Shown: positions 1-53,092 of the stretch, piece by piece | How the letters are laid out: every line of letters starts with the position of its first letter | Position numbering within the stretch: the first letter of the stretch is position 1 | Sequence record: NC_047830.1 | Source: Escherichia phage ST32 | DNA: 53,092 bases | Direction: 5' to 3' (one strand) | Notes under the pieces: model-generated | Databases searched by the model: none | What the model was told of the DNA's origin: nothing | The model's input: only the letters and a program-made list of their open reading frames with translations | Made by a program: the position numbers and the translations under genes

Positions 1-172
1 TTGGATACGGTGAAGGCTGACGTTTGTCAGTTATATGCGAGAAGAGATTCGATGCGTTAGCGTCGTTTCTCTTTGAGCTAGAATAAAACAAGTAAATTAA
101 ATATTTATTTATTCCCAATATTGCTACAATATTAAGAGTAATATTAGGAATGCGTAAAGTCAAAACCAAATG

Positions 173-238
173 GTACATGGTCGGTCAACTGTACCTGGAT
201 AGTAATTCGTTCATGGTCGGTCAGCTGTATCTCGCCGA
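173..238 (+). repeat. two direct copies of CATGGTCGGTCA(A/G)CTGTA (about 173-200 and 211-236); third related copy at 3596-3614
   Basis: repeat read directly from sequence; first copy flanked by inverted GGTAC/GTACC. Confidence 0.6.
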
Positions 239-317
239 AATTTGTTCGAATGGAAAACCGACTATTAAATAATTTTTTTTTATAATTTTTTTTTTATTTC
301 AATATTGCTACAGAATT

Positions 318-401
318 AATGAGACTAGAATTCGTAACAAAGCTACGAGACTCGAATTGTTACGAATTGTTACGATATTAACGAGACTAGAATTGTGGCA
401 A
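318..401 (+). repeat. iteron-like cluster: three copies of GAGACT(A/C)GAATT plus tandem GAATTGTTAC x2
   Basis: direct repeats at about 321, 347 and 383 in the non-coding leader upstream of the RNA polymerase gene. Confidence 0.6.
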
Positions 402-588
402 TATTATAATTTTTTTATTTTGGGCCAGCGGGGAGGGGAAGCCCAACGTCCTATCGGACTTAAAATACGGTCCCTACTCCAACTTTTTCCTACAGCCTAT
501 CGGCTTTCAAACAACACCAAGTTAGGCGCTTCGCTTATGGGTCAAGGTCAAAGTCTCCGTGCTGTTGTAACAATGGCACAGGTTTGTG

Positions 589-606
589 ATATTAGTTGGA
601 AGTGAA
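589..606 (+). promoter_or_regulatory. conserved phage promoter-like motif (ATTAGTTGGAAGTGAA), upstream of RNA polymerase gene
   Basis: member of an 11-copy family with consensus CATTAGTTGGATGTGAA, all in intergenic DNA upstream of + strand genes. Confidence 0.5.
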
Positions 607-672
607 TTGTGTAATGGCTACGCTATTATAATCCGTTTCAGTTAAATCATACACAATCTTGGAGACTTACAA

Positions 673-2613
673 ATGACTACTATCACCACTCAAACTATCA
701 AATCCGTTGTTCCTGCTATCACTGCTCTGGTATACCGTGCCAAAGAGAAACAGAACTATATGCAGCCTCAGACTTGTGCTATTGCTGCCTTAGCCATCTT
801 CAAGATGATGACGTCTTTCACTCGTGATGACGTTGTTCCTGCCATCGCGATGGTTGAGCTGGCTTCTGCTTCTATTGCTGATGCCAACCGTTATAACAAC
901 GATTTGAAAGCAATGCACTATGTTGACCCAGCTATCAACCTCATTGGTCTGGCTAAGCACTTTGGCTTCATTACCATGAACGAAGACAAGTCATTCCAAC
1001 AAACTGATACATGGGTTGAACTGGTTACAACCAAAGACACAGCAGTGCCATTCACTGAACGTGTTACATCTGAATCTCGTCGCAAGCCTTTCGTTAAAGG
1101 TGGCAAAGTTAAGCCATCCAAGACTCTGAAAGCTGCAATCGAATTCCTGCAAGATACTGAGTACCATGTGGAGACTGAGATGGTTCGCATCATCCAGTCC
1201 ATGCTTGAGCAACGTACTTATGGCGGCTTGCAGATGCCAGAAGCAATCCAGACTGAACTCCATGTTTGGAACAATGCTGTAGCAATGATGAATCAGGACA
1301 CGCTGTATTCTGACTACTTTGCTGATAACCGTGGTCGCCTGTATCATGTAGCATGTGCTGGTCCTAACCCACAATCATCTGACTTTGCTCGTTGCTTGTA
1401 TTCTCACAATGTTGAGAACATCGTTAAGAAGTTTAACGAAGATGGTTCTACTACCATTGCATACAACATGTTCATGGCAGAGCTGGAAGATATTTCCGGT
1501 GGTGAATGGTGCAGTGCTAAGCGTCTGACTTATGTTGCTCAGAATCCAGCTGGTTCACTTGCTCGCATGATGAACATGCCTAAAGCTGAACGTCCTTCTA
1601 AGCCATTCACTTATGTTCGTCTGGCTCTGGATTGGTTCAAGTTTGAGACTACAGGTGAATGCGATTCTCGTGTAGGCTTTGGCTTAGATGCTAAATGTTC
1701 TGGTACTCAATATCTGGCATTCATTGCTGGTAACATGGAAATGGCTCGTGCAACAGGTCTGGTTGATTCTGAGACTAAAGCATCTGACCCATACCAGTTG
1801 AGTCTTCGTGAACTGTTGAAGCTGCTGGATAAATCTTCAATGAAGCCATCTCCTGAAATCATGGATGAATTCTTGAATCCGAAAGCTGGTCGTAAGTTTA
1901 TCAAAACTCCATACATGGCTATTCAATATGGTGGTGGTAAAGCTGCATTGACTGGCTCTTCTGACTTCATTAGCTACATGACAGAAGCACTCCAGATTCC
2001 TATGGAGAAAGCTGAGGCATTTGCTGAACTGTGTGTGGAAGCAATCCATAACGCATTGGGTGCTAAGATTAACATGTTCATTGAGAAAGCTGCTGATGCT
2101 GCATACAACCGTTGTGTTGAACTTGGTAAAGAGTATATCACATATCGTCACACTGATGGTCAGGTTGTAATGAAGCCTTGCTTCCCATCTCGTGAAATCT
2201 GTGAGGCATTCAGCATTCGTGTTGATTCTCAAACTCGTGTCATCTTTGGTCAGATTCAGGAGAATAAGCCTTGGACCATTCGTGAATCCAATCCAACTAA
2301 AGAAGAATTCAAGCGTACTTTCGTTGTTAACTACATTCAAGGTATTGATGCACTTGTTGCTCGTACTGTTGCAGTTAAAGCTAAAGAAGCTGGTCTTCGT
2401 GGCTTCACTTCAATCCATGATTGTTTCCGTTGCTGTTTGGCAGATGCTCCACGCATGATGGAAGTTATTCGTGCAGCATATGTTGAAATCTTTGTAACCA
2501 ACAATCAATTCGAGAATCTGTCTAAGCAACTTGGTGGCATTCAGATGTATCATGAGAACATCGTAACCGAAGAGCTTCTGATGAGCGAACACGCTTACTA
2601 CTTCTGCCAGTAA
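673..2613 (+). CDS. single-subunit DNA-dependent RNA polymerase, compact (646 aa)
   Basis: T7 RNAP-like motifs in order: GLDAKCSGTQ (motif A), RKFIKTPYMAIQYGGG (motif B), IHDCFRC (motif C); GGAGA RBS 7 nt upstream of the ATG. Confidence 0.85.
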   Translation: MTTITTQTIKSVVPAITALVYRAKEKQNYMQPQTCAIAALAIFKMMTSFTRDDVVPAIAMVELASASIADANRYNNDLKAMHYVDPAINLIGLAKHFGFITMNEDKSFQQTDTWVELVTTKDTAVPFTERVTSESRRKPFVKGGKVKPSKTLKAAIEFLQDTEYHVETEMVRIIQSMLEQRTYGGLQMPEAIQTELHVWNNAVAMMNQDTLYSDYFADNRGRLYHVACAGPNPQSSDFARCLYSHNVENIVKKFNEDGSTTIAYNMFMAELEDISGGEWCSAKRLTYVAQNPAGSLARMMNMPKAERPSKPFTYVRLALDWFKFETTGECDSRVGFGLDAKCSGTQYLAFIAGNMEMARATGLVDSETKASDPYQLSLRELLKLLDKSSMKPSPEIMDEFLNPKAGRKFIKTPYMAIQYGGGKAALTGSSDFISYMTEALQIPMEKAEAFAELCVEAIHNALGAKINMFIEKAADAAYNRCVELGKEYITYRHTDGQVVMKPCFPSREICEAFSIRVDSQTRVIFGQIQENKPWTIRESNPTKEEFKRTFVVNYIQGIDALVARTVAVKAKEAGLRGFTSIHDCFRCCLADAPRMMEVIRAAYVEIFVTNNQFENLSKQLGGIQMYHENIVTEELLMSEHAYYFCQ

Positions 2614-2633
2614 CAACTATGTGCCAAGGATGG

Positions 2634-2650
2634 CATTAGTTGCATGTGAA
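2634..2650 (+). promoter_or_regulatory. conserved phage promoter-like motif CATTAGTTGCATGTGAA
   Basis: motif family member; 29 bp upstream of the 2679 start. Confidence 0.5.
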
Positions 2651-2678
2651 TCTAATAAAACAATTTGGAGACTTTATA

Positions 2679-2846
2679 ATGTTTACAGTGACCTTAGTAA
2701 CCTATTACGGCAAACAAGTTTGTGAGAAGTTTGAGACTTTAGAAGAAGCAAGAGCTTTTGCAGCTCGTGAAGAGAATATCTATGTAGAGTGTGAAATCAC
2801 TGATGGTGATATGTCATACGAAGTGGTTAAGCCTGCACTCAACTGA
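2679..2846 (+). CDS. hypothetical small protein
   Basis: ORF with GGAG RBS 8 nt upstream of ATG 2679; the track start at 2640 lies inside the promoter motif. Confidence 0.5.
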   Translation: MFTVTLVTYYGKQVCEKFETLEEARAFAAREENIYVECEITDGDMSYEVVKPALN

Positions 2847-2858
2847 TTCCTAATATTC

Positions 2859-2887
2859 GGACAATATTGTTGCATGTAATATTGTCC
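2859..2887 (+). repeat. inverted repeat GGACAATATT-N9-AATATTGTCC with a GCATGT box in the spacer
   Basis: perfect 10-bp arms read from sequence. Confidence 0.6.
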
Positions 2888-2897
2888 CGATATTCGA

Positions 2898-2914
2898 CAT
2901 TAGTTGGATGTGAA
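2898..2914 (+). promoter_or_regulatory. conserved phage promoter-like motif CATTAGTTGGATGTGAA
   Basis: exact consensus copy; no annotated ORF immediately downstream. Confidence 0.5.
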
Positions 2915-3298
2915 GTAAAAGAATACGGAGAAATATTCCGCATGTCATGTTGAATCATTCTAGAAACATTCAGCATGTCAGCTTTGAGTTACAGTGTTGT
3001 AATGATGTGGCAATCATTGAACTCCCTAGGTAGGCCACCTACAGTTCCAGCAACCATGACTTAGAGTAGGAATATCTATCCGAAACTTGGACTTCACCTA
3101 TAGCATGTTCAATTGCGACAATATTGCTCCATCTCCTATTATAAAGGCCCACCCACAAGCCGGGAGATAACTTTGGTAATATTGGAACTTTTGGACATGC
3201 TTCTTTCTTTCAATCAGAATTCGAAAGAAGAGAAGAAGTCGGACAAAGCCGCGAAACTAATCCCGTAGCCCGCCCCGATTTTGAGCAACAAATATTGT

Positions 3299-3310
3299 GA
3301 CAATATTGTC
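3299..3310 (+). repeat. perfect 12-bp palindrome GACAATATTGTC (operator-like)
   Basis: self-complementary 12-mer; related half-sites CAATATTG recur through 2860-3560 and at 110-130, 300-310. Confidence 0.5.
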
Positions 3311-3750
3311 GCAGTATGGCATGTAAATATTGCTACAAATTGGCATGTTGGAATGTGGCAGAATTGTTAGAGGACTAATCACCTCGAAGATACAATCGTC
3401 TACCAATCTGGCATGTTAATTTTGTAACAGTATTTGTGCCAATTTCGCATGTAATAGCTGTATCAGTATTAACCCAATATTCTTGCAACCCGCATGAATA
3501 CTGGCTTCCAGCCAAGCGAAGGCTTTATCATCGCATGTAAATATTGTGACAATATTGGGATAAAACCCTTTATTTAATTAGTTTTATTATGCTGTACATG
3601 GTCGGTTTTCCGTACCTATTGCGCCACTTCTTGATGTGCCAAATACATTCCAAGATAGGAGCAAACCTGTAATTAATGATGCATGTTTAATTGTGACAAA
3701 ATTCGTCTATTTGGCAGATGAGTTAGTTGCAATTAAGCATGTCCATTTAT

Positions 3751-3767
3751 CATTAGTTGCATGTGAA
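3751..3767 (+). promoter_or_regulatory. conserved phage promoter-like motif CATTAGTTGCATGTGAA
   Basis: motif family member; about 190 bp upstream of first early gene. Confidence 0.5.
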
Positions 3768-3873
3768 TAAGACCAAATCTCTGTAAATTTTGCTGAAATT
3801 GTGTGACAGATTTTAGAGAGATTATGTCTCCAAGCTAATCATTGTAGTTTTTCGGCACTTGCTGTGTCACATA

Positions 3874-3935
3874 CTCCCTACAGCTTTAAGGTGGATTGAG
3901 GTAAGACAAGACCTCCACAATCGTTATGTAGGGAG
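3874..3935 (+). promoter_or_regulatory. 5' leader hairpin (9-bp outer stem CTCCCTACA/TGTAGGGAG enclosing an inner stem); candidate RNase III-type processing or translational control element
   Basis: perfect inverted repeat 3874-3882 / 3927-3935, 24 nt upstream of the 3959 start. Confidence 0.4.
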
Positions 3936-3958
3936 TTCTTTTAACTTAGGAGAATAAA

Positions 3959-4177
3959 ATGACTCGTTTTAAAGATTTGGAAGATGGTGCAATCTTCTTT
4001 ACGCGTGGTGGAGAACACCTGCAAAAAGTTTTGGAAGATGATATTAATGTAAATGCAGTATTCGTTGGTGATTCTAACATTGGTGTTTTATTAAATGACA
4101 ATGAGAGAACTTTTACCGAGGAGGAGTTTAAAGAAATCTCAGCCTCTGATTTAGTTCAAGAGCCAATTGAAGTTTAA
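3959..4177 (+). CDS. hypothetical early protein
   Basis: ORF with AGGAGA RBS. Confidence 0.55.
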   Translation: MTRFKDLEDGAIFFTRGGEHLQKVLEDDINVNAVFVGDSNIGVLLNDNERTFTEEEFKEISASDLVQEPIEV

Positions 4178-4216
4178 TGCAGGGGGGAGTAAACCCTCCA
4201 AATTCGGAGAGCAGAA

Positions 4217-4453
4217 ATGAATTACGCGCTGTATCAATACATCAATCGTGACGGTGTTGTTTCTCATGCTTTGGTTAATACTGTAACTAAGGCAGTAATG
4301 TTGGCCGACACGGTGATTTATGGAGAAAGAGGGCGTCTGGTTTGGAAACCTGCTGCACACCCTGAATATGTTTGGCTTGCAATTCAAAATGACAAGCACA
4401 ACAAAATTGTGGCAATGGCTGTTCACCCTCAATTCATTAAAGCACGAGGTTAA
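4217..4453 (+). CDS. hypothetical early protein
   Basis: ORF with GGAGAG RBS. Confidence 0.55.
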   Translation: MNYALYQYINRDGVVSHALVNTVTKAVMLADTVIYGERGRLVWKPAAHPEYVWLAIQNDKHNKIVAMAVHPQFIKARG

Positions 4454-4455
4454 TC

Positions 4456-4644
4456 ATGGACTTCATCGTCTACTTTAAGTTAAATGGTGTGGAGCAAAGA
4501 TTGTACTTCAATTCTTTACTTCGTTTGCAACAGTGGGCGGAGAAGTTTGTTGGGTATGACTTTGAATACATCAACGCATGTACACCTGACGAACATGAGG
4601 AAATCGTGTTCAGTTCTTTAAATCAAATTCTGGAGGCCAAATGA
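4456..4644 (+). CDS. hypothetical early protein
   Basis: ORF with GAGG RBS, tightly packed after the previous gene. Confidence 0.5.
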   Translation: MDFIVYFKLNGVEQRLYFNSLLRLQQWAEKFVGYDFEYINACTPDEHEEIVFSSLNQILEAK

Positions 4645-4835
4645 AGGGCAAGTATGAAAACATATTGCTAAAGTCTCCAAATGGAGTGTTTTATGTGTGC
4701 ACTCCTGAATATAAATTTGCAGCAATGTACCTCGAAAAGTTAAGAGGTTGGATTCCAGTAAATGTGAAAGTGAGTGTGCTGAAAGAGTGTACACTCATTG
4801 GCCGAAATCTAAAATCAAAGGCGGGTTGGTTGTGA
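4641..4835 (+). CDS. hypothetical early protein
   Basis: ORF with GGAGG RBS, ATGA start/stop overlap with upstream gene. Confidence 0.5.
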   Translation: MKGKYENILLKSPNGVFYVCTPEYKFAAMYLEKLRGWIPVNVKVSVLKECTLIGRNLKSKAGWL

Positions 4836-5077
4836 GCCAGTTTAAGTTAAAAGCAGATTTAATCGAGTTGGCCTCTTATGAAGAGAAGGTCGAATTCATT
4901 CAGGAGCGTTTGGTTGTTAACTATGGTGGTTGGTGGGATATTGCAACAGATGAGCTAGTCACCATTGTTAAAGAAGAATTCGGCATTGAGCTGACCAATA
5001 AGCAATTTCTTGATGATGTTCTCACAGATAAAGTCGTTAAAGAAATTACAACCAATTTCATGACAAGTGTTCAGTAG
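4832..5077 (+). CDS. hypothetical early protein (start uncertain; track ORF begins at TTG 4748)
   Basis: GTG 4832 overlaps the upstream TGA (GTGA) and has an AAGGCGGG RBS; the TTG at 4748 has no spacer after its SD. Confidence 0.4.
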   Translation: MSQFKLKADLIELASYEEKVEFIQERLVVNYGGWWDIATDELVTIVKEEFGIELTNKQFLDDVLTDKVVKEITTNFMTSVQ

Positions 5078-5086
5078 GAGTATTAA

Positions 5087-5260
5087 ATGAACGACCAGCA
5101 ATTCAACACATTCATGCAGCAAATTAATCATCAAGAACTGATGGATGCCATTAAAGGCAAGAAGCCAGTCGAGCGTAAATACCGTAAAATTGATAATTAT
5201 ATGCCAACAATCATTGCATGTGTTGGTGTTGCTATTGTTCTCTACTTCCTGGTGAAATAA
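5087..5260 (+). CDS. small membrane protein (57 aa, C-terminal hydrophobic segment)
   Basis: ORF below the track cutoff, translated by hand; AGGAG RBS. Confidence 0.4.
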   Translation: MNDQQFNTFMQQINHQELMDAIKGKKPVERKYRKIDNYMPTIIACVGVAIVLYFLVK

Positions 5261-5355
5261 TGTCAATTGTTAAGAAATTAGTATTCTGTATTTTAATGTT
5301 CCCTTTGGTGCTGCTCGTTGTGGGCAGCTTCATGTACTTAAACTAAGGTAATTAA

Positions 5356-5667
5356 ATGGCTTCTTTACTCGAATTCTCAAATATTGCAAATGTTGCTAAG
5401 AATTCTATTCCTAAAAATCCAGATGTAGTTGCATACATGCGTGTTGATGTGAGTTTGTTGGCCTTTGTAATGGACCACATCAACCTTGTTGAAGAGCAGT
5501 TGCATCAAGCCAATGAAACAATTGATACTCTTCGTGAACTTCGTACAGCAGAGCAAAGTGCTTACGATGAACTGATGGAGCAGAAGAACAAGCTCCAAGA
5601 ACAGTTGGCAGATGCACTTCAACAAATTGAAGAACTGACGCCAACAGCCAGCTCAGCAACCAAATAA
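5356..5667 (+). CDS. hypothetical protein, predicted coiled coil
   Basis: ORF with AAGG RBS; heptad-like charged sequence. Confidence 0.55.
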   Translation: MASLLEFSNIANVAKNSIPKNPDVVAYMRVDVSLLAFVMDHINLVEEQLHQANETIDTLRELRTAEQSAYDELMEQKNKLQEQLADALQQIEELTPTASSATK

Positions 5668-5682
5668 CAATTGGGAGTTATT

Positions 5683-5943
5683 ATGGCGACTAAGACCGGA
5701 ATGATGATTGTCCCAAGCCGTAATAACTCTTTAAGCGGCTTTACACCATATAAAATCTATGAAGTAATTTCTGGCACTGGTGAAGCAAACCTGTCAGAAG
5801 TTGCTTTGAAGTTGGGCCGTATGGTCCACTCCGAAATCTCCTGTAACGTAGTTGATGACGAAGGTAAAATCCGTTTTGTAACAATGGATTTCTTTCGTGA
5901 ATTTAACCTCAAATCTGAATTGGGAGTTCTGTACCATGAATGA
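5683..5943 (+). CDS. hypothetical protein
   Basis: ATG 5683 preceded by GGGAG; track start is TTG 5671. Confidence 0.5.
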   Translation: MATKTGMMIVPSRNNSLSGFTPYKIYEVISGTGEANLSEVALKLGRMVHSEISCNVVDDEGKIRFVTMDFFREFNLKSELGVLYHE

Positions 5944-6118
5944 GGATGATGTTGTTTGCCCGAAGTGTGGCAGCAATAACGTAGACCATGTAACACACGA
6001 AGCAGTGGGAATGTATGGTCCCGTAGTTCTGGACAGTGCATTCTGTGTAGATTGTGGTTTAAACATTTATCGTGGAAAACTTATAGACAACAGTGGGAAT
6101 ATCCCGCCAAAAGGATAA
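5936..6118 (+). CDS. zinc-ribbon protein (CPKCG...CVDCG)
   Basis: two CxxC pairs; ATG 5936 overlaps upstream stop. Confidence 0.45.
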   Translation: MNEDDVVCPKCGSNNVDHVTHEAVGMYGPVVLDSAFCVDCGLNIYRGKLIDNSGNIPPKG

Positions 6119-6120
6119 TC

Positions 6121-6348
6121 ATGAAATTTAAATGTGTTGCTTCAACCAAAGATTATGTTCCAGTTGGCTTCATCGTTGAAGGTGAAGCTATCTCACCTTT
6201 GGAATTTAAAGTGACTAAATCTGCTGAGAATGTTTCTCCAGCATTTCGTAAAGGTGCTGTAGTTCCTATGAATGGTGCATTCTGGACATGGCAGCGTGAC
6301 CATGAAGCAGAATTTGCAGATATTTGTGAACAAGGTTTATTGCAATGA
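6121..6348 (+). CDS. hypothetical protein, paralog of 6345-6575
   Basis: AAGGA RBS; N-terminus MKFKCVAST.. resembles the next gene's MTKFKCVKST.. Confidence 0.5.
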   Translation: MKFKCVASTKDYVPVGFIVEGEAISPLEFKVTKSAENVSPAFRKGAVVPMNGAFWTWQRDHEAEFADICEQGLLQ

Positions 6349-6575
6349 CAAAGTTTAAATGTGTGAAATCAACCTCCTCATCTGAACATACTCCGAAAGT
6401 TGGGGATGTGATTGAGGGAGAACTTATCCACATACAGAGAAGACACGGAACAGACACTCGAATAGTTATTTCGAATGTTGGAAACCGAATGGCTGCAAAC
6501 GGAAGGCCATATTGGAACATTGGTGAAAAGGTTCCGCTAAAAGGTAGTGTCTGGTCCTGGGAAGAAGTCAAATAA
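6345..6575 (+). CDS. hypothetical protein, paralog of 6121-6348
   Basis: ATGA overlap with upstream gene; shared KFKCV..ST..VG..EGE motif. Confidence 0.5.
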   Translation: MTKFKCVKSTSSSEHTPKVGDVIEGELIHIQRRHGTDTRIVISNVGNRMAANGRPYWNIGEKVPLKGSVWSWEEVK

Positions 6576-6638
6576 TTTCCTCAACCACTTTTGTAATGAG
6601 AGTGGTTGCTGAATATTATTAATTAACTTGGAGCATTT

Positions 6639-6929
6639 ATGAAACAGCGTACTCGTTTACAACGTGACCCAGCCACAGGTCGCTTGTTACCAGCATATTT
6701 GAAAGTTGGTGACTTAGTTTACACTCGTGACTTTGCTTTTGATATTTGTCCAAGCAAAGCGTATGAAGTTCTTGCCACCAGCCTGTCTGGTCCTAAAGTG
6801 ATATTTGGTGCGCTTGAGCCAATCCAATTAACAGGAACTCAGTTTGTCATTAAAGACGAATCTGGTTGCAATCGTATCTTCAATCTCGAAGGTGGTTTAT
6901 CCAAATGGGAGAAGGTGAAGCGTGGGTAA
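6639..6929 (+). CDS. hypothetical protein
   Basis: ORF with GGAG RBS. Confidence 0.55.
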   Translation: MKQRTRLQRDPATGRLLPAYLKVGDLVYTRDFAFDICPSKAYEVLATSLSGPKVIFGALEPIQLTGTQFVIKDESGCNRIFNLEGGLSKWEKVKRG

Positions 6930-7155
6930 GAACTATATCGAAATGTTTAAGCAACTGTCCATCAATGGGCAGGAGTTCTTGCTAAACGATGCAAGGCAAG
7001 ATATTGAGCTGTCTGATAAATACAGTTACTCATATCAGAGAACTATTGTAAAATGGACGTTCTCTTATATATCTTACAATCTCCCAGGAGAAACGCTTGT
7101 AATTAGCGGTTCTGGTGATTCAGTTTTAGCAGCTTTGGAGAAATTAAAGCAATGA
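6922..7155 (+). CDS. hypothetical protein (GTG start)
   Basis: GAAGG RBS 6 nt upstream of GTG 6922. Confidence 0.45.
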   Translation: MGKNYIEMFKQLSINGQEFLLNDARQDIELSDKYSYSYQRTIVKWTFSYISYNLPGETLVISGSGDSVLAALEKLKQ

Positions 7156-7439
7156 ACAAGAATTCAATCTTACGTTATGTTGGTAAAACAAACTACAACT
7201 TTACCAACGGTAAGAAGTACAAAATCGTCGCAGGTCGTGGTGACGGGGTTCCTCGCAACAACGGTACACTCGGTGCGTATATTCAATCTCCTTTGGGTTT
7301 TGTCGTTAATGACGATAACCGCAATTTATGTTATCGTACATTCTCCGATAATTGGGAACTTGTGAAAGATTCTGGTGAAGTTAGTTGGTATAAACCTGAA
7401 TCAAACATGGACCCAATTCCAATTTCAAAGGTGATGTAA
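7152..7439 (+). CDS. hypothetical protein
   Basis: ORF, start overlaps upstream stop. Confidence 0.5.
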   Translation: MNKNSILRYVGKTNYNFTNGKKYKIVAGRGDGVPRNNGTLGAYIQSPLGFVVNDDNRNLCYRTFSDNWELVKDSGEVSWYKPESNMDPIPISKVM

Positions 7440-7636
7440 TGCGAGTAAATACTCATTTGTACAGCCACAAAAGCCACAGTCCTATGAACATCTTTGCTGG
7501 ATGGACTCTGTGGTTTGTTGGTGAAGAATGTAGTCCTTGGCATAACGTCGAGTGCAAATTCTTTCCAGTGAAGCCTACCAAAAAGCAAATCCGCAAATTG
7601 CGTAGGAAGTTTATAAACGATTGTAAGTCCTGTTAA
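7439..7636 (+). CDS. hypothetical Cys-containing small protein
   Basis: ORF with AAGGTGA RBS. Confidence 0.45.
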   Translation: MRVNTHLYSHKSHSPMNIFAGWTLWFVGEECSPWHNVECKFFPVKPTKKQIRKLRRKFINDCKSC

Positions 7637-7677
7637 ATTAACAAGGAGCATTCATTGAGTGTTCCTGATTAATCTAA

Positions 7678-7694
7678 CATTAGTTGAGTGTGAA
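7678..7694 (+). promoter_or_regulatory. conserved phage promoter-like motif CATTAGTTGAGTGTGAA
   Basis: motif family member, 20 bp upstream of gene 7715. Confidence 0.5.
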
Positions 7695-7714
7695 TAGCAA
7701 CTTCTGGAGGGCTT

Positions 7715-8197
7715 ATGTACAAATTTAACCCAATGCAAGATGGCATTACGCACATAAATATCTACACTCAAGGAAAGACGCAACTAGGCCGTGCATTGTC
7801 GAATCTATTTGATTGTGAATTTACTGTGCCAGGTTACGGAGATTTTAAGTCTTTGGAGGGATTTTGGTATTACTACCTCACAGGATGTAAGCATGAAGAA
7901 TTAAAATCTCTTGGAGGTTTTGCAGCAAAGAGCTTTGGCAGGAAATTTCCTTTTGACAGAATAGATGAAGAATCTATTGGCCCAGTGGGAGAACAGCGGG
8001 AAGTAATACTTGAAGCAATACGCTGTAAACTGCGACAGAATAAGTGGATTTGTAAGTTGTTGAAAGAATCAGAATTGCCACTGGCACACTACTACGTGCC
8101 TAAAGGAAAAGAGTACTCCATGCAGTATTCAATATCAAAGTTCCAATGGCAGGTCGAAGAATTTGAAAGGTTGAGAAAACTTTTGAAAGGTGTTTGA
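7715..8197 (+). CDS. possible NADAR/YbiA-like domain protein (low-confidence family assignment)
   Basis: GGAGGG RBS; ordered motifs HINIYT, ALSNLF, FKSLEGFWYY, EVILEAIRCKLRQN resemble the YbiA/NADAR fold as I recall it. Confidence 0.55.
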   Translation: MYKFNPMQDGITHINIYTQGKTQLGRALSNLFDCEFTVPGYGDFKSLEGFWYYYLTGCKHEELKSLGGFAAKSFGRKFPFDRIDEESIGPVGEQREVILEAIRCKLRQNKWICKLLKESELPLAHYYVPKGKEYSMQYSISKFQWQVEEFERLRKLLKGV

Positions 8198-8235
8198 TTA
8201 TCAGGGTGCATTTACGAGTGTACCCGAATAATCCA

Positions 8236-8251
8236 ATTAGTTGGATGTGAG
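8236..8251 (+). promoter_or_regulatory. conserved phage promoter-like motif (AATTAGTTGGATGTGAG)
   Basis: motif family member upstream of gene 8323. Confidence 0.45.
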
Positions 8252-8322
8252 GGACAAAGCTATTCCGTGGTTAGCAATGTCACTGAAACTTAAACTGTAA
8301 TTAACTTAAGAGAATCTTAATC

Positions 8323-8700
8323 ATGGCACAATATTCAGATGTAAACACTGGCATTATCGGTCCTAACGGCTTCAAGAAAGACCCAAAACATCCTGACATT
8401 CGTGGACGTATTAACGTTGACGGAATCTGGTATTGGGTATCTGGCTGGAACAAGCAAGCAAATGGTAATGAGTTTACCTCACTTGCATTAACCATCATGA
8501 CCCAAGAACAGGTTGACGAAATGATGCGTAAGCGTGAAGAGAAGGCTAAAGCCAAAGCTCAACCTCAAGCCGCTGCCCAACAGCAACAGCAACGCCAGCA
8601 ACCTTCTGCACAACAGCAAGCACCTGCTCAGCAACAGACGCAGAACAGTAACTACAATCCGAACGAGCCGAAAGACTTCGACGACGACATTCCGTTCTAA
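8323..8700 (+). CDS. small protein with Q/A-rich linker and SSB-type acidic C-terminal tip DFDDDIPF
   Basis: last 8 residues identical to the E. coli SSB C-terminal tip; N-terminal about 70 aa is a possible mini OB fold. Confidence 0.65.
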   Translation: MAQYSDVNTGIIGPNGFKKDPKHPDIRGRINVDGIWYWVSGWNKQANGNEFTSLALTIMTQEQVDEMMRKREEKAKAKAQPQAAAQQQQQRQQPSAQQQAPAQQQTQNSNYNPNEPKDFDDDIPF

Positions 8701-8713
8701 TTGGAGATGCCCT

Positions 8714-8833
8714 ATGAAAATTTTATGTTTTGTAGGGCTACATAATTGGGAGATTTCTCATACAAACGATTATGTAACCTTTTGGGTGTGTAAGCACTGT
8801 TCAGCAATGCGTGAGGAATATCATGGCAACTAA
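8714..8833 (+). CDS. possible small Cys-containing protein (39 aa)
   Basis: GGAG RBS 6 nt upstream of ATG 8714; overlaps start of next gene; weak. Confidence 0.3.
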   Translation: MKILCFVGLHNWEISHTNDYVTFWVCKHCSAMREEYHGN

Positions 8834-9719
8834 CGTTATTGAAATACCTGCCAACTTGGTCAAAACTGGCGACGTTGTAATTCATGAAGGTAAAGAGTAT
8901 CTGATTGGGTATGTCTTCAGAATGGGTGTAGTTCAACTGCAATATTCTGGTGGATGTTTCAATTTTGAGTGGGACCAGGCAGTCAAAATCTTGGATAAAC
9001 GTCCTACTACAGACTCCTTTGCAAAACCGGGCGCAACAACACGCGCAGTATTGGCAAGTCAAGTTCGACCCGGCAACACTTTATCTTATGGAATCAGGCT
9101 CTTTAAGATAAAGGAAGTTAAAGACCTGGGGGAAAGTGAGGTTCGCTTAATCCACGAAACAGGCTACTTTGACTTTTTACACAACCGCGTAGTCCATATT
9201 GTTAACGAGCCACCAGCTTTGGAAACTCCAACAATGGCATTCAACACCGAGATAAAGCCAGTGTTCCTTCCTTACGAGGGAGCAGTGAAACCATTCTCAG
9301 ATGAAGAAGATGTTAAAGGTGCTGATGTTGAAGTTGGCGATGTTATCCGGTATAAAGGTGATTGGGCAACTGTCACAAATGCGTACAAACACCCAAATTC
9401 ACCATACAATAAAATCAATATTAACTACGGCGACGTAAAAGGTTTGCAAGTACGTCTGATATTAACTGGAACTTATTCGAGAAAGGTAAAAGCAGTAATG
9501 GAAACATTAAATATTCAAAATGCAATCGAAGCACAACGCATTCTTCTGCAAAAGCTGGAGCAAATGCTTGATTTAACCCAGCTTCCCCCAACAGAAGATG
9601 GCAAGATGGCAATTGGCAATGCATCAATTCGCGTGGACAAGGCAACAGTTGTTAAGGCCGCACGCGATGAAATGAAAGCTGCCGCAAGCAAATCCGCAGA
9701 GCTTATCAAGAAGCTGTAA
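8823..9719 (+). CDS. hypothetical protein
   Basis: ATG 8823 with GAGGA RBS; two similar KTGDVV / EVGDVI segments. Confidence 0.6.
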   Translation: MATNVIEIPANLVKTGDVVIHEGKEYLIGYVFRMGVVQLQYSGGCFNFEWDQAVKILDKRPTTDSFAKPGATTRAVLASQVRPGNTLSYGIRLFKIKEVKDLGESEVRLIHETGYFDFLHNRVVHIVNEPPALETPTMAFNTEIKPVFLPYEGAVKPFSDEEDVKGADVEVGDVIRYKGDWATVTNAYKHPNSPYNKININYGDVKGLQVRLILTGTYSRKVKAVMETLNIQNAIEAQRILLQKLEQMLDLTQLPPTEDGKMAIGNASIRVDKATVVKAARDEMKAAASKSAELIKKL

Positions 9720-9774
9720 TTAACAGAGGTCATTCCACTTCGAGTGGCCTCGATTAATTATTACCGGAGCATTT

Positions 9775-10125
9775 ATGAAAACTTTATACATTGCACTAAC
9801 AATTCTTTTCGGAGTATTCGCATTCAAATCGGAAGCGTCTGTTCGTAACTTCCAATGTGGCGGATACAAAATGTCCGTTGAAACAATTACAATGAGCCAG
9901 CCACTCATTGCAACAATTTCTTTGCACGAAGGTACTTGGATTGAGATTCCAGACAACGGAAATCCTAACCCAATGTCCACGGTGTTCTATAACACACAGA
10001 GCAGTAAGCTGGCTTTAGTTGGTGTTGACGCTGAGGAACGTCTAGTGCTACAGATTTATCGTGACATTGACTTCTTTCATGCCAAATTTCCACTGTTATC
10101 AACATATTGTAAGGAAGTTAAATGA
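9775..10125 (+). CDS. secreted or periplasmic protein with N-terminal signal peptide
   Basis: MKTLYIALTILFGVFAFKSEA signal-like N-terminus; GGAG RBS. Confidence 0.6.
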   Translation: MKTLYIALTILFGVFAFKSEASVRNFQCGGYKMSVETITMSQPLIATISLHEGTWIEIPDNGNPNPMSTVFYNTQSSKLALVGVDAEERLVLQIYRDIDFFHAKFPLLSTYCKEVK

Positions 10126-10355
10126 CGTCATCCGAATTTACCATTGATGGAGTACCGTACTTACTTGAATCCAGTTGCGAATATCGTCACTGGTCAGTAA
10201 TTCGCGACCGAGTAGTTAAATTCTTGGAGCGAGTAGGTAAAGATGCAGCTATTCTGACTACAGCCACAGTAGAAGGGACAACCGAAATTAATCGGGAGCT
10301 TGTATCTTTTAAATTAACCATCAACCCAACAGGAAATCCATTCCGTGAAAGTTGA
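10122..10355 (+). CDS. hypothetical protein
   Basis: ORF with AGGAAG RBS, ATGA overlap. Confidence 0.5.
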   Translation: MTSSEFTIDGVPYLLESSCEYRHWSVIRDRVVKFLERVGKDAAILTTATVEGTTEINRELVSFKLTINPTGNPFRES

Positions 10356-10614
10356 AGAACTGGCTGACCAACTTAAGGCAGCAAAACGAGAGTCTGCAAA
10401 TCAATCAGAACGTGTTGCAAAACTGAAAGGGCAAGGCTCAACATCCGAAGAAATCCAACTATTTACAGATAATGTCTGGTTTTCAATGAATCGTGCACAG
10501 TTTATCCAGATTCAGGAAGAACGACTTACTGAACTGGAGAAGCGTGTAGAAACACTTGAGAACTTGCTGGAAACACTGCAAGAAACTTTGGACCAGGAGC
10601 TGAAAAATGTCTAA
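10345..10614 (+). CDS. hypothetical coiled-coil protein (GTG start)
   Basis: ORF, charged helical sequence. Confidence 0.45.
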   Translation: MKVEELADQLKAAKRESANQSERVAKLKGQGSTSEEIQLFTDNVWFSMNRAQFIQIQEERLTELEKRVETLENLLETLQETLDQELKNV

Positions 10615-11023
10615 CGTTAAGCTAGGCCAACGCTCCCTTGACAGATTAAAGGGTGTAAATCCTTCATTGGTGGCAGTTTTCAAGCGTGCATGTGAAACAA
10701 TGCCGTTTGATGTAACTGTTCTTGAAGGTTTGCGCACTTATGAGCGTCAGCAGGAGCTTTTAAAGCAGGGTGCAACCAAAGTTTCAGTTAGCCGACACAT
10801 GTCAGGCAATGCTTTAGATATTGCACCGTATCCAATTGACTGGAATGACCTCGAACGATTCAAAGTTTTAGCTCATCACATGTTCAAAGCTGCAAAAGAG
10901 CTTGGAATTACCATTCGTTGGGGTGGGAACTGGAGCCGTATTGATGAAAATCAGCCGTATCCGCCACTTGCACCAGGTAAGAAGAAGCTGATTGATATGC
11001 CGCACTTCGAACTTCCAGCATAA
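10607..11023 (+). CDS. peptidoglycan peptidase, M15 family (T5-endolysin-like L-alanyl-D-glutamate peptidase)
   Basis: SRHMSGNALDIAPY and DMPHFE metal-binding motifs; 138 aa; AGGAG RBS. Confidence 0.8.
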   Translation: MSNVKLGQRSLDRLKGVNPSLVAVFKRACETMPFDVTVLEGLRTYERQQELLKQGATKVSVSRHMSGNALDIAPYPIDWNDLERFKVLAHHMFKAAKELGITIRWGGNWSRIDENQPYPPLAPGKKKLIDMPHFELPA

Positions 11024-11043
11024 CTTCATCAATGGAGCATCCG

Positions 11044-11322
11044 ATGGAATATCAGGAAATACCGAAAGAGTTAGAGCGTATGCAATCTCGCACATCTCGT
11101 GCAGAGGCAGAACTCCACCAGCATTTGTCAAACTATGTGTACGATTCTCGAAATCTCAGATACGAAATTTCGGTAGATGGTTGTTGCTATCCGGTAACAT
11201 ATGATGAGAAGACCGCCATCTTAGACATATTAGTGAAGGGTGGAAAAGAGCGGATTGAACAGCTCAAAATCCTTAATGCGGAACTTCAAGGCATGTGGGA
11301 GAAACTCAATGCAAAACGATAA
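11044..11322 (+). CDS. hypothetical protein
   Basis: ATG 11044 has GGAG 6 nt upstream; track start 11032 lacks an RBS. Confidence 0.5.
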   Translation: MEYQEIPKELERMQSRTSRAEAELHQHLSNYVYDSRNLRYEISVDGCCYPVTYDEKTAILDILVKGGKERIEQLKILNAELQGMWEKLNAKR

Positions 11323-11857
11323 CATTACTCAAGCAGTAGAACAGCTTAAGTCCTGGCGTAGAGATGAAACCTTATTGGTTCGTTTCTACACAGGCGAAAC
11401 TAATTCTGAATTTGTAGATGCGTGGATTGATGGCCTGTCTTGGCGTCACTATGATTTCGACATGAGAGACTATTTGCATGAAGAATACGGCATTGAATAT
11501 CCAGAAGACGGCACATATGACGTAATTGAATCAAATGAAGAGGATGTTACCGAAGTTTGCTTTGTTGACGGACTTTTCAGCATTCGTAAATATGACAAGT
11601 TCAACGAACTGCTTGTTGATACTGATTTGGACGTAATTCTTGCAGCATTCCGCAGTGGTGATATTGATATTTTCACTGTAGACGATTTGAATGACAAGGT
11701 TATTTGCCGATGTAATTCAATTGCGGATTATTTCCAGCAATATGATGGCATAGAAGTTCCAGACCATCTTCGTCCATATATTGATTGGGATGCAGTTGCG
11801 AGAGATTACGGAAGTGATTACACTTTCTCCGAAGGGATACTATTCTCAAATGCGTGA
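11309..11857 (+). CDS. acidic protein; possible DNA-mimic/antirestriction type (speculative)
   Basis: GGGAG RBS before ATG 11309; strongly D/E-rich; C-terminal YIDWDAVARDYGSDY motif. Confidence 0.5.
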   Translation: MQNDNITQAVEQLKSWRRDETLLVRFYTGETNSEFVDAWIDGLSWRHYDFDMRDYLHEEYGIEYPEDGTYDVIESNEEDVTEVCFVDGLFSIRKYDKFNELLVDTDLDVILAAFRSGDIDIFTVDDLNDKVICRCNSIADYFQQYDGIEVPDHLRPYIDWDAVARDYGSDYTFSEGILFSNA

Positions 11858-12089
11858 TTTAAATATTTCTGAACTTGAGGCTGGATTGATTGTTCACCAC
11901 CAGCCTCGAAACACTTTCTATCGTATTCTTGGGCCTACAAAGATTAAAACTCACTGCGGAAGTTGGGTGGATGGGTTTGCTTACCAAGAAGTGAAGAAGT
12001 ACGGGGACCATACTTTCTTAAGTATTGATTCTTCTACCATCTACACACGACCGAAAGAGTTATTTGACTCGGATTGGAAAACACTGTAG
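11850..12089 (+). CDS. hypothetical protein (start uncertain, 11790 also possible)
   Basis: ORF overlapping upstream stop. Confidence 0.4.
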   Translation: MRDLNISELEAGLIVHHQPRNTFYRILGPTKIKTHCGSWVDGFAYQEVKKYGDHTFLSIDSSTIYTRPKELFDSDWKTL

Positions 12090-12159
12090 TTCCAGGCGGG
12101 TTTCTTCGAAGTGCCAAGCGGGTTTTGTGCTCGCATTGGCCTTCGGCTTTAGTCTGAAA

Positions 12160-12176
12160 CATTAGTGGGATTTGAT
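12160..12176 (+). promoter_or_regulatory. promoter-like motif CATTAGTGGGATTTGAT with upstream TCTGAAA
   Basis: degenerate family member in the ORF-poor region 12090-13091. Confidence 0.4.
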
Positions 12177-12300
12177 TCTGGCCACTTAGGGAAGAAAGGC
12201 ATTATACACTTATCGCCAAATGGGTGTCAAGCACTTTCTTCATTTATTTAATTTTATTCTTATTATTCTTTTTGTTTGGAATATTGGAATAATTCTGAAA

Positions 12301-12317
12301 CATTAATTGGAATTGAA
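12301..12317 (+). promoter_or_regulatory. promoter-like motif CATTAATTGGAATTGAA with upstream TTCTGAAA
   Basis: family member. Confidence 0.4.
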
Positions 12318-12437
12318 TTAGTGTAATTCTGTCTGTACTCTTTTCCACTAGCAATTGTAGAGGAAGTCCACTGCAATAAGCGCAGCCTCAAACAACCAAG
12401 TCTGGACAACTTGGGAAGAGAGTACAGCACAAAATTA

Positions 12438-12454
12438 CATTAGTTGGAATTGAA
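12438..12454 (+). promoter_or_regulatory. promoter-like motif CATTAGTTGGAATTGAA
   Basis: family member. Confidence 0.45.
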
Positions 12455-13091
12455 GAAACAACATCAGATAATAACTTTGTAACTCGGTAGACCGTTGCGG
12501 CCGCATCGTGCGAGAATGTTCAACTCATTCTACAAAGTTATTTTCGATGGAATGTTTCCATCATATACATTTATCTTTTAACATAGGCCAAAAGGGCCAG
12601 AATACTTATTCGCAGAAAAGCTATTCACTTGTTATAGGCGATGTATTGGGATGAATTGGAACTAAATAAGCAAGCTGTTAGGGCTGAATAATTAGAGGGT
12701 TATGCCTCATGCTTATGTTAGTCATTCGAAAATAGGTTTGTGCCACAAGCTGCTGGTGCTCTGAGGAAGTCGGACAAACAGGGCTTAGAGTGGCATAATC
12801 CGCACAAAACCGCGCCACCAGCTATGCCAAAGCAGGTGGATTGGGTGAATGTATTGGGAAGGGTTGCAAAGCCTCTGTGACACGCCTGAGCCGCAAGGCG
12901 ACGACACTCATGTGATTAGCGTATCGCACCCTAACGGGAGTAACCCTTCACCAATGCAGTTATCCAGAATTGACACAAACGGTAGGCAGCGGCCCGATTT
13001 TCGGCCTTCCTGCGCTACCCTGTGGCCTGTTCCTGGGCCAAAAGATGAGAAGAGAAGTCACAAACACTGAATCGAAAATTGGAGAGTTCCT

Positions 13092-13295
13092 ATGGTTCAA
13101 AAATATGGTGTAATTGATAGCGAAAACTTCCAGTTCAAAGGTTTCACAATTGATGAATTGTTGGAGCTTGTTGAGGGCTGGGAGATGAATGCAAAAGCAA
13201 TAGGTAGTGACCTTGGTGACATGACCGGTGACTTAGCTATTGGTCCCAAAATTATGCGCGACTTGATTGCCAAAATTAAGGAGCTGCAAAAATGA
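13092..13295 (+). CDS. hypothetical protein
   Basis: ORF with GGAGAG RBS. Confidence 0.5.
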   Translation: MVQKYGVIDSENFQFKGFTIDELLELVEGWEMNAKAIGSDLGDMTGDLAIGPKIMRDLIAKIKELQK

Positions 13296-13582
13296 TTCGC
13301 AAACATTCTATCCGGGTCATTAAGGCCCGGAATATCCACACAGGAGAGATGGAAGCATTTGCTTTCTTGGGTGGAAAGTTTTACTTATTTGGTTGGGAAG
13401 GAAGCGAATCAAAGTTTAATTTCTTTATGAATATGTATTCGATTAAAGAGTTGTTAAACAATGCGACCTATGCCCCATCATTCATGGAGTATTGCTTCGG
13501 CAAGCCAGTCGAGCATCTTCTGTCCAAATCCTTCATTTACAGCTGGACAACAAACCAGCCAATGTACGGAGTTCCATTTTGA
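13292..13582 (+). CDS. hypothetical protein
   Basis: ATGA overlap, AAGGAG RBS. Confidence 0.5.
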   Translation: MIRKHSIRVIKARNIHTGEMEAFAFLGGKFYLFGWEGSESKFNFFMNMYSIKELLNNATYAPSFMEYCFGKPVEHLLSKSFIYSWTTNQPMYGVPF

Positions 13583-13869
13583 ACTTACAAGACAAATCTA
13601 AAGAAGAGTTGATTGAGATTATCCAGAAAGAGCACGAACTCGCTGGCATCACAATTAACTTTGAACTCCAGGCAATGCAAGCTGTTGCCCTGGGTCATGG
13701 TCTAATGGCTACACTCATTCATGCCAAGAATGTGTTAGGCGTTGACAACGAAAAATACCAAATTCTGGAGAAAGCTGCGCAAGAGCGGATTTCGCAGTGC
13801 TTGGTGACATTAGTTGATTTGGGAATCGACGCAGAAACTGCGAACAAACGTATCCTACAAGGCCACTAA
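13579..13869 (+). CDS. hypothetical protein (TTG start, uncertain)
   Basis: TTGA overlap with upstream stop, GGA 8 nt upstream. Confidence 0.4.
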   Translation: MNLQDKSKEELIEIIQKEHELAGITINFELQAMQAVALGHGLMATLIHAKNVLGVDNEKYQILEKAAQERISQCLVTLVDLGIDAETANKRILQGH

Positions 13870-13871
13870 AA

Positions 13872-14546
13872 ATGTCTTATCATGATGATGACAAAGAGAT
13901 TGCACTATCAACGTGTAAGCAATGGCTCAATGATAATGATGCCGTCTATCTTGCCAAGGAAGATGTTATCATTATGTGGGTCCATTTTAATCCAGAATCG
14001 AAGCGCGGTGAGTGGCAACGCTACAAGATGAAAGAGGCTTGTCGCATAATTAAAGCCACACGCGCTGGCTTCTCTGCCATGAAATATATTAAGCCGGAGA
14101 TGCTGATGCTTGCTGCACAGGAAGAAGAACGTGCATATAAGCAGGCTGTTAAATCTCGTTCAACTGTTCCTCCAGAGTTCTTTAATTTGGAGCGCGCTGG
14201 ACACTTCAACAATTTAGAAATGTTGACACTGTGCCTGTTGCAAGAATTAGTTGGAAGAGGACAAAACATTGAAGCTGTTTGTCTTGGAGAACTCATGAAA
14301 GAGTTGTTCTTGGCAAAGGGCTTTGCTGTGCCAAACCGAACTTTACGCTGGAAATTGTTGCGAGCAGTCGCGCAAGAAGCTGGTGTAGTTGTTCGTGACA
14401 GAACTAACCGACTTACCGTAACAGGAGTTGGGCGTTTTGTAGCAATCCAGATTGAGGGTTATGACGAATCAATCATCACTGAACTCACTGTCGCTGAGAC
14501 AAAGGATTTAGTAAATAAAACACTAGAACGATTCAATAGATATTGA
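13872..14546 (+). CDS. hypothetical protein (224 aa)
   Basis: long ORF, ATG start. Confidence 0.6.
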   Translation: MSYHDDDKEIALSTCKQWLNDNDAVYLAKEDVIIMWVHFNPESKRGEWQRYKMKEACRIIKATRAGFSAMKYIKPEMLMLAAQEEERAYKQAVKSRSTVPPEFFNLERAGHFNNLEMLTLCLLQELVGRGQNIEAVCLGELMKELFLAKGFAVPNRTLRWKLLRAVAQEAGVVVRDRTNRLTVTGVGRFVAIQIEGYDESIITELTVAETKDLVNKTLERFNRY

Positions 14547-14576
14547 GTCGTTTGACGAATCAGAGCAGTTCTGAAA

Positions 14577-14594
14577 CATTAGTTGGATGTGGAA
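14577..14594 (+). promoter_or_regulatory. conserved phage promoter-like motif CATTAGTTGGATGTGGAA with upstream TTCTGAAA
   Basis: family member, 75 bp upstream of gene 14670. Confidence 0.5.
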
Positions 14595-14669
14595 AGAGAA
14601 AGGCTCTTTAATTTTATCTAAGTCACGTCACCGTGGCGTGCAAAACTATTCAATATAAGGTATATACAA

Positions 14670-15008
14670 ATGGCTAAGATTGTAACCGTAACTCAGTACG
14701 AAGCTAACGATGGTTCCCTGTTCCTGACCGAAGCAGAGTGTAATGCACATGACTTCAAACTGGAAAACGGTGCTAAAATTGAGAAAGCTGCCGAAGCGTA
14801 CCTGAACACCGTTGGCGCTATCGACCGTTCTCGCTCCATGCAGAAGAACACCATCGAGCAGTTCCTGGCATTCTACCTGCCGTGGGTTGAAGCTGGTGAG
14901 CCGGAAGTTGAGCGTACTAAGTTCGATACCCCGAAAGAAGCTAAAGTTGCTGACGCAAGTGTTGCTGATGCAGCAGAAGCTGCTGTTGAAGAAGCTCCGG
15001 TATTCTAA
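14670..15008 (+). CDS. abundant acidic protein, function unknown
   Basis: strong AAGGT RBS; codons of the highly-expressed E. coli type (CTG, CCG, CGT, GAA), unlike neighbours; promoter motif upstream and hairpin downstream. Confidence 0.7.
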   Translation: MAKIVTVTQYEANDGSLFLTEAECNAHDFKLENGAKIEKAAEAYLNTVGAIDRSRSMQKNTIEQFLAFYLPWVEAGEPEVERTKFDTPKEAKVADASVADAAEAAVEEAPVF

Positions 15009-15084
15009 GTTGCCGATGGCAAACTTGAGAGACTAAGCTAAATCGATCTGGCGTGCACTGGAAGTTTTCCGGTGCTGCCTTGAA

Positions 15085-15107
15085 CCCACTCTGAAAGGAA
15101 GAGTGGG
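15085..15107 (+). terminator. perfect 8-bp hairpin CCCACTCT-GAAAGGA-AGAGTGGG after the abundant gene, no U-tract
   Basis: inverted repeat read from sequence; lacks the T-run of a canonical intrinsic terminator. Confidence 0.35.
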
Positions 15108-15908
15108 CTTCAATGAGCATTCTTGTGATTAGAGCTGGGAGGTAGGCCGATGCCCAAGCTCATGGCCCAGACGAGAGTGTTCATTGAAGTAGTTTTCTGA
15201 GTCTTACGACGGGCCTAAACTGCCTGGAGTTATTGCGACTGTTTTATTCATTTAAAATAAATGCAAATGATTCTGAAATGCGAGTTGCGGCTTAATTAAA
15301 TTTAAGTCCTCTCCGTGGTCTTCCAATCCCACGTAACCAAATTTGGCGCATTGTGGCTTCGAGATGTGATTAATAAATCGGAGCAATAATTAATTTGTAT
15401 TCTGCGATGCAATGCAGGCTTAAGTCCCTCAGTGCGCGTGGGGATGTGACAGAGTACAAACTTAATTATGCAGTTGGATATTTCCGGAGGACGGACGAGC
15501 ACACTGGAATGTCTTCAATTGGTTTAGTGTGAGAAGCTATGCCAATGTGAAACGTAACTCCTTGAGGAAGTGCTCCTCTGGATTTCCCTCCACACAGGAA
15601 TCTCAAGCCTGTGGCAGTGACTTCGAAGCTGCACTGCGTAACCTAATTCACCCTAAAGTGAGTTGCCCTGAGCATGGAAATAAACTGCTCATAACCGATG
15701 GTATCTACAAAGGTAGATTAAATCAGGTTGCCTGTTGGTACTTGGGTTCAACACCTGCTTGCACTCGCAAAGTAGTGCCTTGTACCTGAGATGAAGTGAG
15801 TCGGGACCATCAATCCCACGTTATGTCAAAACACAGTAGGCGACTCACGGATTCTACAAGCCTCGCAGTTCGGGAAAACCTGCGTTATCAAAACCCCCCC
15901 TATTCTTT

Positions 15909-16003
15909 GGACGAGTAGCTCAGAAGGTTTGCATTGTGCTCAGTCAGGTAGAGCAATCTGTTCGACAGATGTGTCGTTGGTTCGAATCCAACCTCGTCCG
16001 CCA
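15909..16003 (+). tRNA. tRNA-like gene, non-canonical (anticodon possibly UCG, Arg); may be a pseudo-tRNA
   Basis: 7-bp acceptor stem GGACGAG/CTCGTCC, T-arm GTTGG-TTCGAAT-CCAAC, encoded CCA; but a roughly 20-nt insertion (AGAAGGTTTGCATTGTGCTC) sits in the D-arm and the anticodon arm is ambiguous. Confidence 0.55.
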
Positions 16004-16028
16004 CTCTCAACAATAACATGGAGTCCTC

Positions 16029-16169
16029 ATGGACATTGATGCATTAGACAATTTGGACTTCGGTGCTGCCGAAGAAGCAATTGAAGAACTCAAGAAGAAG
16101 CAGGACGAAGAAGCAATCGTTCCTGGTGCTGGCGATAATGACTGCTCAAGCGGTGCGTGTGCCATCTAA
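16029..16169 (+). CDS. possible small acidic peptide (46 aa) ending in DCSSGACAI
   Basis: ORF below track cutoff, GGAG 7 nt upstream; starts 26 nt after the tRNA. Confidence 0.3.
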   Translation: MDIDALDNLDFGAAEEAIEELKKKQDEEAIVPGAGDNDCSSGACAI

Positions 16170-16177
16170 GGTGATTT

Positions 16178-16414
16178 ATGCAACAGCTTAAATCAATAGT
16201 TCTTGGCGTCCTGACTGCATTTGGTATTCTCATTGCAGTGTTCCTCAAAGGCAAAAGCTCAGGCAAAGCCGAGGGGCGTCAGGAAGCCACAGAGAAGCAA
16301 CTGGATTCATTAAAAGAATCTATCGAGATTAAATCGCATGTTCAGAAAGAAGTGTCTAGCAGTTCTGATAGCAATGTCGATAGTGAGTTGCTCTCAAAGT
16401 GGGTTCGTAAGTGA
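16178..16414 (+). CDS. i-spanin (Rz-like): N-terminal transmembrane segment plus charged periplasmic domain
   Basis: AAGGTGA RBS; hydrophobic IVLGVLTAFGILIAVFL then charged sequence; overlaps a lipoprotein ORF in another frame. Confidence 0.55.
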   Translation: MQQLKSIVLGVLTAFGILIAVFLKGKSSGKAEGRQEATEKQLDSLKESIEIKSHVQKEVSSSSDSNVDSELLSKWVRK

Positions 16415-16547
16415 TTATTGCTTAATTGCACAACCAATATATTTGGATGTTGCAGAAGTGAAAATACTATCACGCGAAACCAAAACACAGATTTTAGTCC
16501 ACAATGAAACGTGGGCACAAAAGTGTTCGAAACTTACCCGACAGTGA
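16338..16547 (+). CDS. o-spanin (Rz1-like) outer-membrane lipoprotein
   Basis: signal peptide with lipobox IVSC; starts inside the i-spanin gene in the +1 frame and extends beyond it. Confidence 0.55.
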   Translation: MFRKKCLAVLIAMSIVSCSQSGFVSDYCLIAQPIYLDVAEVKILSRETKTQILVHNETWAQKCSKLTRQ

Positions 16548-17403
16548 GTGAACAAGACGGACGTCTATAACTTCCCACATAAAGTCGAGGGAGTGCGCGA
16601 CTTTAAATAACGAGACTCTAGCAACTTGTTGCGATGGTGGTGTAAGCCCATGCGTTTGGAAGCAGGACTCCAACTCAAACAAACCTGCAAATTGCTCTGG
16701 GCATAACAATTGAAATTGCTGCCTCGCATTGAACGCGAGAAAGTTCAGGTAGTCACTTCCTAGAACAGTGTCCGAGAACACCCTCGCCAAAGTGCTTGAG
16801 AACGTTAGCTCTGTCTTGCCAGCATTAATGGCACGTTGGCCGCGTAAAGGCCACAGCGTCTGACCAACGTATCGGTCACCAAATTCAATGGATTCGTAGA
16901 GTTAATTAAACCTGCACGATGGGATAGGGATGTAGCATCCGAGGCCGACTGTGTAATTGTGAACTTCGCGTTCGCCGAATCCGCCAATCGGGAGAAAGTG
17001 CTGTGGACGATATTGTATCGTAGGTGGTCGCATTCCACCCTCCCAACTTCTACCAAACAGTTATGCCTCTGTTCAAAAGGCTCAAGAGAGCGTCTGGCAT
17101 ACCGTAGCGATACGGCTTAGTTGCGCTGATTGTGTTGTGCAGAAAGAAAGTTCAGGCTTTCGTTTGGGTTACTCCTCATCCCGAAGTTAGCTGGATTCAA
17201 AATCCAGACTATGTTCCTATACACATGAAATATGCAAGTCGAGGGTTCTTAATGTTCAAACATGATGCGAGCATTAAGCGGGTTTATACTTTTCCCCGAT
17301 GGTCCCCATAAACAAGGCTGATTCACTTGGGCGGTTCGAATCAAATTTAATAAGTGTTTTGTAATAGTCAGGGCACTTACTTAAATTTTAACTGGAGAGA
17401 AAC

Positions 17404-17634
17404 ATGAAAACTGCTGAAATTGCCGAAGAGATTTATAAGGCCGTAATAGCCAACCAAATCACAAGTGAAGTCCTGCACATGGATATTGAAGAAGTTCGCA
17501 ATGCCTTTGGTGGTTTTGCAATCTTGTCAATAGAGGCTGCGGAAGCACTGACAAACACGTACAATCAACGCGAATATGAAAAGCGTTCTGTACTAAATGC
17601 GTCGCTGAAAGAAATACAGGCGTCATTAAAATAA
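17404..17634 (+). CDS. hypothetical protein
   Basis: ORF with GGAGAG RBS. Confidence 0.55.
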   Translation: MKTAEIAEEIYKAVIANQITSEVLHMDIEEVRNAFGGFAILSIEAAEALTNTYNQREYEKRSVLNASLKEIQASLK

Positions 17635-17690
17635 TACCATTATCATGGTGCGGAGCTAATTAATCTCCCACCATATGAACCGGAGAGCAA

Positions 17691-18341
17691 ATGATTACTG
17701 CAACACTCGTTGACCACATGGGCAGCGACCTCACAACTGTTAATGCTGCACGAGTTTCTTATGGTGCAGAGTCGCATGAAATATCTTTACGTGACGAGAA
17801 GCTGATTGAGTTTCTTGCAAAGCATAAGCACATTACGCCGTTTCGCCACGCACAGGTAACATTGCGTTGCAAAGCTCCAATCTTCATTGCACGTCAGCTT
17901 GGCAAACATCAAACTGGCTTTAGTTGGAATGAGGTTAGCCGTCGTTACAAAGATGGTGAAGCAATCTCTATTGAATGCTTTGTACCAGATGTTGTATTTG
18001 GTCGTCCTGAAAAGTTGATGACTCAGACTGCACAACCGTTGCCACAAGATTTTGCTGACGATATTCATTATCGCATGGAAAGCCATAACAAGGCTTGCAT
18101 CGCAGAGTATGAAACGTTAATTGGTTTGGGGATTGCCCCAGAGCAAGCTCGCATGGTTCTTCCACAATCCATGATGACTGAATGGATTTGGACTGGCTCA
18201 CTTTATGGCTGGGCATCTATGTATAATCAACGTTCCTCCGAACATGCGCAATATGAAGTTCGCTTGTTTGCGGAAGAAGTGAATAAAATCATGTCAGAAC
18301 TGTTCCCAATTTGTTGGAAGGCTCTGACCAACCAGGAATAA
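17691..18341 (+). CDS. thyX: flavin-dependent thymidylate synthase (ThyX)-like
   Basis: ThyX blocks VNAARVS, HITPFRH, KAPIFIARQ, SWNEVSRRY, ARMVLP; canonical RHR appears as KHQ. Confidence 0.8.
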   Translation: MITATLVDHMGSDLTTVNAARVSYGAESHEISLRDEKLIEFLAKHKHITPFRHAQVTLRCKAPIFIARQLGKHQTGFSWNEVSRRYKDGEAISIECFVPDVVFGRPEKLMTQTAQPLPQDFADDIHYRMESHNKACIAEYETLIGLGIAPEQARMVLPQSMMTEWIWTGSLYGWASMYNQRSSEHAQYEVRLFAEEVNKIMSELFPICWKALTNQE

Positions 18342-18345
18342 ATAA

Positions 18346-20109
18346 ATGAACGTCAAGCAATGTGTGGCTAAGATTAAGCACGATGTACCAGACTGTAAAT
18401 CCACATCTGGCAAGTCTTTACAGGTTTGGTTGAATGTCGATGAAGCTGGTAATAAGAACTTCTCTGGTTACTGCTTTGCGTGTGGCGTTCTAGTACCAAA
18501 TCCTTATGGCAATAATCCGGAGAACATTCCAGAGATTAAAGTCAAAACTCCAGAAGAAATTCAGGAAGAAGTTGATGAAATCACTGCTTGTCCTCCGTTT
18601 GATTTAACCCATCGCAGCATTGAGCCAGAATTTTGGAAAGCTGCTGGTGTTCGACTTCTGTATTCAGAGTATGATGGAAAGACTCCAAATGCTCTGGCAC
18701 ATGGCTACACCAAAAATGGCAAACTTGTTCGTTGGAAGATTAAACTTCTGAACAAGAAAGTCATGTGGTCGGTTGGCGACACTCAGGGTAACGACCCTTA
18801 CAACTGGATGGCTGCAAAAGCAATTGGCGGTAAGACACTGTTCATCACAGAAGGTGAAGAAGACTGTATCGCATTGCGTCAAATCCTCAAAACTATGAAC
18901 CGTGGTGGTGCATACGAAGATTTGGATTTTGCTGTAATTAGTTTGAGTGACGGGAGTGATTCCGTACACAAATGTTTGTCACCAGTTGCAGAAGAAATTA
19001 AGCAACGTTGGGAGCAGGTTGTTATCGTATTTGATGATGATGAACCTGGACGTAAAGCTGCAAAAGAAGCGTGCCGATTGTTGCCTGGTGCAATGATTGC
19101 AACACTTCCAGCTAACGATGCCAACGATTGTTTGAAGCGTGGCTTGCTGAAAGCTACTCAATCTGCTGTTGTGTTCCGTGCTGCTCGTCCTCTGCCCACA
19201 GCACTTGTCAACAAAGAACTTCTTATGGAAGAGCTTGATGACGAGGTTGAACAGGGTGTGGATTATCCTTGGCCTAAGTTAACCGACTTAATGTTTGGTC
19301 AACGTCGAGCCGAAGTTATTACAATTGGTGGTGCAGAAGGTGGTGGTAAAACTACACTGTCCCGTCAGATTGTGCACCACAACATTACCAAGCATGATTG
19401 GGGAGTGTTTACTGCATACATGGAGGAAACTCCTACAGAAACACTGCGCCGAATGGCTGGCCTTAATGACAACTTGCCATATTGGGAACCTGCGTTCACT
19501 CGTGAAGACCCTCGATATGATGAAGCTAAGTTCCGTCAAACTGCTGCGAAGATGCTTCGTAACATGGAGATTTGGGACCGCAAGCAAGCTGGAGAAGACC
19601 CTTATGAAACCTGGGATGGGTTAAAGACGATTCTTCGTCAGATTGGACCAGACATTGATATGTTTGTCCTTGATAACTTAACCTACTTATCGGAAGGGAT
19701 TTCTGCCTCAGAGAAGAACGACTTCTTAGGTAAGCTGTATGCAGATATTACTAAGCTGGCAGACCAATACCAGTTCCATGTAAATATTCTGTCACACCTT
19801 AACCCTGTGGCAAAAGGCCAACGACCTCATGAAGATGGTGGACGTATTAAGAAGTCAGACTTTACTGGCTCTCGTGCTGCTGCTAAATATTCTCATGGTA
19901 TGTTCGGCTTTGAGCGTAATAGCCAGGCAGTTGACCCAAACTGTTCTATCATTCGTTCCATTAAGGCTCGTAAGAGTGGTAAAACAGAAGGCTTTAAGAC
20001 TTACTACGACACCGAATCTGGTCGAATCATCCAACGTTCTTGGGATGACTCGCTGTTCGAAACCAAAGAGATTGTTCAGCTTACTAAGAAGAACGGTCCA
20101 CACCAATAA
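18346..20109 (+). CDS. primase-helicase (T7 gp4-like)
   Basis: N-terminal Cys zinc motif (CFACG), TOPRIM-like FITEGEEDCIAL, Walker A GGAEGGGKTT. Confidence 0.85.
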   Translation: MNVKQCVAKIKHDVPDCKSTSGKSLQVWLNVDEAGNKNFSGYCFACGVLVPNPYGNNPENIPEIKVKTPEEIQEEVDEITACPPFDLTHRSIEPEFWKAAGVRLLYSEYDGKTPNALAHGYTKNGKLVRWKIKLLNKKVMWSVGDTQGNDPYNWMAAKAIGGKTLFITEGEEDCIALRQILKTMNRGGAYEDLDFAVISLSDGSDSVHKCLSPVAEEIKQRWEQVVIVFDDDEPGRKAAKEACRLLPGAMIATLPANDANDCLKRGLLKATQSAVVFRAARPLPTALVNKELLMEELDDEVEQGVDYPWPKLTDLMFGQRRAEVITIGGAEGGGKTTLSRQIVHHNITKHDWGVFTAYMEETPTETLRRMAGLNDNLPYWEPAFTREDPRYDEAKFRQTAAKMLRNMEIWDRKQAGEDPYETWDGLKTILRQIGPDIDMFVLDNLTYLSEGISASEKNDFLGKLYADITKLADQYQFHVNILSHLNPVAKGQRPHEDGGRIKKSDFTGSRAAAKYSHGMFGFERNSQAVDPNCSIIRSIKARKSGKTEGFKTYYDTESGRIIQRSWDDSLFETKEIVQLTKKNGPHQ

Positions 20110-20195
20110 CAGAGCTGCTACGCTGCATGGTTCGCCCACCAGCGTGGCCCTCACCAATCCATTGGAGCCATACTGTGTTGTATCCTTGGGAAAAT

Positions 20196-22109
20196 ATGTA
20201 TGCCAGTGACATTGAAACAACTGGTCTGTTGGAGCAAATGCGCAAGCAAGCTGCACCACGTCTTCACAACATCGGGTATATTGATGTTCTGACTCGTGAA
20301 GAAACTGTAATAGAGTGGACCGACAGAAAGTCTATCCAGGCATTTCTGGATACAGGCCCGACACTAATCATGCACAACGGCGCAACCTTTGACTTCGAAG
20401 CACTGAGGTTCCTGGGCTACGACGTTTCAAAATGTACACTAATTGATACTTTGTTTATCAGTTGGTATCTGCAACCTCGTCGTGTTAAGCACGGCTTAGA
20501 AGGTTACGGTGAAGAGTTTGGCGTGCCAAAACCAGTCATTGAAGATTGGGAAAATCAAACTCAAGAAGAATACAACCATCGTGTGATGGAAGACTGCAAG
20601 ATTCAGTTGAAGCTGTGGGAACAGCAGTACCTTCAACTCTTGAAGATTTATAAGTCTCCTAGCGAAGTTAAACGCTTCGTTGAATACTTAATGACAAAGG
20701 CTCGCCAACAAGTTATTCAACAACGTACTCGCTGGAAGCTGAACATTGAGAAGGCATTGGCATTTAAGGCCAAGCTGGAGCCAATGATTAAAGAGAAGAC
20801 GGACGCATTGGAAGCATCAATGCCGCGTGTTCCAGAATATGTTATCAAAACCCGTCCAGCTAAATGCCACAAGATGAACGGGCAACTGTCTGCCACTGGA
20901 ATTAAGTGGAAGGCTATTTGTGATGCGAACGGTTTGGACTGGAAAGACCCAGACCTGGCCATCAAAGTTCTTAAAGGTTATAAGAAGCCTAATGCTGGTT
21001 CACATGTTCAAATCAAAGATTGGTTGTTCAGCCTAGGCTGGGAACCAGAAACATTTAAGTTTGACCGTAATAAGGAAACAGGTGAAACTCGCCAGATTCC
21101 ACAAATCACTGTGAAGGATGAAGATGGCAATCCTGAAATATGTCCGAGCTTGCATAAGCTGGCGGAAAGAAACCCCGACTCTGGTATTCAACATCTTATT
21201 GGGATGGGCGTGTATAAACACCGTCTGTCTGTTGTTAATGGCTTCCTTCGCGACGTCGATGAAGATGGGTTCCTTACTGCACGATGTGGTGGCCTTACCA
21301 ATACTTTACGCCTTAAACATCGCGAACTTGTTAACCTCCCTTCTATTCGTGTATTTGGCGGTGAAGAACTGCGTTCAATGCTGGAAGCGTGGCGTGAAGA
21401 CTACGAACAGTTAGGCTCTGACTTGTGCTCACTGGAAGACCGTTGTAAGCACCACTTCCAGTGGATGTATGACCCTGAATACGTTAAGAAGCAGTTGGCA
21501 CCAGACTATGATGCTCACCTTGCAATCGGCGTAATTGGTGGATTTATTACCGAACAAGAATCTCAGGACCACAAGGACGGAATTAAGAAGTGTAAACAAC
21601 GTCCAATGTTTAAGACCACAAACTATGCTTGCCAGTATGGTGCTGGTGTACCAACTGTAGCTCGTTCTGCTGGCTGTGACCAGACTACTGCTGCACGACT
21701 GCATAAAGCATATTGGGACTTGAACTGGTCTATTAAAGAGATTGCTGCAAACACCAAAGTTATCACAGTTGATGGTCAGATGTGGCAACAGAATCCAGTA
21801 AACAAATTCTGGTATTCGTTGCGTACAGAGAAAGACCGCTTCTCCACATTGTGTCAGGGTACTGGTGCATATGTGTTTGATGTTTGGTGTAACAACATCA
21901 TTGCAATTTGTAATGAGCGTTGGGGCTGTGACCCACTTCTGTCCGGGCAATTCCATGATGAATTGATTCTCCAAGTTAAGAAAGGCTTCCGTGATTTGTG
22001 GACGGACTTGCTTAATGAGGCAATGGACCGAACCAACAAAGAACTTAAACTTAACCGTGATTGTGCATGTGATGTGCAGTTCGGTGATAACTACGCAGAG
22101 ATTCACTAA
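20196..22109 (+). CDS. DNA polymerase, family A (T7 gp5-like), with 3'-5' exonuclease domain
   Basis: Exo I MYASDIETTGL; pol motifs KTTNYACQYGAG and FHDELIL; track ORF begins at 20127, ATG 20196 matches the T7-type N-terminus. Confidence 0.85.
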   Translation: MYASDIETTGLLEQMRKQAAPRLHNIGYIDVLTREETVIEWTDRKSIQAFLDTGPTLIMHNGATFDFEALRFLGYDVSKCTLIDTLFISWYLQPRRVKHGLEGYGEEFGVPKPVIEDWENQTQEEYNHRVMEDCKIQLKLWEQQYLQLLKIYKSPSEVKRFVEYLMTKARQQVIQQRTRWKLNIEKALAFKAKLEPMIKEKTDALEASMPRVPEYVIKTRPAKCHKMNGQLSATGIKWKAICDANGLDWKDPDLAIKVLKGYKKPNAGSHVQIKDWLFSLGWEPETFKFDRNKETGETRQIPQITVKDEDGNPEICPSLHKLAERNPDSGIQHLIGMGVYKHRLSVVNGFLRDVDEDGFLTARCGGLTNTLRLKHRELVNLPSIRVFGGEELRSMLEAWREDYEQLGSDLCSLEDRCKHHFQWMYDPEYVKKQLAPDYDAHLAIGVIGGFITEQESQDHKDGIKKCKQRPMFKTTNYACQYGAGVPTVARSAGCDQTTAARLHKAYWDLNWSIKEIAANTKVITVDGQMWQQNPVNKFWYSLRTEKDRFSTLCQGTGAYVFDVWCNNIIAICNERWGCDPLLSGQFHDELILQVKKGFRDLWTDLLNEAMDRTNKELKLNRDCACDVQFGDNYAEIH

Positions 22110-22381
22110 TGAAAACTGTATATTCTATTTTTGATGTACAGGAATCAGAGCACCACATGTTTGCTACCGATTCCGAAGTTCTCGCAAAGGACGCTGTAAT
22201 TGCGTTCCTTGAAAAGATTAAGGACAAAGTTTTCGCTTCGTCCGACCCACAGTCTCAAGCATTTAACGATGAGACATTTAAAAGCCTCCAAACTTTAATT
22301 TCGGCAACGTCTTCATTTGAAGAGCTGTCCGAAGCATTAGTTGGATATGACTTCCGACTTGCTATGTTGCAGGTCGACTAA
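22109..22381 (+). CDS. hypothetical protein
   Basis: ORF, TAATG overlap. Confidence 0.5.
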   Translation: MKTVYSIFDVQESEHHMFATDSEVLAKDAVIAFLEKIKDKVFASSDPQSQAFNDETFKSLQTLISATSSFEELSEALVGYDFRLAMLQVD

Positions 22382-22411
22382 CTCCTAAACTGAAATTTAA
22401 AGGTACTCAAA

Positions 22412-23278
22412 ATGGCATTTGCTGCTCCTACACTGGCCTCGAACAAGACTCCTTCTGCTGCACCATTACTGGAAGCGGGTGGTTATCCTGCTCGTGTTTG
22501 CCGTATTATCGACCTGGGCTTACAGCCTGGTTCTGCTAAATATCCTACTCCTTCCTTGAAACTTCTGGTGACTTTCGAACTGCTCGACGAGTACATGAAA
22601 GAGGTTGACAGTGAAGGTAAAATGGTCATGGTCCAAGACCCAGACGAAGATGACGGCATCATGATGGCGAAGAATCTTGAAGACAAGCCGCGTTGGTTTG
22701 ACTTTGAGTTTACCTATAATGCTGACGGCTTCATGGGTGAGAACTCCCACATCTACAAATTCGCTAAAGCGATTGATGCACTGGAAGTTAAACCGAATCT
22801 GGAACAAGGTATTCAGGGCCATCCTGCCAAGAACCTGCCAGATTGGTTGGGCGAACCTCTGATTGTTGGCATTGTTCAGTATACCAAGCAGTCAGGTAAG
22901 AATGCTGGCCAGGTTGCAAACAAAGTTGCTACCTTCTCTCCGATGAAATCTAAGGAGAAGAAAGAGGCTAAAGCTCTGGTTAACCCGACTGTCTTCTTTG
23001 ACATGTCTGAGCCGGACCTGGAAGTATTCAACAAACTGCCAGGTGGCGAATCTCCGTATGCAATCAAGAACCGCATTACTTCCGGTGTTGATTTCTATAA
23101 GACTAAGCTGTCTGCACTGTTAGGCGGTAAACCTGCCGATGAAGGCGCTGTACCGAATCAGGCTTCTGATGAAGAAGTTGATGCAGCTATGAAAGCTGAA
23201 CTGGAAGCACAGGCTGCTGCAAAAGCACAGCGTGAAGCGGAAGGTGGTGCTGCTGGCGGTACGGGTATGCCGTTCTAA
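22412..23278 (+). CDS. abundant protein, possible ssDNA-binding/annealing protein (ends ...GGTGMPF)
   Basis: host-like high-expression codon usage; position between DNA polymerase and exonuclease; C-terminal PF tip; followed by a terminator. Confidence 0.6.
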   Translation: MAFAAPTLASNKTPSAAPLLEAGGYPARVCRIIDLGLQPGSAKYPTPSLKLLVTFELLDEYMKEVDSEGKMVMVQDPDEDDGIMMAKNLEDKPRWFDFEFTYNADGFMGENSHIYKFAKAIDALEVKPNLEQGIQGHPAKNLPDWLGEPLIVGIVQYTKQSGKNAGQVANKVATFSPMKSKEKKEAKALVNPTVFFDMSEPDLEVFNKLPGGESPYAIKNRITSGVDFYKTKLSALLGGKPADEGAVPNQASDEEVDAAMKAELEAQAAAKAQREAEGGAAGGTGMPF

Positions 23279-23288
23279 TTATAAATAT

Positions 23289-23313
23289 GGCTCCTTCGGG
23301 AGCCTTTAATTTT
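23289..23313 (+). terminator. intrinsic terminator GGCTCC-TTCG-GGAGCC plus TTTAATTTT
   Basis: perfect 6-bp stem, UUCG tetraloop, T-rich tract. Confidence 0.65.
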
Positions 23314-23326
23314 GGAGCTTACCAAA

Positions 23327-24349
23327 GTGAGTAAGAAACGAGTTTTGTTGCTGGTTGACGGCGACATGGTTGCATTCAGCCACTGTGCTGCTGAGGAATA
23401 CGGCAAAGATTCAGAAGATATTAACTTTGCTAAGATTCAAATGTCAATGGATTCCAAGATGGAATTCCTTGCGAAACGTGTGGGAGCTACAGAAGTAGTC
23501 ACCTGCATTTCACCATCCAAAACATTCCGTAACGTTCTTGCCGAGAATTACAAAGGCAACCGTGATGACGTATGGCGACCAGAAAACTTGAAGAATGCGA
23601 AAGCACATCTTATGGTTGCCTGGAATGGCGTATGGATGAAAGGTCTGGAAGCAGATGACCTCCTTGCTGTATTCGCACGTCATGAATACGAAATGACAAT
23701 GGGTAAACGTAATGAGATTAAGAGCCTCAAGCGCATTGGTCCTTGCACATATGATGAAGTCTGGATTGCGTCGCTGGACAAAGACTTGCGACAAATCGGG
23801 CAGAATGGTGGTGCTGGTCCGGTAATTAAACATTACCAATGGGAACGAGAAACCCAAGGTATTGGTGAGAAGGTTGTAACTCCGCAGGATTACGGCGAAC
23901 TCAAATTAATCATCAAGGACAATGGCAAATCGAAGAAGAAAGAAGTTAAAGGCAATGGCCCTAAATTCTTCTTGCATCAATTGCTTATTGGCGACTCAAC
24001 AGATAACGTTATGGGTTGCGGAGTTCTTGAAGAAAGAATCTACAAAACTGGTGCCAAAGCCGGAGAAACTTATTTCCGTCGTGATGGTATTGGTGCAGTT
24101 GCTTCATTCGAAATGCTGGATGGTACAACCTCCTATGCAGAAGGTTTGAAGAAAGTTATTGGTGCATACATTATGCGCTTCGGAGATGGTTGGGAACAAG
24201 AGCTGCTCAAAGTGGGCCGTCTTGTTTACATGCACCATCAAATTGAAAAGGGTAATTGTGTTCGCTTGTGGCATTACAAGAACATTAACGAATACTTTGA
24301 CCTTAAAGAGAATCGTATCCTCACTCAAGAAGAGTACCTCCAGAAATAA
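23327..24349 (+). CDS. 5'-3' exonuclease / flap endonuclease (T7 gp6-like)
   Basis: N-terminal RVLLLVDGDMVAF PIN-like motif; GTG 23327 follows the terminator; track start TTG 23312 lies in the T-tract. Confidence 0.8.
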   Translation: MSKKRVLLLVDGDMVAFSHCAAEEYGKDSEDINFAKIQMSMDSKMEFLAKRVGATEVVTCISPSKTFRNVLAENYKGNRDDVWRPENLKNAKAHLMVAWNGVWMKGLEADDLLAVFARHEYEMTMGKRNEIKSLKRIGPCTYDEVWIASLDKDLRQIGQNGGAGPVIKHYQWERETQGIGEKVVTPQDYGELKLIIKDNGKSKKKEVKGNGPKFFLHQLLIGDSTDNVMGCGVLEERIYKTGAKAGETYFRRDGIGAVASFEMLDGTTSYAEGLKKVIGAYIMRFGDGWEQELLKVGRLVYMHHQIEKGNCVRLWHYKNINEYFDLKENRILTQEEYLQK

Positions 24350-24360
24350 TTGGAGTTGGA

Positions 24361-24885
24361 ATGGCTTACGGTTATTGTGGAACGGAAGCCAAGTTTGTAT
24401 CTTGGCTCCAATCTGCTATTCGAAGTGTTTGGTCTAAACACCCAAGCAAACTCGCGCTGATACAATCTCGACGCATTGCATTGAAGGTCGGTGACTCAAA
24501 GAAACCAATCTTCCACATTCAATGCTACCATTGCAAGAAGTTGTATAAGCTCAAAGAGATTGAAGTAAACCACAAAGTTCAGGTTGGTGGCCTCCTTAAG
24601 TTGGAAGACCTACACCGATTTGTGGACAACCTTTTACTGGTTCAGCCAGAAGATTTGGAGTTGCTGTGTAAAGATTGTCACGGCATTATTACATACATGG
24701 AACGATATGGTGTATCACGACGTGATGCAGTCATTGAGAAGAAGTGTATTGCATTTGCCAAATTGTCTGACGAAGAGCAAATTGCCAAGTGCAATCTTGC
24801 TAAAATAGAGCCAGTTCCTAAAACCAAAATCGGACGCAAGAATGCTGTTCGAGAATACCTGAGAAAGAATCTTAATGTCTATTAA
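24361..24885 (+). CDS. HNH endonuclease
   Basis: CYHC...EVNHK...CKDCHG; free-standing gene between exonuclease and ligase. Confidence 0.65.
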   Translation: MAYGYCGTEAKFVSWLQSAIRSVWSKHPSKLALIQSRRIALKVGDSKKPIFHIQCYHCKKLYKLKEIEVNHKVQVGGLLKLEDLHRFVDNLLLVQPEDLELLCKDCHGIITYMERYGVSRRDAVIEKKCIAFAKLSDEEQIAKCNLAKIEPVPKTKIGRKNAVREYLRKNLNVY

Positions 24886-25630
24886 GCTCCTCGCTGATGG
24901 TACAAGATATACAAAGGCTCACGCACATGATTGGGAAGACCCAAACTGTCTTATTCGTGGTCGATGCGAATTGTACATCAAAATTGACGGCATACGAGCG
25001 ATTCGTAATGCTTCTGGTGAGGTATGGAGCCGCAACTCTAAACCTCTCCCTCACTGCGACCATCTCAAATTTAAAGATGCAGAAATCTTTCGCGGTTCCT
25101 GGAACGAGACTTCATCTATCCTTGGGCGTATCGACCCTCCGACCGTACCGTTATCGCAAGAAAACGTTTACGAGTTGAGCGATGGTGCTGTTGACCCACG
25201 CCTGTACATCGGCTGGTGCAAAGACCCAAGCAATGAAAACCTTAAGGCATTGATGGATAAATATCTGGCGCTTGGTCATGAAGGTATCATTGTCCGTGAT
25301 GCAAGAGGTAAATGGTGGAAGATTGTACCATATAAATATGCCGATGTGAAGATTACTGGTATGAAAGAAGGTACTGGTGCTCTTAAAGGTATGTGTGGTT
25401 CTATCTCTTCGAACTATGGCAGTGCTGGTTCAATGGTGAAAGATTGTCTGGCAGACCACGGTATTCCAGAATCTAACCCATTGATTCGTAAGTGGTTGTG
25501 GGAACATCGCCACGAGCTAATTGGTTCGATTATGCAAGTTCGATATCGTGAGAAGACAGAAGCTGGTAAGTTCCGGTTCCCGTCACTCGTTCGTTTACGT
25601 GCAGACAAAAGTGAGGAAAGTTTTGATTAA
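24875..25630 (+). CDS. ATP-dependent DNA ligase
   Basis: KxDG adenylation motif (KIDGIR). Confidence 0.8.
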   Translation: MSIKLLADGTRYTKAHAHDWEDPNCLIRGRCELYIKIDGIRAIRNASGEVWSRNSKPLPHCDHLKFKDAEIFRGSWNETSSILGRIDPPTVPLSQENVYELSDGAVDPRLYIGWCKDPSNENLKALMDKYLALGHEGIIVRDARGKWWKIVPYKYADVKITGMKEGTGALKGMCGSISSNYGSAGSMVKDCLADHGIPESNPLIRKWLWEHRHELIGSIMQVRYREKTEAGKFRFPSLVRLRADKSEESFD

Positions 25631-26249
25631 GCGACTAGCTGTTATTCTCAATGGACCTCCTGGCTGCGGTAAAGACACCATCGCAAATAAGATTGTTGCT
25701 GCCGAGGAATCATACTTTCTCGGTAAGCGCAAGTTCATTAAACACCAGTTTAAGGATGCACTGTATGAGCATACTGCCAAACACTTTCAAGTTGATGTGG
25801 ACAAGTTTATTCACTACGCTTCGGACCGTGACCTCAAAGACTCTATCTCCCTTGCAGGTCTTGGTGGCAGAACACCTCGTCAGGCTCTTATTCACGTTAG
25901 CGAAGATGTGTATAAGCCTCGCTACGGACAAGACTACTTCGGTAAGGTTGAAGCTGCTCGTGTTGAAGAACTCGCGGGGCGTATGGGTGGCATTATTAAT
26001 GTCATTTATCCCGATGGCGGTTTTGGTGATGAAGTCGTTGCCATTGAGTCTGCTTATGATTTTGTCCTCATTGTGCGTTTGCATCGTGATGGTTTTGATT
26101 TCACGGGCGATTCTCGCAGATACATCAACCTCCCAGACACACCTACCCGCGTAACAGTGGACGAACATTTAGTTGATGGTAAAGTGGGTGATTCTGTATT
26201 CAAAGTGTTCAACTGGATTGAACGCGTAACTTATCAAGTAGAGAAATAA
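25623..26249 (+). CDS. deoxynucleoside monophosphate kinase (T4 gp1-like P-loop kinase)
   Basis: P-loop NGPPGCGKDT, FKDAL and INLPDT motifs; TTG 25623 with GAGG RBS; track ORF starts inside the ligase gene. Confidence 0.7.
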   Translation: MIKRLAVILNGPPGCGKDTIANKIVAAEESYFLGKRKFIKHQFKDALYEHTAKHFQVDVDKFIHYASDRDLKDSISLAGLGGRTPRQALIHVSEDVYKPRYGQDYFGKVEAARVEELAGRMGGIINVIYPDGGFGDEVVAIESAYDFVLIVRLHRDGFDFTGDSRRYINLPDTPTRVTVDEHLVDGKVGDSVFKVFNWIERVTYQVEK

Positions 26250-26251
26250 TC

Positions 26252-26839
26252 ATGTCTTGTATGACTCAAGTTGTTGCTGTAAAGCGAGTGCATCCTAATG
26301 CGAAATTACCTGTGTACGCTACTGCTGGCGCTGCTGCTGCTGACGTTTGCACTATCTCCGATAGCACTGTTGTTATCAATCCCGGCTGCTCTGCTGTTTT
26401 CGATACTGGCCTCCAGTTCGAGATTCCAGTTGGATACGAACTCAAAGTTCATAGCCGTTCTGGTCATGGCTTTAAGTCTGGTATTCGCCTGGCAAACTGT
26501 ACAGGAATTCTGGACTCCGATTATCGTGGCAATCTTATGGTTAAGCTGCACAACGATTCGGACACAGCCTTTGTGGTTCAACCAGGTGAACGTATTTGTC
26601 AAGTGCAAGTTAGTAAAGCTACTCAACACCATTTCGTTGAAGTTGACAGCTTGAATGAAACTGCTCGTGGTGTAGGTGGCTTTGGTTCTACTGGACGTGT
26701 AGAAGTTGGTGAGCATGGCAACAGCCGTATAGTACCTGGCAGTTATGACCCAAGCCTTGTCGTGCATTCGAACGGTTCACACACCCACCATATCACTGAA
26801 ATCGGTGCCCACACTCACGGGGCCGAACGTTACAAATAA
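26252..26839 (+). CDS. dut: dUTPase (trimeric type) with His-rich C-terminal extension
   Basis: RSGHGFKSG...GILDSDYRG motifs; extra C-terminal about 45 aa with HTHH / AHTHG. Confidence 0.85.
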   Translation: MSCMTQVVAVKRVHPNAKLPVYATAGAAAADVCTISDSTVVINPGCSAVFDTGLQFEIPVGYELKVHSRSGHGFKSGIRLANCTGILDSDYRGNLMVKLHNDSDTAFVVQPGERICQVQVSKATQHHFVEVDSLNETARGVGGFGSTGRVEVGEHGNSRIVPGSYDPSLVVHSNGSHTHHITEIGAHTHGAERYK

Positions 26840-26857
26840 GCACCCATTGGAGCATCC

Positions 26858-27064
26858 ATGTTAGAGCAGTTGGAAGAACTCCTTTCGCACCTCAATGCGG
26901 AAGATAATAAAATGGCCTTAGAGTTTAAGGCCAAGTTAAAACAACTCCAAGAGAAAGCAGACAAAGATGCCTTATGGCGTGAATGTTTGGAAGCTGGAGG
27001 AGTTGATAACTGGTCCTGGTATTCTGAATCTCTTCAAGAGTATTGGGACACCTACGATTATTAA
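26858..27064 (+). CDS. hypothetical protein
   Basis: ORF with GGAG RBS. Confidence 0.5.
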   Translation: MLEQLEELLSHLNAEDNKMALEFKAKLKQLQEKADKDALWRECLEAGGVDNWSWYSESLQEYWDTYDY

Positions 27065-27081
27065 TCTGGAACCTATCTGAA

Positions 27082-27411
27082 ATGAAACTGTCCTCACCTG
27101 TTGTAGTAAATAACCGCAAAGTTAAATTTGCATATCTCAAGTCTAATGTCACCTCCACTGGTGGCGGGACTTATCTCACCCGTGCACTTGCAGTTCGCAA
27201 CGAAACAGGTGCGGATGTTATTGTTTTCATGCTCCCTCATGGTGAAAACACAATCAAGAACGTCGAACGTATCAAGCGTGGGCGCGAAGATTTAATGTCG
27301 GCTGTTAAGCCGCTGATACTGCCATTTAAGATTGTGGTGGTTGTTGGTTCTACCCAAGCATATCTTGAAGATTTCTACAAAGATATGGCCTGGAGCGATA
27401 TTAAATATTAA
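27082..27411 (+). CDS. hypothetical protein (possible small terminase subunit by position)
   Basis: ORF upstream of large terminase; weak RBS. Confidence 0.4.
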   Translation: MKLSSPVVVNNRKVKFAYLKSNVTSTGGGTYLTRALAVRNETGADVIVFMLPHGENTIKNVERIKRGREDLMSAVKPLILPFKIVVVVGSTQAYLEDFYKDMAWSDIKY

Positions 27412-27428
27412 GCGACACGCGTAATTAG

Positions 27429-27456
27429 GGAGGCTATCTGGCCTCCTATCTTATTC
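27429..27456 (+). terminator. hairpin GGAGGC-TATCTG-GCCTCC followed by T-rich tract
   Basis: 6-bp perfect stem, downstream TATCTTATTC. Confidence 0.4.
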
Positions 27457-27466
27457 GGAGTCGCTT

Positions 27467-27652
27467 ATGCGCACAATACAATGTCCTAACTGCCACTATG
27501 AAATTGCAGAAGATGATTTCATAACGCAGCAATGTCCTATCTGTGATTCATACATGCCACTAAACCGCCTGTATTTAAAGGCCGATTCTGGTTTAGGCAG
27601 CATCATTCGCATCAATCCCGTGCAAACTCAGCCATTAGTGGATTGTGATTAA
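27467..27652 (+). CDS. zinc-ribbon protein (CPNCH...CPICD)
   Basis: GGAG RBS; two CxxC pairs. Confidence 0.5.
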   Translation: MRTIQCPNCHYEIAEDDFITQQCPICDSYMPLNRLYLKADSGLGSIIRINPVQTQPLVDCD

Positions 27653-27671
27653 AAACAAAGAGAACGAATCA

Positions 27672-29690
27672 ATGTCAAAGACTGATGACCTCGGACCGGA
27701 GTTTAATGATACAGTAGCCTCGTATCTTGCCAAGCACTACGGTGACGTATTAAAAGTCTCAAGAGAAAGATTCTGTATTCTATCTTTGCCATTGCTCCGT
27801 CGATATATTTCAGAAAATACTGCAATAGTTGACAGCTATGAAGAACAAATTCAAGCAGAGTTAGAAGGCCAGGGTCTTGAAAACGATGCTGTATTGCGTT
27901 CCGTTTTCAGAGCACAACTTGAGCGTCTTCGCTCTGGCGACAAGAAAGACTCGACTGCCTATGCAGATGAGTTGAAGAAAGGTATTCAAGCAGGTGTTAC
28001 TGACCGTGTTGCAGGTTCCACATTGGAGGAGCCAAACTCGGAGTATGATAACACCGATGAACTTGTAGACAAGATTCTGCATGACCCACATAACGTGGAC
28101 CCAACTGTAATCCCTGCCAAGGTTGCAGAACGTGTTCGCAAAATCTTGATGAAAAGTTTCGAAGCCTTTGGTAAATGGCAGTTCCATATCCAAATGGGAT
28201 TTCCATTTCAAGCACAAGACTTTCACGATGTAATATTCAGTGTTGGCCAGAAGGTTGTTGATGGTGAGATTGACCGCTTAATAGTGACCATTCCTCCACG
28301 ACACTCTAAGACTCAGCTCATGAGTATTGCATTACCCTTGTATTCATTTTGCCACAATGAATCAAGCCATAACATTATCACCTCGTATGCAGAAGACGTT
28401 GTTCTTGAATCGAGTGGTTACATTCGTGCTGTAATGATGGACCCACTGTTCCAACGCATATTCCCGAAGGTGAGAATCGACCCTAACAAACGTTCTCTTG
28501 AACGCTGGGGTACAACCAAAGCTGGAGTTATGCACGCAGTACCTACTGGTGGTAAGCTAACTGGTAAAGGTGCTGGACTTCTTGTTGCAAAATACTCCGG
28601 TTGTTTCGTGGTGGATGACGTTATCAAGCCGAAAGATGCCTACTCTGACACAGTTCGAGCAGAAATCAACGACCGATTTGATAACACCTTTATGTCACGT
28701 CTTGCCAACGATGGTTGCATAACTGATTCGTACGGAAACCAAATTAAGTGTGCCCGTACACCAATGGTTATCATCATGCAGCGGGTTCACGACCAGGATT
28801 TAGTTGGTTATATACTCCGTGGTGGCTCTTCTGATAAATACCATTATCTCAATATCCCAGCGATTATTGAGAAAGGTGTTGGAAGTGCTGAATGGTATGA
28901 TAAGTTAATCAAGAAGCAGAACTACACTCATGCTATTCCCATTCTGTATAATTTGAACAGGAAGGAAGAGAAGTCTGCATTATGGCCTTCACGTAAGAGT
29001 TTAGAATCTCTGGAGGCAATGAAAGAGTCTAACCCATACACATACAATTCACAGTATGCTGGCGACCCATCTGCACAAGGCCACGGCCTTATCAAAGAAG
29101 ATTGGTGGCAAGAGTATGAGCCAGACGTTTTCGACAGAAGTCGCATAGTCAGAAGTTTTATTACAGCGGATACGGCATCAACTGCCAAATCCTATTCTGA
29201 TTATTCGGTCCTTAAGCATTGGGGCGTGACTAAAGAGCGTGATGTTTATTGTTTAGATATTATGCTCGGTAAGTTTGAAACTCCAGAACTCAAGACTGCT
29301 ATTATCGACTTCTGGAACAAATGCAACAAGTTGGACTTGAAGTGTGTAGGTTGTATTCCTCGTGCACTGTACATGGAAGACAAGTCTGCCGGACAATTCT
29401 TGAACCAACAATTTATCAGAGATGGGAGTGTCCGAGTTTTACCATTGCCTCGTGATGGGATTAATGGTAATGACAAGGTAACTCGATTCCTTAACGCAAT
29501 CCCATATTTCTCACAAAAGAGAATATTCTTCCCTGCTGGTCATGAACACATCGACCACGTTAGACGTGAAATACTTGGATTCACTTCTTTGGGTAGTGGT
29601 ACTGGACACGACGATTGTGTCGATAACGTTTCAGATATGGTTGCAATCGAATTCTCAGGCCCAAGTGCCAACTACTCCGCATGGATGTAA
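27672..29690 (+). CDS. terminase large subunit
   Basis: about 670 aa; C-terminal nuclease-like GTGHDDCVDNVSD; position before portal; start could be GTG 27645. Confidence 0.7.
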   Translation: MSKTDDLGPEFNDTVASYLAKHYGDVLKVSRERFCILSLPLLRRYISENTAIVDSYEEQIQAELEGQGLENDAVLRSVFRAQLERLRSGDKKDSTAYADELKKGIQAGVTDRVAGSTLEEPNSEYDNTDELVDKILHDPHNVDPTVIPAKVAERVRKILMKSFEAFGKWQFHIQMGFPFQAQDFHDVIFSVGQKVVDGEIDRLIVTIPPRHSKTQLMSIALPLYSFCHNESSHNIITSYAEDVVLESSGYIRAVMMDPLFQRIFPKVRIDPNKRSLERWGTTKAGVMHAVPTGGKLTGKGAGLLVAKYSGCFVVDDVIKPKDAYSDTVRAEINDRFDNTFMSRLANDGCITDSYGNQIKCARTPMVIIMQRVHDQDLVGYILRGGSSDKYHYLNIPAIIEKGVGSAEWYDKLIKKQNYTHAIPILYNLNRKEEKSALWPSRKSLESLEAMKESNPYTYNSQYAGDPSAQGHGLIKEDWWQEYEPDVFDRSRIVRSFITADTASTAKSYSDYSVLKHWGVTKERDVYCLDIMLGKFETPELKTAIIDFWNKCNKLDLKCVGCIPRALYMEDKSAGQFLNQQFIRDGSVRVLPLPRDGINGNDKVTRFLNAIPYFSQKRIFFPAGHEHIDHVRREILGFTSLGSGTGHDDCVDNVSDMVAIEFSGPSANYSAWM

Positions 29691-29905
29691 ATATGGCGGT
29701 TATCACTCGTTTAGATGCCCGCTCACGCAAGAACAACTCCTTCCAGATTCAAGATTTGGAAGGAAACATTTTATGTGTGATTGAGGCAGTTTCTACCACA
29801 GAAAGCGACTGTGTTAAGTTAAAGCACGAGTCAAATCTGCGACTCCACACCTCCGACAACATTCAAATTGTTAAGGGTAATGGAACTATTCTAAGGAAGA
29901 AATAA
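29681..29905 (+). CDS. hypothetical protein
   Basis: ORF overlapping terminase stop. Confidence 0.4.
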   Translation: MDVNMAVITRLDARSRKNNSFQIQDLEGNILCVIEAVSTTESDCVKLKHESNLRLHTSDNIQIVKGNGTILRKK

Positions 29906-31221
29906 TGACTTCCAAGAAGAAAAACAATCTTTCTGTTAAAGTTGCAGATGGGTTAGAAAACCTTGTAACGGGGTTAGGCGGTCAGGCAGATAAGTCCACT
30001 TTCAACCAGTGGACTTTCTCGAATAAGAACGCGAACTATCGCGAACTTATGAACCGCTTCCGTGAGGACTGGGTTGCACAGAAAGTGTGTACCGTCATTC
30101 CTCAGGACATGACGCGTAAGTGGCGACATATTGATAGTGAAGAAGGACGCAAGGCGGATAAGAAACTTCGTATCCGTAAGCTGTTCCGTGAAGCATATCA
30201 ATGGGCCAGATTGTATGGTACTTCATTTGTTCTGCTCGACCTGAAAGGTACGGGCAAACTTGATACACCATTGCGACTGGATAACTTGAAGACTGGATGT
30301 ATTAAATCCATGAGAGTTATTGACCGCTCACGCCTATTTGCCGCAGGAACTATGGTTCTGGACCCTTTGAGTCCTCACTATGGTTTGCCAGAGTACTACA
30401 CTTTGGCTGGATATCCCGGCTATATCCACTACACTCGTTTTCTTCGGTTCGAGGGTACTGAACTGCCGCTGTTCGAATTCCAACGTAACATGTGGTATTC
30501 CGATTCGGTACTTATTCCACTGTTGAAAACGATTGACCAATTCTACACAACTGCTGCTGCTGCTGCCAGCCTTGCACAAGAAGCCACCATTGATGTGGTA
30601 ACTGTTGAAGGCTTACAATCTCTGCTTACATCGCCGGAAGGTGAAGCTGCTGTGATGAAGCGCTTCAAACTTATGAAGCTGGCAAAGAGTATTTATAACG
30701 TCTTAATTCTCGACAATACTGAGAAGTATGACACCAAGTCAATTGCACTATCTGGTGTGAAAGATTTGATTTGGGAATACTTGAAGATAGTTGCTGCCGC
30801 AGTTGGTATTCCGGCTACACGTTTCCTTTCTGCATCTCCAGACGGTATGAATGCTACGGGCGAATCTGACCTCGTAAACTATATCGACTTGTTGACAGGC
30901 TTGCAGACTTCTGTGTTCGACCCTCGTTTAGATGTGGTAGACAAGATTGTCCAGGCGCACTTTGGCATTGAAGAATATAACTACGAATGGTTAGATATCT
31001 TCCCTGAATCCAATGTTGAGAAAGCGAAGCGAGCTAAAGATTTGGCATTCGCTGTTGACCTGTTGGTTAACAATGGCACCATAACTACCGAAGTTGCAAA
31101 CGAAGTCATGTTCCATTCGGGCGTGTTCGGAACTTGTGACCTTGGCAAGCCAAATCCTAATCCTCCTAACATCCAAAAGGGTAACGCAAGTGAAGCAAAA
31201 CCAAAACCTGGTTCAGCTTAA
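29905..31221 (+). CDS. portal protein (by position and size)
   Basis: 438 aa ORF after terminase, AAGGAAG RBS. Confidence 0.55.
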   Translation: MTSKKKNNLSVKVADGLENLVTGLGGQADKSTFNQWTFSNKNANYRELMNRFREDWVAQKVCTVIPQDMTRKWRHIDSEEGRKADKKLRIRKLFREAYQWARLYGTSFVLLDLKGTGKLDTPLRLDNLKTGCIKSMRVIDRSRLFAAGTMVLDPLSPHYGLPEYYTLAGYPGYIHYTRFLRFEGTELPLFEFQRNMWYSDSVLIPLLKTIDQFYTTAAAAASLAQEATIDVVTVEGLQSLLTSPEGEAAVMKRFKLMKLAKSIYNVLILDNTEKYDTKSIALSGVKDLIWEYLKIVAAAVGIPATRFLSASPDGMNATGESDLVNYIDLLTGLQTSVFDPRLDVVDKIVQAHFGIEEYNYEWLDIFPESNVEKAKRAKDLAFAVDLLVNNGTITTEVANEVMFHSGVFGTCDLGKPNPNPPNIQKGNASEAKPKPGSA

Positions 31222-32254
31222 CGACGAAGATACCGTGAATGAAGTAGTTTTGTTGAACGACAAGGCTACTTTAACGACCCGTCGTTTACGTGACTCTGGC
31301 GAAATGATTGCAGAATGCACCATCGCTCGTACTGGCATTATGCTGTACAAAGCGAAAGAACTTGGTGAAATCGCAAAACATCTGGACCCAGAATCTATTT
31401 GCCGTGTTCGTACCAAGCCGGAAGTATTATTTGACGAAGCAACCATCGAAGGCTGTCGTTCAATTCCGGTAACTATCGGCCATCCGAAAAATGATGTTAA
31501 CATCAAGAACAACAAAGAACTCCAGAAAGGGTTCATCGAAGGGCGTCCAGTTGCAGACGGCTCTTTCTTGGCTGCATCAATCGTTTTGAATGACGAGCAA
31601 GCTATTCGATTAGTTGATTCTGGTGTTGACCAAATCTCCTTGGGCCATAATGCCGAACTGGCTGTATCAGAAGATGATGAAGCCGACTTCGATAAAGTCC
31701 GCATTATCCCTAACCATGCTGCAATTGTTGTTCGTGGTCGTGCTCAGACTACTCGCATTGGTGACTCTGGTGAAGAGATTGCCATTGTTGATAAGGCAAC
31801 CTTTGATGTTGTTGAAGCAGAGCGTGATGCAGCGCTTGACAAGATTAATGTCCTTGAACAGAAACTTGCTGATGCAGAAACTGCACGACTATCCGATGAA
31901 GCTATTCAGGCTGAGGTAGACAAACGTGTAGTTGCTCGTACAGCATTGCTTGTTGATGTGGCCCGTCTTGGCGACGAGTTCTCCAACCTCGATTTCTCCG
32001 GCAAGACCGATGCAGAAATTAAGTTGGCTGTAGTTAATAAATTGCATGACAAGGATTTCAGCGATAAGAGCGAAGACTATATCTCCGCCCGTTTCGATGC
32101 AGCTCTTGAAGATTGCGATTCCATTACTTTAGGAGATGCCCTGAATCAGTCTATGCAATTCGCTGCTAAGAAAGATTCAGAAGCTCGTAAACCTAAAGTT
32201 TCTATTTCCGAAGAAGCTAACAAACGTCGTTTAGAACGCTTCAACTCTTTATAA
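31190..32254 (+). CDS. head maturation protease / scaffolding protein (putative)
   Basis: position between portal and capsid genes; C-terminal coiled-coil-like charged region; GTG start 31190 (track 31094 overlaps portal). Confidence 0.45.
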   Translation: MKQNQNLVQLNDEDTVNEVVLLNDKATLTTRRLRDSGEMIAECTIARTGIMLYKAKELGEIAKHLDPESICRVRTKPEVLFDEATIEGCRSIPVTIGHPKNDVNIKNNKELQKGFIEGRPVADGSFLAASIVLNDEQAIRLVDSGVDQISLGHNAELAVSEDDEADFDKVRIIPNHAAIVVRGRAQTTRIGDSGEEIAIVDKATFDVVEAERDAALDKINVLEQKLADAETARLSDEAIQAEVDKRVVARTALLVDVARLGDEFSNLDFSGKTDAEIKLAVVNKLHDKDFSDKSEDYISARFDAALEDCDSITLGDALNQSMQFAAKKDSEARKPKVSISEEANKRRLERFNSL

Positions 32255-32263
32255 GGTAAGACA

Positions 32264-32737
32264 ATGCCAAAGCAAGATTGGTCTATTAATACTGGTGAAG
32301 CATATGCAGGTGAACAATACGGCCTGGCTACCACCAACTCCCAGCGCCTGACTTACGTTGCCGAAGAAGAAATGGCAAACTTTGGTCTGGCCGTTGTTCA
32401 GGGTACGGCATCTAATCAGGTTAAACCTGGTATTGGAGAAGACGGCACTGTTCTGGGCATTACTATGCGCCAGCTTAACATCGAATCTGCTACCCGTCCT
32501 GGCGACGGTACTGTTGCAATCAAAGTTGGCTGGCCTCTGGGTGTTATGCTGTCTGGCCCAATCATGGTCAAACTGAAAACTGCAATCACCGACAAGAACA
32601 TTGGTGTATCCACCAAGGGTGAATTTGGTGGAGTTGGTGCTGGGTATACTAAGGCAACCAACCTGACTGCACTGCGTTATCCAGCTTCCGCTGGCGATGT
32701 TGTTCCGGTCATGATTAACGTAGTCCCAAAGCCGTAA
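32264..32737 (+). CDS. abundant capsid-associated protein (decoration-type), with candidate frameshift extension
   Basis: strong AAGGTAAG RBS; host-like high-expression codons; slippery CCCAAAG 5 nt before stop. Confidence 0.6.
   Translation: MPKQDWSINTGEAYAGEQYGLATTNSQRLTYVAEEEMANFGLAVVQGTASNQVKPGIGEDGTVLGITMRQLNIESATRPGDGTVAIKVGWPLGVMLSGPIMVKLKTAITDKNIGVSTKGEFGGVGAGYTKATNLTALRYPASAGDVVPVMINVVPKP
32725..32731 (+). other. candidate -1 programmed ribosomal frameshift site C_CCA_AAG
   Basis: X_XXY_YYZ heptamer in the zero frame of gene 32264-32737; the -1 frame is open from here to 33030. Confidence 0.5.
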
Positions 32738-32817
32738 CGCCACCTCCGGCTCCTACAGTATCTGCTGTAGCAGGAGTTGTAACTGCTGACGCATCTGTAT
32801 CTGATGCTACTGTAACT

Positions 32818-33030
32818 GTGGACAAGCTGTTTAAGTTTGAGAACTCCACAGCAACAGACTATAACTTCACTGTTACACCTCCCGTGACTGGTGTTTCCGT
32901 GGCGGCAAACGGCACTGTGACTGTCCTGAATGAGACAACCACAGATACTTCTGCGACAATCAAGGCAACAAATAAAACAGCATCTGGCGTAACTGCAACC
33001 AAAGAAATTACCATTACGCCGAAGGCTTAA
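32818..33030 (+). CDS. Ig-like (Thr/Val-rich beta) domain ORF, probably expressed as the -1 frameshift extension of 32264-32737
   Basis: no RBS or ATG; frame open from 32719; TVTPPVTGVSVAANGTVTV..ITITP sequence. Confidence 0.45.
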   Translation: MDKLFKFENSTATDYNFTVTPPVTGVSVAANGTVTVLNETTTDTSATIKATNKTASGVTATKEITITPKA

Positions 33031-33085
33031 GTTGCACTGGCGCAATTAATAGTTGCGCCTCACCAAACAATATGGATTAAATTAC

Positions 33086-34093
33086 ATGCCAAAGATGATT
33101 AAACTGGCGGACGGTTCTGAATTCGAACTGAACGACGCTATCACCCGTATTCAGGATTCTGGCACTGTTGTCCTGAATGACGACGATGCAGTATTCTTTC
33201 AACGCCAGCTTGAGTTCATTGAAGCTCAAACTTATGACACCCTGTATCCAGAACTGGAAGCTCGTGCTGCTTTCGGTGTGGACACTACTGGTGGTGCTGG
33301 CGTAAACACTCTGACCTACCGTTCTTACAACCATGTCGGTAAAGCTCAGGTAATTAACGCCCGTGCAACCGACCTGCCGAAATCCAGCATTTCTGGCAAA
33401 GAATACAGCATCCCTGTTAAATCAGTTGGTACTGCATTCGACTACGATATTGACGAAGTAGCTTCTGCTGCTGTTACTGGCCTCCCGCTGGAAACCCGTA
33501 AAGCAAATGCTGCTATCCGTGGTTACGAACAGTATGTTAACTCTGCTGCATGGTACGGCGATAAGGCTAACGGCTTTGTTGGCTTCTTCGAAAACCCAGA
33601 CATTACCAAAGCAACTGTTGCTGCTGGTACTGGCGGTTCTACTAAGTGGGCCGAGAAGACCCCGACCGAAGTTATTGCCGACCTGACCACTGCTGTGTCT
33701 GCAATGTATGCTTCTACTCTGAAGATTATGCGTCCTGACGAAATCTGGATGCCTGTTGAGCATGAGCAGTACATCTTCAACACTGCACGTTCTGAGCAGT
33801 CTGACAAGACGATTGGTCAGTTCTTCATTGACAACAACCAGTTCATCAACTCCCGCGATAAAATCAAGGGTCTGAACGCAATCAAAGGTCACGGCGATTC
33901 TGGCTCTGACTGCTTCGTTGTTGTTTGCCGCAATGCAATGGGCAACCGTACCTTCCGTCTGCGTGAACCTCTGCCACTGACCTGGCAACCGGTACAGCTT
34001 CATGGTCTGGTTTATGAAGTTCCTGGCCGTGGTCGTTTCGCTGGCTTCCAAGCGATGTATCCGGCAGCAATCTCCATCAACTCCGGCATCTGA
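33086..34093 (+). CDS. major capsid protein
   Basis: about 335 aa, host-like high-expression codon usage, position in head module; start uncertain (TTG 33053 / ATG 33086 / ATG 33095). Confidence 0.7.
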   Translation: MPKMIKLADGSEFELNDAITRIQDSGTVVLNDDDAVFFQRQLEFIEAQTYDTLYPELEARAAFGVDTTGGAGVNTLTYRSYNHVGKAQVINARATDLPKSSISGKEYSIPVKSVGTAFDYDIDEVASAAVTGLPLETRKANAAIRGYEQYVNSAAWYGDKANGFVGFFENPDITKATVAAGTGGSTKWAEKTPTEVIADLTTAVSAMYASTLKIMRPDEIWMPVEHEQYIFNTARSEQSDKTIGQFFIDNNQFINSRDKIKGLNAIKGHGDSGSDCFVVVCRNAMGNRTFRLREPLPLTWQPVQLHGLVYEVPGRGRFAGFQAMYPAAISINSGI

Positions 34094-34099
34094 TAAATA

Positions 34100-34119
34100 G
34101 GGCGGGACTATTCTCGCCC
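34100..34119 (+). terminator. 8-bp hairpin (GGGCGGGA/TCTCGCCC, one G-U) after the capsid gene, no U-tract
   Basis: inverted repeat read from sequence. Confidence 0.35.
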
Positions 34120-34139
34120 ATAACTTAAGAGAAATAGTA

Positions 34140-34580
34140 ATGCAGATTAAGAACAACGAATCACGCAACCTTCAATTCTTCTTCTCTAAGAAGGGAAAGT
34201 CTGGCAAATCTGAACTGGACTTTATTCACATTCCTGGTGGCGCAACTGTAGAAATCGACGATGAAATCTACAAATCTCTTACGGCATCTCTGACGGAAGT
34301 TGAAGAACTGCGCGAAGAAGTGGTTCCGCTTGATGACGAGAATATCGGTGCTTCTGTTAAGACCGGTAAAGAAGCTCTTGTCATTAAAGAGTATTACAGC
34401 ACTGGCAAAACTCGCAAAGTCAACCTGGTTAAAGAAGCAATCAAAGCTGGCTCTCTTACCATTGTTGAACGTGTGAAAGTTGGTATGCCTGACATTGATG
34501 CTATTCTGACTAAGAATGGTATTGATATTAAGGGTATGCCGGAAGACGTTAAACTGGCACTCTACGATAAGTTGGCGTAA
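34140..34580 (+). CDS. head-tail joining / structural protein (hypothetical)
   Basis: ORF in structural module. Confidence 0.5.
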   Translation: MQIKNNESRNLQFFFSKKGKSGKSELDFIHIPGGATVEIDDEIYKSLTASLTEVEELREEVVPLDDENIGASVKTGKEALVIKEYYSTGKTRKVNLVKEAIKAGSLTIVERVKVGMPDIDAILTKNGIDIKGMPEDVKLALYDKLA

Positions 34581-34970
34581 ATGATAACACTGACCGATTT
34601 GGTTAAACGTTATCCGGCAATGGCTGACATGACCCCAGAGCGTTTTGACATATTAGTTGAAGATGCGAAACTTATCATGGGGACAATCGAATCGCGTTGG
34701 TGTGGGTTTTATGACCCAGCTATGGCATCGCTTATAGCGCATTGGTCTGCAACAATTGATGACCTAATGCCTGGTGATGCCGCAATGCCAGCTATGCCTG
34801 TTAGTCGTACCGATGTGGACGATGTTCAGGTAGAGTTTAGCGACCGAATCATTTCAACAATTCCATATGTTGAAGCTGATTTCATGTCTACTGTGTACGG
34901 TCAACGTTACTTGCAATGGCGGCGAATGGCATTTGCTGGGCCGAGGGTTAGCCCTGGGTCACAGTTTTGA
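34581..34970 (+). CDS. head-tail joining / structural protein (hypothetical)
   Basis: ORF abutting upstream stop. Confidence 0.5.
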   Translation: MITLTDLVKRYPAMADMTPERFDILVEDAKLIMGTIESRWCGFYDPAMASLIAHWSATIDDLMPGDAAMPAMPVSRTDVDDVQVEFSDRIISTIPYVEADFMSTVYGQRYLQWRRMAFAGPRVSPGSQF

Positions 34971-35329
34971 TTAACCAGCGTCGAGCATTTAACCGCTACA
35001 CAACCACTCGTATGTATCTTGAGGTATATCAAGAGGGCTACTACGATGACAAAAATAATTGGGTTGGTGATTCATATGCTCCAAAGAAACCCATCCGATG
35101 TACTCCCATACCTTATGGTGACAGGGATTCTGGCGTAAGCGGCCAATCGCTTAAAGCTACAGAAGTCGGAGAGCGCCAACCTGCATTCATGCAAGTACAT
35201 TCCCGAACTGAAATGCCGATGAAGTCTATCCTTACTATCTACGGCCTTCGTTATAAAGTTATTTCTGTTTCTGACTACAAGGCGGCTGGGTTCTTTGAAG
35301 TCATTGCTGCTAAGGAGTTAGAGAAATGA
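34967..35329 (+). CDS. structural protein (hypothetical)
   Basis: ORF, TTGA overlap. Confidence 0.45.
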   Translation: MINQRRAFNRYTTTRMYLEVYQEGYYDDKNNWVGDSYAPKKPIRCTPIPYGDRDSGVSGQSLKATEVGERQPAFMQVHSRTEMPMKSILTIYGLRYKVISVSDYKAAGFFEVIAAKELEK

Positions 35330-35838
35330 TTTACGATGAAGATATTCAGGCGATGAAGGATATTGTGGACGTCTGTGTTGGCGTCCCACGCTTCTCTTAT
35401 GAGATGCAGATAAACGCACCTCGACCAGCTGATAACTACGCCGCAATAAAGTGTGTGTCGTCAGTTAATCCAGGCTTTGATGAAACTCGAATCGAAGTCC
35501 GTAATGGTGAGGAAGTCTTTGTTACGAGAGGGATTCGAATTCTAACTTTCTACATTCTCTTCTCACGTCGTGGGAGTGAATATGTTAAGTTCGACAATTC
35601 CTTCTTCCGTCCAGATGTTCAGGCCATGCTTAAGAGCAAAGGCTTTGCAACACTCGACAAAAATCCACTGAATCTTGCCTCGTTAACTCTTGAGACGAAT
35701 TGGGAATTCCGAGAAGGAATCCAAATCAAATTCAATGTTCTGCGTGAAGACGTAATGAATATTGGAACAATGTCTGACGCCAGTGTTGGCGGCAAATTCT
35801 ATGATGGTGGTGAACCCATCCTAATTAAGGGAATCTAA
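35326..35838 (+). CDS. structural protein (hypothetical)
   Basis: ORF with GGAG RBS, ATGA overlap. Confidence 0.55.
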   Translation: MIYDEDIQAMKDIVDVCVGVPRFSYEMQINAPRPADNYAAIKCVSSVNPGFDETRIEVRNGEEVFVTRGIRILTFYILFSRRGSEYVKFDNSFFRPDVQAMLKSKGFATLDKNPLNLASLTLETNWEFREGIQIKFNVLREDVMNIGTMSDASVGGKFYDGGEPILIKGI

Positions 35839-37287
35839 ATGGCAATTCCAATTTCCGATATCATCCAGGTCAACATCGCGGTATCTCCGAATGCTGTTGC
35901 CGTGGAGGGTTTTGGTCCGCTCCTGTTCTTGAGCAAGCAGTTTGTTCCAGCGCCGGGCGAACGTGTTCCTGTGCGCCAGTATACCAGCATGGCTGCTGTA
36001 TCTGCTGATTTCCCATCCGGTGAAATTTACAATGCAGCTTTAGCGTGGTTTTCTCAGAAACCGACTCCGAAGTATTTCCTTGTGGGTGCTATCACTCATG
36101 AAGATGTTACTCCGGCAACTTCTGGGTCTGTCACGGCATCTGCTGCTGCAACTCTGGAAACTATCACTGCGTTAACCAATGGCGTGCTGTCCATTAACGT
36201 TGATGGCGTAGACCGTTCTACCGCTCCAATCAACTTCTCTTCTGCTCACGACTTTGATGCTGCTACCTCCATGGCAAACGCGGCACTGGTTGCTGCTGGT
36301 ATTCCAGTAACCATGTCTAACAGCGAAGGTACTTTCAAAATTGTTACCAAGTCTGTAGGTGCTAAATCCATTATTGGTGACGTATACGGCTCTGCTGCTC
36401 CAGCATTCAAACTGGATGCGGAATCAAGTCCGGTGTATGTGCATGGTACTGATGAAGTATCTGCAGGTTCCGACCTGAACGCAATCCTAAACTCAACGTT
36501 CGACTTCTTCTTCGTTGCAATCGACCGCAAATATCGTGGCAGTTCTTCTGGCAATGTTCAGATGACTGTTGCTAAGTGGGCAGAAGCAAACGAGAAAGTG
36601 TTTGGCTGGGCCGATAACGACCCACAGATTCTGGTTGTTGGTGCAGAATCTAGCTTCAAACGAGCTAAAGAACAGAACCTCCAGCGTACCCTGCTGGTAT
36701 ATGACGCCTCTGACAATGGTGACGAATATCCAGAGATTTCTATCCTGGGCCGTGCATCTACTGTCAACTTCAACGTTGCAAACTCTGCACTCGTTCTGGC
36801 ATTTAAACAAGGTCCGGCTATCAAGACTGCTGACCTGTCCCCGAACCAGCTCGCTGCACTTGAGCGTGTAAATGGTAACGCATTCATCAACGTTGGTGGG
36901 AACACTATGTTCTACAACGGCAAGATGGCTGACGGCACTTGGTTCGATACCGTTCAGGGTGTATCTTGGCTGACCTCTAAAGTTCGTGCCAACGTGTTCA
37001 ACCTGTTCTATACCTCTACGACCAAGATTCCTTGGACCGATACTGGTGTGGCTCTGGTGAACCAACAGGTTACTCTGGCTCTGGAACTGGCTGTGACTAA
37101 TGGTCTGATTGCTCCAGGTTACGACAACGAAGGCAACTTCTACCCAGATGGTTACAAAGTCTTGTCTACCGACTTGGCTCTGATGCAATCTCAGAAAGGT
37201 GCTCGTATCTGGGAAGGTACTTCCTTCATTGCGATTGGTTCTGGTGCACTGCAAGGTGCAGTTATCTCCGGCAACTTCGTTCAGTAA
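35839..37287 (+). CDS. tail sheath protein (putative)
   Basis: 482 aa, host-like codon usage, immediately upstream of tube-sized gene, chaperone pair and tape measure. Confidence 0.65.
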   Translation: MAIPISDIIQVNIAVSPNAVAVEGFGPLLFLSKQFVPAPGERVPVRQYTSMAAVSADFPSGEIYNAALAWFSQKPTPKYFLVGAITHEDVTPATSGSVTASAAATLETITALTNGVLSINVDGVDRSTAPINFSSAHDFDAATSMANAALVAAGIPVTMSNSEGTFKIVTKSVGAKSIIGDVYGSAAPAFKLDAESSPVYVHGTDEVSAGSDLNAILNSTFDFFFVAIDRKYRGSSSGNVQMTVAKWAEANEKVFGWADNDPQILVVGAESSFKRAKEQNLQRTLLVYDASDNGDEYPEISILGRASTVNFNVANSALVLAFKQGPAIKTADLSPNQLAALERVNGNAFINVGGNTMFYNGKMADGTWFDTVQGVSWLTSKVRANVFNLFYTSTTKIPWTDTGVALVNQQVTLALELAVTNGLIAPGYDNEGNFYPDGYKVLSTDLALMQSQKGARIWEGTSFIAIGSGALQGAVISGNFVQ

Positions 37288-37297
37288 GGTGCGATAA

Positions 37298-37753
37298 GTG
37301 AAACAATATTCTTTCTATAATACCGACCTCATTATCGACGGTGCTCGTGTAGATGGTTTTACTTCTGGTAACTCCATTATCACTGCTCGTCGTAACGCAC
37401 CTCAACACCTGCCTGTTATTGACGCGTATGGTAAGTTGGCTGTAGCTACTACGGCTGACTTATCCGGCACTATTACTTTCCCGCTTCTGCAAACCGCAGA
37501 CTGGAACGAAATCCTGTACAGCCGTGCTCAGTTAACTCAGGCAACTGGCCTGTCTGGTAACAAATCTCTGTGGCAACCGCTCCAGATTCAGATTGTTGAC
37601 AAGATGGGTGATGTGCTGGTCAATGGTGTAAACGGCGCTATCTTGCAGCAACCTGCAATTCAGCGTGGTGTGTCCTTCACGTCTAACGTGTGGTCTATCT
37701 TTGTAGAGCGCCTCCAGATTAAGACTGGCTCTTATCCGGAAATTGGCGTTTAA
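37298..37753 (+). CDS. tail tube protein (putative)
   Basis: 151 aa ORF after sheath gene; AAGGTG RBS before GTG start. Confidence 0.6.
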   Translation: MKQYSFYNTDLIIDGARVDGFTSGNSIITARRNAPQHLPVIDAYGKLAVATTADLSGTITFPLLQTADWNEILYSRAQLTQATGLSGNKSLWQPLQIQIVDKMGDVLVNGVNGAILQQPAIQRGVSFTSNVWSIFVERLQIKTGSYPEIGV

Positions 37754-37764
37754 TTGGAGTAAGT

Positions 37765-38223
37765 ATGGCTTGTGAATTGCTTCAACGTGAATTCACAAAC
37801 TCCAAAGGCGAAACAGTGTTAGTCGTTGTTCGACAATTGTCGGCTTCGGCTGCACTGTCTCTTCACGCGGAGTTGGTAAGCAAGTTAGGCTCACGAGTAT
37901 TTCCATTCATCGAAGGTAAATATAACTTCGCTGATATTATATACTTGATGCAGCAAGTAGAGCATACCGTATTCACAGAATTGTTTAAGCGTGTTATCAG
38001 CATGCACTCGTCCATAGACGGACAAGAAATCAAACCTGCATTATATGATATGCAGTTCAATGGCGAATTGATGTTGTCTTGCCATGTCTTTGCTTTCGTG
38101 CTCGAAGCAAACTTCCTTGATTTTTTCAAGCAAGGGCTCGAAATCAACGAACAGAGACGATTGGAGGCGGAGGAAGCATCCAAGCTGGCAGAGCAGAAGA
38201 ATTCGAGTCCGGAGACAGTTTAG
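37765..38223 (+). CDS. tail assembly chaperone
   Basis: position between tube and tape measure; overlapping ORF in another frame; T6 slippery run. Confidence 0.6.
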   Translation: MACELLQREFTNSKGETVLVVVRQLSASAALSLHAELVSKLGSRVFPFIEGKYNFADIIYLMQQVEHTVFTELFKRVISMHSSIDGQEIKPALYDMQFNGELMLSCHVFAFVLEANFLDFFKQGLEINEQRRLEAEEASKLAEQKNSSPETV

Positions 38224-38299
38224 TATCCCTGTTCCCCGACATAAAATATTTTCTGCATCGTCCTATAATCGAAGACAGTTCTCTCTGCAAGTTACGTGA
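38084..38299 (+). CDS. tail assembly chaperone frameshift extension (expressed as fusion via +1/-2 shift at 38121-38126)
   Basis: ORF in +1 frame relative to 37765-38223, no RBS at its ATG, extends 76 nt beyond the chaperone stop. Confidence 0.4.
   Translation: MSLLSCSKQTSLIFSSKGSKSTNRDDWRRRKHPSWQSRRIRVRRQFSIPVPRHKIFSASSYNRRQFSLQVT
38121..38126 (+). other. candidate programmed frameshift site (TTTTTT followed by C) in tail chaperone gene
   Basis: homopolymeric T6 run inside the 140-nt two-frame overlap. Confidence 0.45.
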
Positions 38300-38382
38300 A
38301 TTGCAAGATGGAACCTATTCGATTATGGACTTATTGCTATTCCACGACATTCTCGATTTGCGTAAGAAACTCGAACCAGTAG

Positions 38383-41300
38383 ATGAAGACAATGGCTAAT
38401 CAAAAAGATTTAATGAAGTTGAGCGTTAATGAGTTAATTGCATTAGGCTCTCAAAGCGGTCTGACTTTCCATGCTGGTATGAAGAAGTCGCACATGGTTC
38501 AACAACTTAGTGCGAGCGCTGCTTCGGGATGGCTGGATACAAATGCAGAATTAATGGGTGGGTCGTTTGAAGATGACAGTTTAATTACTGAATCTTTGGG
38601 CGACTCTTCCATGATTTCAGACGCTGCCCACATTGCACAAGTGCTTTCAAGTGCTGGCTACACAGAAGCATTTCATGCAGCAATGAATGGCCCAACACAC
38701 CATGTAGAAGCTGTTCACGCATACATGGAAAGGCTTGGCGTCAACACAGATGATGTGTGGATGCACATGCCAAAGCCAAATCCGAACTTACCGCAAGGTA
38801 GCTTCAACATGCTTAATGCCTATATGCGAGATACTTTGCAAGGGCATCAAGATATTATGCCAGAAATCCCAGGCCACTATGCTGGGGATATTATGGCTGA
38901 ATACTCCACCAACCGTGGAAACATTGCCGACTCATACAACTACATGGCTCACATGTATGTTGACCGTGAGCAGTACAGCAATCATGAACAATACGCAAGA
39001 GACATTAGTCGAGTTGCCAAACGTCTGGAACAAGAGTTACCCGCAGCCTTTAAGGAAGTTGGGTATACCTCGGCCTCTAATGTAGGAAATAAATCGGCCC
39101 CACATATTTCTTACATGGATGCACTTCCTCAGATTGGCTCTCATTCAATTGTTTCTGGCATTGCACATCCTCGTGCGCCTCTTAACGCATCTGGACTTCC
39201 TCTTGGTTCATATGGTTCTGGCATAAATCCAGAATACTCCCTCACTGCATCATTAACTGGTGGCACAGGTTGGAGCGAACCAAGCAAGGCTTTATATTCC
39301 TCTATTAGTGAAGCTGTTAAATCTGCTGCCAAAGTTTATTCTGGCTCCAAAGGGATGATGAATACTCGTCACGAAGTATCTGACCGTGACATGATTATGG
39401 ACAGCGCAACTCGCTATACAGATTTGGAAGAAGCCAGAAGCGGGTATGAAAACCTTCGTTCTGAACTTGCAGATGAACCAGCTTATTCTGCATCGAGTGT
39501 TCGAGCTATTCTCGAAAACACTTACGACAAAATGGATGCCGAACCTGTTCGCATTCCAAAGATGAAGGGAGCTTCACAGCGAATCGAAAAAGATTCGCAA
39601 CCAACATCTACAGAATTTACAGCACAACTTGGAGAGGCCACCAATTGGAACTCTGCAAGAATGCGTCGTGAGGAAATTGCGATTGCAAATATGGATAGTG
39701 CTGGATTCCGTGATGTATCAGACTATGGCACAGGACGTTCCGAGTCTCCCGTCAGATTCCACGACTTAGAACAGGGTAGCCAAGAGTGGTTAGACTTCCG
39801 TAAAAATTATGACATAACTGGCTCAACTGTTGGAACTTTCTTAGGAAACAACCCGTACACCCGACCTTGGGCGGGAATGATTGACAAGATTGGTCTATCT
39901 CGTAGTAAAGAGCACAGCGATTTCACCAAGAAGATGTTCGCTGATGGTCACAGGACGGAAGAAGAAGCACGCGCTCGTGTTGGTAAGGAATTTGGATTCG
40001 ATATCAAACAAACTGGCGCTATAACAAATGACAACTATCCCGCCTTCATGTATTCTCCTGATGGTCTTATTGGCGATGATGCCATTTGGGAGCATAAGAA
40101 TCCGCAAAGGGCTGGTAAGTTTGCTGACCTTCTTAAAGGCGACCATCCAGATTACATGGACCAAATTCAATTTGGTATGCACGTTTCTGGCCGTTCTCGT
40201 GCTTTGTTCTCACAAACCATCAACGACGAAACACGTTCGCAATGGATTGAGAAGGACGAAGGATGGTACGAGAGAAACCGAAATCGCCTTGATTCTGTGC
40301 TTGGCCGCCTTGATGCTGGGCGAGAGTTTGTTAGAAACAATGCTGGACTAGACCGAGAAGAACTGATTGCTGGTGCAAGAAGTGCAATGACTGGTGACGG
40401 AATCTGGAAGGATATTCGTCAAAGGTCAACTCGTGGCTATTCTGCCGTTGCTGGAACTCCAGAAGACCCATTCATTGGTTCACGTTCTTCATACAATCCA
40501 ACGGCATCTTACTCAGACTACCAGCCAAACTTTGTAATGCACGAGCAAAACTTTCCAGCAACCACAGGAAATGGGGATACTGGAAACGACTCGATGGCAT
40601 TGTCTGTTAAGAAAGGTATCCTTGCTGCTCAGGAAGAAAACAGGCAGAAGGGTATCGGTGCAGATGCAGACTTTAACGGCAAAGCCGATTCAATGGGTTG
40701 GGACCGCGAAAGATTTGATGCTGCCAATGGCGGTGGATATTCTGGCGGTGGCGGTGGTCGTGGCGGTAACTTCACAAGTGGTGGCAACTACTATGATGAC
40801 TACGGTCGCATGGGTGGTTCACTAGCTGCTGGTATTGCTGGTGGCAGTATTGGTTCAGCAACCAACGGAGTTATGCAAGCATTGATGGCAACTCCTGCCG
40901 GACGTATGGCTGCTGTGGGCATTGGTGCTATTCAGATTGGCAATGAAGCTGCTGAATACATGAATGACTTTATCGGCAATTCGCTTGATGCTGGTGTGAT
41001 AAATCCTAATGAATACTCTTCTATGTCGCAAGGCTTGGAGATGTTAGGACTAAACTCCCAACAAGCGGCACGTCTGAATCAAACCGCACATAGTGCCTAC
41101 AACACCATGCTTAACGGCGACCCCAGCGCCGCTGTGAACATCGTTCGCGGCAGTAGGGGATTGCTCACCATAGGTGATATTCGTGCGACAGGCGGCGACC
41201 CTGTGGCCCTGGCTCGCATCATGCAGGAAAGGGGCAAGGAGCGTGGCTGGAGTCAGGCCCGTATCGCAGGTGCTGCCGAAATGGCTGGCCTGAATGGGAT

Positions 41301-42108
41301 GGCGCGAGCCTACGACCGCACTGAATACAGTCATGAGCAAGCTGGTTCGGTGGTAGAAGCGGGTAGAAACTCTGACTTTGCCGAAGGTATGGCCCAATCG
41401 GAAATGTTGCAGGGAAGCCGCGCACGGATGCTGCCGAGCTATAACGTGCCACAAAGTGTCTTATCTAACGGTGCTTCCGTATTTGAGGCTGGCAGTGATG
41501 CACTTGATAGTGTACGCACTGGATTCAACAATACGCGAGAATTTGCTGGAAGTGTTTACGACTTTATCGCCCAAGAAGAATCTGGCGGTCGTGAATATAA
41601 CAAGGATGGTTCCCGTGTAACAAGTCGTACTGGTGCTCGTGGGATAATGCAGATTCTTCCTTCAACAGCCCGTGACCCAGGATTTGGAATCAGGCCATCT
41701 GATGGAACTCCGGAAGATGATGCGCGAGTTGGTCGTGAATACTATGACGCAATGTACAAGCGTTATGGCGACCACGAAAAGGCAATGGCTGCTTACACCG
41801 ATGGTCCTGGCACTGTTGACAAAGCTGTTGATAAGAATGGGTTGGATTGGCTAACTGCTGTTCCTGTACAAGCACAGAATCGCGTCAAAGCATTCCGTGA
41901 ATGGTCCAAGTCTTCTCAGTCTTTGGAAGAAGGTGCTACAGGGTTTACTCGTAATGGAATGTCATACGGTCAAACCCAAACTGTTGTTAATGTTAAGATT
42001 GATGCTAAGGTCAACAACCAGACTGCCTCTGCTACAGTGGCAATTCCTGGTGGCCAGACTGTAACTCAACAGATGAACATGAACAACGGTGCGCAACAAA
42101 GAAGATAA
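38383..42108 (+). CDS. tape measure protein with embedded YqaJ-like nuclease domain and C-terminal lytic transglycosylase domain
   Basis: 1241 aa after tail chaperones; N-terminal Rho-N/SAP-like segment; QGSQEWLDFR...ITGSTVG...SPDGLIGDD..WEHKNP (YqaJ-like); GARGIMQILPSTARDPGFG (SLT-like); Gly-rich tract. Confidence 0.75.
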   Translation: MKTMANQKDLMKLSVNELIALGSQSGLTFHAGMKKSHMVQQLSASAASGWLDTNAELMGGSFEDDSLITESLGDSSMISDAAHIAQVLSSAGYTEAFHAAMNGPTHHVEAVHAYMERLGVNTDDVWMHMPKPNPNLPQGSFNMLNAYMRDTLQGHQDIMPEIPGHYAGDIMAEYSTNRGNIADSYNYMAHMYVDREQYSNHEQYARDISRVAKRLEQELPAAFKEVGYTSASNVGNKSAPHISYMDALPQIGSHSIVSGIAHPRAPLNASGLPLGSYGSGINPEYSLTASLTGGTGWSEPSKALYSSISEAVKSAAKVYSGSKGMMNTRHEVSDRDMIMDSATRYTDLEEARSGYENLRSELADEPAYSASSVRAILENTYDKMDAEPVRIPKMKGASQRIEKDSQPTSTEFTAQLGEATNWNSARMRREEIAIANMDSAGFRDVSDYGTGRSESPVRFHDLEQGSQEWLDFRKNYDITGSTVGTFLGNNPYTRPWAGMIDKIGLSRSKEHSDFTKKMFADGHRTEEEARARVGKEFGFDIKQTGAITNDNYPAFMYSPDGLIGDDAIWEHKNPQRAGKFADLLKGDHPDYMDQIQFGMHVSGRSRALFSQTINDETRSQWIEKDEGWYERNRNRLDSVLGRLDAGREFVRNNAGLDREELIAGARSAMTGDGIWKDIRQRSTRGYSAVAGTPEDPFIGSRSSYNPTASYSDYQPNFVMHEQNFPATTGNGDTGNDSMALSVKKGILAAQEENRQKGIGADADFNGKADSMGWDRERFDAANGGGYSGGGGGRGGNFTSGGNYYDDYGRMGGSLAAGIAGGSIGSATNGVMQALMATPAGRMAAVGIGAIQIGNEAAEYMNDFIGNSLDAGVINPNEYSSMSQGLEMLGLNSQQAARLNQTAHSAYNTMLNGDPSAAVNIVRGSRGLLTIGDIRATGGDPVALARIMQERGKERGWSQARIAGAAEMAGLNGMARAYDRTEYSHEQAGSVVEAGRNSDFAEGMAQSEMLQGSRARMLPSYNVPQSVLSNGASVFEAGSDALDSVRTGFNNTREFAGSVYDFIAQEESGGREYNKDGSRVTSRTGARGIMQILPSTARDPGFGIRPSDGTPEDDARVGREYYDAMYKRYGDHEKAMAAYTDGPGTVDKAVDKNGLDWLTAVPVQAQNRVKAFREWSKSSQSLEEGATGFTRNGMSYGQTQTVVNVKIDAKVNNQTASATVAIPGGQTVTQQMNMNNGAQQRR

Positions 42109-42141
42109 GGAGTTGGGGAGAAATCCCCAGCTTTCCTTTTA

Positions 42142-42158
42142 CATTAGTTGAATATGTA
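42142..42158 (+). promoter_or_regulatory. promoter-like motif CATTAGTTGAATATGTA
   Basis: family member, 24 bp upstream of gene 42182. Confidence 0.4.
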
Positions 42159-42181
42159 TTAATTTCAATAGGTATATCGCA

Positions 42182-43291
42182 ATGCCGTGGCTACGCAGAG
42201 TTGAAGTAATAGTTTCACGTAAAGAAGACCCAAGCATTCGGACGGTATTTAAATCACATCGTATTGATTTTGAAGTCCGTTCCACTGTTGGGTGGCCCGC
42301 CGATACAGCAAACATAACTCTGTTTAACTTGTCGTTAGAAGAAGTTAAGTTCCTCCAAGACAAGTCCTACGGAGATATGTATATTGAAATTCGTGCAGGG
42401 TATGCAGAAGATGAACGCTCCGATTCTGGTGGCGGGGCTTCTAGCGGTGGTGTTAAGAAGTTTGGTCAAAAGGCTGAACAGAGTGACCGCGTAACAGTGT
42501 CCACCTCACTGCCAACCATCTTCTCTGGCATTATCACAAACGCAGTTGGCTACAGAAAGCCTCCTGAACATGTAACACAACTGTTCTGTATTTCTAAGGC
42601 ATATGGTGCATCAACTGATTTCAAACAGCTGACTGCAATCAAACCTGGAACCAAGCTCATTGATGCAATGCGCTCAATGTGTTCTGACTATGGATTCAAT
42701 ACCATCTCCACATTTGGTGTTGAAGATTCAGTCCTTGAAACAGTAATGCCTCGTGGGCGTGTGTTTCATGACACATTCTTGAATGAATTTCGTAACATGC
42801 TTGGCGAATACAATTTGCTATACACTGTTACAACTGGTGAAGTTCAAATCTTCCCAGACACCTTTGGTGATAAAGATGCAGTAAACAGAATGTCCAAAGA
42901 CAGAGAGCCAGTTAAGCTGGATGCCAACTCAGTCATTGGAAATCCTGTTGCTGGAATCTGCACCTATACTTTAAACACATTCCTAAACCCATCTTTCCAA
43001 CCAGGGATGATTCTTGATGTATCTCCTTTGCTGGGAGACGAACTACTTGCCAATGGTGTAACCTCTGTTTCAGGGGAAGGTATTGTTCTTAACACAGACC
43101 AGTCCGTATTCCGGTGGGCTGTTGAAGACAAATACTTCATCATGGAAGTTGTGCATAAAGGCTCGACTCACTCAACCATTTATCAAACATCAATCACTGC
43201 AATATTGGGTGGCAATACAATGATGGGTGGTAAGGAAGCTGCGTGGCAGGAAATGTATGCTAACAGTGGAATGGCAATGGAGTCATTTTAA
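42182..43291 (+). CDS. tail/baseplate structural protein (hypothetical)
   Basis: ORF after tape measure. Confidence 0.55.
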   Translation: MPWLRRVEVIVSRKEDPSIRTVFKSHRIDFEVRSTVGWPADTANITLFNLSLEEVKFLQDKSYGDMYIEIRAGYAEDERSDSGGGASSGGVKKFGQKAEQSDRVTVSTSLPTIFSGIITNAVGYRKPPEHVTQLFCISKAYGASTDFKQLTAIKPGTKLIDAMRSMCSDYGFNTISTFGVEDSVLETVMPRGRVFHDTFLNEFRNMLGEYNLLYTVTTGEVQIFPDTFGDKDAVNRMSKDREPVKLDANSVIGNPVAGICTYTLNTFLNPSFQPGMILDVSPLLGDELLANGVTSVSGEGIVLNTDQSVFRWAVEDKYFIMEVVHKGSTHSTIYQTSITAILGGNTMMGGKEAAWQEMYANSGMAMESF

Positions 43292-44178
43292 TGTCTATCT
43301 TTGATACCGACCTCATTGGTGGTGTGTCCTCCGGCTTGAAGAATTTCAGCTACGGGCATCATCCATCTATTGTTATGTGGTCCAATGGACCTGCATCTCA
43401 GAAGGAAGAGGAATCTGGGCTGTTTGGTGGATTTGCGAAATCGCTTGAGAGCTTACCTGTTGTTGGTGAAGCTGCCACCGAAAGTTTTAACTCTTTTAAA
43501 TTTGATGCAATGGTTAGTGAAGAACATGCGTCTGAAACAACTGTAACCAAGTTCCCTGTTAGTTCTGGCTTCATGGTTAGTGACCATGTTATTAACCAGA
43601 ACAGGGTACTTAAGCTGACTGCCGTTGCTGTCAACATGCAGAACTCCTCCATGTGGTCTGCATCTGTACAAGGTTTATCTGTTGCTTCTGGCGCAATCTT
43701 CAATAGCCCAATCATCCCAATCCTTGGTGGAATTGCTGGTGGCGTTGCTTCTGCATTTGAAACAAGCAACCGAATACAGTCTACCTACGATTTGTTTAAC
43801 AGCTTCCGTGTTACGGGGCAGAAGTTATACATTTCCACCATTCTGGGGCCTTATTTGAATTGTGTAGTAACCTCAATCAAAACCAAACATGATAAGATGA
43901 CTTCTGCAATGTTGTCAGTTGAAATCTTGTTTGAAGAATTGCAGACAGTAGGTGAAGATGTTCTTGCCAGCGAAGCTCGTAAGGCAATGGAATCAATGTC
44001 TGATTATTCTGAATTTGCGAAGGTTGCTCAAAGTTTGGGGATGGGTGTTCTTGGAGGTGTTCCACTTCCAGGACTTGGTGCTCTTGGCACTCCTCCAACC
44101 AAACAGCTATCCAACTTGAAAGGTAAGTTGAGTAAACTTGCTTCTCCACTTTCTTCTATCAAGGGACGTATCCTATGA
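43291..44178 (+). CDS. tail/baseplate structural protein (hypothetical)
   Basis: ORF, TAATG overlap. Confidence 0.55.
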   Translation: MSIFDTDLIGGVSSGLKNFSYGHHPSIVMWSNGPASQKEEESGLFGGFAKSLESLPVVGEAATESFNSFKFDAMVSEEHASETTVTKFPVSSGFMVSDHVINQNRVLKLTAVAVNMQNSSMWSASVQGLSVASGAIFNSPIIPILGGIAGGVASAFETSNRIQSTYDLFNSFRVTGQKLYISTILGPYLNCVVTSIKTKHDKMTSAMLSVEILFEELQTVGEDVLASEARKAMESMSDYSEFAKVAQSLGMGVLGGVPLPGLGALGTPPTKQLSNLKGKLSKLASPLSSIKGRIL

Positions 44179-44537
44179 TTGAGCAGGAACATCAAGCTCT
44201 AAAACAGATTGCTGAACTTCTGCCCACCGGATATGTGAAGAGTGTTCCTTACAATATAAGTAAGGATGTTTCGTTTGAATTTAATGGTGTGACAGTTAAA
44301 ATGTCTGCACTGTATTTAAACGAATACTTAAACTGCTACATGTTTGACCTGGCTTGGGGAGCAACGGATAAGATATTCGGCATCCCAATTCGATGTGGGA
44401 TTAATATCCTTAAGCAGTACAAAACTCCGCTACCAAACATGTATGCAGCCAACACAGTATTCCCTGGTGAAGAAGTAACAAGCTACAGGCAACTCTACCT
44501 GTTCATTATTGACGAGAGTGTACTTGAACGTGGCTAG
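44175..44537 (+). CDS. baseplate protein (hypothetical)
   Basis: ORF with AAGGGA RBS, ATGA overlap. Confidence 0.5.
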   Translation: MIEQEHQALKQIAELLPTGYVKSVPYNISKDVSFEFNGVTVKMSALYLNEYLNCYMFDLAWGATDKIFGIPIRCGINILKQYKTPLPNMYAANTVFPGEEVTSYRQLYLFIIDESVLERG

Positions 44538-45324
44538 TCATAACAATAACCAAAATGCTCCTGACATTAACACAAGTTATCCAGGGCACATCTACAACTT
44601 CGATGACAAAACACAAACGTGTGAAGTCCAGCTTGCAATCGAAAACCTGTTTGTGGGTTATGCCGAAGCCTATACCTTGCAGCCGAAACAAAGGTTGCAG
44701 GGTGTTCCTGTACAGTTTATTCAGGGTGGTGGCTGGAGTTTAACCCACCCTGTTCCCGATGGTACACCATGTTATGTTCATTTCTCACAACGAGGAATAG
44801 ACCACTGGTTGTCCCAGAACAAAGACAGCGCTGGCTTAATAAATGGGCGCCCTGCTCCTGAGTTTAGCCAACTGTTTTCCCACAATGCTGCTGTGTGCAC
44901 TATCGGGACTCAACCTTTGACCAAAGTTATTCCAGGATTTAATGGTGGAGTAGCAGAACTGCGCAATGCAGACAGAAGCCAAAGGCTGACACTGCACGGC
45001 GACGGTTTAATTGAAATCATTACTGGCGCTGCGAAGATTCAAATCACAAAAGATTCGGAGATTCTTGTTGAAGTTACGTCGCAAGCTACAGTTAAAGCGC
45101 CGCAGATTACATTGGATGGCGACACGACCGTTACAAAATCCTTAACAGTGATGGGTGGCATGGCTGTATCTGGCACTAAAGATGGCTCCACTGCAACGTT
45201 CACTGGCAACTTTAAGATGGATGGCAACATGGTTCAAACTGGTTCCCTCACTCTTAACGGTATTAAGGTTGATGGTCACACTCACACTAACCCAGAAGGC
45301 GGCGATGTTGGGCCGATGAAATAA
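44509..45324 (+). CDS. baseplate spike protein (gpV-like), start uncertain
   Basis: C-terminal beta-helix-like repeats ending VDGHTHTNPEGGDVGP; non-ATG start (TTG 44509 or GTG 44530). Confidence 0.55.
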   Translation: MTRVYLNVASHNNNQNAPDINTSYPGHIYNFDDKTQTCEVQLAIENLFVGYAEAYTLQPKQRLQGVPVQFIQGGGWSLTHPVPDGTPCYVHFSQRGIDHWLSQNKDSAGLINGRPAPEFSQLFSHNAAVCTIGTQPLTKVIPGFNGGVAELRNADRSQRLTLHGDGLIEIITGAAKIQITKDSEILVEVTSQATVKAPQITLDGDTTVTKSLTVMGGMAVSGTKDGSTATFTGNFKMDGNMVQTGSLTLNGIKVDGHTHTNPEGGDVGPMK

Positions 45325-45695
45325 TGGCTGGAAATTTAGCTCTTGATTCAAACCACGACATTATTATTGGGCGTGGAACAACCCGTATTTCAGGTGCTGC
45401 TCAAGTTGCTCAATTGGTTAAGTGCAGATTGCTGACAATATTCGGCGAATGGAAGCTCGACAATTCGTTGGGCTTACCGTGGTTCGAAGCAATCTTTGCC
45501 AAGCAAGTTCGTCCTTCGGATATTGAGGCTGCAATAGCCAACATTATCCGAGGGACTGCTGGTGTTCAGCAACTGCTTTCCATAGATATTGATGCAGACT
45601 ACCGAGACAGAAAACTTGGAATCTCCTTCACTGCATTGTCTGATTATGGCAACATTACGGAATTCTTAACATGGCAACAATCCAATACGGCGTAA
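45324..45695 (+). CDS. baseplate wedge protein (gpW/gp25-like, low confidence)
   Basis: 123 aa ORF between spike and J-like gene. Confidence 0.45.
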   Translation: MAGNLALDSNHDIIIGRGTTRISGAAQVAQLVKCRLLTIFGEWKLDNSLGLPWFEAIFAKQVRPSDIEAAIANIIRGTAGVQQLLSIDIDADYRDRKLGISFTALSDYGNITEFLTWQQSNTA

Positions 45696-46828
45696 CAGAG
45701 AATGGCTTTGTTCGCAAGCCTGTGGCTGACGTTGTAGCTAACCTCAATAACAAATTTATTGCCGCATTTGGTTCCAACTTTGACATAAGTCCAGAATCTC
45801 CTGATGGGCAATATATCGGAATCATGGCCGACGAAATAGCCTCGTGCTGGGAACAGGCCGAACAAGTGTTTAACGCCTTCCGTCCTGGTGCTGTATCTGG
45901 TATTGGGCTGGATAACATTTGCGAATTAACAAACACTGTTCGATATGTTGACAAGCCTTCACAGGCAACTGTTTTGTGCAAAGGTGATTCAGGAACTGTT
46001 GTACCTGCTGGCTCTGTTGTAACTGACGGAACCATGCGCTTCACTCTTGATACAGACGTAACACTTCCAGGTGACGTAACTGTTATCGCAGAAGAAGCTG
46101 GCGAATATTACATCGCACCAAACTCCATCAACAAAATCGTAACTCCTGTTGCTGGTTGGACTTCTGTCAACAACGAAACAGCTGGAGAAACTGGTATTAA
46201 CTATGAACCGGACCCACAACTCCGTGCACGTCGAGAAAGGACTACGGCAGTCAGTAGCACAGCCACAGTCGAAGCAATCTATGCTTCACTCGCTGACCTC
46301 GATATTGATTACATTCGTGTTCGTGATAATGATACCGGCTCTCCTATTGGCAGTCAGCCTTCGGGCACTGTATTTGTTGTAGTTGATGGCGGCACTAGCA
46401 ATGATATTGCACGTCGAATCTACAATGCCAAGACTGGCGGTGTTCCGACACATGGCGATATCACAATCACTGTTACAGACTCGAAAGGCTATCCGCACGA
46501 TATTCATTTCAGCCGACCAACTTACACAGACATTTATGTCAAAGGTACGTTCCGTCGCCGTGCAAATGCCAACCTGAGTTCTAACGATGCTATTCGTCAG
46601 TTAACCGAAGCAACTGTTAACTATCTCAACTCCCTGCAACCAGGTCAGAGTGTGGTATGGTCTAACATGTTTGCTCCAATTATGGCTGCAACACAGTCGC
46701 TTGAAATTGATTCATTATTTATTGGTATTGCTCCAAGCCCATCCGGGACAGCAACCATTGATTTGGATATTGACAAGCGTGCTCGTGGCGTTGCTGCAAA
46801 CATAACTTACACAGATGTGACAGTATAA
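45671..46828 (+). CDS. baseplate J-like protein
   Basis: 385 aa ORF in baseplate cluster. Confidence 0.55.
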   Translation: MATIQYGVTENGFVRKPVADVVANLNNKFIAAFGSNFDISPESPDGQYIGIMADEIASCWEQAEQVFNAFRPGAVSGIGLDNICELTNTVRYVDKPSQATVLCKGDSGTVVPAGSVVTDGTMRFTLDTDVTLPGDVTVIAEEAGEYYIAPNSINKIVTPVAGWTSVNNETAGETGINYEPDPQLRARRERTTAVSSTATVEAIYASLADLDIDYIRVRDNDTGSPIGSQPSGTVFVVVDGGTSNDIARRIYNAKTGGVPTHGDITITVTDSKGYPHDIHFSRPTYTDIYVKGTFRRRANANLSSNDAIRQLTEATVNYLNSLQPGQSVVWSNMFAPIMAATQSLEIDSLFIGIAPSPSGTATIDLDIDKRARGVAANITYTDVTV

Positions 46829-46829
46829 T

Positions 46830-47471
46830 ATGGCTGGTAAACATGGCTTAGACATGCTGCTTTCGCAGTATGCACTTTCACCAAACTTACGCAAATATAT
46901 CTCCATCTTCTTGGAGGAGTTTGCAGAAGTTAAGAAGGCCATGGCTGACTCAATCAAGTACAGATACTTAGCAGACTCATTCGGCATCATGGTTGACGAC
47001 CTTGCATATCTTGTAGGGGCTTCTCGTGTAATACATGGTGCCGCAGCACTTGGGTACTTTGGCTTCTATGCCAACCCAGGTGCATTCTCTGCTGGTGATG
47101 ACAATAACCCAAGTGTTGGTGGTATTCTGAAATCAGATTACGACAGAGACTCTGGGGACTTTGTTCGAACAGATGCACAGTTGAAGGATGCAATACGTGC
47201 CCGAATCATCAAGATAACTGGCAACTGTACAATCGAACAAATCATCATGTACATTGAGTTGGTTGTGGGAAGGGAACTGAAACTTCAAATCGTCGAAGGA
47301 TTTCAGACAATGGATTATGTTGTTCATGAAATGTTGTCTGTACCTGAGAAAGTTCTTATGGCGCACATGCTTCCAAACTTTAAACCTGTTGGTGTTAAGA
47401 TTACCCTCAGGGATGCTGGAGGCAATATCGCCTTGGTCTATGGTTCCAAAGATTATCCTCCGGAGAAATAA
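46830..47471 (+). CDS. baseplate/tail protein (gpI-like, hypothetical)
   Basis: ORF by position. Confidence 0.5.
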   Translation: MAGKHGLDMLLSQYALSPNLRKYISIFLEEFAEVKKAMADSIKYRYLADSFGIMVDDLAYLVGASRVIHGAAALGYFGFYANPGAFSAGDDNNPSVGGILKSDYDRDSGDFVRTDAQLKDAIRARIIKITGNCTIEQIIMYIELVVGRELKLQIVEGFQTMDYVVHEMLSVPEKVLMAHMLPNFKPVGVKITLRDAGGNIALVYGSKDYPPEK

Positions 47472-48619
47472 TGACACAACGTCTTAAGTTTAATTTTCCC
47501 TGGGCGCAAGATGGTGAAGTTAAAGACCCGGACTTGGACACCTCTGCACCAAGTTTTATTGAAAACAGATATGCCGACGTAGGTTGGGAAGTTGAGAAGC
47601 CACCTAACGAGTGGCAAAACTTCTTGTCGCAGATTAGTGACTTGAAGATTATCTCGCTCTTGTTTAGTGGTGTCGCTGAGTTTGATTCCAGTGTGACCTA
47701 TCAGGTTGGTGCAGTTTCATCGCTCGATGGTGTTGTTCGTGTCTACACTTCCACAGGTTGGGAAGAGGTACTTAACCTCAAGAAGGTTGATTACCTTAAT
47801 GACATTAGCAACTTGAAGTCTATCTACGATAACCACTTGGCTGCAACCAACCCCCACAAGGATACTGTAGACACTGTAGTTAACAAGACTTACAGCAAGT
47901 CTACCATTGATGATGCCTTTGGGAGTAAAACAGACCCAAGAACCATTGTATACCACAAGCTGCAAACTGGCCGTGTTCACCAAGAAACTCCTCAACAGCT
48001 TGGGACACTTCCAACATCTGGTGGTAAGTTCTCTGGCCCTGTGTCACTCATAGGTGGAATGAAGTTTGGAACAAACATCTCAATCCGAATGAACCCAGGA
48101 AATGGCAGAATTGAGATGCGTGCTGGAAACAGGATTCTATCCATTGATGCACTTGGCAATGTTCTGTGGAGCATAGTTGGTGGTGAGGAATATCCAGTGA
48201 TGACTGAACTGAATTATTCAGAATTTCAGATTCGCTGGGGAAACAGGTTCGCACTTCCTCAACCATACCTTGACATGAACATGAAAACATCTATCAACGA
48301 TGCCATGTCAGTTCGTGGGTGGACTATTAGTACGTCGGATGCCCCGGTATTTCATCCCAAGGGTGGGATTAAAGTTGATGACAACACAATAACCTTTGAA
48401 GGTTTTGATGTTAACTGCCCAACGTCAATCGTCATGTATGGAAGAAATGCTGGTGGAAATCTTATCACAGCAAGGTCCATAAAGGCTCCGTCTGCTGGGT
48501 ACACTTCAATGGAAACCCTGCTGACAAACATGGGATTCACCTCTGCTGTTTGGGTCGAGAGAATTACCTGTTACCCAACTCTTACCGCATATCAACAATC
48601 AATGTTAGTGAGGCCATAA
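47471..48619 (+). CDS. tail fiber / baseplate-distal protein (putative)
   Basis: ORF with GGAG RBS before the fiber genes. Confidence 0.5.
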   Translation: MTQRLKFNFPWAQDGEVKDPDLDTSAPSFIENRYADVGWEVEKPPNEWQNFLSQISDLKIISLLFSGVAEFDSSVTYQVGAVSSLDGVVRVYTSTGWEEVLNLKKVDYLNDISNLKSIYDNHLAATNPHKDTVDTVVNKTYSKSTIDDAFGSKTDPRTIVYHKLQTGRVHQETPQQLGTLPTSGGKFSGPVSLIGGMKFGTNISIRMNPGNGRIEMRAGNRILSIDALGNVLWSIVGGEEYPVMTELNYSEFQIRWGNRFALPQPYLDMNMKTSINDAMSVRGWTISTSDAPVFHPKGGIKVDDNTITFEGFDVNCPTSIVMYGRNAGGNLITARSIKAPSAGYTSMETLLTNMGFTSAVWVERITCYPTLTAYQQSMLVRP

Positions 48620-50016
48620 TGGCAATTCGTCCTAAACTGAACCGAGTCTGGACCTCAAACAACTCTGTCGCAAGACGTGACCCAGGTGATGCAAAATATC
48701 TCAAGGGCTGGGTTGCAGAGATTCCAACTTACCAGGTTCTTAACTACCTGCAATACAAGATTGACACCACAATGCTTGCACAAGCAGAACGTGGAATCTT
48801 TGAGTGGGGCAGTGATGTAAGTTATGGCGTTGGTAGTTTGGCTTGGGACGAAACAGACAAAACCATTTATGTTTGTACTGTAGCCAGTCCTAGCAAAACA
48901 CTACGCCCAAGTGCAAACTCTGCACAGTGGAGTCCAAGCTCCATTCAAGTTTCTCGTGCAAATTACGACTCAATTGTTGCAGCAATCAATGCGCACATTG
49001 CAGACGTAACCTCAAACCCGCACAAAGTAACTGCTGCACAAATTGGTGCATATGACAAATCAGAACTTGATTCAATTGTTGCCAACTATCGTGCAATGGT
49101 TCAAGCACACGTAACGGATTACAACAACCCGCACAAACTTACTGCAACTCAAGTTGGTGCCGTCCCTGTAACTGGTGGTGCATATACAGGTGAAGTAACC
49201 TTCACGACTGTTTACTTAAATGATTCCAAGACTGCCCAGATTGTTAATGATGGTGGTGGCCTGTACCTTCGTAATGGCAGCTACTATCTTGGCATCAATG
49301 GAACTACGGGCAAGGCAGAAACTGGCACTGCTTCAAGCAAGTCTGCTATTGTCACGGAACTAAACTTCCCAGATGTTAAGGCGGCACAAGAACCAAGATA
49401 TGCTGCTGAACTTCCGGCATATGAAATGTCACTTATCAAGTCTGTAAACATTCTCCGTGGCGCTGGAATTTTCAACACATTTGCAACAGAACCTGCCTAC
49501 AATGAGGCTCTTGGTGGGGCACTGGCTTTTGTAACCCCCGATGTTGGTTCTGCGGGTATAAACTGGTTCAACAATACGCAATTGTCGAATGGCTCCAGGT
49601 ACACGATATGTATAGACTATACGAAGATTGTTCAAGATGGTGCGGATGGCAACTGGCAATTTGGCTTTGGTATGGAAACCTTGAAGGTTCTCGTATGTTT
49701 TGACGGTGGCGTCATTCTGCGATACAGAAACCCGTCAGGAGTACTTGTAAACACTCCCAAGACTATTAGTCCTGCTGTTGCAACTGTCGGGAAATGGTCA
49801 AGAATTTGTGTAACAGTGGCTGACTCCACTGCAAGAATATTTGTTGACGGTGTTCTTGTGGCTCGACACAGTATTCCAGGAATAGATTCCAACAACCGTA
49901 GGCCAACACTATCGACGTGGACCAAATCTTCTGCCATTACAAGGGCAGAGTTTGCTGTACGGTCCCTTCGTATTTGGGACAGTGCGCTGTCAAATGAACA
50001 AGTCTCAACTCTATAG
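48619..50016 (+). CDS. tail fiber protein
   Basis: 465 aa; repeated NPHK(V/L)TA(A/T)Q(I/V)GA segments; GTGAGG RBS, TAATG overlap. Confidence 0.6.
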   Translation: MAIRPKLNRVWTSNNSVARRDPGDAKYLKGWVAEIPTYQVLNYLQYKIDTTMLAQAERGIFEWGSDVSYGVGSLAWDETDKTIYVCTVASPSKTLRPSANSAQWSPSSIQVSRANYDSIVAAINAHIADVTSNPHKVTAAQIGAYDKSELDSIVANYRAMVQAHVTDYNNPHKLTATQVGAVPVTGGAYTGEVTFTTVYLNDSKTAQIVNDGGGLYLRNGSYYLGINGTTGKAETGTASSKSAIVTELNFPDVKAAQEPRYAAELPAYEMSLIKSVNILRGAGIFNTFATEPAYNEALGGALAFVTPDVGSAGINWFNNTQLSNGSRYTICIDYTKIVQDGADGNWQFGFGMETLKVLVCFDGGVILRYRNPSGVLVNTPKTISPAVATVGKWSRICVTVADSTARIFVDGVLVARHSIPGIDSNNRRPTLSTWTKSSAITRAEFAVRSLRIWDSALSNEQVSTL

Positions 50017-50024
50017 GATTCAAA

Positions 50025-51071
50025 ATGGCTAAAGGTTATTCTTTAGATGCACTGGTTAACGAGCACTACATGAAGTCTCGTACCAACCTGGACAATACAA
50101 AATTGGACACCCTCACAGGGATGGATAGCGTTGGGGTGTATTACCAATCGTACAATGCTTATGCCACGACTTCAAACAATTACCCAGCAGGTGCTCAGGC
50201 AGGAACTCTTGAAGTGTTACCTCACAGCGCCAATATACTTGGCAGGGTGATGCAGCGATATACTACATACAGCTCGATGCGTTGTTGGGTTCGTAGCCAA
50301 AGATATGCCTCAGATGATGAGTCGTTTGGGAGTTGGGTGGAGCTTATAAATGTGAACAACATTTATAACGCAATCTACCCTATCGGTATTGTCCTCCAAT
50401 TTGATAATGCCACCAACCCGAACAACATGTTTACCGGAACTGTGTGGGAACAAATTGTAGACGGTCGTTCTGCCCGTGCTGCAACTGGTCCACAAGCCGG
50501 GACGACTGCGGGTCAAATTGGTTCAGTGGCTGGGTCGGATACTGCCACCATTGCTGTAGCCAACCTTCCAGGCCACACGCATGGAATGCAGAACCACACT
50601 CACAGTATTGCAGCCCACTCACACACGATGGCCCACACCCACAGCATTAACCATGACCATGGGGCAGTAAGTACCAATACCACTGGTGGGCATACCCACT
50701 CACTAAGTGGCACAGCTAACGCTGCTGGTGAACATACTCACCCAATATCTCAGGGCGATAACGCCAACGTACGAAATGGTAGGGTTGCTTCTTCAAACTC
50801 CGCTCAGACGCACGTAGGTTCGACAAACGGTGCTGGCAACCATACCCACAGCATTAGCGGCACAGCCAATAGTGCTGGCAACCACGCACATACAGTGGAC
50901 TTACCTAACTTCACAGGTACAAGTGGCGGCTCTAGTGCAGGAAGTACAGGAGGTACGGCACTAACCACTGGTGGCCCTAGCAACAACACTACGACCTCAA
51001 CTGGTGACGGCACAGCACTCAATGTGTGTAACTCCGTACACTACTATGCCTTCTGGAAACGGGTGGCTTAA
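50025..51071 (+). CDS. tail fiber protein with His-x-His repeats
   Basis: repeated GHTHS / NHTHS / EHTHP / NHAHT motifs typical of metal-binding fiber repeats. Confidence 0.65.
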   Translation: MAKGYSLDALVNEHYMKSRTNLDNTKLDTLTGMDSVGVYYQSYNAYATTSNNYPAGAQAGTLEVLPHSANILGRVMQRYTTYSSMRCWVRSQRYASDDESFGSWVELINVNNIYNAIYPIGIVLQFDNATNPNNMFTGTVWEQIVDGRSARAATGPQAGTTAGQIGSVAGSDTATIAVANLPGHTHGMQNHTHSIAAHSHTMAHTHSINHDHGAVSTNTTGGHTHSLSGTANAAGEHTHPISQGDNANVRNGRVASSNSAQTHVGSTNGAGNHTHSISGTANSAGNHAHTVDLPNFTGTSGGSSAGSTGGTALTTGGPSNNTTTSTGDGTALNVCNSVHYYAFWKRVA

Positions 51072-51078
51072 GGAACTC

Positions 51079-51420
51079 ATGGAACGTTTATCTATTCAGA
51101 TGTTTGTGGACCTAATGCACCAATATGGTGTTTGGCATGGATTGCTGGCTGGTCTGACGGCTTTAATCCGTGGGGCATACGAAAGTGAGGGATTAAGCAA
51201 AGCGTTGCTGGATGCAGCGCTATGCAGCCTGATTGGTCTGTTTGCCTTTCATGTTGCTGGCACGTTCGAAACTTTCACGACTAACGTCACAATGCAGTTA
51301 GTGTTGGCTATTGTGATTGGTGTCATTGGTGCAAACCTCATTATCACAACTGTCAGGGAAAGTTTCTCTGGCGCAATCAAACAACTTAACCCTTTAACGT
51401 GGTTCAAGAAGGCACGATGA
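51079..51420 (+). CDS. holin-like membrane protein (three hydrophobic segments)
   Basis: AAGGA RBS; hydrophobic segments; immediately upstream of a cell wall hydrolase; track ORF starts inside the fiber gene. Confidence 0.5.
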   Translation: MERLSIQMFVDLMHQYGVWHGLLAGLTALIRGAYESEGLSKALLDAALCSLIGLFAFHVAGTFETFTTNVTMQLVLAIVIGVIGANLIITTVRESFSGAIKQLNPLTWFKKAR

Positions 51421-51437
51421 AATGATAAGGAACTCGA

Positions 51438-51992
51438 ATGCTATCATTCAAAGTCCTTGCACTTCTGACAGCTTTAGTTCACATCAACGCCCCAGCTTCG
51501 GTTGGGGCAGTGAATTCTGCTATTACAGATTTTGCAAGTCATTCTTATTTAAATGGAAGTCTGAAACTATCTTCTTCACAACGCAAAGAGCTAGAATGCT
51601 ACACTAAAGTTATCTGGTATGAAGCTCGCGGAGAAGACAAACATGGAAAGATTCTGGTAGCTAATGTCGTCCGTAATAGAACTGAGTTCGGGAAGCCATT
51701 CGCTAACACCGTTTGTGATGTTGTCTATCAACGCAATCAATTTGCATGGACACGAGAAGCAAAGAAGAAGAATGCTCAATGGAAGCATGTAGCAAAGATT
51801 AATTATGCCACAGAACAACAACAAGTTCTGGACACCATTAATGTTGCAATCTCTTTTGTACTATTTAATCAACCCTCTGTCACCAAAGCAACCCACTTTT
51901 GTACAGCATCGGAGAAGTGTAACTTCAAGAATGTCAAAGGTTTGGGACGTTATGGTGGCCATAAATTCTATGAGTATCTAGGAAATCTGTAA
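51438..51992 (+). CDS. cell wall hydrolase (SleB/CwlJ-like) with N-terminal signal peptide
   Basis: signal-like [24 protein letters not shown]; [17 protein letters not shown] hydrolase motif. Confidence 0.7.
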
Positions 51993-53092
51993 TGGCTTAC
52001 ACTACCTTTTCACAAACCAAGAATAACCAACTATTAGAGCCAATGTTCTTTGGTCAGAACGTTAACGTTGCTCGATATGACCAACAGAAGTACAACATCT
52101 TCGAGAAGTTAATCGAGAAGCAGTTATCTTTCTTTTGGCGACCTGAAGAGGTTGATGTTAGCCAGGACCGAATTGACTATGCTGGTCTTCCTGAGTGTGA
52201 GAAACACATCTTCACCAGCAATTTGCGATACCAAATCCTGCTTGATTCCATTCAGGGACGTGGACCAACTACAGTTTTGCTGCCAATTGTGAGCATTCCT
52301 GAGCTGGAAACTTGGATTGAAACTTGGTCATTCTCAGAGACAATTCACTCTCGTTCTTACACTCATATTATTCGTAATATCGTGACAGACCCAAGTGTAA
52401 TTTTCGATGAAATTGTGGAGAATGAGCACATTAAAATGCGTGCAATCGGCATCTCCCAATATTATGACGAGCTTCAACATCTCACTTCCATGTGGCATCT
52501 GCATGAAGATGAAGTAGACCTGCGTGAGCTTAAGAAGAAGCTGTATTTATGCCTCATGTCCATCAATGCACTGGAAGCAATTCGCTTTTATGTCAGTTTT
52601 GCTTGCTCATTTGCCTTCGCTGAACGCAAGTTAATGGAAGGAAATGCCAAGATTATTCGCTTAATTGCTCGTGATGAAGCACTACATTTGACTGGAACTC
52701 AACACATGCTGAACCTTCTTGCAAGTGGTGTTGATGACCCAGAAATGGCTGAAATTGCTAAAGAATGTCGTCAAGAATGCCAAGAAATGTTCGAAAATGT
52801 GGCCCAACAAGAGAAAGATTGGGCTGATTATTTGTTCAAAGATGGCTCAATGATTGGCTTAAATAAGCAAATTCTATGCGGATATGTGGAATATATCACG
52901 AATATTCGTATGCAAGCAGTTGGATTGGATGCTCCATTCAAAGGTGCTACTAACCCGATTCCTTGGATTAACGCATGGTTGAATTCGGATGCTGTACAAG
53001 TCGCTCCACAAGAAACGGAGATTAGTTCGTACCTTGTCGGGCAGATTGATTCCGAAGTGGACACCAATGCTCTGGGCGGATTTGAATTATGA
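51992..53092 (+). CDS. nrdB: ribonucleotide reductase class Ia small subunit (NrdB)
   Basis: near-collinear match to my recollection of E. coli NrdB (N-terminus [35 protein letters not shown]-terminus [14 protein letters not shown]); stop codon is the last 3 nt of the window. Confidence 0.9.

Follow-up and report, generated by a model that had tools for sequence, protein, structure and literature searches.

What is a recombination-type nuclease doing in the middle of a phage tail protein? The question is raised by ORF66 of Escherichia phage ST32, a myophage of the Chaseviridae and the source of the window analyzed here (the whole 53,092-nt stretch of DNA). An earlier note, drawn from the letters of this DNA, had described a 1241-aa tape-measure protein with an internal YqaJ-like nuclease and a C-terminal lytic transglycosylase, and had suggested that the nuclease might degrade host or competing DNA at entry or process the incoming genome. 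The open reading frame is present exactly as described, and the protein has four recognizable parts: an N-terminus, the nuclease, Gly-rich and hydrophobic segments, and a C-terminal SLT domain (Table 1).

Table 1. Features of ORF66 and its neighbors in the window, ordered by position.
Feature	Position	Strand	Basis
Tail assembly chaperone gene, short form, 152 aa	37765-38223	+	PHROG 11820 'tail assembly chaperone', E=2.5e-75; directly upstream of ORF66
Predicted -1 programmed frameshift heptamer T_TTT_TTC, in the zero frame of the chaperone gene	38121-38127	+	Exact start of a 90-codon open stretch in the -1 frame
Extension of the chaperone in the -1 frame, for a long form of ~211 aa in all; overlaps the start of ORF66	38127-38399	+	Reading-frame analysis
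ORF66, tail tape-measure protein with embedded enzymes, 1241 aa	38383-42108	+	PHROG 19855 over full length; slot between chaperone and baseplate hub; 4HA13 orthologue in virions
Rho-N-like helix-extended-helix motif, aa ~9-50, marginal	38407-38532	+	Orthologue profile against PDB Rho N-terminal domain, E=0.012-0.08
Mosaic cassette exchanged between lineages, including the nuclease domain, aa ~150-700, ~1.65 kb	38830-40482	+	ST32 versus phiEcoM-GJ1 nucleotide identity
Lambda-exonuclease/YqaJ PD-(D/E)xK nuclease domain, aa 453-680	39739-40422	+	Pfam, profile search, AF2, Foldseek
Pfam YqaJ (PF09588) core, aa 468-604	39784-40194	+	E=2e-13, 51.3 bits (cut-off 22)
R473 codon, equivalent of lambda exonuclease R28 (5'-phosphate binding)	39799-39801	+	Invariant in 41 family members; aligns with R of lambda WHKLRLGVITAS
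Catalytic D560 ... E570-x-K572, within YSPDGLIGDDAIWEHK	40060-40098	+	Invariant in all orthologues; longest invariant run of the whole protein
Gly-rich stretch (aa 781-812), then hydrophobic Gly/Ala-zipper segment (aa ~811-852)	40723-40938	+	Sequence inspection
SLT lytic transglycosylase domain, aa 1061-1152	41563-41838	+	Pfam SLT PF01464, E=5.9e-13
Baseplate hub gene, immediately downstream of ORF66	42182-43291	+	PHROG 196 'baseplate hub', E=1.3e-51

The middle domain lies where it had been placed, at 39760-40240, and both motifs on which that placement was based are present (QGSQEWLDFRKNYDITGSTVG, aa 464-484, and MYSPDGLIGDDAIWEHKNPQ, aa 556-575). The family match spans profile positions 1-149 of 150 and, like that of the SLT domain, is far beyond chance. 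Structure prediction likewise bore out the suspected PD-(D/E)xK fold: the AF2 model of aa 453-680 (pLDDT 87.3, pTM 0.83) has the lambda-exonuclease fold, its top Foldseek matches in the PDB being lambda exonuclease (E=2.6e-10 to ~3e-10, TM 0.66-0.69) and LHK-Exo (TM 0.69/0.80), and an independent BFVD model of an ORF66 orthologue matches it with a TMq of 0.86. A family profile of the domain reaches LHK-Exo at 6e-56 and lambda exonuclease at 3e-29.

The active site is preserved in detail. R473, E526, D560, E570 and K572 align with R28, E85, D119, E129 and K131 of lambda exonuclease, so that all five residues are kept and with them the D/E/K triad that the earlier note had expected. D560, E570 and K572, in a region that aligns with the SPDGL and ELK of lambda exonuclease, show no variation among 41 homologues or in any Chaseviridae orthologue; the column of K572 holds K131 in lambda exonuclease and an alanine in the K131A mutant chain. 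The N-terminal W..R..(I/V)T(A/G)S motif of the family is represented by W469, R473 and ITGST (478-482), all invariant and aligned with lambda WHKLRLGVITAS, and each of the 15 columns that are invariant among 40 free-standing homologues is retained in the ORF66 domain. To judge from its residues and predicted fold, the domain is apparently a complete, catalytically competent Mg-dependent 5'->3' dsDNA exonuclease of the lambda-exonuclease/YqaJ type.

That the surrounding protein is a tape measure, as the earlier note had inferred, is supported by gene order, by a conserved, predicted frameshift in the chaperone gene and by virion proteomics of an orthologue. PHROG assignments give the order sheath, tube, chaperone, ORF66, hub, a layout repeated in 10 orthologous loci and in a divergent contig (L029). 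In 10 of 11 related loci, among them one Nefertitivirinae-like phage and one divergent metagenomic contig, the heptamer T_TTT_TTC, a candidate -1 frameshift site of the G/GT type, is followed by an extension of 88-97 codons that stops where the big gene starts; the distal part of this extension was annotated as a separate ORF65 (38229-38399) in the ST32 paper. The ST32 tail is 132±9 nm long, which corresponds to about 880 helical residues at ~1.5 Å per residue; subtracting the nuclease (~228 aa) and the SLT domain (~115 aa) from 1241 aa leaves about 900, but aa 230-450 and 690-810 look non-helical over much of their length. Pfam and PHROG scans of aa 1-456 and aa 673-1055 gave no tape-measure family, the only match being the protein's own PHROG 19855, which weighs little because tape-measure proteins are very diverse.

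In other long-tailed phages the N-terminal end of the tape-measure protein points toward the head and the end of the packaged DNA, and it is possible that the N-terminus of ORF66 carries a nucleic-acid-binding, Rho-N-like motif. A profile of eight orthologous N-termini run against the PDB aligns with Rho residues ~5-49, and 12 of its 13 matches are to the Rho N-terminal domain (best E=0.012); the Pfam Rho_N family (PF07498) is reached by one of the eight (E=0.071) and, in the Pfam scan, not by the N-terminus of ST32 ORF66 itself. The Rho-N/SAP-like N-terminus claimed earlier is marginal. Toward the other end, hydropathy peaks at aa 834 (1.2 on the Kyte-Doolittle scale, 19-residue window), and the hydrophobic segment may interact with membranes, as similar segments in many tape-measure and ejection proteins do. 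The C-terminal SLT-like region, expected at about 41540-41850, was correctly recognized: it scores 48.9 bits against a cut-off of 21.3, aligns with Slt70 and has the complete catalytic Glu-Ser, G-x-M-Q and A-Y-x-x-G set (E1066-S1067, GIMQ, AYTDG), with the ES motif invariant among orthologues. An AF2 model of aa 1-1200 from the single sequence (pLDDT 34.9) is uninformative on helical content, domain packing and the N-terminal motif.

Evidence for presence in the virion comes from phage 4HA13 rather than from ST32, the two nuclease domains being 80% identical. The 4HA13 orthologue was detected by LC-MS/MS in CsCl-purified virions with 64-67% coverage (PMC9699118, Table S2), a level out of reach for peptides from one half only, although this is a figure for the whole protein and the peptides need not fall in the nuclease region. 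The same preparation also held the non-structural SSB protein, so its purity was imperfect (PMC9699118).

If the domain were a decayed remnant it should not be, as it is, the best-conserved part of the protein, and we reject that reading because of this. Among 10 Cleopatravirinae orthologues, compared segment by segment, 36% of the YqaJ core is invariant as against 2-28% elsewhere, and the longest invariant run in ORF66 is YSPDGLIGDD, followed by WEHK. The nuclease has a dN/dS of 0.10 against Mangalitsa (0.1 or less overall) and, against 4HA13, the lowest dN of all ORF66 segments. The domain is under strong purifying selection. It also travels between lineages: nucleotide identity between ST32 and phiEcoM-GJ1 is 98-100% over aa 1-125, falls to 46-79% (mostly 46-70%) within the cassette that includes the nuclease, and then recovers to 80-98% for the most part, apart from a second drop, to 62%, near aa 1033. 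Within the cassette, the ST32 nuclease domain is 55% identical to that of GJ1 but 80% identical to that of 4HA13.

The earlier note had called an internal nuclease in a tape-measure protein unusual, and the survey of 50,697 phage records and IMG/VR contigs bears this out, since embedded YqaJ copies are confined to the Chaseviridae and every other homologue either stands alone or forms the N-terminal part of a protein of 200-540 aa. A word-indexed protein search with the nuclease domain returned no Chaseviridae proteins, its matches all being free-standing and of 181-290 aa; the database behind it evidently lacks this family. The free-standing relatives are recombination exonucleases that adjoin annealing proteins. 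Within the family both subfamilies have the embedded domain, and none of the relatives examined lacks it. In the Nefertitivirinae-like Aeromonas phage ZPAH140 the slot is filled by a 1192-aa protein, of a type present in 28 records, in which YqaJ is kept (Pfam 1.1e-8) together with the D...ExK and QxQ motifs, the rest being only ~23% identical to ORF66; no SLT domain was detected in this protein. Among divergent metagenomic homologues (30-35% identity, 1188-1446 aa, from a library of 1.84 billion proteins) YqaJ is present in seven of seven and SLT in four. Burkholderia phage vB_PL1 has a related sheath and serves as an outgroup; its tape-measure protein is of the ordinary kind, 685 aa long, and contains no YqaJ domain.

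Several known systems resemble parts of this arrangement. The ORF66 domain shares its fold with the lambda exonuclease/LHK-Exo/YqaJ family (PF09588; PDB 1avq, 3sm4, 3syy), as well as the equivalents of R28, E85, D119, E129 and K131 and the YxxQxQ motif; sequence identity is ~20-23% with the solved structures and 32-39% with the nearest free-standing homologues from metagenomes. Whereas family members are free-standing proteins of ~200-290 aa encoded beside RecT, Erf or Red-beta, the ORF66 domain is embedded in a virion tail protein and has no recognizable partner. Tape-measure proteins with embedded cell-wall hydrolase domains include T5 Pb2 and those of mycobacteriophages, with Rpf or peptidase motifs. 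Like ORF66, these are long tail-lumen proteins in the chaperone-to-hub slot that carry an entry enzyme, which in ORF66 is the C-terminal SLT domain; the extra module of ORF66 differs in targeting DNA and not the cell wall, and is more universal among the divergent homologues than SLT. The T7 internal core protein gp16, which is ejected from the virion and assists the entry of DNA, also has an SLT lytic transglycosylase motif, but its SLT lies at the N-terminus, it is stored in the head core and, unlike ORF66, it has no nuclease domain; T7 and the ST32-type phage are otherwise alike in having a single-subunit RNA polymerase, direct terminal repeats and an SLT protein that is ejected or, for ORF66, would be. 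Finally, T4 gp2, Mu N and the P1 Dar proteins accompany the genome into the cell, where they compensate for the vulnerability of linear ends or counter host nucleases. They are neither lambda-exonuclease-type nucleases nor parts of tape measures, and we set them beside ORF66 for the role proposed below, not for homology.

That role begins with the genome ends. The phage genome is linear and non-permuted, with direct terminal repeats of ~2.3-3.2 kb; a terminal repeat sought within the window was not found, the deposited sequence holding at most one repeat copy. PHROGs and Pfam scans of the early and middle ORFs recognized no annealing protein of the RecT, Red-beta, Erf or Sak type, nor does the annotation of the near-identical phage SKA49 include one, which argues that the ORF66 nuclease is not part of an ordinary recombination module; three proteins of 288, 302 and 224 aa may be novel annealing proteins. 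Apart from ORF66 the phage has no YqaJ gene, and it also encodes a T7 gp6-like FEN 5'-3' exonuclease.

It is tempting to propose, tentatively and with rather less than even confidence, that infection brings the nuclease into the cell, where it would resect the ends of the linear, terminally repeated genome and could drive annealing or circularization and hinder RecBCD. Upon tail contraction the ORF66 protein would be expelled ahead of the DNA, its SLT end cutting peptidoglycan at the tail tip and its hydrophobic segment engaging the inner membrane. Three or more folded copies of the nuclease are probably too big for the inside of the tail tube, and an unfolded or staggered state is assumed there, so that the domain would refold after ejection and only then act on the incoming ends. 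Since the repeats are expendable, 5'->3' resection could take place within them and leave complementary 3' tails exposed, which could lead to circularization by single-strand annealing or to concatemer formation; it would also convert blunt genome ends into long 3' overhangs onto which RecBCD loads poorly.

A more specific form of the proposal, which we consider possible but doubtful, is that virions carry a pre-loaded recombination enzyme: the lambda-exonuclease-type domain would enter just before the DNA, reassemble, possibly as a toroidal trimer from a trimeric tape measure, and resect the ~3 kb repeats before phage gene expression, thereby circularizing or concatemerizing the genome and blunting RecBCD attack. 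Several points count against end processing: three or more folded domains of ~26 kDa are unlikely in the tail-tube lumen, only few copies of ORF66 are present per virion, and the phage has its own FEN exonuclease. In T7, the gp6 exonuclease already handles terminal-repeat processing.

The same tight quarters of the tail tube lend some credit to the idea that the nuclease works late in the producer cell, in recombination, concatemer processing or breakdown of host DNA, before incorporation into the tail or after cleavage, the fusion being mainly an expression arrangement. The recombination role of the free-standing relatives and the lack of another YqaJ gene in the phage would fit. We nevertheless think this unlikely. 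Both subfamilies, and even homologues with only 30% identity, keep the fusion and the central position of the domain, and retention over such divergence argues that the physical linkage matters; moreover, the coverage of the 4HA13 protein in virions needs peptides on both sides of the domain, and ORF66 shows no sign of an internal start or of a processing site.

Alternatively, the fold might serve without catalysis, as an oligomerization knot, a length spacer or a clamp that holds the genome end in the neck, or that, much like Mu N or T4 gp2, pulls or protects it as it enters. Tape-measure proteins form oligomers, with three or six chains in each. Lambda exonuclease is a toroidal trimer that encircles DNA (title of PDB 1avq), and the N-terminus of ORF66 may itself bind nucleic acid. 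This too seems improbable, as all catalytic and phosphate-binding residues are invariant from the E. coli phages to the Aeromonas phage, and a scaffold would not need them. A DNA-end clamp might nonetheless retain some of these residues.

The reading of the nuclease as a weapon that on entry destroys the DNA of the host chromosome, of plasmids, of prophages or of co-infecting phages takes up the first suggestion of the earlier note. The intact active site and the apparently virion-borne state of the protein are consistent with it, and the swapping of a ~1.65 kb cassette between close phages is what might be seen with arms-race genes. Enzymes of the lambda exonuclease and RecE type, however, require a dsDNA end, and therefore an intact circular chromosome or plasmid is not a substrate. 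A mere handful of molecules would enter per infection, and the low dN/dS and invariant motifs indicate conservation, not diversifying selection. We consider a weapon quite improbable; degrading host DNA fits a DNA-end-dependent enzyme of this type less well than does the second suggestion, processing of the incoming genome. As for ORF66 being a tail fiber or a T4 gp5-like cell-puncturing protein, as in GenBank records with the annotation 'tail fiber' or 'probable T4 gp5 analog' and as its gp5-like C-terminal lytic domain might suggest, this is scarcely credible and we reject it, given that the hub, the spike and three fiber genes are separate and downstream, that a frameshifting chaperone directly upstream is a hallmark of tape-measure genes, and that other curators label the protein a tape measure.

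We found no description of a nuclease/tape-measure fusion in the literature searched, and two papers that mention both YqaJ and tape measure list them as separate genes. In different records this type of protein is now labeled tail fiber, endonuclease, exonuclease, tape measure or hypothetical. To our knowledge, how linear, terminally repeated phage genomes survive host exonucleases and are made ready for replication within the first minutes after infection, in the time before gene expression, is known for only a few model phages. If processing of the incoming genome by ORF66 is true, the hypothesis being directly testable because these phages grow easily on E. coli, a tape-measure nuclease would represent a new class among the enzymes that virions deliver, with DNA and not the cell wall as its target. 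An intriguing structural question is then how a 26 kDa enzyme domain passes through the tail tube. Tape-measure proteins would be able to carry cargo directed to the cytoplasm, and the processing of genome ends would become a function of the tail.

By HMM match, motifs and fold, the internal domain of ORF66, a 1241-aa protein of Escherichia phage ST32, belongs to the YqaJ/lambda-exonuclease family, as the earlier note had proposed from coordinates and motifs that are correct when set against the ORF66 sequence and its Pfam domain positions. A PDB sequence search picked up LHK-Exo, an alkaline exonuclease (3syy; E=2.4e-6). When aa 453-680 were aligned with 40 free-standing homologues, all 15 family-invariant columns were seen to be kept (Q464, G465, W469, R473, T479, G522, E526, Y557, S558, P559, D560, G561, E570, K572 and Q594). 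The profile of this alignment matched LHK-Exo (6e-56) and lambda exonuclease (3e-29) in the PDB, placing the family's 'SPDGL ... E-x-K' on the 'SPDGL ... ELK' of the lambda enzyme; as the K572 column reads alanine in the lambda K131A mutant chain, D560, E570 and K572 are the counterparts of D119, E129 and K131 in the lambda enzyme. The same profile alignment pairs R473 with the 5'-phosphate-binding R28 of lambda exonuclease, and E526 with E85. A confident AlphaFold2 model of the domain, built with the homologue alignment, has a pLDDT of 87.3 and a pTM of 0.83, and Foldseek ranked lambda exonuclease and LHK-Exo first in the PDB (E about 1e-10 to 1e-9, TM 0.62-0.80), followed at lower ranks by Cas4-like and MGME1 PD-(D/E)xK nucleases. 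Among predicted viral structures the top match was the equivalent region of a 1230-aa orthologue (TMq 0.86), and the others were YqaJ/alkaline exonucleases. Both the PD-(D/E)xK fold and the D/E/K triad, on which the earlier proposal depended, are present.

A rival reading is that the domain is non-catalytic and serves a structural or DNA-holding role, and the pattern of selection bears on this. In an alignment of ten Cleopatravirinae orthologues, which covers six genera (Carltongylesvirus, Sabourvirus, Suwonvirus, Loessnervirus, Faunusvirus and Myducvirus) and Yersinia phages, no segment of ORF66 is as conserved as the nuclease core (aa 458-612), where 36% of columns are invariant vs 2-28% elsewhere, and the longest invariant run in the entire protein is YSPDGLIGDD (557-566), which contains D560, followed by WEHK (569-572), which contains E570 and K572. 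By the Nei-Gojobori method, the core has a dN/dS of 0 in comparison with phage SKA49 and of 0.10 with Mangalitsa, and its dN against 4HA13 (0.13) is the lowest among segments, the others lying at 0.23-0.38. A decaying remnant is ruled out by this low dN/dS and by the highest conservation in the protein. Judging from sequence, what sits in the tape measure and is conserved family-wide is very probably a competent nuclease domain.

The identification of ORF66 as a tape-measure protein, also made in the earlier note, is supported by gene order, a conserved programmed -1 frameshift site in the chaperone gene and detection of the 4HA13 orthologue in virions. The genes run sheath, tube, chaperone, ORF66, baseplate hub, tail protein, spike and onward. 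The chaperone -1 frame opens exactly at a slippery heptamer and stays open for 90 codons up to 38399, past the start of ORF66, for a predicted long form of ~211 aa; the distal part of this extension was annotated in the ST32 paper as a separate ORF65. The heptamer and an extension of 88-97 codons are present at 10 of 11 related loci, including those of Aeromonas phage ZPAH140 and a divergent metagenomic contig, the exception being Faunus, which lacks the exact heptamer. Such a G/GT-type arrangement is typically found upstream of tape-measure genes. On that divergent contig, L029 (Logan ERR11042197), the order is E217-type sheath, tube, chaperone, a 1303-aa YqaJ protein and then baseplate genes, whereas in the outgroup Burkholderia phage vB_PL1, which has a related sheath, the same slot holds an ordinary 685-aa tape measure without YqaJ. 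The L029 baseplate cluster also encodes a 348-aa protein with a Pfam RelA_SpoT (alarmone synthetase) hit, its gene flanked by those for an 'xxxxx_N' protein and the sheath initiator.

Coordinates of the features discussed (window positions unless stated otherwise)
Feature	Position	Basis or description
ORF66 (+ strand)	38383-42108	reading frame confirmed
YqaJ (PF09588)	ORF66 aa 468-604	Pfam E=2e-13, above curated threshold
SLT (PF01464)	ORF66 aa 1061-1152	Pfam E=5.9e-13, above curated threshold
Slippery heptamer T_TTT_TTC, canonical -1	38121-38127	zero frame of tail assembly chaperone gene
ORF65 as annotated	38229-38399	
Divergent cassette, ~1.65 kb	38830-40482	ST32 vs phiEcoM-GJ1 nucleotide identity
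288-aa protein	22412-23278	between DNA polymerase and 5'-3' exonuclease
302-aa protein	8811-9719	
224-aa protein	13872-14546	
205-aa early protein	11240-11857	PHROG 14321 'anti-restriction protein', E=1.2e-52; Pfam ArdA weak, E=7e-4, below threshold
tRNA-Leu(CAG)	15909-16003	ARAGORN and Rfam (43.8 bits)
Stretch without ORF of at least 100 aa, ~2.7 kb	15008-17691	
RelA_SpoT protein	L029:17583-18629	
ZPAH140 1192-aa protein	L011:10520-14098	

ORF66 also contains a Gly-rich stretch, and the hydrophobicity of the chain peaks at aa ~811-852; hydrophobic segments and C-terminal lytic domains are common in tape-measure and ejection proteins. The 4HA13 orthologue is among the most abundant proteins of CsCl-purified virions, with a sequence coverage of 64-67%, although the same preparation contained SSB, so that its purity was imperfect, and the coverage falls short of proving peptides from the nuclease region itself. 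As 57% of the chain runs through the nuclease and 43% lies C-terminal to it, such coverage needs peptides from both sides. The ST32 tail (132±9 nm) corresponds to ~880 helical residues vs ~900 non-enzymatic residues in ORF66, a loose agreement as much of the chain looks non-helical and the full-length model is uninformative. No known tape-measure HMM matches the protein, to which we give little weight because tape measures are very diverse. In PHROGs, its full-length family is phrog_19855, 'virion structural protein', with partial matches to RecE-like exonuclease and lytic tail-protein families; the ST32 paper (Table 2), with the same coordinates, length and neighbouring genes and a genome of about 53.1 kb, labels it 'tail fiber'.

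The nearest phage-collection records over the gene belong to Carltongylesvirus of the Chaseviridae (93-98% nucleotide identity). One record, 'Staphylococcus phage Pel53' (PP952070.1; stated host S. hyicus), is a Carltongylesvirus by sequence, and its host label looks doubtful; its ORF66 protein is 77% identical to that of ST32, with the full-length architecture unchanged. In a tblastn search of 50,697 phage records with the domain there is a sharp break between Chaseviridae, ~80 records of which carry it at 54% identity or more within genes of ~1200 aa, and all others, in which matches are below 35% identity and lie in free-standing 'exonuclease/RecE-like/YqaJ' genes that often adjoin a RecT or Erf gene. 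In IMG/VR, beyond ~52 kb Chaseviridae contigs, the match is the N-terminal part of proteins of 211-537 aa. The claim that an internal nuclease is unusual thus stands, embedded copies being of Chaseviridae type only in these two collections. The second Chaseviridae subfamily is sampled by the Nefertitivirinae-like ZPAH140, which has, in the ORF66 slot, a 1192-aa protein with ~23% identity over colinear stretches that keeps YqaJ at aa 560-700 (Pfam 1.1e-8), including the D...ExK and QxQ motifs, and in which SLT is not detectable; proteins of this type occur in 28 phage records (Aeromonas, Shewanella, Vibrio), some auto-labelled 'exonuclease' or 'yqaJ'. Only 21 representatives at E <=1e-30 came out of an exhaustive HMMER search through 1.84 billion representative proteins. 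Among the long homologues, the seven that diverge most (30-35% identity, 1188-1446 aa) all have YqaJ, whereas SLT is present in four and undetectable in the metagenomic P0057, P0058 and P0150. The nuclease, always kept where SLT is not, is therefore the most constant feature of the family.

The C-terminal lytic transglycosylase of the earlier note is confirmed by Pfam, by a match to Slt70 in the PDB sequence search and by the E-S, G-x-M-Q and A-Y-x-x-G motifs. Its Rho-N/SAP-like N-terminus fares less well: the first ~50 residues resemble the Rho N-terminal helix-extended-helix, and in the PDB an orthologue profile matched hardly anything other than Rho, yet with marginal E values (0.012-0.08), and Pfam Rho_N barely registers, making this a plausible but marginal candidate for a nucleic-acid-binding motif. 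Compared with phiEcoM-GJ1, the ST32 gene is a mosaic, with nucleotide identity of 98-100% over aa 1-125, 46-79% (mostly 46-70%) over aa ~150-700, nuclease included, and mostly 80-98% 3' of this cassette, where it drops once more, to 62%, near aa 1033. The ST32 domain is 80% identical to that of 4HA13, 74% to those of Yersinia phages and 55% to that of GJ1, so that the nuclease-bearing middle is an exchangeable cassette. Two domain 'alleles' can be distinguished among Cleopatravirinae (ST32/4HA13/Yersinia/Loessnervirus vs GJ1/MLP1/PM1/Faunus).

The ORF66 nuclease is not part of a classical exonuclease-plus-annealase module, and no recognisable RecT/Erf/Red-beta partner was found when the early and middle ORFs of ST32 were scanned with PHROGs and Pfam, or in the annotation of the near-identical phage SKA49. 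The replication set is T7-like and includes SSB and a FEN-type 5'-3' exonuclease. Three sizeable early/middle proteins have no Pfam family and match only PHROGs of 'unknown function', and the 288-aa one, from its gene position, could be an annealing or recombination partner that has escaped recognition. The 205-aa anti-restriction-like protein is a conventional anti-defence gene separate from ORF66, and a single tRNA gene lies in a stretch devoid of longer reading frames.

Chaseviridae are myophages with a T7-like RNA polymerase whose genomes are linear and non-permuted, with direct terminal repeats of ~3 kb (range ~2.3-3.2 kb) backed by experiment or PhageTerm. No terminal repeat was found inside window 1-53092, the first and last 30-50 bases being unique, so that, given the repeat length in the family, the deposited sequence contains one copy at most.

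In tape measures the N-terminus faces the head and the C-terminus sits at the tail tip. On this basis, the SLT end of ORF66 would be the first part out and would cut peptidoglycan, contact with the inner membrane would fall to the hydrophobic segment, and the N-terminal half, which carries the nuclease and the possible DNA-binding motif, would come out last, directly before the DNA. As a ~4 nm lumen is unlikely to have room for three or more folded domains of 26 kDa, the domain is probably kept in an unfolded or staggered state and refolds once ejected. Reassembly is conceivable, since lambda exonuclease acts as a ring of three subunits and tape measures form oligomers of three or six. Enzymes of this type require a DNA end, and the obvious ends at entry would be those of the incoming phage genome. 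It is tempting to speculate that 5' strands are resected within the expendable ~3 kb repeats, exposing complementary 3' tails that could support annealing-based circularisation or concatemer formation, and that the resected ends would be poor RecBCD substrates. We offer processing of the incoming genome ends as the likeliest single reading, though a tentative one at somewhat less than even odds: the nuclease may instead act in the cell that produces the phage, either ahead of tail assembly or once cleaved off, or, once delivered, may attack host or competitor DNA, or the domain may have the non-catalytic structural or DNA-holding role considered above.

Embedded cell-wall hydrolases are a familiar feature of tape measures, but we know of no tape measure with a nuclease. 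A YqaJ/tape-measure fusion was not described in the literature searched, its traces being automatic 'exonuclease/yqaJ/endonuclease' labels in a few GenBank records and PHROG 149. The data show a virion protein in the tape-measure slot, with an intact lambda-exo-type active site under strong purifying selection throughout a family with linear, long-repeat genomes. The fusion is real, conserved and unexplained, and it provides a directly testable hypothesis on early genome-end processing.
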